Below the pieces are notes generated by a model, which ran no database searches, was not told the DNA's origin, and saw nothing but the letters and a program-made list of their open reading frames with translations. A DNA stretch of 64,000 nt from Paramecium tetraurelia (lineage: Eukaryota): NCBI GenBank assembly GCA_000165425.1, contig CT867998.1, positions 186,001 to 250,000 on the forward strand, given 5' to 3'. The translations under genes and the position numbers were made by a program. This document shows positions 1 through 64,000 of this stretch, piece after piece. Within the stretch, counting starts at the first letter, position 1; every line of letters starts with the position of its first letter.

Positions 1-1110
1 CAATCCATAACCATTAAACCAGACATCTGCATCAGTAAAATAGTAGTCTTTTTTATTATCGAGTATATAATGAATTTTAAAAGAAAATAAATCATTAAAG
101 TGCAAGTTTGGAGATTCTTCAAACAATGTTTAACATGTCAGATCAGTGCACCATCTTATCCTACCATTTATATCAAACTATGTTTTAAGACGAATTTGAA
201 TTGTGGTTTCAATATTATTGAGAGAAGGAGTTTCAGATAAAGCAGAAATCACCTTGATATTTAATTTGCTCAAAGCAATAGTTGCTTCCAATTATAGTAT
301 AACCTATCCGGGAATTGTATTATTTATTTTAATTGGTTCTTATTTTTGATTAAATCCATTACCAGAATACCACACTTCAGTATTTTTCAAAAATTATTTA
401 CTTTTTTCACTATCTAAAATCACTTATTTTATAAAAAATGTGTCATTAATTAAGATAGAGGGAGTTACATTTAATTTTGATATGCAATCGAAGTCACCAC
501 ACCAATATAATTCAGATTATGGTGCATCGGAATTTGCTTATTCAGCTAAAATTTTATATTTGAATGATGTATCAAATAGTTTTTAAGAATCCTTAGTTGC
601 AGTAATAGTGAAATTATAGATAAATTCATATTAAAAAGCTTCTTGATTAGCTGATTCAAAAATTATTGAATAACATCCTTCATATACATTATTAATGATA
701 TTGAGTAATAAATTTTAATCTAATTGCGAAACTGGTATTTTGAATGAATATTATCTTGATTAATTAATTGAATTATTTGAAGATATAATTGGTAAGTCTG
801 ATATTAAATAAGAGGATTAGTGATCAACTTTAGAGACGTATAATACTTTAAGTTTAAGACATGTTGTTTCTGGTTTCTTTCCATCTTCTACTACCAAGCC
901 AAAGTAAATTGGATCTTCAAAGAGAGCGTCAATATAATTCACATTAATTTAAACTTCTTGTGACTCCTAAATGTAAACTGCATCTCCACTAAAAATATTA
1001 TGTGATTCATTAGTTCCAAATTTAGAGAAATATTTATTGCAATTAATTGAATTACTCTTAGAGCTCATTGCAATTACGATGAATTAGATAAACAATATGA
1101 TGTTCTTCAT
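1..1110 (-). CDS. Secreted/membrane hypothetical protein, runs off the left edge of the window
   Basis: Code-6 ORF from ATG 1110: MKNIILFIQFIVIAMSSKSNSINCNKYFSKFG..., hydrophobic signal-peptide-like N-terminus; no family recognised. Confidence 0.7.
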
Positions 1111-1727
1111 TTCTATTAATTTAATTTATATTATATAAATATAATATGTCTATTAATCAAAAAAATCCAAAATAGCTTATCTTGAAAAATAATGGATCAA
1201 ATGATGAAATTAAGAAGTACTAAATTAATATTTTATTTCATCTTACAATATATGCTTTTTTAAATACTCATAATTGTTTTAATTAAATATCTATTATGTG
1301 TTGTTTTTCTTCAAAGCTTTTTGAGAATGTCCCTCAATCTTGATTGGATGATCCAATTCATAACAGTTTGGATCTCATTTAAATCAAATTAATAAATATT
1401 GATTGGTAAAATTGAATATAATTGAAAAGGTGATTAAATTACATTTTTCACTAGGAAAAAGGAATTTGTCTAAAAGAATCAAGAGAAAACTACTTGTTAA
1501 TACTTTCGTATTAAATTATAAAATCTAAAAAATTAAATTGTTCTCTATCCTCTTATATAGGAATCTCTATTTAGAATTTTCTATTTATAAAATAAACATA
1601 AATGAATTAAAATTTTACCATAGCCCAAAGTTTATAAATGTTGTATTACCTTACTAGAATTAATTAACAAAAATCATAGATTTTGGCAATTAAGTAGATA
1701 TATATTTTAATTAAATAATTGTATTAA

Positions 1728-2867
1728 TCAAAAAGTTTATATGTCATTTATTAATTTATCAATAATTTTTTACAAATTATTCTTTTTTATTGAGATGTTG
1801 CTATTTAGAATGAAACTTTTAACACTATTGTTATTACTCAACTAAGTAAAGTATTCTCTTTGGAAAAGTCTTTTATCAAAAGTCAATACATTCATAGGTC
1901 CTAAGGGTTCACTTTATTTTTATACATGTCCCCATAAGTGCTTGTATTTAAGTAGTGCATCTTTAAATCTAGTAGGATGAAATTCCAAAGTTTTAGGTTC
2001 AACTAATTTTTCTAATTCAAAATCATCTTCACTGTCAGTATCAATTTAACCAATAGATTGCTTTTATCTTATTTTGTATTCAATCATCCTGACAACAGCA
2101 TATCGAATCTTATTTTCAACCGGCATAGGTTCTCCAACCATAAATTTTTCATGGAAGGCCTTGGCTAACTATTACTCTTTGATGTAATAAAATATCTTGC
2201 CTATTTAATCGTAGGCATTTAATTCGTAATTAGATTCATTAAAGAATAATGCGTATTTGATGAGTTTCTTGGAATAATTCAAAGCCTTCCTGAAGTTATG
2301 AATCAAAAGTGAAAGTTCTACTAGGTGTTTGTAAGCAATAATTTTGTAACGATAAACTCGATTTGAGTTGCAAAATACTAAATATTTTTACCAAATTAAG
2401 ATGGCCTTATCATATAGGAACTATTTTTCTAATATATATGCATATGTAAAAACAGCTACATTGTACAGGTTCCCAATTTTTGATTGTCGCAGATATCTTG
2501 GATTGACATAATAAATTGATTACTTTAAGACAAATGTGAATCTCTCTTCTAAATCATTTGCATCATTTAAATCGATTTGAGACAGAATTTTTAATGACTA
2601 CTACTTTCTATTGTTATATGGAGAGTTGTCATCATCATTGATCTTAAATAATTTATCTCGATCCCTTAGAAAATTAAAATCTTCTTGATAACTGGATTGT
2701 ATTTTATTTTCTTTCTTTTTTACTTAGGGCAGAGTAGCCTATGCCCAGTTCCCAACAGTTCCTAAGGTAGATTCGTCCACTTTCTTGAGTGATATCATAG
2801 AGGTGGCTCTAGTGGATCTACTAAAGTAAGTATGCTTGGTCTTAGGATTGAATAAATTTATTTTCAT
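1728..2867 (-). CDS. TPR-like helical-repeat protein (379 aa)
   Basis: Uninterrupted 1140-nt code-6 ORF; TPR-like segments KALNYSKKLIKYA..ELNAYDQIGKIFYY..LAKAFHEK. Confidence 0.7.
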
Positions 2868-2890
2868 AATAATAAAGTATTTTATATCGA

Positions 2891-3816
2891 TCATTTTATA
2901 TAGTAATTTTCTTCGTCTCCTTTTCTCATAGTGGAACCCTACATTTTGGATGAGTTCATTCTTGATTGTTACATGATGGATTGGTTCTTCATTGTTTTAT
3001 CAAGTCTTGTTATTTCTTAATTTTATTAACTGCTCAACTCTTTTCTTACATTTTAATACTTTTATAATAATCTATTATTTTATATTATAATATACTTCTC
3101 TAATTCCTATGATCTAATCTTTCTTTGTTCTTCCTATCCTGAAATAATTCTTTATTGTAAGGCACCTATTTCAGTACTTTACTTTTGTTTAAGTTGAAGA
3201 ATGAGATTTCTGATCTTGCCTGATCTTGACTGATTCCATCTTTCATACTCTTCTCTTTCCATCGATAAAATTCTTTATTAAGTTATATGAGCTTCTTGGT
3301 AACTAAATAATATTATTGGTTATATACTTTTCTTATCTTGCCAAAGATTCTTCAGTTTTTCTCAAACTCAACAATTCTGCTGAATCTTTTGGTTTAACAG
3401 GGATTGAGTTTTCTAATTCATCTGTAAATTGTTTCAATTCTTCATCGTGTCTTTGAAGAACTTATTCTTTGACTCTTTGAGCCTCTTGATCAAATTCAGC
3501 CATTTTCTGATCCCAGAATTCGTTAAATTGATTGAATTCTTCAAGATGAGCCTTCTCAATTTCTTATTTTTCATTGGTATGTCTATCCTTGACTTCATAC
3601 TTGTTTTTGGAATCCAAATCTTTTTTCAATTCCCCCAGTCTTTTTTTTGCTTAATCTGCCTCCAAATATTTTCCTGCCTTCTCACAACTCTTTTAATGAT
3701 CATACAATATTTATCTAACAATAGAATTGCAATCCTTACATATATTCTTCCAAATCTCCTGTTTAAACTGGGAGGTTGTTTGTACCCTTTCTGACTGTTG
3801 ATCTCGAATTATTCAT
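2891..3816 (-). CDS. Coiled-coil protein
   Basis: Code-6 frame with micro-introns: LYDHQKSCEKAGKYLEADQAKKRL..EKAHLEEFNQFNEFWDQKMAEFDQEA..ENYYIK*. Confidence 0.8.
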
Positions 3817-4016
3817 AAAATTATTTTTTTTCTGTTAAATTATAATTATCTTGATCTATTTTTATAAGTCCAAAATTCAAAATCATTTTTTTAAATCAAT
3901 AAAATTCAATAAGATGATCCATAAACTAAGTTACCATTCGAATTAAATAATTTATATATGATTTTTCTAATTCATACAAAAATGCAAGAAATATAATTAT
4001 CTACTTCAAATTTATT

Positions 4017-4811
4017 ATGATTTCCAGTAACAGCTAAACTTAGCTATACAGTCAGTTTGGATAAACAGTACCAAAGACACCACTCAACAGATAAAATAGA
4101 GACCAAGATCAATCGACTATTTCATAATATTAGTCTCCTACACTGAGATAGGCAATGTCCCCTAAAGTAGCCAGAGAGTATTTGAATAGCTTGAGAAGCT
4201 TCATATGTTAGTAACAATAAGCAACTCCAAAGACAGAGAGGATGAAAACAATTCCCACCCAAGAAATATTGTATTAACAGCCATATTTGTATTTCCCAGT
4301 AGCAAACAGATTTAATCAGGATATTAAATTGATGACTCCCCATAAAATTGAAGTTAGGAAATTGAATGAAGATGGAACCGTTCATTCCCTAAGATATTTT
4401 TACTTAAAATAGGCAGTTTTGGATAGTTCCAATAATATACCATAATCATAATAAATAATGATTGTAGGATAAAAACAGAGTGGCAAGAAGAAATTATTTC
4501 AAGAACTAATCAAAAGATCAATGTCAAAACTATTCAAACTATCCTTACAAACTGAATCAGGAGAAAAGACCATCAATCTCTCATTGAATGATGATATAAA
4601 ATAAACTATTAAAAGTATATTGGCAGGAGTGAAGCACTATTAATTGGTTGCTTAAGGGGAATAAAATATGATAGCTTGCAGAGGGTTGGAAGGATTCAAG
4701 AGAGACAAGAAAGATAAGGGAATCCTAATTATGTGTGTGAAACCAGGAAAGGAGTAGAAATCAGAGTGTATCAAAACTTTTAAGTTCTTAGAAGAAATTT
4801 GCAAAAATTGA
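4017..4811 (+). CDS. Hypothetical protein (264 aa) with degenerate kinesin-like motifs
   Basis: Intronless 795-nt code-6 ORF; IMIVGQKQSGKKK, LIKRSMSKLF, ILIMCVKPGKEQKSECIKTFKF. Confidence 0.7.
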
Positions 4812-4840
4812 TTATTAATGTAATAATTATATCAATATAA

Positions 4841-5796
4841 ATGGGTACTTGTTAACTAAAAAATTGCAGATGTGTGTGCTAATCGGATAGATTAGCATGC
4901 CAATGTGGAAGTTAAAATACTATTTTACTAGAAGAATAAGCAAGAGAGATTCGGAGAAGAATAAGTTCAGATTAGATGGTAAAACAGTTTAAACTATATA
5001 GAAAAGATCAAATAGATTCTCAAATGGTAAAAGCAAAACAGGATCTCCTGCTCAATCTAATTCAAGTGATTCTTAAAATAAGACCAAATTTTCTACGAAT
5101 CGGAAAGCTTCAAATAGGTCTCCAAATTCAACTGAAAGGTATTTGATGTCAGAAGAATGCAACATCCCAACAGAAAGTAGCCAACAAAAGAAAATAAGAA
5201 AACCTAAAATTAGAAATTTAAAATTTAATCGAAGCTTGACCTATTTCAGTAAAGAAGTCATAGTCTTGAAATTTTAAGATGTCATTGATTAACCATAAAG
5301 TTAAAAGGAAGTCAAAGTAGAGTCGCCGCAATTTTAAACTCTTAAGAATACCTTGGAAAATAAATAAACTTTGGATTAAATTTAATCCTTCAAGGACCCA
5401 ACAATAACAATGAAAACACCTACTACTACTGGAGCAGAATTATCCAATAATGCAACATAATCGGCCCCATTTTTCATTCAATAACCATCCATTTCTAGAG
5501 AAAGCTCACCATCTAAATAATCGCATCCAATTACTTAAGTCAGTATGGAACCAAATATAAACAAACAATCCTTATCTGTAATCACAGAACAACAGTAACT
5601 AAAAAACAGATCACACACAGCCGATCTGTCAGATGATCAAAAGAGTGTTACTCCAAGAAGTGTATTAAAATTATAGCAAAAGAACAATGATTCATTTAGA
5701 ACTTAACAATAAGAAAAGCGTAAGGTTAGATTTGATCTTCCTAATTCACATTACATCAAGGAGAGAATAAAGTAATAACAGAGATTCTTTAATTGA
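4841..5796 (+). CDS. Putative N-acylated disordered protein with PP1-docking motifs (310 aa)
   Basis: MGTCQLKNCRCVC start; one 23-nt intron restores frame; C-terminal RSVLK...RKVRF. Confidence 0.75.
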
Positions 5797-5868
5797 ATGA
5801 TTTGTTTTTAAACATATATTAATTAATTTGGGGTTCTTTTATATTAACTAAATATAAAACAAAAATGA

Positions 5869-6976
5869 TCATTTTTTCTCAAATTGCTTTTTGTACATCA
5901 GAAAACCTATAATAATTAATAAGAGTTATTTACTAATATTATTTTGAGTTAATTATTTTGGAGTTGAGATGTTTTATCTAAAATTAGTAAACTAATCAGG
6001 TTCTTCTATTTAAGGATTTCTAGTTCTATGTGAGTCCTTTATAAAAAATATTTAATACAAGATCAGTGAATTCTGTTTATAGTTTTTCACTCTAAAATTC
6101 TATATTTGATAATCCACCTATTGTTTTTGCTTGTTAGTCTTATTGGGTATCTATTTTCATCATACTATCGTCTTCCATTGTTCTTTGAGTAACTTATGTC
6201 TGTAGAGTAGGTTGAGTTTATTTCTTTTTTATGATCTTAACTTTCTTCAAAGATCCAAATATTCTACCTAACTATTCCTCAGGTTTCTCAAATTAAGTAC
6301 TTTCAAAGGCTTAGATAGCAATATTCTTTGTATTATTGTTCGATTAATCAGATTTCTTTACTGAATCCATCTATACTAAAAATTCATCAGATTTAATTGA
6401 TTTTGGAGACATTTCTGGTTCTTTTTTGCCAATCTCAATTTTATTAAATTAATTCGCTATATTTTTAAGATCCTATTCATCTGAGGTCTGCTTTTCTGAA
6501 TCCACGAATCTGAAATTGATTTCAGAAGTTGATAATCTGAATTCTTGGTTTTTGTCCTCGTAGTCATAACGATTTTCAAATTATGGAGTGGGTTATTTAA
6601 TATTAGGGGAGTTCTATTGTGAAAACAACTATTGACTCTAAGGATTTCTTGGAGTTTTGCATGGTTGGAAGATAATGTTGGCATTATAATAATGATTATT
6701 ATTTTCTTTGTCTTAAACCCTTACTTTAGTAGCTATGAGAGGTGATTGATTGGTGGGTGACATTCTTTTCTGTGGATATATGATAGCTTTTGGTTGCTAG
6801 TACTTATATTGATCGATGCACTTGAATTATTTCATGTATTTCTATTCATTTGGACTGAATTGCTGATTCACTACTACACATTTTCTTCCTTGAGGTGACC
6901 TACTGTAGCATTATTGTTGATAAGTGGGGACTACTCTTTTAGTCTAGCATTACATGTAATTGGCAAATTAATTCAT
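5869..6976 (-). CDS. Low-complexity Q/S/P-rich hypothetical protein
   Basis: Long code-6 frame MNQFANYMQCQTKRVVPTYQQQCYSRSPQGRK...; 3' intron structure uncertain. Confidence 0.6.
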
Positions 6977-7012
6977 TATGTTTAACGGTTATCTTATATA
7001 ATTATTAATTAA

Positions 7013-7805
7013 TCAATATTCATCCATTATATTGCCAAGTTCCAATAAGAGGTCCTTGACATCAACATTAAGCTATTCCTAAATCTCTTCATTGTCCAAC
7101 TCTGGGATTTCAGGTTGTTCATTTTCATTCAAAGTTTTATCTTGTTACTCATTCAAAAATTGCACCTAAAACATATGAGTTTATTTTTACCTCTTCAAGT
7201 AGGATATCATCAATTAAGGCATCAAAGATTTCTTTGAAATAAACATTATACATATTGAGCATTGGAGTAGCCAATTTGTTGATCAATTGAGTATTACGAC
7301 ACATTTCCTTTGTTGGATAATAGGGTTTTTTGGTTTATTATTGAATTTGCTCTACCTCTCTTTATAATTGTTTCAATTCTTATATATGATTTTTGTATTC
7401 TTTTTTGTCTATTTGATTCTGCGCATTGATGACTCCACAGATATGCAAATACCTATTTTTCTCCTTTTCCTTTTTTGATATTTCTTCCTCCTTTGGTTAG
7501 AGTATAAATTCTTTATAATATTGTTATCTGAGATCTTCAGTTAGTGTTGGTGGCTGAGATTACTCTTCAAAGATGGTGTTGAATTGATGTGAGGGCAATT
7601 ATTTCTTTTCTTCGAATTAATACAATTTGACTTTATCCATCAATTGTCTATGTTAGGCTTTGGCCACTGAAATGAAGGGTAGTTGAGTAGTTTTGGTGTA
7701 GTTAAAGGAACTGATTTGTTCTAGATATTTTGTTTTTGTTTATACGTATTCGTAAGGATGAGGTTCAATTTATTTCAATTCTTCTGTTGTGAATAAAATA
7801 GACAT
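7013..7805 (-). CDS. Hypothetical protein (255 aa)
   Basis: MSILFTTEELKQIEPHPYEY...FDALIDDILLEE|VQFLNE...MDEY*, one 25-nt intron. Confidence 0.75.
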
Positions 7806-7856
7806 AATAATTATAATAATACATACAGATATAAAAATTAATTAGTATTGAAAATT

Positions 7857-8522
7857 TCATTCTATTTACCCTTTTATTTTCACAGATTGCATTCTCCTTC
7901 TTTATAAGCGTTGTTACACTGAATCTTCCTACTCTTGCAAAGCTCTATGATAATCAAATTAGATAGATCACTTATTGTGCATTCTTGTAACGCGTTGAGA
8001 TTCATAACCATGATATTCTAACAATTGGTTAACTTACAATTTTTGATCTTGCTCTTTGATGTATTTGAGTTGATTTTCTACTTCCTATTATTTCTAAGAT
8101 TTCTGAACAATCGCCTATTTCGAAGAAGGAGGCAATGGAGGAACCTTATCTTAATTTTCTGAATGTGATGTCTTCTTAAGTGCTGTTTCATGTTTCAACT
8201 CTTCATAAGCAACATTCATGCATTGATTAACTGTTCCTCTCATTAATAATTGCTACGTTTTATTTTTAAAAATCAAAAACTTGTTGCTTTTAATCGATTC
8301 AAAGTATTCCACTCCGATCTACTGTATAAGATGGTAAAATACTCGATATAATTCCAACAATTGATTAACAACTTCTATGGTTACATTATTGCATTCAACT
8401 TCCATTTCTAAAAATAGGACATTCTCAGCGAAAAATGGTGGTAAATTCTTTGAATGCTCCCAGAATAAGGATTTACCAATCTCCTTGGTCTGTCTTTCCT
8501 TGGATCCATTTCTTGAACTCAT
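7857..8522 (-). CDS. Hypothetical helical/coiled-coil protein
   Basis: MSSRNGSKERQ...LLELYR|IGVEYFESIKSNKFLIFKNK...QQRLQRRRMQSVKIKGQIE*, micro-introns. Confidence 0.7.
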
Positions 8523-8707
8523 ATATAATATTTCTTAATACAATAATAAATTAAAATATATTATTGATCAAAATCAAATGTAAACGTTATTTTCATCCAT
8601 ATTCTGCCACTCAATATTCCACTATCATATATTTCGAAACCAATAAATAATTATTATTCATACATACACAACTATAAAACATTACAATTTCTACAAACCT
8701 CTTCTTC

Positions 8708-9268
8708 TCATTCTCCGTTGCAACAAAAACCAAGCAATCCCCACATACTCCTTCTATCCTTTACCTTTTTTTAAATCATGGGATGCTTCGAAGGAGTCAA
8801 TGACATGAATATTTTGTTAAAACATTTCTAAACGTTCTCTCCTGTCTTTGCAGAAACAAAATACACTGGACTTTTAGAAGTTATATCTGAACTTATGCTC
8901 AGATCCAGTAAGTCCATTTTATTTCCCACAATAAATGTTGGGATGGTTCTTAACTCATTTTCTATCAAGTGACACCAACTTTCTATTTGTTCTTAGTATT
9001 TATCTTAGGAAGCATCGAAACAAATGATCACTGCATCGATTTGGCTCATAATTCTATTCAAAATTTGTCTATAGGCTTCGCAACCACTAGTATCATAGAG
9101 TTTAAATATGTAGTTGACATTTTTGACGCCAACAATTCTTTGGTAATAATCAATTCCTATGGTTGCTTATGTTTCAAAAAGAAATTCCTCTCCCTTCAGA
9201 CATCGAACTAGGGATGATTTTCCACTCCTGGAATCCCCTATCAAAGCTACCTTAAATTGTTTTATCAT
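8708..9268 (-). CDS. Divergent Rab-family small GTPase (186 aa)
   Basis: GDSRSGKS, TIGIDY, YDTSGCE, GNKMD, VSAK; C-terminal FCCNGE; intronless 561 nt. Confidence 0.9.
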
Positions 9269-9760
9269 GAAATTATTATTTAAGGTGATATAAATTTAAG
9301 AATTTAAAACAATTTAAATTATATCATAATGCACACTATTATTATAATTACGTAACCTATTATTATCTAATGAAATTGCAGTATTATGATTGCTATTTCA
9401 TCATCATTATTCCAATTGCCATACAATGTTGTAATGATACATATTATCATTCCGTTTTATGATATCAATTTCGGAAATTTTAATTGTTACAATGATGTCT
9501 TTTCAAATGGATTCTCTTTTCTATCAGATTAGTTTCAATTTAATTTAAATCTCAAATTAAATTTTAAAATTTTGGAAATATCACATTCTCCTCTCTTTTG
9601 TTGATCTTTGTAAATGATCAATGGAGAGGTTCATTATTTCAATGAGGAAAATGTCAGAAATTGAAATAATATTTAAAAAAATTATGTTTATTGAAAAGAG
9701 ATTAGGATTATTTTGTTTAAAAAAATCATAATAAAAATAATTAATAAAGTAAATTTACGA

Positions 9761-11140
9761 ATGTCCTTCCGATTACAAGTCACAGATCCCGTCAAAGATA
9801 AAATATCAATGTTGGAAGTCGAATAAACACTTACTGTATTGGACTTAAAAGCATTAATAGAAGTTGAAGTAACCTTTATTCTTAAATCCAAGTTCCAAAT
9901 AGCTGTCGCTCGACAATAATTGATCTATGGAGGAAGATTAATGAATGATAATGATACTCTCTCAAAATATAATATGCAAAATGAAGATTTGGTTCTTATT
10001 GAAAGGAAACCCAAATAGTAAAGAACCCCATTGGAATTGGAAGCCATCAAATTCATTAAGCATTTCCAACAAAACCCCCATTTGATTGAGGCCATCAGAA
10101 TCAAAGATCCCAAACTTGCAGAATCAATAGAAAAAAAGAAATTAGCAGGTGTCATGGAATACATTTAGAATTAAGTATTGTTATTCATTCATTTTAGCAA
10201 TAAAAAAAATTCTAAGAGTAACAAGAATACATCAGGAAAATGTAACAATTGGAGTAGGATCCTCTAAACCCTGAAAATCAGAAGCTAATTGAAGAAATGA
10301 TCAACAAAAAAAATATTGAAGAAAATCGAGAATATGCAGAAGAATACATTCCAGAAAGTTTTGGAACTGTTACTATGTTATACATTGAACTCTCAATAAA
10401 TCGTCATCCAGTATAGGCCTTTGTTGATAGTGGTGCACAAAGTACAATCATGTCCAAAGCATGTGCAGAGAGATGTGGAATCATGAGATTGGTTGATACT
10501 CGTTTTTAAGGTATCGCTCAAGGAGTGGGTACATAAAAAATCATTGGAAGAATTCATGTCGTTGAAATGTAGATATTGGATCAAGTAATCAATTCATTTT
10601 AATAATTAGTTTTTGCCATGTTCTTTGACTATTTTAGATGGAGATGGCATCGATTTCCTGTTTGGCTTAGACATGCTCAAACGATATTAAGTAATTATTC
10701 ACTCTAACCATTAGTGCAATATCAATTTGAAGGATAATTGTTTAATCTTTCCAAATGAAAAATTGAGCGTTTAATTTCTTCCAGAAGGCTAAATTAATAA
10801 AAGAATAAGTATTTAATAGGAAGAGGAAATCTTAAAAAGACAAAACAGTGACTCATAGATACAAGAGGAGTAGCCTATCAAAACCTCAAATCAGCCATAA
10901 TAGCAATAATAACCATAACCATAATAATAATAATAGCAATAATAATAACAATAATAATAATAAAAATAATAATAACCAAGTGCGATTAAAAGTAATTCCA
11001 GATATCCAGAATCTTCAATTTAGGCAATTATCAATCTTGGTGTCACTAGAGCTGAAGCAATAGTTGTATTGGATTAAACAAATGGAAATATAGAACTAGC
11101 AGCATCTATTATAATGTAGTAAAAATATGGTTTCAACTGA
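9761..11140 (+). CDS. DDI1: DNA-damage-inducible protein 1 (UBL - retroviral-type aspartyl protease - UBA)
   Basis: UBL ([21 protein letters not shown]), [47 protein letters not shown]-terminal UBA; 4 micro-introns. Confidence 0.95.
10895..10978 (+). repeat. Polyglutamine tract (TAA/TAG/CAA triplet repeat) in the DDI1 linker
   Basis: ...cca taa tag caa taa taa cca taa cca taa taa taa taa tag caa... in the DDI1 frame. Confidence 0.85.
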
Positions 11141-11782
11141 AAAGTTCATCGTAATTATGCTTCAATTATATAATATAATTATGTTTTAAATTTGCTATCT
11201 CTTTTTTATATTATTCTTTTTTGATCATTTTTATTCTTCCAGATTTATTGAATCACTACATAAATGAAATTATGATCAATTATCATGAAATTCATTTTTT
11301 TTCAATTAGATTCTATTTACAAATTCACTTTTTTACAATTATCCAATTGTTATTTCTTTAATATCAAAGGATCATAAAATACTTATTCTCCTAAAGAATT
11401 CATCTGATACTTTCATATCATGAGAAGGACGAGGCTCTTATACTAATTTTATCTACTAATCATATTAATCCAATTCATAGGATTTTCACTTAAATTTTTT
11501 TATTCCATATTTTCAGAAGTCTATTTGAACTTTAAACACTCTAATTTTAGCAAGAATTTATCCCATTATAAAAAGTTGCTAAAAGCAAGAAAATTCTTAC
11601 TGAACTTAACTTCAAACTTCTTAGGTTCTCTTTTCCTTTTTTTGTCAATTATAATACATTGATTGAACAAACTTAAAACAGTTGCCTTAAGTAATTAATC
11701 GTAATTTAAATGAAAAATACATAATGAATAATTGAAATTAAAACAATATTTATTCTATTGAGTAATAAATAATAAACACAAA

Positions 11783-13645
11783 TCATTATTATTTCTATCT
11801 TAAGGAGTGTAGAAACATATAAGCAAACATCCTTATAACAAGGAATAAGGCAATTAAGATTCCTACTGATTCCCACTAACCTACATTAAATCCTAAGACA
11901 TCATTTGGGTCACCAAAATCATATGATCTACTTTGAAATTCATTTCTGGCTATTGCTTCAAAGGAATACTTAATTGGACTTACATATTAAATCCATCCAA
12001 TCCAATTGTAGAATTGCTTAGGATTTGCATAAAAACCAGAAAAAGCAAATAATGGCAGCAAAGCTAATGGAACAAACCCTGTTGCTGCTTTTATATCATT
12101 AAATGCACAGCCTGCCATCAAACCAATACTATTTCCATTCAAGCATGTCAAAACCGCAATGAATATATGAGTAATCACAATTCCACCATTCATATGGTTT
12201 AAACCAACCATCCAATAAAGGATTAGTTCTTAAATTATTGGAGTGATTAGACAAAAAGGTATTTCTACAAAGGATTTCCCCATAAAATAAGAAAATGTTG
12301 TGTAAAGTTTTGAGTTCTCCTCTCTTAAGAAAACATCCCTCTCAGTGGCAAACTACAAAACTACTGGGAATAAAGAACTAAAAGTCATATTCATGCACAA
12401 GAAAAACAACAAGCCTGCCATGCTTGAATAATCAACGTAGGTTCCCTAAGTAGATCCAATACCATAATATGTTCCTCCTATGAGGAGTCCCATAAACAAT
12501 GCCATTCCAAATCTTTATCTAATTAGTAATTTATCTCTAAAATAAGATTTAAGTGCTCTTTTTGCTATAAGATTTATTTAATATAAGGTTGAAGTCTCTA
12601 CTTTTTTGAATTATATCTGAGACTTTGAGGATGATTCAATTTCCTTTTGCACTTTTGATGCCCATTAATTATCATATTCTTTAAAATAAGTTTGAAAATT
12701 ATCCACATTAGTTTGACTCTCCTAATGCATTATACTAATCATGTAATCTAAAGGGTTACTATGATCTGGACAACTAAATCCTATTCCTTAAAAATAATCA
12801 ACTAAATTTGATCTTGGTCCCTAATAAATGAACTTTCCTTAAACCAATAGCATAATTCGATCAAAAAGCAAATAAATATCTGATGATGGTTAATGTATTG
12901 TAAATACAATAGTTCTATCCTGGTCATGAGCTAAAAGAGTCAATTCATGTCTAGATTAAATAATTATAATTACATAATTTGGAAGGCTGTGAATGAGTCT
13001 AATCCAGAAGTAGGTTCATCAAGTAGAATACAACTAGGATTAGTCACAAGTTCAAATCCAATTGAAGTCCTCTTCTTTTCTCCTCCTGAAATACCTTTAA
13101 GATTTGGTCCTCCTATTATGGCATTCTAACATCTTTCTAATTTCATGGTCTTTATTGTGTCTTCAACTCTTTTTAATTTCAGGTCTGGATCAGTGTACTT
13201 TAAATTGGCTACAAACTCTAAAGCCTCTCTTGGAGACAGTGTCTCGAATAATACATCATTCTGCATAACATAAGCAGCAAAATTAGAAAATGTTTCAGAG
13301 TTGTACTCTATATTATTCACAAACACTTTTCCTGTCAATCTGGCTGTTTTAGTATTGGAGATTCTTGCAGATAGAATATTTAAGAGAGAAGTTTTTCCAG
13401 CTCCTGATGCTCCCAATATTGCAGTTACTTCTCCTCCCTTACAAAAGCCATCTAAATTATTTAATATCTGTCTTGATTCTTTATATTAAAATAAAGTTAT
13501 TACATCCTTTAGTATCAACTACGGAATAATTTATATTTTTAAATGCTAAATCCACCACTTTTCTTGATCTGAGGCTCTTAGAACTCATAGCAGTTTCATT
13601 TAACCGTGCTATTTCTATTTATTGCTGAACTGTGATTTCTTACAT
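11783..13645 (-). CDS. ABCG (white-family) half transporter
   Basis: Walker [20 protein letters not shown], signature [30 protein letters not shown]-terminal multi-TM domain. Confidence 0.95.
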
Positions 13646-13966
13646 TAATATTAGAGTAAGAACACTTCATTTAGTTAAAAATTAGTTGCTAGAATTCTCT
13701 AATTCCAAAATAATATTAATTAATATATATATATATTATTTTATTCTTAAAATATAGAATTTTATAATAATATAAAATTTTTTAAATAATTAATGGGGTG
13801 TTTTTATTAAGAATTATAATCATTGTAAAAATAATTAACAACCTTTTTATTTCGCTTTGATTCTAAATATTTTTACATAAATACATTAATTTCAGTAATT
13901 TTGTAATAACCCTTTGAGATGAAAATATAATTTTTCAATCAAGAAATATATATGAATTAATAAATA

Positions 13967-15867
<1,901 letters not shown>

Positions 15868-16249
15868 AATAAAGAATAATTTTAATAAAAATCAACTTTC
15901 ATCTTGCTGATTTTTCGAGAGATCTTTCAAATAAAACATAATGACAAATTTAATATAAATTTATCTGTATAAGAATTCTGAAAGACTTTGGATAATTTGG
16001 TGACAGTGAGATTAATCAAAATATTGAAAAAATCACTGGTTGCAATTTAGAAAGTGATTTTTTCATCAAAAATTTTGGTAATATGAGAAACAGAGATTAA
16101 TGGTATAATAGTTGGAATAAATGAGAATGTAATATATGCGATTTGATTTTAATATTCATAATTTCCATGAAATAGCCAATTAAATTAATTTATAATTGTA
16201 AATTTGATATTTAGCAGAACACGATTTCAAAGGATAAATAAATAATAAA

Positions 16250-16568
16250 ATGGCAAAAGGAGGAAAGAGCAGAAGTTAAAGCAAATCAGGAAAAAGTAAA
16301 TTGATTGATAACTAAATTATTAGAGAGTGGATCAGCTACAAAAAAGATTAAGAAGTAAGTTCCAGCTGCTTCACCTGCAAAGGTTGATGTTGCAACCACT
16401 GCAGCACCAAAGACTCCAGTAGCATCTGCAAAGAAGGATTCTGCTAAAAAATCTACTCAAAAGAGTACATAAAAAAGCACTTAGAAATCAGTAAAGAAAA
16501 GTGCAGCCAAGAACTCAACTAAGAAGGGAAGTGCATAAAAAGGAAAAAGTGGAAAGAAAGCATAATGA
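16250..16568 (+). CDS. Small K/S/A-rich basic protein, histone H1-like (96 aa)
   Basis: One 28-nt intron (16296-16323); MAKGGKSRSQSKSGKKSGSATKKIKKQVPAASPAKVDVATTAAPKTPVASAKKDSAKKSTQKSTQKSTQKSVKKSAAKNSTKKGSAQKGKSGKKAQ*. Confidence 0.8.
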
Positions 16569-16603
16569 TTAATATAATATATATATTATAATATAATTAT
16601 AAA

Positions 16604-18027
16604 ATGTCTCTTAAAGATTTCAAGATTATATCAAAATTAGGTTTAGTTTACTAATATGATAGGTGAGGGAGCATACTCAATAGTGTACAAGGTAAAAAGA
16701 ATTGAAGACAATTCAGAGTATGCCTTAAAAAAAGTTAATCTTACAAATTTGAGTGATAAGGAGAAATAAAATGCCTTAAATGAAGTCAGAATATTGGCAT
16801 CCATCAAAAATCCATATATCATTAGCTACAAGGAAGCTTTCATTGATGTTAATAGTAATTCATTATGGTAATAAAATTTGATAATATTAAAACAGTATTG
16901 TAATGGAACTAGCAGATAACGGAGATCTCTTATAATCAATTTAGAAATGTGCCAAATCTAATACAACGATGAGTGAAAATGACATTTTGAAAATTACCTT
17001 TCAAATTGCAAGTGGTTTAAAAGCATTGCATGATTTGAAAATATTCCATAGAGACTTAAAAAGTGCAAATGTTTTTTTGTAATCCAACGGAGATGTGAAA
17101 TTGGGAGACATGAATGTTTCAAAAGTAGCCAAAAAGGGATTACTCTATACACAAACAGGAACACCATATTATGCAAGTCCTGAAGTATGGAAGGATCTGC
17201 CCTATGATCAGAAATCAGATATCTGGTCGTTGGGATGTGTCACATACGAAATGGCTGCACTCAAACCACCCTTTAGAGCTGAAGATATGGAAGGACTCTA
17301 CAAGAAAGTTATAAGAGGTATCATTCTAATATCATACCATTTAGGCCTATATCCAAAACTTCCATCATAATATTCGTAAGATTTGCAGAATGTCATAAGA
17401 ATGATGTTGTAGGTCCAAACCAATTTAAGACCGACATCATACGCTCTAACTGAACTCCCCTATTTCAATAGATTTAAAACACACATCATAGATGATCAAA
17501 GCAAATTGCTCAATACCATCATATTCCCAAAGAACCAAATTTCTATAGCAAATATGTTGCCTAAAGCCAATTACAACAATCATAAATTCAAAACTGAGGC
17601 CAATCAACATAGTGACACACAGGAAACTATTCAAAGACATAGACAAACAACTCTTGGAGCTGGTTCGCATCAATCTTCACCAAATCCTACTAGAATTTCG
17701 CAATATCTGGCAGAGTAAGAAATGCTATTAAGTATTTATATATTAATTAAAGAATAATAGTATTCAGTAAATTATGCTACAAAAAATAAGAAAACACATA
17801 ACTATTCTGATAGGAATGTGATTGCCAAGATCCTACTTGAGTATTAGAAGGAAGTGCCCATTTATAAACAAATAAAATAACGAAATCGAAGACTCTCGTA
17901 GGAGGAAACTCCGTATCTATATCAGAGGAGAATTAGTCAGCTTCCTGCTTTAGAGGAACATTCTCCAAATCAGAAACGACATCCTCGGAATTAGAGTATG
18001 CCAACTTCCAATTTACCTATAATCTGA
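16604..18027 (+). CDS. NIMA-related kinase (Nek)
   Basis: LGEGAYSIVYKV, ALNEVRILAS, HRDLKSANVFL, KLGDMNVSKV, QTGTPYYASPEVW; micro-introns. Confidence 0.95.
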
Positions 18028-18160
18028 CGATGGATATATATATTAATTCTGCTAAATTATCCCAATTTACTTATTGTAATCGTGAGTTCTGTGTTTAATG
18101 ACATTAATTTAAATATTAATAAGTGTTCTGATTAATATTTTTTTTAACGATCTTAAATTT

Positions 18161-18939
18161 ATGTAAGAGTTGGATTTCTTGAGGATTCAGAGGGAAAGTC
18201 AGAAGTTTTTGGAGATCGATAATATCTTCAACAGATTGGCGTCTAGTTTTGTGGAAAAAATATTTGCTCTATTCAAAGAGATTTTCCAATAAGAACACAC
18301 ATACACGATCTAAGTGAGTTAAACTTAACATTCTAGGAATTGTTGAAATTGGCAATCTAAAAGGAGATTCCCTTGAAAGATTTTAAGTTGGCAGAACATT
18401 ACAAATTGAATTCAAGCATTTTTAAGGCAAATTTACAAATGATTGTAAATGTAGTAATTGATGACATTTGGAGTTCTTACAATAAATAAATCGTACTTGA
18501 TGAAAAGAGCATTGCAGAACCTAGACAGCTCACTCAAATCGATGAAGAATCAGCTGTCGATTAATGCCAAAGTTTGAGTGAAACCTCTTTGATAAAAGAC
18601 AAAAAGGAAGTAGAAATTCAAAAATAAGTTTAATCTGCTCGATCTCCACTCGCCAAATTGTTGGCTGGAGACAAATCTCATTAATTCATATCTATTGGCA
18701 GTTCTCCTCGACATTCTCGTGAGAATAGTTAAAATCTGCCCATCAAACAGCAAAAATAGGTTATTCAGAATTCCAAAAAGAAAAATTCATCGTTAATCAA
18801 GAATAAAAGCATGGATCTCAAAAATCTAGTGGCTGAAGGCATTCTATAACCGAAATCAACAAATCGATAGTAGTTAAGTTTAAGTAATTTGCATCTGTTG
18901 ATGCAGAAGATGCAGGGATAAAAAGAGAATTTAAAATGA
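18161..18939 (+). CDS. Hypothetical protein (251 aa)
   Basis: MQELDFLRIQRESQKFLEIDNIF..., one 23-nt intron, ends LSLSNLHLLMQKMQGQKENLK*. Confidence 0.7.
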
Positions 18940-18986
18940 TTTATAATTCATTAATACTAAATAAATATTTTTACACAAAAATAATA

Positions 18987-19971
18987 ATGGATCAAGATTT
19001 GAATGAGAATTTAATTAAGTTGAGCGAACTTATGAGGTTATAGAATGTCAAAAAACCTATTTATAATCCATCGAAATATTCAAATTTGCATCTCATGTTG
19101 GCAAGATCAGTTAGCATTAGCACTGAATCATCCTCCAGAATGATTTAAATCAAATCGAATTTGAATACATAAAATACTAGCAAAGCTCAATTGAATCAAT
19201 AATAAAAGTATATCCTTATTTTATTATGATGTCCAGATATTTTGTCAGTAGAAGAATGTCATTGGCGAAATAATTAAAAACTTGTGATTCCTATTTATAA
19301 AAACGCAAAATCGAGACTCAATTCACTAAAACTGATAATCTGTGTGGATTAAAAAAGGTATTCGAAATCGGAAAGAAGGTTCTCTGATTATAATATTGAT
19401 CATAAATATATTAATTTGTCATAAAGTCCTCACTATGGACCTGATAGTCCTGCCTTGCACCTTATAAAAGAGAACTCCCAAAAGAATGAATACCTCAAAC
19501 CAAGAATCCTTTCGTTTCGGCAGAACCACACCTACTAAATTTAGAAATCCCAATTTCTCAACAACTTCTCCGAAAACCAGGTATCACTCCCAAGCAGATA
19601 GAAAATACGAAATCAAACCCAGAGAATGCGATATATTTGAAAATGACTACATAACCAAGACAATCTAATTTAATGCATTGTAAAATGAGAATTACCAACA
19701 ATCATTCCTCATAAAGGATAAAAAAGTGTTGAAGAAGAAAAATGGATTAATCGTATTTAAACCCATTCCCAAAGAGACTCAATTAAAGTCAATCTTCTAA
19801 AGTCCAGAAATATACCCTATCATCAACAAGGCCAGGAGGAGAGAGCTGAAATTAAAGAGAATTATGGACAATGAATTTATGAAGTCCAGTTTGGAGAAGG
19901 AAAAAGAATTTAGTGATAGAAATTGTCGGAACATCCTTAAGGATTTGGGCCATGACTTCTATTTTTAATGA
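18987..19971 (+). CDS. Hypothetical protein
   Basis: MDQDLNENLIKLSELMRLQNVKKP...; code-6 frame with micro-introns, ends ILKDLGHDFYFQ*. Confidence 0.65.
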
Positions 19972-20157
19972 GTTTTTCAAATTAATTACTTATTATGTAT
20001 GATTACAGAGATATGAAATATATATATATATTATTAATTGAAAATCTTGATCGGACATGTAAGATGTAAATTATGATATTATCATAAATAGAAAAAAGAA
20101 CAAAGCAGATTTGAAAATTTTCTAATTCAATTTAAAACTTTAGTGGAATCATTTTAA

Positions 20158-20636
20158 ATGACAACCCCAGAACCAGAGGAATATCCAAAACCATAAATCG
20201 CAAAGCAAAAAAAACAAAAAAAACAAAAAGATCCATTAGCACCAAAGATGCCAAAATCAGCCTTCATCTTTTATTTTTAGGATAAGAGAGAGAAATTTCA
20301 ATAACAATATCCAAGTCTTTTTTCATGCTATGCTAGATCTACAATTTCAAGAAATCACCAAATTAATTGCAAGTGAATGGAAAGATTTACCAAAAGAAAT
20401 TTAGTAGGTACTCAAAACCATGTTATAATGCCTAGTCATATCACGATTAAGCCTTTAAAGACAGAAGTCGTTATTCCTAAGAAAGCGAACTCTATTGCAC
20501 TTAAACAGGCAAAAAATTCAAAGGCAAGAATCAGACAAAAACTAATAAATCAAATGCAAAACAAGAATAACTCTAATAAAAAGTAGATTAAGATGATGAA
20601 AACGATTCATTTGGTGCAGATATAGGTTAAGAATGA
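20158..20636 (+). CDS. Single HMG-box protein (NHP6/HMGB-like)
   Basis: KKQKDPLAPKMPKSAFIFYFQDKREKF..NLQFQEITKLIASEWKDL..YHDQAFKDRSRY, acidic tail; 2 introns. Confidence 0.92.
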
Positions 20637-21035
20637 TATCTATAAAAAAACACACCTGATATAATTAATGGTCAAAATAATTATACATTTTTTATCTTCA
20701 CCTTATTTCCATAAAATATAATAAATTCTTCATTTAAATCTATTTAACTTTATTTAGATTTCCAGAATTACTGTATTTTTATCCTCCTTTTTTTAATTAC
20801 AGACTACAATAAAATACTTTCTGTATCTTTGAGCTATTAATATACTGATTTTTATAGGTATCAACTCAAAATGTGGTTTTTTTATGCTATAATATCTTGT
20901 TTGCTATTAACATTTGAGAGTGGAGATACTATGTGTTTGTTTTACTGAATAATTTGATAGATTTCTGATATGATTTTGTATTTAATAATATTTTGAATTA
21001 AGTACATAATCACTATTTAATTAACATAATTAAAA

Positions 21036-21566
21036 ATGCAAAATAATTAAACCGATGAGTTTTACCTCAGATATTAGTAAAATTTAAGTTGTATTGATAG
21101 TGTTGGACATAAGGGTGTGTATGGGCATGAATTCCTGGAGTTTGAATTCAGAAGTGATGGAAGATTACGTTATGCAAATAATTCTAACTATAAATCAGAT
21201 GTTTTAATCAGAAAGGAGTGTTATGTTTCTGAGTCAGTGATTTCAGAGTTCAAAAGAATAATTGAAGAATCAGAAATAATAAAGTACTGATTAAATATTA
21301 TTTGAAAAGAGAAAACGATTCAAAATGGCCAGCTCCAGATAAAATCGGAAGATAGGAATTGGAAATTAAATTAGGAAATGCACACATTTCATTTACTACA
21401 TCAAAACTCGGATCAATACATGATGTATAAAGCAGTTAAGACCCAGATGGCTTAAGAGTTTTCTTTTACTTGATCCAGGATTTGAAATGCTTTGTGTTTT
21501 CATTAATAGGACTTCATTTTAGAGTATGCATCTCTTCAATTATAATAGATTAAACCTGTGAATTGA
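21036..21566 (+). CDS. MAGO: Mago nashi (exon junction complex)
   Basis: [38 protein letters not shown]...[23 protein letters not shown]; 3 introns. Confidence 0.97.
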
Positions 21567-21704
21567 ATAATTGTTATATGTTAATTATATTTATAGAGGT
21601 TTATTATTTCAAATATAACTGTCGTAGATGCATAGTCTCTCTGTTGATTATTACAGAATAATAAATAAATAACTATTTATAAATTAGTTTCCATATCAAT
21701 CTGA

Positions 21705-23222
21705 TCACACCTTAACGAGTCCGAATAGGCTGCTATGCATAGGTAATTTACAGACTCTGCTCTTTTCTTCTTCTTTCCTATCCTAGATGGGAATATATTC
21801 TCTCTGATCCTCCCCAACATACAATTGTCTTGGTCTACTAATTCTCTGCACCTTCTCCGACATCATCTCCATCCACTAACAAATCCAACCAATACTCCTT
21901 TACACAGCAAACATGACAGTAAACATGGAAGTGGGAATGCTCAAAGCCTCATACACAATCCCAGTATAGAAATCCACATTTGGATACAATTTCCTTTGGA
22001 TGAAATAATCATCTTTCAAAGCAGCTTATTCCAATAAAATGGCCAACTATGACTTTGATGTAAGAGTACCTCTAAAATATCATTTGCTCTTTAAGTTTTT
22101 TCTAAAACACTGTAACACATTTCCTACATCACTTTTGCTCTTGGATCATAATTCTTATAAACTCTATGTCCGAATCCCATCAATCTAAAACAGTTGTCTT
22201 TAGATTTTGCCTTTTGAAGATATTTTGGTATATTTTCCTTGTTTCCTATTTCCTTCAACATATTTAACACTGCCTCATTAGCACCTCCATGATATGGTCC
22301 CCACAAAGCTGTAATTCCAGCAGCAATACATGCAAAAGGATTTGCCAAAGAAGATCCAGCTATTCTGACAGTGGAAGTGGATGCATTTTATTCATGATCA
22401 GCATGCAACATAAAAATAGTATCTAAAGCTTTAACAATCACTTTGTCAACATTAAAATCATTCATAGGAGTTGAGAACATCTTGCTATTTATTGTTTATA
22501 GTTACCATATATAAGAAATTCTCAATGAAGGAGTACTTTTTGTTTGGATAGATGATTGGCAATCCCAAAGCTGTTCTATATGCATATGCTGCCAATGTAG
22601 GCATCTTTGCTACTAATTTGATGGCTATCTATTCTCTATCCCTTGGATCATTGACATCAAAATCTTTGTGCATAAAAGCACTCAAAGCACCAACTACACC
22701 TACCATAATTGCCATCGGATGACTATCAGTTGCAAACCCCTTATAAAATTCTATCAGTTTCTCATTTATCATCATCTCACTCACCATAGTCTCTTCAAAT
22801 AATGATAATTCCTTTTAAGATGGAAGATGTCCATAAATGAATAAATAACACACTTCTATATATGAAGAGTATTTCGCCAAAGTCTCTATCGGATAACCCC
22901 TATATAACAACTCTCCCTTATCTCCATCTATGTAGGTCATGGTTGAAATGCATCTAAATTATTTATTATTAATTTTATACGCCCCAGTGGATGAGAATCC
23001 AGGATCCAATGTAAAATATCCGGTTTTCGATTATAGCTAAGTGATATCAATCATTGGAGGACCTTTAGTCCCCTTGTATACTGGTAGTTGAATTGTTTTT
23101 CCATTCGGTAAAGTGAGAGTTGCAATGTCTGATGGAAGTGGACTAATCGGTACAGTTTTTTCCATCTTTGATTTTTGAGACTCTATGGTTTCTTGGTGCC
23201 ATTTATTGGGAGACTGCGACAT
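21705..23222 (-). CDS. Citrate synthase, bacterial type II (GltA-like)
   Basis: [90 protein letters not shown]; 3 introns. Confidence 0.95.
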
Positions 23223-23350
23223 TTGAATATAAGATGATAACTTAAATATTTAATTTGAATACGCATTAATTTTTTCTTATATTTAATTTAGTATGTTATA
23301 AAATGTGTTATTCATTTCATATGCCACTGCTATTTAATTATCAAAATTAA

Positions 23351-23812
23351 TCATTTTTATCTATATTTCTTTCTTTCCTCAGCAATGTCCTCCCAATGAT
23401 TCCAAGCCTTCATTCCATACATAGCAATGTCATCTCTCGCTCCACATGTCACATAATTCCCCTCCTGATCGAAAATGCATAAATGTGGTATTGTTTAAGG
23501 TCTGCAAATTCTTGTCAATTAACTTATGGCCATCTTCTCAGTCCATGGAATAGCCAACCAAGGCATTTTTTGATAATATTTAATGAAGTCTCTCTCATTC
23601 TCATCATGAGTCACCAAGACTATCTCAAATGTCTTTGACTTTCTAATTTCATCATAGAAATTCGTTAGCATCCCTGTAAATTGCCTACAAGGAGGACACC
23701 AACTTGCAGAAAAGTACAACCCCCAAAATTAATACTTTGAAAAATCAGGCTTTGTTTTGATTTCATTCCCTTCCTGCAAAGTTTCAGATAAAAATTAAGA
23801 GAAATTTTTCAT
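23351..23812 (-). CDS. Nucleoredoxin/tryparedoxin-like thioredoxin (153 aa)
   Basis: GLYFSASWCPPCRQFT, FEIVLV, YYQKMPWLAIP; intronless 462 nt. Confidence 0.93.
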
Positions 23813-24394
23813 TAAATTATGACTTCAATTATAATTAATTTTATTCATAATTTCTATTTAATTATCATTCTTAAAATGCAATTCAATGATGTTAAAAACA
23901 AATAATTGAGAATATAAAATCATTGATATAAGTATTCGGTCATTAAAATTGTAGTATGATTGCTTAAATAATTTAGTCTTTTAATACGCTATTGTACAAA
24001 AATTAAAGATTAATTAGAGAGCAGTATAGATATTGAAACAAAATACACAAAATATCTTAATAAGTAGTTTTGGTAAACTATGATTTTCAAACTAGAAAGA
24101 AGAAAAAAAATAGTTGTTGTATTGATTTTCCTTATCTTTAAAAATAAAGTAGTTCATCCAAATCAACCACAATTTTCATTTATGATGATTAATTTTATCA
24201 TATATATTTAGACAAAAATCAAGAGAATCAATTATTTTTTAATTTAAAATTAATCTAATAAAATCATAATTTAATCACATTTTACAATTGGTTTCCAAAG
24301 TTAAACCAATTTTATAAATTAACTGAAATGTTTAATAAGATATATTAGATGATTTTAAAGATTATTAAAAATGGATTTATTTTTATTTAATCAA

Positions 24395-25440
24395 TCATTT
24401 TTGTAGATATTATTTTATTTATTATATTGCCTCATAATCTTATGGGACATTTTCACTATTTGTAAATTTGAATCTCGAGTTTCTATTGCCCTCTCCATCC
24501 ACTATGATATAAACAAATAGAAATACTTTTGAGAATGACCGCTTCAACTCTTTTTTCAATGTCGATGGACTTTTACTAAATGGGTTATGGGAATTCTTAT
24601 TATTATTATGTTTCTTTTATTTCTTCCCATTACACATTTATTTATTGTTATTATTGTTAAATGGGTTCAACGACTCTTTCTTTTAACATATTATCTAAAA
24701 TATTTTATGTGGTTGGGAACACTGATTTTTGTAGGGCATTTTTGTAATTGATTTTAGTGTAAAACTTTTTGAAGTTGGCTTGAGCTAGTTTTTATGAATA
24801 TGAAAATAACCACTTTGAGTTATTCATTTCTTCCTAAATATAATTAGATGTACATACTTTTTTTAACACTTGTGTGGAGTCTTTGTCTTTGGGGTGTTGA
24901 TGCAAGTATACACAATCCTTGATCTTACATTGCTGACCCTTTAAGAAGTTTGTGCAATATTTGGTGGTTCCGAAGGAAGCCTTTACTTGTCTGTCGTGTA
25001 AGGGAAATTTTTCACATGCCAAAACAAATAAATATTAATTATATTTACTAAGATTGCTAAAGATGCTTCTTATTCATTTCGATAAGTAATATAAGCAGCA
25101 TGAGAGGGGGGATTGAAGGTGTTGCTTTGGATCACAATTAATTTTTAGATTTATCCGTATTGACCGAAATATTCCAGCTTTTTCAATTGCTCAAATAAAA
25201 ATATGATCTTACATCTTCTTTGGCAATGTTGGGTGCTAAACCAATCACATAGATCAAATTCTTGCAAATGATTCTGATTTCAGCTAATAATGATTTGTTT
25301 TGTAGATTGATTTCTTTGAAAGAATATAGTGTTTTTGGTTTAGGTGAATCACAACTGTCCCAATCCTCTTGGTCCGAACATTCACAGTCACTCAAATTGC
25401 AATATTGGCAAATCTCCGATTAATTGGTTTAATTTTTCAT
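24395..25440 (-). CDS. NOT4: NOT4/CNOT4-like RRM + CCCH protein
   Basis: IRIICKNLIYVIGL, EYFGQYGQI, AYITY, KASFGTTKYCTNFLKGQQCKIKDCVYLH, C-terminal SRFKF; one intron lacks a canonical AG. Confidence 0.85.
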
Positions 25441-26002
25441 TCTTTAATTTATATTACAAACATAAACTTTAGAGATCATACATTTTCTTTAATAATATTG
25501 TTAATATTTATTTATATTTTTAATACACCCACAAACACTAATTAATAATACACAAGCAATAATAACATTACTTTAGGGCAATTTTTTAAAGGATTTTAAT
25601 TAATACTCGCATTTGAAAATTTATTTAGAGTATACCTACTAAATATACTTGAAATATTATTAAAATCAATAAATTACTGTGTCTAAAGAGTGAAAGCAAT
25701 ATTTAGACTCTGTATATAAATAATATATACAATAATAGTAAGATAGCAAATTTTATATTTTTTTACATAATGATGGTACCATATTTCAGAGTTTTTTGAT
25801 CCCTATTATCAAGGAGATCATAAAATTAAGAAGATATGGAGTAAGAAGGAGTGTTTAAATTGAAATATGGATGGAGGTTGATTTTTGTATGTGCATCTAG
25901 AATTAATGAATAAAAATGGAATTTTTTATAATGCAAATTAGAAATTGATGGGTTTTGGAATGTACTATATTTATGAAATAAACCTGTGAAATATTTGAGC
26001 TT

Positions 26003-26076
26003 AGGCAAATGGCGTAGATGGTTATCGCGCTGCATTTACACTGCAGAGGTCCCGAGATCGATACTCGGTTTGCCTA
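26003..26076 (+). tRNA. trnV-UAC: tRNA-Val, anticodon TAC
   Basis: Acceptor AGGCAAA/TTTGCCT+A, D arm with GG, anticodon stem CTGCA/TGCAG with loop TTTACAC, T stem CCGAG/CTCGG. Confidence 0.92.
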
Positions 26077-26078
26077 TA

Positions 26079-26088
26079 TTTTTTTTTT
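26079..26088 (+). terminator. RNA polymerase III terminator (T run) of the tRNA gene
   Basis: Run of ~10 T directly after the discriminator base. Confidence 0.8.
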
Positions 26089-26104
26089 AATATTAATAAT
26101 ATTA

Positions 26105-26879
26105 ATGTATTCAGATAATAACAATGCTCATTCAGAGATTAGAATCAGATAACTGTTATACTTCAAATAGCCACCTCAGAGTACTTTTGAATCCAATATT
26201 TTTTAGCTACCTTGCCCACCAATAGAAGTACTATGAAACTTCAGACTCTCGAACATAAATTGGGAAGGACTAATAAAAATTTTACGGGCTATTCAAAAAG
26301 TTAAAGTGAAACTAGGCCTTTTTTTGAAAATTTCATGGAAAAAACTGATCAAATAACATCTTTTGGATTCAAGTATCCTTTTAATGTTGACGAATTTTAA
26401 AACACCAATGCATAAATTCATTTTTTAGAAGTGTTCACACATTCATAGCAATTAATATAAGTAAGGATTTGTCAAGATTATAATAGAATTATATTTCAGA
26501 TAGCAAGCGTACTTTGGCTCAATTGAAGGAGCAATCGAAGCAAATTAAAGATGAGATGGAGCAGATGAAAGAGAAAACGGAGTAGAAAATTTAATAACTA
26601 GAGGATCAGTTCAATGAGGCAGTTCAGGTTAAGCAAAGGCAGTTGAAGGAGGACTATGTGGCTTACTCAACGGAGTCATATCGGTTGAATAAGGAAATTA
26701 GCAAATTGACTAAGGATAAACTACATATGGAAGAATAGTCTATTCATTTGCTATAGAAAATAATCAAATTGGAGAAGCAGATGCAAGGAGTGGAAATGGA
26801 GTTAATGTGTGAAAATGAATAGGAATTATAATCGTAATTAAGAGGCACATTTCATAACACGAAAAGCATAACACACTGA
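26105..26879 (+). CDS. Coiled-coil protein
   Basis: MYSDNNNAHSEIRIRQLLYF..., 2 introns, heptad-like C-terminus RLNKEISKLTKDKLHMEEQSIHLLQKIIKLEKQMQG. Confidence 0.75.
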
Positions 26880-26886
26880 TTATTAA

Positions 26887-28675
26887 TCATATTTAAATAG
26901 TTATGCCTAACTTCTTTAAATCCTCTATTTTTTTCTTTACTCTAAATAAATTCATTAGATTTTGGCCTAAATAGATGGTTTTAATATGAATTTAGGTCTG
27001 TTTTTATATTAATTACTAAATTGTATCTAGAAATCTTTCTGTAATCACATTAGATTGTAGATGCAATATTTGGCAATGTAATTCCAATAATTTAGTTGCA
27101 CCAGTATCACTGATTTTATTTCGCACTAACTTCAGAATCTTTAACTTCTTATTTTTAATAGATTCTTCCAAAAGAATCATTCCATCATCTCCCAAATCTA
27201 GACGTTTAATAGATGACACACAGTACCTTATTAGGAGAGATCCAGAGTGTCTCCATTGCAATTTAGTAGAATGGATTCCACCTTGGTATTAAACTTCTTT
27301 TTGGTGGGTCTTTTTGGAGACATTGAAGATTGCCTTCTGAGTTTTGGAGATACCAAAATATCTGATGATTTCTTCTCATAATTAGGACTTATGGCATTTT
27401 ATGAAATGTTGTTAGATGAAGGTTATGATTGGAGAGCAGATTGAGATTGATATAAAGGTTGAGGATTTAATAAATTATGTGTCAAAAATTCATTATGAGG
27501 AGGTTTGTCATCAATGTCCTTTAAAAAGCTTTGATCAATCATTGATACATCTCTCAAGATATTTGGATCGTCAAAAAATGATTATTGAACTTGGGGGTAA
27601 TTGTATTCAAAATTCCCCATTAAATCTTTACTTAAATGCACTTAAGGAGTAATTTAACCTTGAGTGACTTCTTATAGTCTTGTTTGAAATTTCTTCATAA
27701 AATCTTCTAATTCTTCAATAATTTGTTTGGCTTGAGAATTTGAAGTGTCTTTTTAAAGGAGGAAAAAGGCAATTTCTCCTTTTTCAGTTAAAGAGGCGAA
27801 TTAATTGATTCGTTCTTGAGAGCTAAAAAAATACTAATGACTGAGAATTACGCTAACATCCACAAGTCTGCTTTTTCGACTACTTGATTGACATATTGTT
27901 GTTCTCGCTTGATTAATTGATCCTCAACTTATTTGTATTTATACTCAATCTCTTCTACTACTTTTCGCTATTTCATCATTAATTGAGTAATCATTTCCTA
28001 AAATTAATAGAAATATAAGTGTACTTTGAATTATTCTTCAGCCAGGGCTTGTTGTTACTTGATGCAAAGCCTTATTTAGTCGCGTATCTTTTTGTTGATA
28101 ATTGGTTATTTGAGGGATTTAATTTTGGATTGAATTTGCTACATGAGATCTACGGTTTCTTCAAGGGAATGCTGGATTTCTGAGACGACTTCCTATATTA
28201 TAAAATAGACTAGATTTCGATACATCGATATTTCTAACATTGTGATGTTTATGTACACCAAATAGGGCACAACTTACACAGATTGTATTGTGATCCTCCA
28301 GACAGACTAATTCGATTTTCTTGTTGTGTTCTTTGCAGAGAGAGGTAGATTCCATGACTTCGAAGAAATTCTCGCATTTTGAGAGTCTCACAGTTTCACC
28401 CAACTCGGTAGAATCGATTTGTGAGTTCTTGAGACTAGACTTGTTTATTATTTTCAAAATCGCTTGGTTGACTGGGTAGAGATTCAGATCTTGTGGCTAG
28501 ACAATTCTTAGAAATTAGAGCTACTGCTTTACCCGTCTTCAGGACAGATTATTTTGGTTTGTTCACGAAGACACTGCATGCACATGGAGTGGCCACATTT
28601 TGGTAGCATTTATGGTGTACGATCATAGATGTCAAACGAAATCTCACAACGAGGACAGTTTAATTCTTAGTGCAT
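26887..28675 (-). CDS. RING - B-box - coiled-coil - LRR protein
   Basis: CPRC..PQMLPKCGHSMCMQC..CPED; CKEHNKKIELVCLEDHNTICVSCALFGVHKHH; C-terminal LKILKLVRNKISDTGA..LHLQSNVITE. Confidence 0.88.
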
Positions 28676-28701
28676 TAATTAAATAATAAATAAGATTTAA
28701 A

Positions 28702-29391
28702 ATGGCCAATTCTCAAGAGAAGATGTAATAGGATTATATCTGGATCAGAGACTAATCTACCGGGGATGCTGATGTGAAGATGCGAACCTTCGGATAACAT
28801 TATCTCTATTATCACGCTCCAAATAAAAGAGAGCGATTGGAAATGATTTGGAGGTCCATGGGAAAGGCATACGATTGGGAAATGGAGAAATTCAGAGTAC
28901 TTCCCTCTTTTACATTTAGATGCAAAAAAAATTCATTGACAGAGGCAATAAAAGGAGATTCTTCAAAAACTTTTTCAGATTAATCAAGAACCCTATGGGT
29001 TACATCTATTGGAAGACCTACAAAATCAGACAACCCAAAGGCAGAATCATCACAACCATGCTTGGCCTCGGAGTAATTGGAACATTGTTCAAATACAAAA
29101 TGGAATCAAGTATCAATTCACTCTATCCCACTTAGACCAAATCCAAAAAAGAGAATATTATTTATTGACTGCAGGCAAGAACTCAGAAGGAAGTGGACTC
29201 ATCAACACTGGCTACAACAATGATAAGTTTATAATTTATTGCATACTTTTAGATTGGCTCGTCAAGGAATGCCCCTCACTCAGATGTTCTACTCTTATCT
29301 ATTGGCCAAAGATATCGTTGTCTCAAGATCACGAGATCAAAACTACAGAAAATACTTTGAAATGAGAAAAAAGTATTAAATCAAAGAATGA
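28702..29391 (+). CDS. Mitochondrial ATP synthase subunit f (ciliate type)
   Basis: PNKRERLEMIWRSMGKAYDWEMEKFR..DRGNKRRFFKNFFRLIKNPMGYIYWKTYK..AGKNSEGSG..QNYRKYFEMRKK matches my recollection of Tetrahymena subunit f; 3 introns. Confidence 0.75.
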
Positions 29392-29472
29392 GATCACAAT
29401 ATATACACATATATAAATATAGATAATAAAATGTATAATCAATATGTATGTCTCTTCTCTCTCTCACTATAC

Positions 29473-30705
29473 TCAATCTGTACTATCATTGTCATAATTC
29501 TTCCTGCATTCACAACTATTCCTCTCGGCTGAACTCAAATAACTTAAAGCATCAGCACTAGAGATTCTGTCTTCAGGATTCTGTTGAAGCATCCTCTCCA
29601 CTAAATATTTCAAAGTGGGATTCTCAATATTCTGTGTGTACTCTTAGCAAAATGTGTATTTTTCATTCAATCTTAAGACCTCGTCTAAATTGCCTCCTTA
29701 AAAAAACCTACAGTTATGGATCCTATTGTAATTTAAATCTTTTACATTTCCCACAATAGAATTCCCAATCCAAACATATCAATTTTGTCATTACATGTAT
29801 TTTGAGGCTTCAACATCTCTGGAGCCAAATATCCAGGTGTTCCACACACTCTGTTTTACCATACACCCAGATCACTCTTCTTCTCTGTCAACCCAAAATC
29901 TATCAGCTTCACAGTTTACAAATTGTCAGTTTCTCCAAATAAAACGTTTTCTTATTTTATGTCCCTATATACATACCCTTCCTTATGAATGTGATTTATA
30001 CAAACCAACACTTACTAAAATATTTCAGATACTTACTTTAAATATTATAAAGATTTCTTGTTCCTTCAAATTTCTCGATTTTAACAATTCCTTAAGTGAC
30101 CTCCCTTCTAAATATTCCATCACTATATAAAAATGTTTAGACTCCACATAATATTCCTTCATTTTAACTATCTTTGGATGTTTTAATCTCTACAACGCCT
30201 TCACTTCTCTCATAAAGTCCTACACTAATCTAACTACTACTTACTTCATATTTGTAGGCACTCCCCATCTTCAGAGATTTGCAAGCCACATACTCCTCAG
30301 TCAAACGATTCTAATATTTAAATACCTTTAACAAATAACTACTACAAATTACATGTCCATATGTTCCCCTACCACAAAATGATACCATTTAGTAGATTTT
30401 GTGAATGTTTCGATAGGAGATTTTTGCGTCCAGGAACTATTTGAATAATTCTAAATGGCTCCTCTCCATATCGAAATATTCCCACAAGCCGTTCACCAAT
30501 ATGCCAAACCCAGTCAACTTTTACTGACATTTTGACAACTTCCATTCAATTGTTGTGTCTTCAAGCAGTTTTATTTTGTGTTGAACCATCTTCTTGGACT
30601 AAAACATATTTATAAAACTTCTACATTTGATAATCTTATGCTATCTGATAGAAACTCAACTGAAAACGAGTCATGGAAGAGCAGGTTTTTCTTTATACAA
30701 ATCAT
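29473..30705 (-). CDS. Ser/Thr protein kinase (CAMK-like) with N-terminal extension
   Basis: GRGTYGHV, VHRDIKQENVLF, KLIDFGL, CGTPGYLAPEM, DMFGLGIILWEM, PEDRISSADAL. Confidence 0.9.
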
Positions 30706-31041
30706 AAATAATAGTTTTAGAAATAATTAATAGCTTAAGAATATTCACGTGAATCCTAAAATGTAATTTATTTATAAAATGAATAAACTATAACACAATG
30801 TCCATTACAATTTAAAAAATATATAAATTTGAATTTTCTCTTGATTTACTGCAAATCTATATACCTGACCACAAGCAACTATTAATCTGATAAATCAATT
30901 TCAATTTAATTTATTTGTTGTTCTTATAATTAAGAAAGAATATAATTAATTAAATTGAATTAAGAATGAATTAAACACGAAGTTGAAGACTTTTAATTAG
31001 GTAAAAATAGAAGGTCTATTATAATATGTATTTAATGCTAT

Positions 31042-31344
31042 TCATTTCTTCTCCAATTCCGCCACTTTAGCTTATAATTGGGCATTTTCTGTGCGTAATT
31101 GATTCTAGAATAATATGGAAAACTTTACTTCTGATTTAATCAATTCATCAATAGCCTTTGTGAGGTGACCTATTCTATAAGCAAATCTTCTGTTTTAATC
31201 TTACAATGTAGCTATTTCTCCTTGATTCTTGAAATTAATGAATGCTTTTACCTCAGAACCAGCCTTAACATTTTTTAATTACTCGTAGAATTCATTTCTT
31301 AAATCATACAGTTATTAGAGTAATTCTTATTATGTTGTTGCCAT
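31042..31344 (-). CDS. Small coiled-coil protein
   Basis: MATTQQELLQQLYDLRNEFYEQLKNVKAGSE..FAYRIGHLTKAIDEL..LRTENAQLQAKVAELEKK*; two probable in-frame 24-nt introns. Confidence 0.75.
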
Positions 31345-31944
31345 TATTATTATTATTTTTAATATTTATATTACTCATAAAAAAATAATTACAAATAACA
31401 AAATAGTTCATCTTGTAATTGTATATTTTCTATCCTTCCGAAATTGGTATCTCCCAAGAATCTCTAATACTTTTAGTCCTCCAATTAGATTGATGTTGAA
31501 GTTTTGAGCATTCCATTTTCTTGAAGAACATTAATGGGTTAAAATACATAAATTATTTTAGTTATAATGAGTTAAATTCATAAATTCTCCTATTTCGATT
31601 AGATCTATATATTTGAATGGAAGTTTTCTTTTTAAATCGCAAAATATTGAAATTAGCAAAAGTACCTTTATCATAGTTTATCTGTATCACCTTCTTAATA
31701 GGAGTTAATGAATATATATTGAGGATGAGAGAGCATTACAAACAAAGTGAATTAGCCTTAATCCAAGTCACTTGATTTGCTATATAATATAGATGATGTT
31801 AATAGATTGTGAACTTTTTAATTGGAATGAAGGAGTATTCTTATAGAGTGGAATTTTTCAATTAACTTAATGTGTAAAAGTAGTTGGATGTTAAGAATGA
31901 TTATTTGTTAAATTTTAATATTTATATATATATTTATATACGAG

Positions 31945-32374
31945 ATGGCTTATAACAGTGATTTTTAGGAGCAGGGACAGTATGATTAGGAGGAGTTTGC
32001 AATGAGGATGCCGGTGAAGAGTCACTTGCAGAGATTGGATGTAAATGGGTTTATTAATCGTTAAGTAATTGTTGCAGCAATAGATGGATGAGTTGGATTT
32101 GGCAAAGAAGGAGAAGGAGTAATTGCGTAATAATTTGATTGAGTTATCGCAAATAACATCAGATTCATTTGATGATTCGAATAAATATTTGAATGAGGAG
32201 TACCGGAGATTGATGCAGGAGTTTCACGAGTAGAATGCGTTGCAATTGGAATAGCATTAATTCTTAAAGCAATAAGTGGATCAGATCAATTAGGATAGAA
32301 TAAAATTGGAATAAAATACTATTGTACTAGAGAATAGAATTCAAGATTCAGAAAAAGAATTGGGATTTGTTTGA
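31945..32374 (+). CDS. Coiled-coil protein (134 aa)
   Basis: MAYNSDFQEQGQYDQEEFAMRMPVKSHLQRLD|QLLQQQ...QFLKQQVDQINQDRIKLEQNTIVLENRIQDSEKELGFV*; one 25-nt intron. Confidence 0.8.
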
Positions 32375-32384
32375 TTATAAATAA

Positions 32385-35300
32385 ATGAAAATTAAACTAG
32401 CAATTATCTTTAACTTATTAATCTTACTAAACGCATCTTCAATATCCATTGCAATATGCAAATGCGAGTAGTTGCTATCATAAACTGATTGTCAGCATTA
32501 AAACAACAATTGTCTGTGGATTTCGGACAAATGCGTCATCAATCCCAGTCAATCTGACTCGGGAGCCCAAATTATCACATATTGCACATCATACACGGAA
32601 TCAGAATGTGCTTCTATTGTTGGTTGTGCATGGATAAATAAAGCCTGCGAACAATTCTTGGGTTGTACTGCATATTTCTATTCAAAGTATATAGAATGTT
32701 AGTAGATTTCACGGCAGTGTTAAACTGATGGGTCTCATTGTATTGAGATAAGCGACTGTGCTGATTACAAGACCAAGTCAGCCTGTTCTCGGAACTAGAA
32801 GAATGTGTTATGTTATTGGAATGAGGAGAAATGTGAAGATTTTACAGAATGTAGCCAATTACCAAAAACACTATCATCTGACAGAGAGTGTAGAGATCAG
32901 TTGTAGAAATGCACAGTTGGAGACCAAAGTGGCTGTGTTGAAAGTGCAGAGAATTGTGAAGATCAAAAATCAGTATCTTAATGCAAATGGAATAAATTAA
33001 AAACACAATAATGTATTTGGTAGAGTGACAAGTGTGTCTCCCTTTCATGTTCAAATGCACCTGTTACATATACTACTCATTCATAATGTTATGAATTCAT
33101 GGCTGGTTGTACAACTTAGTAAAATGGAGGATGTACAAATATAACATAATGTTCAAATGCAAAGATTGAGGATGCATGTGTAATAAATAACTTAAATGGA
33201 CCATGTATTTGGTCGGATAATTCTTGTTATGATTAGGTTTGTAACAAAGCACCCACCACGTTCAAGACAAATGAATAATGCAAGACAATAGCCAATAATT
33301 CGGTATCTACTACATTGAATGGGTGTGTTGAACAACTCTCATGTTCAAGTGCTAATAATTTAGACTGGATGCATTGATATGGCTGAATGGTACCAAATGC
33401 TTTTGGAATGGTTCACAATGTGTGATAAAAGGATGTTCCAGCAATACATCTGCCACATCCTAAGCTGAATGTGAAGCATTTTCAAGTGAATGCATTTTCA
33501 ATGTATCAGCATCTATTGGATGTGTAGATAAATTCTGTGAGAACATCATTCAGTAAGATCAATGCACAGTTGATGCTTTTAATAATAACTGCATTTGGAA
33601 AAGCAATTGCTTTGTAAAATAATGTGTTTTTGCACCTAAAACATTTCAAACTCATTCAGAATGCGAGACGTACCTGATGGAATGTGGCTTAGATGATTCA
33701 GGATTTGGATGCATGAATAAGTTGTTAACATGTTCAGCTTATGTCAGTGAAAAGGGATGCAATAAAACTAAATCAGGGGGAAGTTGTGCATGGAATAATT
33801 AAAAATGTGTTGAGAGACAATGTAATATGGCTGGTAATTCATTTACTACAACAGGGGAATGTTAACTATACAAATCTGATTGCATAGTGAACAACAATCA
33901 AAATGGTTGCATGAATCTCACTCCTAATTGTGGTGATAGACATCTAAAAGAGAATTGTGAATTTGGAACATTGCCATTTTGTATTTGGAATATAACTAAT
34001 GAATGTGTTCAAAAATCCTGCGAAACTGCCAGTGTTGTTGGATCTCGGAATTATCTAACTTTTTTCACACAATCAAATTGTAATCAATATATGAATGATT
34101 GTGTGTTGAACAACTCTAGCAATGGGTGTATGACTAAACCTTCCACGTGCAATCAATTGGGTATTAACAATTGTTATGCCTCAATTCAGAATGATTGCAT
34201 TTGGACTGGAGGACAATGTCTAGAAAAGGTATGCACTAATCTGATTGGCAGTTCCCATTAGGAATGTTATAGCTAATACAATAAATGTACTGTAAATAGC
34301 AGTTTAAATGGGTGCATGAATCTACAGAAATGTTAATATTATCCAAATGTATAACAATGCTCAAATAAATTCTGCAGGTGTGCTATGTGTATGGACTGGG
34401 ATGTATTGTAGAGAATCCATTTGCACGGATTCCGCAGATTCCAATAATTTTGATAACTATGAGAAATGCCAATCACTAAACCCTGATTGCACAGTAGTGA
34501 GTAGAGTAGATCAGAGAGGGTGCATTAAGAAACTAAGTAATTGTATAGAGTACAAATATTAGTATCAATGTTATTCAACCCTCAATTAAGTTGACTGCAT
34601 TTGGACACATAATAAGTGTCAAGAACTTTAAAAGTTAGACTGTACTTTAATTCCATTGCAGATCTACAATGATGCTAATTGCAGTTCTATCTTGTTCAGA
34701 TGCAAATCGAATTATTTGGAATCACAATGCATAGACAAAACATGCACTGACTATTCGTACTCAACCAAAGCAGATTGCGAAAGGATATCAGGTTGTACTT
34801 TGAATAGGGATGCAAATGGGTGCAATGATAAAAAGGATTTCTGTTATGAATACACACCAGATTTATCTTATTGCAATTATTCTAAATAGGGAAAATGTGC
34901 CGTAAGGGGAATAGAGTGTGTATACATACATATTGATTGCAATACTCTTCCCACTCCTACAATAAATACTGATTGTTCTAATAAAAGAGACTTTTGTATC
35001 ATGATTGTATAAGGCTCCTCATATACTTGTAGTGCCGGTCAATGCTCTGGTTTTTCTGGTGCTACTTATTCATTTGATGTTTGTCAAGCATATGATTATT
35101 CTTGCACAGTAAATCGTACATCTACTGGATGTGCTCTTATGGCTAATAAATGTAGTTCTGCAACAAGTGACAATTGCGTCTACTCAAAGGATGATCATAA
35201 ATGTATCTGGACAGGTACCGTGTGTAAACCTGTAGCCAATACTTCAGAATAGAATTGCTATTTGCTGACTGACCCTTCCTCTAATCTAACCTTTGACTTA

Positions 35301-38300
35301 TGCCAACAATACTCCAATAATTATTGCAGTGTTAATAGAGCTGGGAATGCATGCATAAACATGCTAGAAAATTGCACTCTATATACAGCTTTGAGCGATT
35401 GCTATCAATCATCTCGGGGCAGGTGTATATAAAATAACTAAGAAAATTCAAAAGCTGCATGCATTGACATTCCAAATTCCATCTCGTGCTATTAAATATT
35501 GCTAGGTGAGAACTTTTACTACACTCATTAAGTCTGTCAAAAATTCAATAGCAATTGTACAAATTATACAAATCTAGGATGCATAGAGAAGACCTGTAAA
35601 AATATCATGATAAACCCAACAACCCATGAGGAGTGTGAATCATGGCTATCCATATGCACTATCAACAGCTCACGGGATGCTTGTGTTGAAAAGAATTCAA
35701 CCTGCTAATAATAGAGTGTTAGTGATTGTCTATGGACTCGAGAAGGGTAATGCATTGTACTGTATAATAAATGTATGAAAGTTGAATGTCATCTTTTATC
35801 CACTTAGTAGACTCATTACGAATGCTCTAATGAGTATAATAAATGTACTGTGGCCAATAAAGGTGGTTGCACTACAAAATCATAAAATTGCAGTAGTTAC
35901 TTAACAGAAATTCAATGCAAGTACAACCATGCTAATTAAAAGTGTTGGTGGAATCAAAGCACTCTCAAATGTGTAACTCTAATATGTGATTAGCTTACAT
36001 AAAACTATGCAATTCCTGATTGTCCAACTCTAAAGCCTTGCAATTAATATATTGCCATATCAGAATGTTTATTCGACAATTAGAATCAACCTTGTGTCTG
36101 GAATACTAACACTAATAGATGTCAATACAAACAATGCAATGCCGCTTCAATCTACTATGAAAATCATTAGCAATGTCAAAATTTTAATAGTAAATGCACA
36201 GTCTAAGTCAAATTAAATAATCTAGAATAATAGATTACACAAGGTTGTCGAGAGGTAAGCATCAACTGCAGTGACTATAAGTTTGAATAACAATGTTTTA
36301 TCACTAAAGACAATAAAAAATGTGCTTGGTTTGAATCTGCCTGTATTATATCAACCTGTGACACTGCTCCAAAAACTGCTGACTATTCTACCCATTAAGG
36401 TTGCCAAGAATACTTAAACACCTGTACAGTCTCACCAGATTTGCTTGGTTGTATAACGATTCCAAAGAAATGCTCAGATATCAGCCTTGAAATCTCATGC
36501 ATTAGAGATGGAAGTGGCAATGATTGTTTCTGGTATGATTCAACATGTCAAATCAAAACTTGTTCTGCTGCTCCACCTTAGTAAAACAGTGCTTTACTCT
36601 GTTCACTTTGGGTACCTAATTGTACAGCTGAAGACAAGAACAAATGCAAGAGACAATCTTGTGAAGAGTACGAATATAATACTGATTTCTGAATGCAAAG
36701 CAGCCATGTAAACTTGTACAACTGATGGTGTAAAATGTGTTCAAAGACGATCTTGTTCTGCTTCTTTAAGTGAAGCTGGATGTACCACATCAATCAATAA
36801 TGAATAATGTTTTTGGATTGGTACTAGTTGTACTTTGAAAGAGTGTTAAATAATCAATAAAGAGAAGGAATGTAATGTAAGTTACAATAAAATTAAATGC
36901 ATTTGGTAAAATGGTATTTGTAGAAACGTAGAAGATTGCTAAGATTATACTGGTAACAATCATACAGAGTGCTAGAAATAGAATGCTTCATGTACAATTG
37001 GAGATAACTAGAAGTGTATGAAATTAAAGAGTTGTGCTGAATTCGTTAGCTCAAAATCATGTGTTTAAGGGTTGGATGGTCCTTGTAGATGGGTTCCTAA
37101 GCTATCCAAGTGTTTCTAATTTACTTCTTGCAAATCAATACAATTTACAACTGATCAGGAATGTAAGTAGGTTTCCCCTCTATGCACAACTGATGGATAT
37201 ACTTGTATTGCTATCACATTGTGTGCAGAAACAAATACAGAGGGAGGTTGTGTAAGTGGCATTGATGGTAATTGTATCATGACTGTTCCCGCTTTGAATT
37301 CAACCCTAAATCCAATATGTAAGTTGTTTAATTCCTTGTACAGATGCATATTACCTTACTCATTAAGATTGTCAAAAAGCAAGCAAAAACTGCACAACTG
37401 ATGGATTGAATGGATGTATCAATCTTAGTGAATGTGAGTAATATGTCAATTAAGTCTCATGTAACATTAATTCCATAGGAGTGCAATTGTAAAATGATTA
37501 AATAATATCCACTGGAGCTTGTGTCTGGAATTAAAGTGGGAAATGTGCCAACTAAATTTGCACAGATTTATATGGCACATCTCATTAACAATGCACTCTG
37601 CACCTATCCACATGCACTTACGATGGAGTAACTTGTATCTCCAAATTAAATTGTTCTGAGTATAAGACATAGGACATTTGCTCTGCTGCTTATGGATTAG
37701 AAGGCCGATGCAATTGGAATGCCTTTTAAGGAATTTGTTAACCATTTACATGCAGTAGTATTACAAATGGAACTACCTTAGAATATTGTTAATCAACTTT
37801 GTCATCTTGTATTACTGACGGATTCAACTGTGTAAGTAAAGATGTGTGTTCATCATACACTACTAAAATTGCTTGTACTCTAGGTGGAACTGATGGCATC
37901 TGTGTATGGAATGGATTCTCCTGTTAGCTGATGTAATCCTGTAATTCAGCAGATATAGATCAAGATGCCTGCCTAATGGGCAAGGATCGTTGTGTATTTA
38001 AATACGCGATTGGTATTACTACTAGTTCATGTTCTGCTCATACTTGTGAATCTTATGAAAAGACGAATGGTAAATGCAGTTCTTTTTATAATTGGGATAA
38101 ATCCTTCAAAAAGAGCTGCCAATTAGTCGATGGAAAGTGTGTTGAGTTCGATTTAACCATTCTGGATTAATCCCGATGTTATACAGTTTCAGAATATACT
38201 TATACTTGGAATGCATCATAGAATAAGTGTCAATCATGTAATGACGTGGTTGACACAACTACAAATCAAACTTAAAATCAGAGCAATTAAACAACAAATA

Positions 38301-38383
38301 CGTCGACGGATCCAGAGAGCACTGTGAATGATTTGGCTAGAAATCTTGAATTGATTTTTATGTTCTTGATTATGGTTTATTGA
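32385..38383 (+). CDS. Paramecium surface-antigen-like Cys-rich GPI-anchored protein (~2000 aa), five +1 frame breaks as given
   Basis: Signal peptide MKIKLAIIFNLLILLNASS, periodic Cys with CxW and CTTDG/CTV..GC motifs throughout, T/N-rich stalk and hydrophobic end LELIFMFLIMVY*. Confidence 0.88.
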
Positions 38384-38435
38384 TGACATTCAATTAATAA
38401 TGATTTGAATACATATTAAATATTAATAATATTAT

Positions 38436-41400
38436 TCATTCTCCTTATAGATAGAATACCCATTGTGGTAAATCTCCGCAGGAAATTATTAATCTTCCAT
38501 TGTTGCTTGTATTTGGTACTGCTTTGTAGGTGATGTTTATGCTCAATACTTTTTTACCCTAAAAACTCAATTAGATTTCTTACATCAACTTTGATAGGGG
38601 ACTTGACTGAAGAAGTAAATGCAGGATTGTCAATTCTCAAAGTGAACTCTTAAGCTTCAAAGAAGGGATTCTTAAATTCAATAGCAGGTGGTTTGGCACC
38701 CGATAATTTGTATGGACCTTTTGGTTAGGGAGTGATTCCTTATCCAATCAGCAGACATTGATATTCTTTGAAAATTAAATGATTTGTTTACCTCCACCAT
38801 CAGGCGATTGCAGCAACTAAGATACCTCTGCTTTCATTAGAGACTAGCTGGGTTCATACTTCACACTGATCTGACATTCAACCCCATCAAATGATTCAGA
38901 TTAAGGTGCTTAAAATTGAACTTATTCGCAAATGAAGTCTGTAGTCTAGGCTGGAGCACCTTTAGCCTTTGGGTCTATGTTCACAGGAAGTGGTTTTCCA
39001 TTCGGACCCAATTTGGTGGCATAGCATGTGTACACAGTCGGCTTCTTTGTGAAATTCATAAACTTGAATGGCAAGACCATTTCAGTGCCCAAAGATGCTT
39101 TGAAATAGAGTGATCTTGAAACATTCTACTGTAATCCTTATAATTTCAGAGGATAGACAAACTCTCCCAATTGAACTGATTTTATTGTGATCTTGGATTG
39201 AATGTCTTGCACCACCAAAGGTCTGTAGGCTATTTCAAGACCGAATTCAGATTTAGGTGGGATTACGAATTATTAAGGATTGAATGAGATACTGTCGGCT
39301 TCAGCTATAAGTTGGTCTTTCTTAAATTCAACAGGCTAATTGATTGGATTCTCGATGGTAATCAACTTTGTTGCCACTTCCCTAACTATGGAGGTCAATT
39401 CAATTCTTGGTAATTGATCTGGTGGTTGAATTGTTAGATTCTAATTGATATGAATTAATAATAATTACAATTTTAAAGAACACAAATTCTTAGGTGATCG
39501 CATTTCTGAAATAGACTGTAACCTTATTTTAAGATTGTTTAAGTCCATATATGGTGAGTTTGTACTCCTTAGTTCCTTCACTAGATACTTCGAAAGTGTT
39601 GGCTCCATTTAGAATAATAGAAGGATCTTCAGGCTCTAATGTCCAGGTAACTTCGAATCTTTGACTTGTCTTCAACCAGTTTTTCACTTGCAACACTTGG
39701 GTTGTGTTCTTTTTGGCCTTCATGGTTGTATCCACAGTTTATGGTAATGGTGGCAAACTCTTACCAAATAGGTTGTAGAGAAGAGCCTACCCATCAGGTA
39801 ATGGGAAAAAGAGCGAGCCTTCGTGTTGATCCTGTAAGTTTTAGATTTAAGGATTGGATGTCATTGTTAAAGGCTTGTAAACGACTTCGTATTCTGCTTA
39901 TCCATTGGCTGGGACTTCTATGTATTCTTTGCCTTCAAAGTAATCCTTAAATTAAGGCAACAAGGCAGACACTGAGGCTTTGACTTTCCAGGGTTTTGGA
40001 GTTGGATTTTTGACAGTGACCTTTTTAGAAGGGGGTACTCTCACAACAGTCTCAAATTTCACTTCTTGGATTTATTCTTTTGGCTATTCTATGCATTTGC
40101 CTAAGAGGTTCAAGTACAATGGATCTGAATTTTGGATCAAACATTTCACCTTATCAAATCTGATGTCATTATCAATAGCATTCGGATGGAACGTAATCTA
40201 AAATTATAGGTCTTCATGAGCTGGCAATGTTCCTGACAATGGGGTGATGGTGAAGTAGTTCTTACAAAAAGAGGTATCCCATTGGAATTTAGCAGCAACA
40301 TCTCCCAAATTACTCAATTGCACATTCTTTGTAAGTCTTGAATTGATAACGACTCCTCCAAATCCTATGGTATCCTCCATCAACTTCAACTCTATGCCAT
40401 GACAGGCTCCTTACAATGTCAATAGTTTTCTCACTTCATTGTTTTCCACTATCTTAAAGAACAGATCAGTCTTGAAGGAATGCAATCTCTATTGAGGTTT
40501 AAAGGTCAGAGTAATTTCTTTTCTCTCCCTTGGATTGATCACAAACTCCTTCTTAGGTCTTACCTTTATGAAATATTTTTGTTTCAACTCTTTCAACAAG
40601 TCCTACTCGAAGATCAAGGTGACCATCTTTTGTGAATTATTCACCAAAGAAACTACTTCAGTTCCAATCTGTCCAACACCATAAATTCCAAAATCTACAA
40701 ATTAGTATTCTGTCTTCAATAAGTCCAATTTCAAAGGAACTCCTTCTCCTGTAAATCTCACCTCCACCTTTTGCAATCCATTTATGTCAAAGATCACACT
40801 TTCGTCATATTTGACCAACTCTCTAGGCGTGAAAGTTATTGGAATCTACAACACATTCAACTCCTTCGTTTGAATGATTCCCTTCTTGTCCTTATGAGTT
40901 TCTATTTGAATTGGCAAGAGCACCTGACCTGAAGGCAATTGAACGCCAAAGTAGGGTTTCTTCTCATACAAAGCTTCGATTGCCATAGCTTAAACATCTC
41001 TATTCCTCAACTCCAAATGCTTTAGTGATAGGCAATGGTTATCTCAATACAAAGCAGGGACCAAAGTCATATTGTAAAAATGAGAATTCAACTGCTGGCT
41101 TTTTGGCAGATCCAATCAATTGGAAAATTGTAAGTAGGCCCACTTGAAATGCATAATGAAAATTGTTAATTCAATTTCTATGGGTGCTGTTGGTTGATAT
41201 CTGATCTCAATATTAAACCTTTCTCATTCTTCTTCACAGTGCCATTCTCTCGGGTTGATGATCACAATATTGGATAATTGAGCTGATTTCCTAACGCTGA
41301 AATCGAAATTAAAATCTCCCTAATTCTCAACTGTGATCTGTTTGCTGGATTTCTCGTTGATATACAAATCACCCAATTCAACCACTGTATTTTGTTGAGT

Positions 41401-44400
41401 CACAGCCACGCCATTCAAATACACATTGTTGTGTAGAATGTACCCAATTCCCTTAACATTCAAAGTCACTGGTCTCTATCTTCTCTTCACATTGCATAAC
41501 AGATTGTAATTGTACTCTCTTTCGACTTTTGGTGCAAATTATATCTCAATAGGTTAATCTCCAAGTGCCTTAATGGTACCTTAAACTGGAGTTATGGTAA
41601 GAGAGTCTCCGTACTCTGGATTATGGAAAGATTCCCTATCAAATTAGAATGTCAAAGGAACATCCTCTAAATTCTTAAGGATAACAGTTTCTTTATTCTT
41701 CCCTTGTACCAATAAGGGGACCAAAATTGACCCTTACCAACGTTGAAAATGACATTTGGTTCAACCACACTTCCAGTAACTAGGAAATATTAAATAATGT
41801 GTTCCTGTGGAATCTCGAAAACCCAATAACTTTCATGTTGTCCTTATGTGTCAGGTGAATATTCGAAGATGATTTCCGATTTCTTGCCAGACAACACTAC
41901 ACCCTTGATTGTGATACATTTGAAGTAGTTTGCATTCTAATTCTTTTCATCATCAATTCTCTTCCATTCATATTCATAACCAACTGAAGTGGGATTCACA
42001 ACATAAAATCTCTTTGTGTTCTTAACTTTGCATCCCAAACTCTCAAATTCAATCACATTGTATTTGGCTTCCAAATCTGGTTTCTTATCTCTGTAATTGC
42101 TAGGTGGCAATTCAAAATGACAGATTGGTCGTTCTGCTTATCCATCCAATTCAACTATCAACTTCTCCTAATTGGGATCCAAATTGTCTATTGAGATGAC
42201 CAACAACCTCTCATTCGACTCATCAACTTCTGTAGGACTGAACTTAATAGTGAACATCTCATCACTATTGCTAGCAATCTTCCCTTGTTTTGGATACACA
42301 TAGAAGTATCCAGGATCTATGGCACCAGTCTCTGCTGACACTATCTTACAGTTATAATTTATGGCTATCAACGAAGTGTTCTTTAATTTTAATTAATGGA
42401 CTCTAGTGGTGTACATCAAGGTCTCCTTAAAGTAAACACTTCTCTGATCGATTTCATATTTTGCAAAATCAGCAATTGCATTCACCTTCATTGGCATACT
42501 CTTATCACTCTTATCAATCACCTGATATTCTGGTTCAGGCAATGGGTCTGAAATAGGAATGTTGGCTTCCTCTCCAGGCTCAGGTTGAGGAGGTTGAATG
42601 ATCTCTTATTTCACAGCCTTCTTGTCAACCTTCTTGGCTCCCTTTTTGTTGGCAGCCTCTTCAGCCAATCTCCTAGCCTCTTCTTCCTCCCTTCTCTTCA
42701 TCAACCAATTGTATTCGGTCAAAGTGACATACTTTGTGGTTGCCATACTATCATCCCATTCAGATTGAGTCTTCTTATTAATTTGTTTGGTGTCACACTA
42801 TAGGGCAAATGATTTGTGGATTATGCTTCTATTCGATTTAAATATTAATGTGATGGGTTTAGACTCTTTGGTATTCAAATGACCTTGTCTTGGAATGAAT
42901 GAAAAATCTTCACAACCCTATGTATTCCATTAGAATCGAATTGTGTTGGCTCCATTGTTTTTAAGGAAAAACTATATTTTCTTCTCTGTATTAATAATGC
43001 AATCACCAAATTGGACTTCATCATCCAAGTTTTCAAATACAATGTCCTCTTAGAATGCTTCTCCTGTTACTGCCACTTTAGTAACTTCATAGGGATTCAG
43101 TAGAGTTTACATTACAAAATAATGCTACTTAACTCCCACGTCCTTTGGTGTGAATTCAATATTGAAAGTAGAAGTGGTTTTAGGAGTAAGTGTAAATGTG
43201 TTTTGATCTAAAAATCTGAAATGTTCGTTCACTGCTGTCAAATCCCATTTAACAGTGGCTGGAATTTATCCATCATTCTTCAATACGATTGGCAGAGTTA
43301 AAGTCTTGCCCAATCGAACTCTGCCAAATTTAACAACAGGCGTTCTCTCATCCAACCAATCCTTGGGTCTCTCCAATTTCAGTGTGGGTAAGGCTCCTTC
43401 TCCTCTTAGATCAAACAATAATTTATGAGTCTTGGCACTTTGTTCACCATTCTCAACGATGGCCTCAAAAATACCATAATATTGAGCCATTATTGTAGGT
43501 TTGAAAGCAACCTTAATATAGACACTTTCATGAGGTGCTATCTTGACCTATTTTGGGAGAACTTCAAATGCAAAGTTATCGTTTGGATAATTCTGCCTTC
43601 TTCTCGCATCTAATTTAACACTGCATGGAATCTTGTTGGGATTTGTGAGTTTGAACCTTTCCACTACTCCATCGGACACTTTAGACGGCACCAAAGTACC
43701 AAAACTGAATACCTTTTCCTCAATGAAGAAGACATTGGAATTAATCAAATTTGATAGATTATTCACTTGGGATTGCAATACGACTTGCTCTTCAAAAATA
43801 GATTCATAACTAGTTGTACTAATACCTGGAATGCAACTTTCACTCAGTACTTCATATTCAATTCCATTCGGTTAATCTTCTGGATTACGATTAATGATAT
43901 CGATTGCCAATCTTTGTTCATAGTTCTTCTATCCCTATCCTGCAAATGTGATTTCCACTGTACAAGAAGAGTCTGGGGCTATTGTGCCAATACTAGGCAT
44001 GATTGTCCATTGCCCAATTTTCAATTACCCAGGAGGTGGATCATTCTTTCCTGGCTTAGCCTATTTCTTCTCTTGCTTTTTATCATCTTTCTTTGGTCCC
44101 TTCTTAGGATCCACAGGTGCCAAGGAAGATGGCATAGCCTTCATCAATTCCTTCTTTTCCTAGGCTTCCTTAGTCTATTGGTCCAACAATTGCTTTCTGA
44201 ATTCTTCATTTGCATAATCAAATATTGTGAAATTGAATTCGAATTACCCTTCATTCTTGATCTCCAAGTGTCTTACTTTCGATTCATTGAATTGAATCGG
44301 TCCAAAATTGATATTTTTTAATGGATTAATTGAATACTTCGAATAAACACTATTGAATTGCACATTGATAGGAACAGGCTTATAGATTTCTTGTGTTTTC

Positions 44401-47400
44401 CCTTCCAAGATCTCCAAATATAGATCAGTTGTATCATTTGTGGTCTTCATCTTAATCTCTTTGACTCCACAAAACCTTATCAAAATATCCTTCTATTAAC
44501 CAGGATTCAGATCGGTTTCCATCGGTTCCAATTAAAATAATTGAGGGAAGAGCTTCTTTTTAATTAGACACTTAATTTTCACCAAATACTATCCGATGTT
44601 CTTGACTTACAATATTTGATCTTTGAAATCACCCACTTTGACACTACCAAAGTCTAAAATATTCTCTGGTGTTGGATACTTAATATCAACTTAAATTTAA
44701 AATGCTTCAGCATCCACATTAATAATCTTAGGATCCTACTTGATGTTCATGTTCTCCACATCTTCAACTTCAAGAGTTATCTTCAAATTTAACTTTCTCT
44801 CCTTGATTGCTCTGAATCTAATTTCAATCTTAGCTTCCATTGTAGGAGCCAATTCACCTGAAGTGTTGATCACTTAGAACTCCTCTTCCAATTGCTCTAT
44901 TCCTGTTAATTTCCACTTTGCATTAATCATGCCAGTATTCTTTATAGTGACTGTCCTGGAATCAGATTAAGAAATTAACAATCTTTCAAATTTTACGTCA
45001 GGATTAATTAAATCAATAGTAGGTCTACATCCTATGCATACCAAAGGAATGATGAGAGGCAAAGGATTATCTTTGATCTAGACAATCAAATCATCTCTGA
45101 ATTTCTAAGGTTTATCTGGGAATGCCCACACTCTTAGCTCCAATGGAACACTGTTCATTTGGATTTTGGAATTGTCTAAATCCAAAGTGAATACTCCTTT
45201 TTGAATCTCTTTATTCTCTTGGATGCTTGATAATAGGGAGAATTGCAATTCAGTATCAAATTTACCAGAATTAGACAATCTAAATGTTGTGCTATTGATT
45301 GCTCGATTGGCTACCTTATCAGACTTTCCAATGAGCAATGGTCCGAAATCAAAACTTTGTTCATTCTATACATAAACCTTGCTTAAGTATGAATCAGGTG
45401 CAAGAGCTGGTCTTGCTTTCTTAACAGTCCAAAACAGTTATTTTGGTAATCCACTCAAAGATGGGTAATCAGCAACTCCTTTGACTTCAGCAGCTGATTT
45501 CTTGATGGAAAAGAAATTATCAAAGTTGAGTCTGCCTTCAAATGAACCAGTATGCTTAGTAAAGAATTAGATGACTAAAATCAATGTTCTACCTGCTGGG
45601 ATGTTCCATCTGTATTGTTTTTAAGTTAAATCTTCAAGTTTATAATTATACTTCTGATCATTTCCTTAAGATGAATCTGGATTCTTTTGCTATTGCGATC
45701 TCTTGCTTACATTTGCAATCGATCTCGAAGTAACATTAGCTCTTGCTTTGACTGACGGAGTGACTGGTTTATTCAATTAATCAGGATGCTAGAGTTGTTC
45801 CCGACTTGGTGAATTGATATCCTCAAGATGTTTATTTTATTCCTCCTAGAGATTGATCTTGTCATCATCAACATGATCTGTCTTTTATTAAGATTGCATT
45901 TTGAAATCCTTCACATACATATCTTTTGGTGTGAGGATGTTAAAGTATTTCAGAGTCTAAGTAAGAGTTGCATTTGATTGATGTATTGATGACTCCTTTG
46001 TGTCTGTCTTCTTTCTGCCTGTTTATATAGATTAGTTAAGATTGTCTTTCTTCTTCATCACAATCTAATGATAAATTGGATCAGGAATTGGCAACGAATT
46101 TGGATTTGGATATATAGGTGCTGCTATTACCTGTAATCCTGTTTAGCATAACTATGGTAAATTGTAATGGAAAGGAACTTCGTTTAATGATCTTTCTCCT
46201 TTTTGAAGATATGTGTAATCTATGATCTCTACCTTTGGTTCTTCTGGCTCAGGTGGCTTATCGCCCTTCTTTGCTGGCTTTTATGGTTTCTCTTCCTTCT
46301 TTCCTTCATCGAACACTGGATCATGAATTTTAGTAGCTATTTCTATTTTCTCATGATATTTATTCTCAATCAAAGCTTTCACTTTTGTTATTAAGTCATT
46401 GAAATTCTATTTCTGTATTTCATCTTAAAAACTAGCAGGGTAAAACACATCATAGTAACTTTATTCCACTAGATTTCCTGCTGATTTTGGTTATGACTTT
46501 GGTCTTGATTTCTATCTTGATTATTATTGTTGTTATAATTGTAATTATGAAACCAAAGGCTTTTCTTGCTTCTTAGTTACACTCTAAGATTACTCCTTTC
46601 CTCTCTTAGTCAGAGTTTTATTATTCTTGTCCTTAGACGTGGGAATAGGTTCCACTATTTCTTCTTTCTTAGGTTTGTCTTCTTCAGCCAATTTCTCCAT
46701 TCCTGGCCATTCAATCAATTTCTAGATTTCAAAACCATATTGATCATATTATTCCTTCAATACTACCACTTATAAATGAGAGTCAATCTCCATGATGCAT
46801 TTCATCAAATATAATTCATTTGGCCAATATTTGGATTACAAATTATCAAAAATAGCACCTGCACCGCAATCCTCATGAGCCAATCTTGCTTTCAACAATT
46901 TTACGATAATCTCTTCACTCAAGTATTCATATAAATGCAATGGAATTGGTCCCCACTTGTCTTCAAGATCCTTTGATTTCTTTCCTGCTTTCTTTAGTAA
47001 TTTCTCTCTCTCTTATTATACAAATTGAATTTCGTTTTATCTCTATTATAAATATTGCTCTAGTTGTTGATATGCTTAGGTCTAATTCTCTTGATTCCAT
47101 TGAACTAACTCATTCATATTAATCACTTTTCTTCTGTGAGTCTACTCCAAATAATTGGCTAAATGAGTCTTTCCACACCTAGGAGGCCCCATGATAACAA
47201 TATTTTTCAAGACATCTTCACTGACCTTCTTTGGATACTCGACTTTAATCATAGTTTCCTGTATTACAATATCATCTAACTCTTTTTACAATTATTCTTT
47301 ATTTTCAACATTAGGATCTTACAATTTATTCAAGATTTGATCTTTTCTCTTACTTCTAGTAAATGCCTTCTAAAAATCTAACCATATTGGTTGTCCTGGT

Positions 47401-50400
47401 GACCTCACAGGCATCAATATAAAATCTGTGTGTTCCAATTATGGATAACTATTTACAATTTCATCATCCTGAAGATATTGGGTATCAAAATCTAACGAGA
47501 ATAATTCAGTGTCAAATTCAGTAGGATTCTTGATTTCCAATACAGAATGTGCAAACTTATCATAGGGTAAGATTGGCCCAATGTTTATCAATTGAGGATT
47601 GAATTATAAATTGATGCTTGTTCCAGTTCCCTTAAGATTCAATATATAAGGTGTTGCATTCTCCTTGATGTTGAGAGTGAACTTTTAGGAATAGTTTCTT
47701 TCAACCAATGGAGTGAAATGTGCCTCCACTAGTTATTTATCACCTGGTTTAATTATGCCACTATTAGGCACTAAGACAAATCTAGGTTCCTCTTTCTTAT
47801 CAGCTGTCAATTCTTATCTAGTGGATTGAGACCATTCACAATCGATCTCTTTATCATTGACAAATCTTAAGAAGATGATCTTCTTTTACCCAATCAGAAC
47901 TTTACCAAAATCAATTTATCCATCAGCTGAATTCTCAATTACAATTTAAGGAATAGTGATGTTGGCCACTAATTCAAGATGGAACTTTGGACCCTTCTTC
48001 AATTCAATTGGCACTACAGTCTTAGTTGGTCCAAAACCCATGTTCTTTTTCGTCTAATATTGAATGTTCAAAGTGATATTTGCACCACTTGGTAAATTCA
48101 AAACTCTTTCTGGTACAATATTTGTATCCCTAAGGTTTAAAGTACTTGCCATCTAAAACAAACTCAACTGGCAAAGTGCCTGGATTGTTGATGGTTATTG
48201 TTTTTTGTCTTATTGAATTAAGCACCACATTGCCAAAATCACAAATGTAAGTAGCCAAAATCACATTATCATAGAATTTCTCTTTTTGATCTCTTGAGTG
48301 AGTCCTCTCATCCTACTTATCCAAAACAGTCCTCTTTATCTATTCACAAAACACAAATCTATCAATGTCCCTCTCGACTTCCAACTATACTTATTCCAAA
48401 GTCTTAACTTAAACCTTCTGATTCTATGTCTTGGCTATGAGTTAAGCCCTCTTAGTCTGAGTCTCCAAATCAGCCTTCTTCTTAGCAATTTCAACATCAA
48501 ACTTCTACTAAAATAAGGGATTTTCAGATCTTGGCAGTTACACCACCATTGAAGGATAGACACCTCTTCCAATTATAGTAATGGGTTGGAAAAAGCTCAT
48601 AATATCCTATCTACACCAATATAATTTCCTTGAACTCTGCAGGTATTACTGGTGACACTCTTACTGTGATTCTGAGTTTTTCACCTCCTGCAATCTTTCC
48701 ATTTTATGGTTGTACATCAACGAATCCCTTCTTCTTTATGTGTCTCAAGTCAATCTTAAATTCAAAAGTAACCTTTCCTGTGTTCTCAATTGTAAATTCT
48801 CTAGAAACCCATTCACAAAATCTCACATCTCCTAATTCAATCAAAGTAGTGCTCATTTTAGATGATAATAAACTACTATCTCCCACCAAAGTCACCTCGT
48901 ACTCAGGACCACCATCAACATGACAGACAGCAGTGGTTTTAAATCTTTGTCCTCCAATTGCATTATACACAAATTCTACTTGTTCTTCTGACCCAGGTTC
49001 CATGTAACCACTTAATGGTAAGATATCAAAGATTTCATTAATTGGAATATTTGGCTATTGCCCTTGAAGAGACAACTCTTCACTTACGAAAGTCCATTCA
49101 TAATTCAGTGCCATTTCACTTTGATTCTTCATTGTCATAACCATCTTCTTTGTTGTGTCATATAAAATTGATCCAAAATTAATAAGATTTGTTTCCATGA
49201 TTAAATTTGGAAAGTGGACCTACCCAATCAAATCAATCAGATCCTTATGAGGGTGTTCATAATGAGACAGTTGTAGTTTGCCTTCTAAATCACCAGATTT
49301 ACGATCAGATTTAAAAGCAGGATCAAAATCAATTCTAACTACTGCACTCTTACCTGGATTCAATTACAACTTATCCTAATTCACAGTGAAGGGTTATTGA
49401 CACTTTAAATCAAAGTTTACAGGTAGGGGACAAGCACAAGTGATTTCGAGATTCTTCGAAATAGGCATAAATGGAACATTCTTCTCCCATGAATACTTAA
49501 AGAAAAGTTTCCTCTCTGAGAATTACAAAGTTGGTTGGATGAAATCACCTTCAATTGTTGTGGCAAATAGTAGATTTGCTTTTCTTTCAGTGCCTATTGT
49601 AGAATTTAACATAAAAATCTCTGAAATCTTTCCCTTCTTCTATGAGTACCCTCTGAATTAGAACATGATTCCATGCTTAGGAGGTAAAACTATTGTATCA
49701 GGAGCAATTGAGAACACTGATTCTTCTTCTGGGGGAGGAGGAGCCTTGTTATTCTTCTAATCTTATTCTTCCTTCTTCTATTGTGGTTTCTTTTGAGTCC
49801 ATTGTAATTTTTATTGTTTCCTGCCTTTATTCTCAACAAAGATCTCCTTAGTCACTTTTCTGTGAGTATAATTAACTCCCATATTCACAGATGATAAATC
49901 ATCCTTACAGAATATTGTTGATCCAACTCCCTTAGCTTTCAATTAGACTTCTACGTCATCACCTTCCTTGATAACAAAATGAAGGACATCAGTAACCTTC
50001 ACAGCATCATCAGCACTACAAAGCACTTCAATTTCACAACTCTCCTTTGGTTTTATAATTCCATGTTTTTGGATGGGTTTAAATATTGAGACTTTGTTCT
50101 TTGTGAAGGCATGGAAGTCAGCCTCAATATCACTATCATTGGTCAATGTTAATTTTAGGGAATAATCCTTTAAGACTTCAACATTTCCGAAATCCAATTC
50201 TGTCTTTGATGTTTTCACCTTTGGTCCTTCTGAAAATGCTACAATTGTTATCACGTGAGGCTATCCATTATTGGTACCAACTATATTTATTTACAATGGC
50301 AGTGTAATGTCATATAATTTCTTAGTAGTCAATGTCACTTCCAATGACATAGTTGAATTACCATTGATCTTACCACTGGATGGCTCCACTGTATAATCTG

Positions 50401-52700
50401 CTAATACTTTATACTCATCATTCTGAGATAAAACAACAAATTTGGCTGGTAATTCAGATGTATTAATTAAATCCACTCTTGATTTGCATGGATTCCTTAA
50501 GAATACTTTTTAATCATCTCCTTTGTTGAAATTCAGTCTATCACTTGGTCTCAATTCCACTCTTGGAGCTTAACAGTCAGCTGTAATTGGTATCGATAAC
50601 ATATCTTAACCAACACCTTCAATGTCTACAACCATGACTTATTCATAAGTCTTAATTTATTTTGGAATGAAGGTCACTTTAATTACATCGAAATTTTTAG
50701 GCTAGATGGTATTTCTTCTGGGTTCAATTTCAAATTCCCTCTCAGCTAATTTCCCATCTCCAGGGATCTTAAGTTCATATGTAAATGCAACTGTAGATGT
50801 GTTAGTCATTCTTATACTCTTAGTTTATTCGAATGAATAACTGACAGTACCGAATTGAATTTTCTCATCTTAGAAATTGAATGTAGGAGCAATCACATGT
50901 CCAATAAATAGTATAGTTAATTAATCTGTAGATCCTTCTAATTTCCATCTGAAAGTCTCTTTGAATTCACCTGGTATGCTGGATTTGAACGTAATTGTGA
51001 ATGGCATTCTTTGACCAACTGCTAATACACCTCTCTCAACATCAAATTTGAACATCTTACCAAATGCTCTTTCATTTGGCATCAACTCGAATTTACATTC
51101 TATTTCGCCTCTGTTTTCTATGACAACCTCAGTCTTATGAATTTCATTCACAAACACATCTCCTAAATTCACTTCATAAACACTTAAGAATGCCCTTGGT
51201 CCCATGCCTTGTCCATACAAATTCAATGGCAGTCTTTCCTCTGAACATGAGATGTTGCAATAGGCCACAGTCTAATAGAGAAATGCACTTCTAGGCACAA
51301 AGGTTACTGTAACTGTCATCTCTGAATTCGGCCAAATCTGACCTTATGTGGGTTCAATTGTGAATATATCATCAATGAATAGAAGTAGATCATCCTCAAT
51401 AGCCTTACGAATGTTTCGATATTTCCTTGCCAATTGCAATTCAGCCTTCTTCTGTCTCTTCAAAATAATAGCTTTTTCATCTCTCTCTTCCTCCTCACTG
51501 TCTTCATCTTCTTCCAATTCCAATTCCTCATGTACTCCTTCATTTGACACTAACTCTTTGATAAGCATTCTCTCCTCAGCCTCTTCTTCTTCCAATTGGT
51601 TTCTCAATCTGTTCTTCTTCTCCTATTCCTCCTTTTCTGTCGCAAAGGCTCTCCATTCAAAATCTACTTTCACATTCGATTTGTTAATAATCTATAATGT
51701 CTGTTGTAATTGGAGACCAATAAAGGCCTCAGTCATATTGATCTGACTTTTGGAGAGGTAAACGTTTCCATTATGAGCCACTCCAATGATGGGCACATAG
51801 GCTTCCATATTATCGTACTATAAAATAGCCTTGTTCTTGTAGGACCTAGCTTCTGTTGGAAAGAATCTGTACTTATAATATGGATGATTACTTGATGACA
51901 ATTTGCTCATTCTTGCCGTATTCCAAGACTCCTTCCCTCTTGTCGGCATCAAACCCCAAGGGTAGTTTCAAGAACCATTTGGTGGTCTTCTCTCCTAAAT
52001 TTCTAATGATAACTGGTTTTTCGGTGGTGTATTTGACAGGACAATTACCAAAGTCAAGAGAATCGGGAAAGTCTACGGGATCTGAATAATGACATACCTA
52101 TCATGGCTCTTTTGCCAACAGCGACTATTGGTACAACAAATTTCTCTCTTTCTGTCTCAACAATAACATCGTAATTATAATCTGATTTGGACTCAGGAGA
52201 AAAACGAATAATGAAGTTGGTTTCCATGCCTGGTGCTACCTAGAGGATGATAATGATAAAATAAATGCCTTGGTTCCTGTTCCTGCATCTTTTCCATTAG
52301 TACCTTGAGGCACAACTTAAAATAGACGAGAGTCTGGCTTGTATATTTTAACTCTTCTTGCTACCCGATCTTTGTTACGCAATTTGAAAATCTTCTCCTT
52401 AATTTGCAATGGCTTGTGTACTTTCAAAGAGGAATTTGTACCTCATAGTCTGTGAATTGTATTATTGGTGGAATCGGATCAAAGAGCGGTTCGTCGATTG
52501 GGACACTACTCACTGGTTGAGAGGAGAAGTCAGCCAGATTCTAGAATTCAATGATTTTGATTTTGGGATGTGCATCTTCAAAAATCTATCCTGATAATTG
52601 CTTCTAAATCAATTAGGATGGAGTCTAGGTTATGAGAGAGGAATACAAATTCTTAAGTTTTAGCTTGTCTATTTGTCTAGGTAAGCTTCTTCTGCATCAT
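38436..52700 (-). CDS. HYDIN: Hydin, axonemal central-pair protein (~4600 aa), several frame breaks as given
   Basis: KVAPGMETNFIIRFSPE, TEREKFVVPI, DFPDSLDFGNCPVKY, many ASH/Ig-like repeats (xDFG..N.G....F), adenylate-kinase-like GPPRCGKT, EGSLFFPLPDG, ends YYLQGE*. Confidence 0.95.
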
Positions 52701-52735
52701 CAGTTATTTAATTTAATAAAATATTTTTGCTTGTA

Positions 52736-54138
52736 TCACTAAATCATTTACACCAGGGACTCCCTGACATTCTTTTTAAATAATTAATATATTTCCTAAT
52801 TGGTCTTGTTCATCGTCTCCACTCCGTACTTATAGAAGATCAGCACACCTAATATCGTGATGACCGCGAAAAACAAGAAACAGTTTTACATCCCCAAATG
52901 TTTGCTTAATTAAATACACAAAAGTACATGGCAACTGGAAACACCAATAAGATGATTATCGAATAGCCCCAAAAAGTGTAGTAGCAATATGAAATCAATT
53001 GTTAAGGAACAAATTCAGGCATGTAAACAGGGACGATAGGGCCAGTCGAACTAAAATTGGCAAATACAAATACGAAGATGAACACAATTAGCAGGTCATC
53101 ATTCTTTAAATAAGAAAATATGAAGATCCCAAAATTGGCTACGAACATTAATGAAAGTCCTGCCAATAGAGGTTTCCTCCTACCATAATACTTGAGAGTA
53201 ATCGTCCCAGCAAAACTATACAATATCCATTTAAGTACTGAAATCAAGAAGGATAAAAACTAAGCAGTCTTCTAAGATTTTGAATCATTAAAAATTTATG
53301 TTGAATATTGTACTACTGCGTTGAATCCACAAAACTAGAATACGAACATTAAGAATAATCCAAATTGGAATTATTTCTTGTATTTTCTGATTGTCTCTCC
53401 CAATTCAACTTATTTATTCTATGTTTATGATTATTCCCGTATATTTTCTAATAATTCTTAATAGTTGGAACTTTGATATATCTTTTTCAATACTGCCAGT
53501 GCTTTATCATCCTAATTGTTCTGTATGTAAAAGATAGGAGTCTAGAAATTATATATGGTTTTCATCACAATGATCCTTATCAAACTTGGAATTCCACCAA
53601 CGAAAAAGTACACTCTCCAAAAATATTGATTCAATTGATCAGGGGATGTAATATCGTCCGTTGTTGGAAACCATACCCCATAGAGCATAGTCAAAAAGTA
53701 CCCAAATGAAAATACTGTTGATAATAAGCCACCCATCGATGAGTACATTGATGTCGGCGAAATTTGCCTAATAAACACAGGCTAACAAACTGCACACATC
53801 CCACAACCTATTCCCGCTATTATTCTTCCAATAAAAAATGTGTAGATATCTGAAAAAATCAATAATGAACTCCCCACAAACAAGCAGACGTCTGCCATCA
53901 GGATTCCTGTGTGATATTTCTTTATGAATGTGGTTAAGATTGCTCCAAAGAAGGCTCCAATATATGCAGAGCTAGTTAGAGCTCCCGCAAAAAAACTTTA
54001 ATCATCCTTGCTTATTTCAAAAACTATATATAAAGTTTTTAGGGCATTGTTCATAGAATTTGAAACAAATGCATATGAAATAGACCCTATATTAAATGAT
54101 ATACATGCAATTACTACCCACGTTTTATTTATTTACAT
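52736..54138 (-). CDS. MFS sugar-porter family transporter
   Basis: Multiple TM helices, FFIGRIIAGIGCG, QFCGFNAVVQYS, YGRRKPLL, TGPIVPVYMPEF, VETMNKT; one 23-nt intron. Confidence 0.92.
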
Positions 54139-54339
54139 TATTCTAGTTATTATAAAATTATCAATTCAATAAATATGATAAAACCTAGAAGTAATTCATT
54201 AATATTATCATAATTCAAAATGGTGATGAATTTAAGTAATCACTTAAGAAGTTCATTATTTAGAAACTAATTCAATAAGTATAATATCAAAATTTATTTA
54301 ATTTTTGATTGAAAATCTATATAAATTGAACAAAAATGC

Positions 54340-55239
54340 TCAATCAAATTAAATTGGTTTGCTGAGGTTTTGCAATTCCTCAAATAATGCCTTGATTTAT
54401 TCCTAATCATCAACTTCTTATTTTGGCGATTCAAAGAGTGGTTAATTTAAGTTGGTTTCCAGAGTGTGTAGTTCGTTCTATAAGAATTTAGTAGTGAAAT
54501 ATTAGGAGATATCTTAGATTATTATAATTATGAGTTACTTTTGAATTTTTTGTGTTAAGACATTGCCCCTATAATGATGTCTATCCTCTCCAATTTGTGA
54601 TTCACTTGATCGAACTGACTGTGCAATAACTAGGATATAATGAGTTTTAACCTTTTTGAGATTCCACATTTCTTCCAAAAGCACCCCACTCTTTTATTTC
54701 AATATTTGCATGTCCTCGTCTAACCTTGTATTTGTGTCTTTGATATCAGATGCGCACACTCTTAAGATGTTTTACTCCTCCTTCAGTTTAGCAGCTAAGT
54801 AAAGTAATATGATGTACATGGTTAATTAGGATTGACAGATTCTTAATTCCCATCATCATTGTTTCTTCTTTTTATAAATTACAACATCTGTCTATTGATA
54901 GGTAACTCAAATGTATTACTTAACTCCTTTTCTGAAGCATTTGTGTTTAAACTCTTGTCCGTCTTAGTGTTTACTCTTTTTAAAATTATACAAATTCAAT
55001 TGTCTAGCAAATAACTCTTTAAGTGTACCTTAGAAAACTAGAGTAGTTTCTGTGTTTGAAATATTGTGGCAGAACCTATTATTATAATAACTTTTGGCTT
55101 TTCACTACAAAACTTAATCCTTCTTCAGTCCAAGAGACAATATGAGATATGGATTGATCCTAATTCTTTACAGGAGATTTACTTCTAGCATTTCGAATGT
55201 TTTCATAATAAAAGTTGGGACCAATGAACGAGTAGCCAT
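54340..55239 (-). CDS. HSF-type DNA-binding transcription factor
   Basis: PTFIMKTFEML, IVSWTEEGLSFVV, VLPQYFKHRNYSSFLRQLNLYNFKK, EFKHKCFRKG followed by coiled coil; 6 micro-introns. Confidence 0.93.
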
Positions 55240-55372
55240 CGTGTGAATAATATAATTTAATTATAATACACATTATATATTGATTTATTGTAAATAATAG
55301 CAATTTCGAGAGTCAAAGTCTTTTGATAATAATACTTTTGTTGTCTATAATATATCCAAAAATTAAAGTAGA

Positions 55373-56641
55373 TCATATAAGAGGTTTTCTGCACATTGGA
55401 CAGGTAATCTGATATTCTTGCCATTTACTCAAGCATTCCTTATGAAATATGTGTTGGCAATTTGTCTTAGCCCATTGCAAATATGAGTCTTGGGTTTATA
55501 TGAAATCTGTGAGACAAATTGAACATTCATGAATGAGTTTCATATCATCTTCGGAGGGAGTCTGGTATGAGTAGGAAATTGAAGAATTCCGGTTTTTTCT
55601 CTTAAAACAATACCAATATATGAACATCAAAGCTACTATTAGAATGAGTATAATAGTAACAACTAATATGATTGTTGCCATCTCCTCAGCATCTTAGTGG
55701 TAATGTATCTAAAAGTCAATTGATAATTTGAAATTTATTTCTTCTTCGGATTGCAATTTGATGATCAATAGATTCTGAGGAGGTTGCTGGCCAAAAGTAC
55801 TCTCCAATTGAGGTTCTTGTAATAGTCTTATGTCAACTCTTTTGGAATCCAAAAGTGTGTGATTATAGCTATTGTTGATATCGCAGGGTAGGTTATATCT
55901 TTATGAAACCAGCATTTGTATTTTGATTTTGGATTTAATAGTCTTTTCTGTTTCAAAAGCAAGGCTCAGACTATAATTAGAAGTGGCGTTGAAAGTTGTA
56001 TAAATATATTATTAAGCTAATATCGAAATGTTCTAAATTGTAAATGGTAAAAACTGTTGAGCTGATTGAGAGCAGTCTTCATCTAAGAATCCTTAATTGC
56101 ATCGGCATGTGCCATTCTTACGTTATAGTGATAAAACTTACTATGCATTCCCCATTTTGGGTACAATTATTGGGACATTGCATGATGTGTGATGCTGTAA
56201 AAACTAACTAATAATTCTAAGTTTTATTGGTTAATATTGTCAAATAGGATTCTGAGCCACTGTTCTAATCTAAGTTTAATTGTAAATAGTGATATTTTTT
56301 TGATTATTATTGTCTACTTAATATCTCATATGTATATACCCATTTATATCATAGTGATCGCAAAGTATTCTTTTTTTGGGTGATTCTAAATCATAGAAGG
56401 GAGCCTGTCCATAGGATTGTAATAACACCAAGTTCGGAGATGATCTGGAACGATGTTTGACAAATAGTTCAATTAGCAGGTATCTGGATGACTCTTCTTT
56501 TAATATTTTTAATTGGAAGGTTGAATTCACCCTTTTTTGGGTCAGATTGAATTTCGTCTGGCCTTGTCTGACATCGATTTCCAAAATTTGGAGAGTAAAA
56601 ATAGATTAAAAGTGAAAAATTAGGATTAGAAATCTAATCAT
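55373..56641 (-). CDS. Signal peptide - EGF - TM - RING-H2 protein (putative membrane E3 ligase)
   Basis: [88 protein letters not shown]..CPMCR. Confidence 0.88.
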
Positions 56642-56750
56642 ATTTAGCAAATATAAATTTCTTTGAATTTTTACACAATTAGTATAGAAATGCAATTAGG
56701 AATAGTCAGATTATGTCTATTTATATTCATTTTATTTTATATTTAAAAAA

Positions 56751-59524
56751 ATGAGATCAATAAATAATTCCATTGATACTCCATCCATTAAAGTTAAATT
56801 CAACCATAATGAGAAGGTTGATGAAATGAGAACGACAAAAACCATGAAAAAAATGCACATTTAGGATGAAATATCGATAGTTTGGGAATATTATATGTAT
56901 ATGATCATGGCTATTTTGGTTGAAATTATAGTACTAATTTTTAACAACGAGACCAAAATTCTCAACATGATCAGAATCACAATCCTTATACTTATTTTCA
57001 TAATCTCCCTTGTATACGCAAGAAAAATGCAGTAAAATTTATTATTGTGCTTGATTTGTTTGATTAAAATATTATAGACCTCCACCATCGGTCTAAACGA
57101 CCAAATCTATTTGATTGTCATGATACCATTCGCATATGATTCGATAACATACAACAGCAAAGTTGCAATCAAATTAAAACTCTTTGAGCAAATTTTAATA
57201 AAGATCATAGGCGTAAGTTTAATTTGCATTTTTTATAAATTGCCATTAGCGATAACTATAAATTTGTGTTTGATGACTTTGGAGATCTATAGAAATCGAA
57301 TCATCTTTATGAAGAAAGAAGGGACTAAATCGTTAATTAATTACAAAATCCCTATTGAATATGAATAAGTAGTGCAGAGTGCAAGAGGAGACAATACATA
57401 AAGAGAGGACATCTGGAAGAAACGATTCTACATAATACCATTATCGATCCTATTAATTTCCAAGGAGACTTTAAAAATTACCTATAAAAATCAGACCTTA
57501 TTCAAATAGTTTTGTGATAGTTTTATCAACGAAGAGGAATTGGAAGATCTCATATTAAACAAATTGCACTTCTCATTGCTATCAGATCATTAGGAATTCG
57601 TATAGTTGTCATCTACAAATATCATTAAATTAAAATAAAAAAAATCTAATTCATACAATCTTTTCCCCCAGAAATCTTGCATGGCTCAATTGAATACGTA
57701 TGATTTGATGCAAAAGAGAACTCTGATTGAGATTCTGACTTCAATCAAGAGCGAAATGTACAACATATAAAAAGACGTTATTGAATTATTTTGTCAGTAA
57801 ACAGAATTGTCTGGAGCCAAATATTAACTGGAGGCTAAAATTATTTTGTCTGATAAGGATGATGAATTTTTTGTGACCATTAATGATACGACTAAACAAA
57901 ACGAAATTCAGTAATTCATAGTCAAGGAAGAATTTAAAAGCAAAGTAAATTATATAAATATTCGAGATAATAGAATCATTTTCACATGAACTACGAACCC
58001 CATTAAATAGTGCCATCAACTTCTTGGAAGCTTCAATATCCGATAGCACCATAGATGATAAATTGAAACTTCAAACACTTGAACCAGCAGTCAATTCACT
58101 AAAACTGCAATCCTATTTGATCAACGATATCATAGATTATTAACATTACAATGCAAACCAATTGGAACTCTACGTAACTGAGTTCTCCTTACAAGATTTC
58201 CTCAGTGAACTGACATCTCTATTCAGTATATAATTTGATATGAAGAAGATTGCCTTCAATTTAGATTTGCAAAAGAACTCACTTCAATATTTGAGTACTG
58301 ATCAAACAAGACTCACCTAAATCTTAGTTAACCTCCTGTAAAACTCACTCAAATACACTTCCAGCGGAGTAATTCAACTCAAATTTAGTAGTGTCTCCAA
58401 TGATATACTGAAAATAGTGATTCAAGATTCAGGAGTGGGAATAGCTCCAAATGTTTTAGAGTAAGTTAGGATAACTCTGAAGTATGTTGAAGAAAGCAAA
58501 GATTTTCAAACCTTTAAAGCTTGGAAGGGATTTGGCTTATTAATCGTTGCTTTGTTACATTAAAGTCTGTGTCCTCCATCTTTAAAATCAATTCAGATCG
58601 AATCAACTGGATTCAATAAGGGAAACCAAGATTAAGTTCTATATTTTGAATTTCAATTACAGTTCCAAGCAGAATACAATCAAACAATCATTAAGTGCCA
58701 AAAATACACTTAGACAATCCTAAAGTGTTAAGAAATCATTTTAATCCAATTCCCTTAGTTAGATACTGCCTATGAATGGAACAATCTTTTTAGCCTAAGA
58801 CATCGCCTAAGTGAATTAACATATGAAGAGGAGTGAGAAATATCTGAATTCTGGTTCAAACACTTTAGATGATTTTTCGGAATTGTCTAAGAGTCCTATA
58901 ATTTAATTTTGCTCTCCTGATGCTAACATCTCCTAATTGGTCCAAATTCATCCAGTTTTAATTACAGACATCAAATCAAGTTAAAAGATTTCGATTAAGA
59001 ATATTAACCCCTAATATTAATCCTAAAAATCTCAAAAATCACAAATGTTCAGTCTAAATTAATTTAGAAAGATGGAGACACAACACAGAGAAGACATCTT
59101 CAAAACTTTGGCGACCAAATTAAATAAATGCAATTGCAAAATCATATTGTCAGTGGATGATGAAATTTTTAATTAAAAATCAGTTGAAAGACTCCTATAA
59201 TAAGTTGGATTTGATGTAAAATTGGCATTTAGTGGGGATGAAGCCATAAATCTAGTATTGAATCTGAAACCTTGTAGTTTAGCGTGTAATCTTCTAACCA
59301 TTATATTAATGGATTATTTAATGCCACGAAAAGATGGCATAGCCACAACTAAGGAATTAAAGAAACTTATGTTGGATGGTCTCATCCCTGAGATTCCAAT
59401 AATTGGTTTAACTGCCTTTACAGGTCAGTAGGATATTAAAAATTGCTTAATAGCAGGTATGAGTGATGTGCTATCAAAACCTTTAAAAATTTAAGAGTTA
59501 AAAGACGTCTTAGCATCTCTTTGA
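56751..59524 (+). CDS. Hybrid sensor histidine kinase (TM - PAS-like - HisKA - HATPase - receiver), one +1 frame break near 58624
   Basis: SHELRTPLN, QILVNLLQNSLKYT, DSGVGI, SVDDEIFN, ILMDYLMP, IIGLTAF, AGMSDVLSKP. Confidence 0.92.
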
Positions 59525-59562
59525 TTAGAAATACTGTCTATATATATATATAATAAGAATAA

Positions 59563-62373
59563 TCATAATATTGTTAGTAACTCACAGAAATCGTTGAGCT
59601 TTAAAGGTTTAAAAAGTACTTCTACCATCCCAGCATTTAGACAACTTTCGATGTCTAATTTACTAGTAAATGCAGTTAATCCTATAATATTGATTTTTGG
59701 GATGATATTCTCTTGCATCATTCTATTCAATTAAATAGTACATTCAATACCACCCATGACTGGCATTGAGTAATCCATCAAAATTAGATTCAAAAGTTCA
59801 CACTCCTTCGAGCATTTTTGTAGTTGTTGTATTTTTGTAACTGCCTCTTGACCATTGTATGCCTTAAATAATGTATGCATAATTACAATGATCACTTCAA
59901 AGCCGAATCTCTCGATCAATAATTTGATTGAGTTTTAATTAAAAATTTCATCATCTACTGACATTATTCTTCTGCACTTACATTTCAGTTTCTTCTTAAA
60001 TTTATTTAAGGCAGCATCGTGGTTTTACCTTTCCATCAATTTCAACTTTGTAAAACTCAATATTTTTGATCTAATTATTAATAATAAAGACTTACTTCAT
60101 TGAGGATGATTTCATTGATTGTACATCAAAAGATATACTCTGCTTTTTGTTCTCTATGATATTAATGATGAAATTGTGTTGTTAATTCTTCAATTATATG
60201 TATTGATTCGATAGATTTAATTATTAATCCGGTGATTCCACAGATTCTTGATCGTATTCACAAGTTCCTTTAAGTAATTTATTTATTGAGCCCTTTTGCA
60301 TGCCATTTATTCCTAAATTTTAGGATGCTAATAAATTTTCATTGACCAGGATAACTGTTCCAACAAGACTATTTTGATAATTGTCATTAGAAGCTCTTTT
60401 GTACCTAACAGATTTCTTTTTTACTAAATCATCAATGTTTTCACTTATTTCATCAATTAAAATTTATTTAATTTTAAATTTGAACTTAGTTCCTTTTTGT
60501 TATTTGGATTTTATTTAAAATGTTTCTGATAATTGTGGATTCAATTAATGCAATAAAATGCTTGAAATCAACAATCCAATTCCATCCCAAGATTTCAACT
60601 TTGAGAAATGTCTTAAATTATCCACTTAATTCACGTAGGTATTCAATTTCCTAGTAATATCTTATTTGATTCCTATTCCTGTATCAGAAACTGAAAATTG
60701 TATTGCACCATCCTCTAAATTTTTAATTTTTAGTATTGCGCCACCATGATATGTATATTTTAAGGAATTTTAAAGAACATTTACTAAGATTTACATTAGT
60801 CGATTGTAATCAGTTGACATCGAGGTTTGTGTGTTCTGAGTCAGATCTATCACAAAATTCAACCCTTTTTCTTGGAATTATAGATTAAAAATGCTTGTAA
60901 TTTCATTAATAACATCTTTGATCTGAAATTCCCTTACACAAACATCTAAAGTATTATTGTAGAATTATGAAAAGTCTATGACATCGTTGATGATATACGA
61001 CTATAATTATAAGGCAATTGATGCAGGTTCCAAACATTATTTCTTAATTTATAAGGGTAGTTATTCATTTGCTATGGCAGATTTAATGAAATTAATAGAA
61101 CTATTTAAAGGAGTCTTAAGTTCATGTGAGAGTGATTCAATAACCTAAAATATATTTAATAGCTTACTTTTTTTTAAAACTCATCCTTTACAATGAACTA
61201 TTGCAATTGCATTTATTTAGATATGTCTGACAAGATTATGGTTAATTCATCATCCTCATTACTCCAGAAGATAGTGCCGTTCATTTAGAACTGCTAAGAA
61301 TCTAGCACTTGATGGCAATACAAATTGATAGAATTTGCGCAAGGTTTAATGAGATTGTAATGGACTCCTCCAATGGAATTGAGTAAAATCTGTGTGATTG
61401 ATAATTTTTTTAAAGTCTCCATATCAAATAAGCTTGAACCTGATTAGTTGACAGGTCTATTAAAAAATTGTTTTCTTACAATATGGCTACTTGAATTTTT
61501 AAGCATTTCTAAACTGTCTTCTAAAATTGTGAACTCCAATTTATTCATTATCAAATCGTTAATTTGATTATCATCATAGCATAAAGTGTTGAAATGTTTC
61601 TTGGCAGTCTCATTTTTGAATTTAATTCCTAAGGATTTTTTATTGAGTATTATAATTGAGATTGGGATGGCATGCATTCTTTTGATCCAGAGATCTTCGT
61701 TTTTAATGAGGTTTTCATTGTCGCCATTGTGGCTGCTTAGGATATCAATTTAGATCTGATTTTCTACTAAATTTTTAGTATCAGTTATTATTTTATTAGT
61801 CTCAACAGATTTTTTATCTATTTTATTTCCTAATTTATATTTTGATCTTTGACTTTTCTGAACATATTAGGTTATTATTTGATAAATCTCGAGCACGATG
61901 GTGTTGCATATAATTATGATAAACACCCAGTTGTTCCAATAAACTGAGATAAATATTAAACCTAAAATCTTGAGTATTAGATAATTCAATAAATATTGGT
62001 AATTCTCGTCTCTTTACACACGAATTCCCTTATCAAATATTAATGACAGTATTGCTAGACTATTATATTCGTCACTCGTTATTAATTAAGTAATGGAAAC
62101 TATGTCACAAACAAATTTAATAAGTCTTGCAATCATGGGATTAAGTTTTTTTTATGTTGCGATGATAATTATGGTTAGACTCGAAGTTAATATGAATTTG
62201 ACGAGCATAAATACTGAGTAAGTATGATTATATAAATAATAAGCTAGATTACTGAATGAAAGTAGTAGCAAGTATAGTTCTATGTTATAATCATTTACAC
62301 CGCAGAATCTCTCCAAATTGGCAAGGTTAACAATTTTCGGTGAACTCTCTATTTGTATTTTGTGATTACTCAT
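59563..62373 (-). CDS. Hybrid sensor histidine kinase, paralog of the adjacent gene
   Basis: SHELKTPLN, QILVNVLQNSLKYT, DTGIGI, SVDDEIFN, ILMDYSMP, IIGLTAF, AGMVEVLFKP. Confidence 0.92.
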
Positions 62374-63157
62374 ATACTTGATTTCACCCTAATATTATCT
62401 TTTATATTTAATATTATTGAACAAAATTAATCAATATAACTCATCCTGATTTTAACATGTTGCAAAAATATCTCCATTATATGGGTTTCTTTTTGGTCAA
62501 AAAATTCCTCCTTCAGATTATTGTATTCTAGTATTTGATTGAATATCCTGACTATTATGCATTCAAATTTTATATTAGGAATATCTTAACTAACGAAGAC
62601 TCAGCAAATCCTCAGCTTGTGTGAAAATCTGACTTAAACTTTATTAGGTTCCTCCTTTTTCTGATTTTCTCCGCCTTCACTCTTCATTCGTCTTTCCGTA
62701 CTTACTTTCAATACTTATATCAAAATCGTTACTCCAATAACATGATTATTGGATTCAAAAATTTTATGATTTAATTAATTGAGAACTTAATTCTTAATTA
62801 CTTGATTCTAATTATGTATTTATTAATTGAAATGAAATAACATTTTTTCACCATCCTGATTATACCTGAATTGAGTAACAAAACATAACTATTAATACCA
62901 TCTAATGTATCAGAGAGAGATTGAGTCTTAAAAAACATCAAAAAAAATTTGGTGTTAGTTTTTCAAATTGTAGGATAGACAACATTTTACTTTTACTCAG
63001 ACTTTAGAAGTTGCTTGATTATTATATATCATTTTTATATGAAATTTATAAGACTTTGTCATAAATTGATTCATAGGTGGGTTGAATTTATTAAATTAGA
63101 ATTTAATGAATACATATTATTTATCAATATAAAATAGGAGTTTATAGATATAAATTA

Positions 63158-63828
63158 TCAGCAACAAGAGGAATCCACTTTTTTTTCGTCTTAATGAATT
63201 GAAAGCACTTTATTAGCATTACCATTTTATTGATCTTGGTGATGATGGTTGATTAATTTGGCGACTTGCAAAAATACTTCATTGACATTGGTGCCGTCCT
63301 TAGCACTGGTTTCAAAATAAGGGATGCCATGCTTTTCAGCCAATGATTGCGCCTCCTCATTTGAAATGCATCTCTCCTTGATATCTGCCTTGTTTCCTAT
63401 GATTCATATGGCGATAGCTACCTATTAGGACTTTAATGATGTTTTCACTAGCATGCTATTTGATTTAGTTCATCCACTTGTCAATGTCCCTCAGAGAATC
63501 CTTGTTGTTGAGTGCAAAAACCAATAGAATGCCCATGGCTCCTTTGTAGAAATTCTGAGTAAGGGTCTGATATTTCTCTTGTCCAGCAGTATCCCATATT
63601 TGCATCTTAACATTTTTTTCATCAACCTAGAGTTTCTTAATTTTGAAATCCACTCCTATTAAACAATAGTGGAGTTCGATTACCAATTGTACACATATAT
63701 CCTGTTTTGAAGTTGTTATCGCAGTATCTGAGGAGAATCTAGGTTTTACCGACTCCAGAGTTGCCCAACAAGAGCACTTTCATTAATTATTCATAAGGGT
63801 CTTAGGCCTTTTTGACTAAGGATGACAT
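63158..63828 (-). CDS. Rab GTPase (Rab8/Rab1-like)
   Basis: GNSGVGKT, TIGVDFKIK, IWDTAGQEKY, GNKAD, FETSAK, C-terminal SSCC; 2 introns. Confidence 0.95.
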
Positions 63829-64000
63829 AATCTCTATAAATATTAATTGTCAAAAAAACAATTGAAATATTATTAATAATTCTGATGAAAGACAATTTAA
63901 AAATAGTAAATAGAACAAATAGATATTATCAAATATTGAGTCGATGAAAAGTATCTCGAAGTTTCTCCTTTGAAATAGGTTTGGTTACAACACAATTAAA

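Follow-up and report, generated by a model that had tools for sequence, protein, structure and literature searches.

A small spliced lysine-rich gene as a candidate tail-only linker histone of Paramecium tetraurelia

The stretch of Paramecium tetraurelia DNA considered here (hereafter the window; 64,000 nucleotides of contig CT867998.1) reads in genetic code 6, with GT..AG introns of 20–35 nt. On its forward strand, segments 16250–16295 and 16324–16568 (ATG at 16250, TGA at 16568) join into a coding sequence which translates, under code 6, into a protein of 96 a.a. The features of this candidate gene are:

16169..16219, + strand: proximal-promoter block of 51 nt, identical in both duplicates (exact match)
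16174..16182, + strand: CCAAT box AGCCAATTA, one base off the core-histone consensus CCAATCA
16250..16295, + strand: exon 1, encoding a Gly/Lys/Ser-rich N-terminus (codons 1–15 plus one base)
16296..16323, + strand: intron of 28 nt, GT..AG, phase 1, 18% GC
16324..16568, + strand: exon 2 up to the TGA stop, from translation, gene finder and RNA depth
16359..16433, + strand: Ala/Pro/Val-rich, less basic middle segment, residues 28–52, with 3 Lys in 25 residues
16371..16382 and 16413..16424, + strand: SPAK and TPVA, respectively, inside the middle segment, both S/T-P retained in the duplicate
16449..16484, + strand: tandem repeat of three KSTQ units in the basic C-terminal half, identical in the duplicate

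With the intron left in, the frame stops after 45 codons. A second intron and other acceptor sites were considered and rejected, as the remaining GT..AG options are richer in GC or shift the frame. Exactly this model was recovered ab initio by a gene finder whose training set of 464 kb, made up of the window and 40 further pieces of 10 kb, included the candidate, and several of the neighbouring introns that the finder called are confirmed by reads; its predicted starts are imperfect, as it mis-called that of the kinase gene downstream. This kinase, presumably NEK-like from its sequence, begins at 16605 with MSLKDFK, which its paralogs share, and then an intron; the start is only 36 nt after the candidate stop, so that the kinase promoter must overlap the candidate 3′ end. 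The spacer in front of it (window 16569–16664) is an AT repeat. At another locus (L044:6748–7759), genes for an S26-like and an L21-like ribosomal protein, so labelled by eye, adjoin at a distance of 108 nt. Within the window, 3.6 kb downstream of the candidate, lies an intron-split gene on the + strand (20158–20636) that is HMG-box-like by eye, with KDPLAPKMPKSAF followed by EITKLIASEWK. It was missed by a PF00505 search of the genome, and a Pfam search with one of its frames gave no confirmation; the apparent dN/dS of its duplicate pair, 0.34, is the highest of the pairs, which an erroneous gene model may explain.

Translation and gene finder alike confirm the product that the original prediction described, a spliced 96-a.a. 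protein with 27 Lys, two acidic residues and no hydrophobic core. The composition (K27 S17 A15 T8 G7 Q7 V5 P4 D2 M1 R1 I1 N1) is free of Glu, Leu, Cys and aromatic residues; Lys accounts for 28%, K+A+S+T+G+P for 81%, and D+E and large hydrophobic residues for 2% each, with a pI of 11.07, a mass of 9.76 kDa, a GRAVY of −1.24 and a net charge of +26. The basic residues fall into two blocks (10 in residues 1–27 and 15 of 44 in residues 53–96) around the 25-residue spacer. Such a composition predicts a disordered chain with no folded core. Of 194 complete predicted proteins, the candidate has the highest values of Lys, Ala, net charge and K+A+S+T+G+P and the lowest of hydrophobic and of acidic residues. 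A six-frame filter for H1-like tails (60 a.a., K at least 20%, A at least 8%, hydrophobic and acidic residues at most 8%) was passed in the 464 kb by the candidate gene only. Over a larger set of loci, 934 kb with some overlap, it was passed by the candidate, its duplicate and two H3 tails; as this covers about 1% of the genome, similar proteins may exist elsewhere. The protein is thus small, Lys/Ala/Ser/Thr/Pro-rich, strongly basic and, as judged from composition, unfolded, as is characteristic of tail-only H1 proteins. Descent from a core-histone tail was considered and rejected, the local scores against five such tails being equalled by 148–613 of 1,000 shuffles.

Two short motifs had been singled out in the protein. 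The KSTQ repeat is real and non-random, as none of 10,000 shuffled sequences contained a threefold 4-mer. The CDK-type sites fared less well: SPAK is a full consensus, whereas TPVA has no basic residue at +3 and is a partial one, and the number of S/T-P sites is at chance level (among 10,000 shuffles, 2,812 have at least two S/T-P and 2,791 have a full S/T-P-x-K/R).

Searches of the genome (72.1 Mb, 697 contigs) with protein and DNA found one other copy of the gene, on contig C62, between the same two kinase genes. We take it to be the partner from a whole-genome duplication; synteny extends to 13 of the 18 window genes within 20 kb. The duplicate encodes 94 a.a. with 95.7% identity and has a 29-nt intron at the matching place. 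Exon 1 is free of nucleotide differences, and the whole pair differs by 14 synonymous and 4 non-synonymous changes and an in-frame 3-nt indel, with all 27 Lys retained. This corresponds to a dS of 0.26, a dN of 0.019 and a dN/dS of 0.072, the dS being the lowest of 13 duplicate pairs (0.47–1.75 in the others). A retained paralog, which had been named as a check on the gene, is therefore present within the genome, and judging from these substitutions the protein is under purifying selection. From older duplications no copy was found: the syntenic slots on contigs C602 and C635 (loci L147 and L148) are devoid of a small basic gene and hold, between the kinases, a gene of 390–420 a.a. that is FHA- and RING-like by eye, so that the content of this slot differs between old duplicates. 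The copy number is two, as compared with 11 canonical-type H3 loci and 8 H2B loci.

Expression was followed in two oligo-dT runs (X22 and X24) at 90% likeness, with both duplicates counted together. The depth over the two bins of the candidate was 25 and 24 in X22 and 122 and 140 in X24, on the sense strand, while the other 28 bins had depths of 0–12 and 0–15, respectively; read ends cluster near 16252 and 16561. At position 16421, the letters of the duplicate are carried by 22 of 38 and 139 of 228 reads, or about 60%, so that both copies are expressed. Loose ends that span the junction of the duplicate's spliced form were found in 20 and 12 reads of X24. The window copy's own junction is not among the reads listed, and the evidence for its splicing comes from the open frame, the gene-finder model and the form of the duplicate. 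Roughly, the pair contributes 22–33 and 102–154 mRNAs per million, a difference of about fivefold between X22 and X24 (for a short transcript, in cells of unspecified state and with no histone control). The check at the RNA level thus finds the gene transcribed, but at a moderate level in these two runs. In the likeness of its codon usage to that of histone genes, the candidate is third of 194, behind two ribosomal-protein genes, and codon usage and low dS together suggest high expression. A further run, X4 ('Organism B'), has no cross-species value, as its long pieces are identical to the window.

These data show that the candidate is a spliced, polyadenylated and selected working gene. Its absence from protein collections, its low complexity and a kinase ATG so close behind its stop would also be expected of a frame open by chance, of a transcript from the kinase promoter or of a gene remnant in decay; however, a dN/dS of 0.07, an indel that keeps the frame and a conserved intron position are set against this, as are the ab initio prediction and an RNA depth several- to many-fold over that of the kinase with a start and end of its own, and it is scarcely credible that the locus is no protein gene.

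Low-complexity, fast-evolving chains can lose detectable similarity. Exon 2 (80 a.a.), which as a control finds its own protein at E = 5e-32 with default phmmer filters and equal database size, was compared with a word-indexed protein collection; none of 1,008 candidates of 44–140 a.a. reached E ≤ 10 and none of 3,040 candidates of 141–2000 a.a. was confirmed. A full HMMER search with it over 1.84 billion representatives gave 0 matches at E ≤ 0.001, the candidate had 0 matches in the PDB, and none of 596 pattern matches in metagenome contigs was confirmed. Likewise, phmmer detected no similarity to Hho1 or other H1 tails in collections that should hold Hho1. As had been foreseen for winged-helix HMMs, exon 2 matched 0 Pfam families at E ≤ 10; the candidate has no winged-helix globular domain of the canonical H1/H5 type (PF00538), for which the genome gave no match either in a weak search without a eukaryotic positive control. 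Nor does it have an HMG box or an HC2 repeat, as it lies outside the 22 PF00505 matches in the genome, and PF07382 had 0 matches there. The three intronless window proteins examined are all present in the public protein collection, together with orthologs from four other aurelia species, and we infer that the candidate is missing from the public protein sets searched, although it may carry a ParameciumDB identifier. The idea of an overlooked gene would therefore hold for sets that include its neighbours' proteins, and such an absence would explain why BLAST searches with Hho1 have failed. Peptides of the candidate were not found in the supplements of two proteomics papers on Paramecium, whose tables need not list peptides (PMC11789628; PMC9670198).

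The promoter offers evidence of another kind. The 51-nt block lies within the 100 nt upstream of the gene and is the longest exact upstream match among 12 duplicate pairs (7–31 nt in the others; the pair of the kinase behind the candidate was omitted, since the region in front of that kinase overlaps the candidate), and the intron has diverged. Within the block, the CCAAT starts 74 nt before the ATG, and at −75 in the duplicate. For comparison, 30 of 37 histone-fold matches were fetched and the 26 with a clear start kept (L015, L019, L026 and L032 were dropped, and no H4 is included). CCAATCA occurs at −55 to −95 in 23 of these 26 core-histone genes, reversed in H2A, and the three genes devoid of it are divergent H3 genes; the 23 sites belong to paralogs and represent 16 distinct sites. 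Over loci L003–L031, the H3, H2A and H2B boxes lie 61–90 nt before the ATG, and several H2B genes have the box once more near −103. A gene labelled H2A.Z-like by eye (L087) also has a CCAATCA box. Between the 16-mer of the candidate and that of four H2B genes there are 2 mismatches.

Such boxes are rare elsewhere. Among 192 background starts, 18 have any CCAAT, 1 has CCAATCA and 2 have CCAATYA; the counts for 135 further starts from other loci are 11, 0 and 0. For all 327 background starts they come to 29 with any CCAAT, 11 with RCCAAT, 1 with CCAATCA, 2 with CCAATYA and 0 with RCCAATYA. The least tailored contrast, any CCAAT on either strand, is 88% of histone genes against 9% of the background, about tenfold. 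On a matrix built from the histone sites alone, the candidate box scores 8.8 bits. With two of three pseudocount settings this exceeds all 192 background genes and with the third 191 of them; in the combined set it exceeds 326 of 327 (1 scores at least as high). It is nevertheless below all 23 leave-one-out histone scores (9.0–22.5), because it has a T where all 23 sites have C. The limits of distance and the tolerance of T for C were both set post hoc, and in a wider window (−20 to −145) 6–8 of 192 background genes reach the candidate score.

Genome-wide, the pattern RCCAATCA-N50-78-AAAATGGC has 18 matches, of which 10 are at gene starts (6 H3 and 4 H2B), 6 inside other genes and 2 non-genic. 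Its TTA variant has 9 matches, with the candidate as the sole predicted gene start, 7 inside genes and 1 non-genic. As a beginning of the AAAATGGC type is present in 3 of 193 background genes, these patterns tested some hundreds of genes. A pattern drawn from H2B and the candidate, and hence circular for the latter, gave 18 matches, of which 8 are at starts: 6 H2B genes, one gene that is H2A.Z-like by eye, and the candidate. In Tetrahymena, CCAAT is established as a motif of core promoters (PMC11754650), and a literature search found no paper on CCAAT in Paramecium histone genes. The CCAAT box points to possible co-regulation of the candidate with the core histones. Three small HMG-box genes (L179–L181; 120–124 a.a.) share a reverse RRCCAAT at −104 to −107, and may be regarded as other candidates for linker-type chromatin proteins.

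An unfolded basic chain could serve in other places. Microtubule-associated proteins, too, have basic blocks with SP/TP motifs, and ciliates have many lineage-specific cortical proteins; the candidate might accordingly be a MAP/tau-like binder of microtubules or cortex, with Pro-directed sites that control its binding to acidic tubulin tails, and the kinase genes on both of its sides could be counted in favour of this. This is rather improbable, as none of the 24 tubulin genes has CCAAT at −55 to −95 (a divergent one reaches 14.4 on the matrix although devoid of the CCAAT core), the candidate has no Glu-rich, coiled-coil or hydrophobic repeat, and its neighbourhood carries no functional signal, the older duplicate blocks having a different gene in the slot. 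In a divergent tubulin-like group (L164, L166 and related loci; starting MSSA/MTSS-x-HLHIGGA), two genes have upstream a CCAAT-like word that lacks the exact core. The promoter points to a DNA partner and to synthesis with the histones rather than to tubulin.

A basic nuclear or nucleolar protein other than a linker histone, either a binder of the nucleosome core of the HMGN/HMGA kind or an RNA-binding factor of ribosome biogenesis with the same poly-cationic chemistry, is less improbable but still unlikely, and sequence does not tell it apart from an H1-like protein. Composition cannot separate a DNA from an RNA partner, and the codon usage of the candidate groups with that of ribosomal-protein genes. 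One background ribosomal-protein gene has a reverse CCAAT at −67, the three small HMG-box genes have theirs near −105 (overall, 3 of 22 HMG-box loci have CCAAT, and 0 CCAATYA, at −55 to −95), and linker DNA in Paramecium is only a few bp long. In addition, the H1-like protein of Toxoplasma gondii is itself partly nucleolar and binds ribosomal proteins (PMC9769792). On the other hand, the candidate has a single Arg, no acidic tail and no aromatic residue, unlike the ribosomal proteins sampled, it matches nothing in Pfam or the PDB, and a forward RCCAATYA at that distance is otherwise found only at histone starts.

The reading preferred here is that the candidate, as its sequence and promoter make fairly likely, belongs to the tail-only H1-like chromatin proteins, is synthesised together with the core histones and is probably sub-stoichiometric. 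Within this reading, a macronuclear protein comes somewhat short of an even chance, and one limited to the micronucleus or to development appears quite unlikely. The original proposal of a linker histone gains from expression, selection and the histone-type CCAAT box, and little from the phosphosite argument. The candidate would be the best available for the missing linker histone, with the promoter as one independent line of support. Against an H1-like function are the mismatch in the box, the chance level of S/T-P sites, the lack of detectable similarity to Hho1, and linkers of a few bp, which offer a linker histone little DNA; in addition, 24 of 24 canonical H3, H2B and H2A genes are predicted to be intronless, whereas the candidate has an intron. 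The mRNA level and copy number count against a bulk H1 present once per nucleosome.

As to mechanism, the CCAAT box would place the gene in the growth/S-phase regulon of H3, H2A and H2B. The unfolded chain could then enter the nucleus and bind DNA electrostatically through residues 1–27 and 53–96, the two basic blocks joined by the Ala/Pro-rich spacer. These blocks would neutralise linker DNA or DNA on the nucleosome surface and compact chromatin in the manner of an H1 C-terminal tail. Phosphorylation in the spacer (SPAK, TPV), along with that of the many Ser/Thr beside Lys, might loosen the binding, like the charge patch of Hho1. A low dose is suggested by the two gene copies, the missing older-block copy and the moderate mRNA; two copies with moderate mRNA would make the protein sub-stoichiometric, which would fit the 151-bp repeat with no need for H1 absence. 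A micronuclear or developmental role would fit a low dose as well.

Papers on Paramecium bear out the premise that no H1 has been identified there and that linkers are very short. The absence is stated by Gnan 2022 (PMC8997360) and Drews 2022 (PMC8997361), as well as in PMC9670198 and PMC11789628, and one Paramecium paper ties the 151-bp nucleosome repeat to it. In the 2022 chromatin work, no macronuclear H1 was identified, which was held to support gene inactivation free of condensation, while an H1 homolog too divergent to be found was allowed for (PMC8997360; PMC8997361). Linkers are a few bp, and a higher ratio of H1 to core histones goes with longer repeats (PMC8997360), so that a short H1 of low abundance fits a repeat of 151 bp. 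Two ISWI1 papers use the absence of H1 in discussing DNA elimination (PMC9670198; PMC11789628). A literature search, thin on subscription journals and older biochemistry, found no paper that describes a Paramecium H1, and nothing on Paramecium was gained from PMC2114502 and PMC2612030.

It is quite possible, though less than an even wager, that Paramecium has in the candidate its real macronuclear linker histone, the shortest H1 so far from a ciliate, which is reduced to two basic blocks and, at low dose, compacts chromatin of 151-bp repeat; it may equally tentatively be supposed, on this macronuclear reading, that the gene was missed since the protein annotations of all aurelia species skipped it. 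A candidate with two genes makes the statements of H1 absence directly testable in a tractable model. If a macronuclear H1 is real, the shortest known nucleosome repeats do not require that H1 be lost, and how a linker histone functions where linker DNA is missing, on the nucleosome surface or between neighbours, would be open to study by silencing or over-expressing two tiny genes. The promoter box is also a way to find histone-regulon genes that are invisible to homology searches.

Among the closest known systems is Hho1 of Tetrahymena, whose gene, to go by the title of a 1986 report by Wu, is said to have an intron. Both Hho1 and the candidate are lysine-rich, without a globular domain, of low copy number and encoded by an intron-containing gene. 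As the original prediction held, Hho1 lacks a globular domain and has Pro-directed sites, which are located in its N-terminal half (PMC6957481; PMC7460583; PMC2115643). It is largely disordered (PMC6957481), is phosphorylated at T34, T46 and T53 (PMC7460583), and has TPVK at two major sites (PMC2115643); its phosphorylation mimics H1 removal (PMC6957481; PMC7460583; PMC6562869; PMC2115643). The Pro-directed sites of the candidate, S31 and T45 in mature numbering, are near T34 and T46 of Hho1, which is suggestive only. In contrast, the candidate has 96 a.a. while Hho1, which has a K154, is much longer (PMC7460583). It also has one full CDK consensus rather than three and TPVA instead of TPVK, and database searches detected no sequence similarity. 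Orthology to Hho1 is a separate question, and is to be regarded as possible but doubtful.

In size, the candidate is nearer to TgH1-like of Toxoplasma gondii (TGME49_315570), a nuclear, chromatin-bound protein of 91 a.a. and 9 kDa that is phosphorylated at S43, gathers in the nucleolus and binds ribosomal proteins, and aligns with trypanosomatid H1 at 42–57% (PMC9769792). The candidate shares with it and with the kinetoplastid H1-like proteins a mass of about 9 kDa, a hydrophilic, tail-only character and a phosphosite near the middle, which in the candidate is a predicted one. TgH1-like came to light late, in a lineage that had been held to be without H1 (PMC9769792), as the candidate would. 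The candidate differs in having no match to these proteins at E ≤ 0.001 and in being richer in Ser, Thr, Gln and Gly, and is known here from sequence and reads, whereas TgH1-like has localisation and knockout data. The micronuclear Mlh1 beta and gamma of Tetrahymena are also small, basic, H1-like chains without a globular domain, but are cut from a polyprotein with HMG boxes and are described as free of cdc2 sites (PMC6957481); the candidate is encoded by a free-standing gene of 96 a.a. and has one full CDK site. Spirotrich H1s have a globular domain (PMC4122937; PMC9958989), and H1.1 of Stylonychia matches PF00538 (PMC4122937). To such winged-helix H1s, including H1.1 and H1.2 of Stylonychia and Oxytricha, the resemblance is confined to the composition of the C-terminal tail. 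Tail-only H1 proteins are thus a kind already known from Tetrahymena, trypanosomes and Toxoplasma, and the candidate, with somewhat better prospects than otherwise, would join them.
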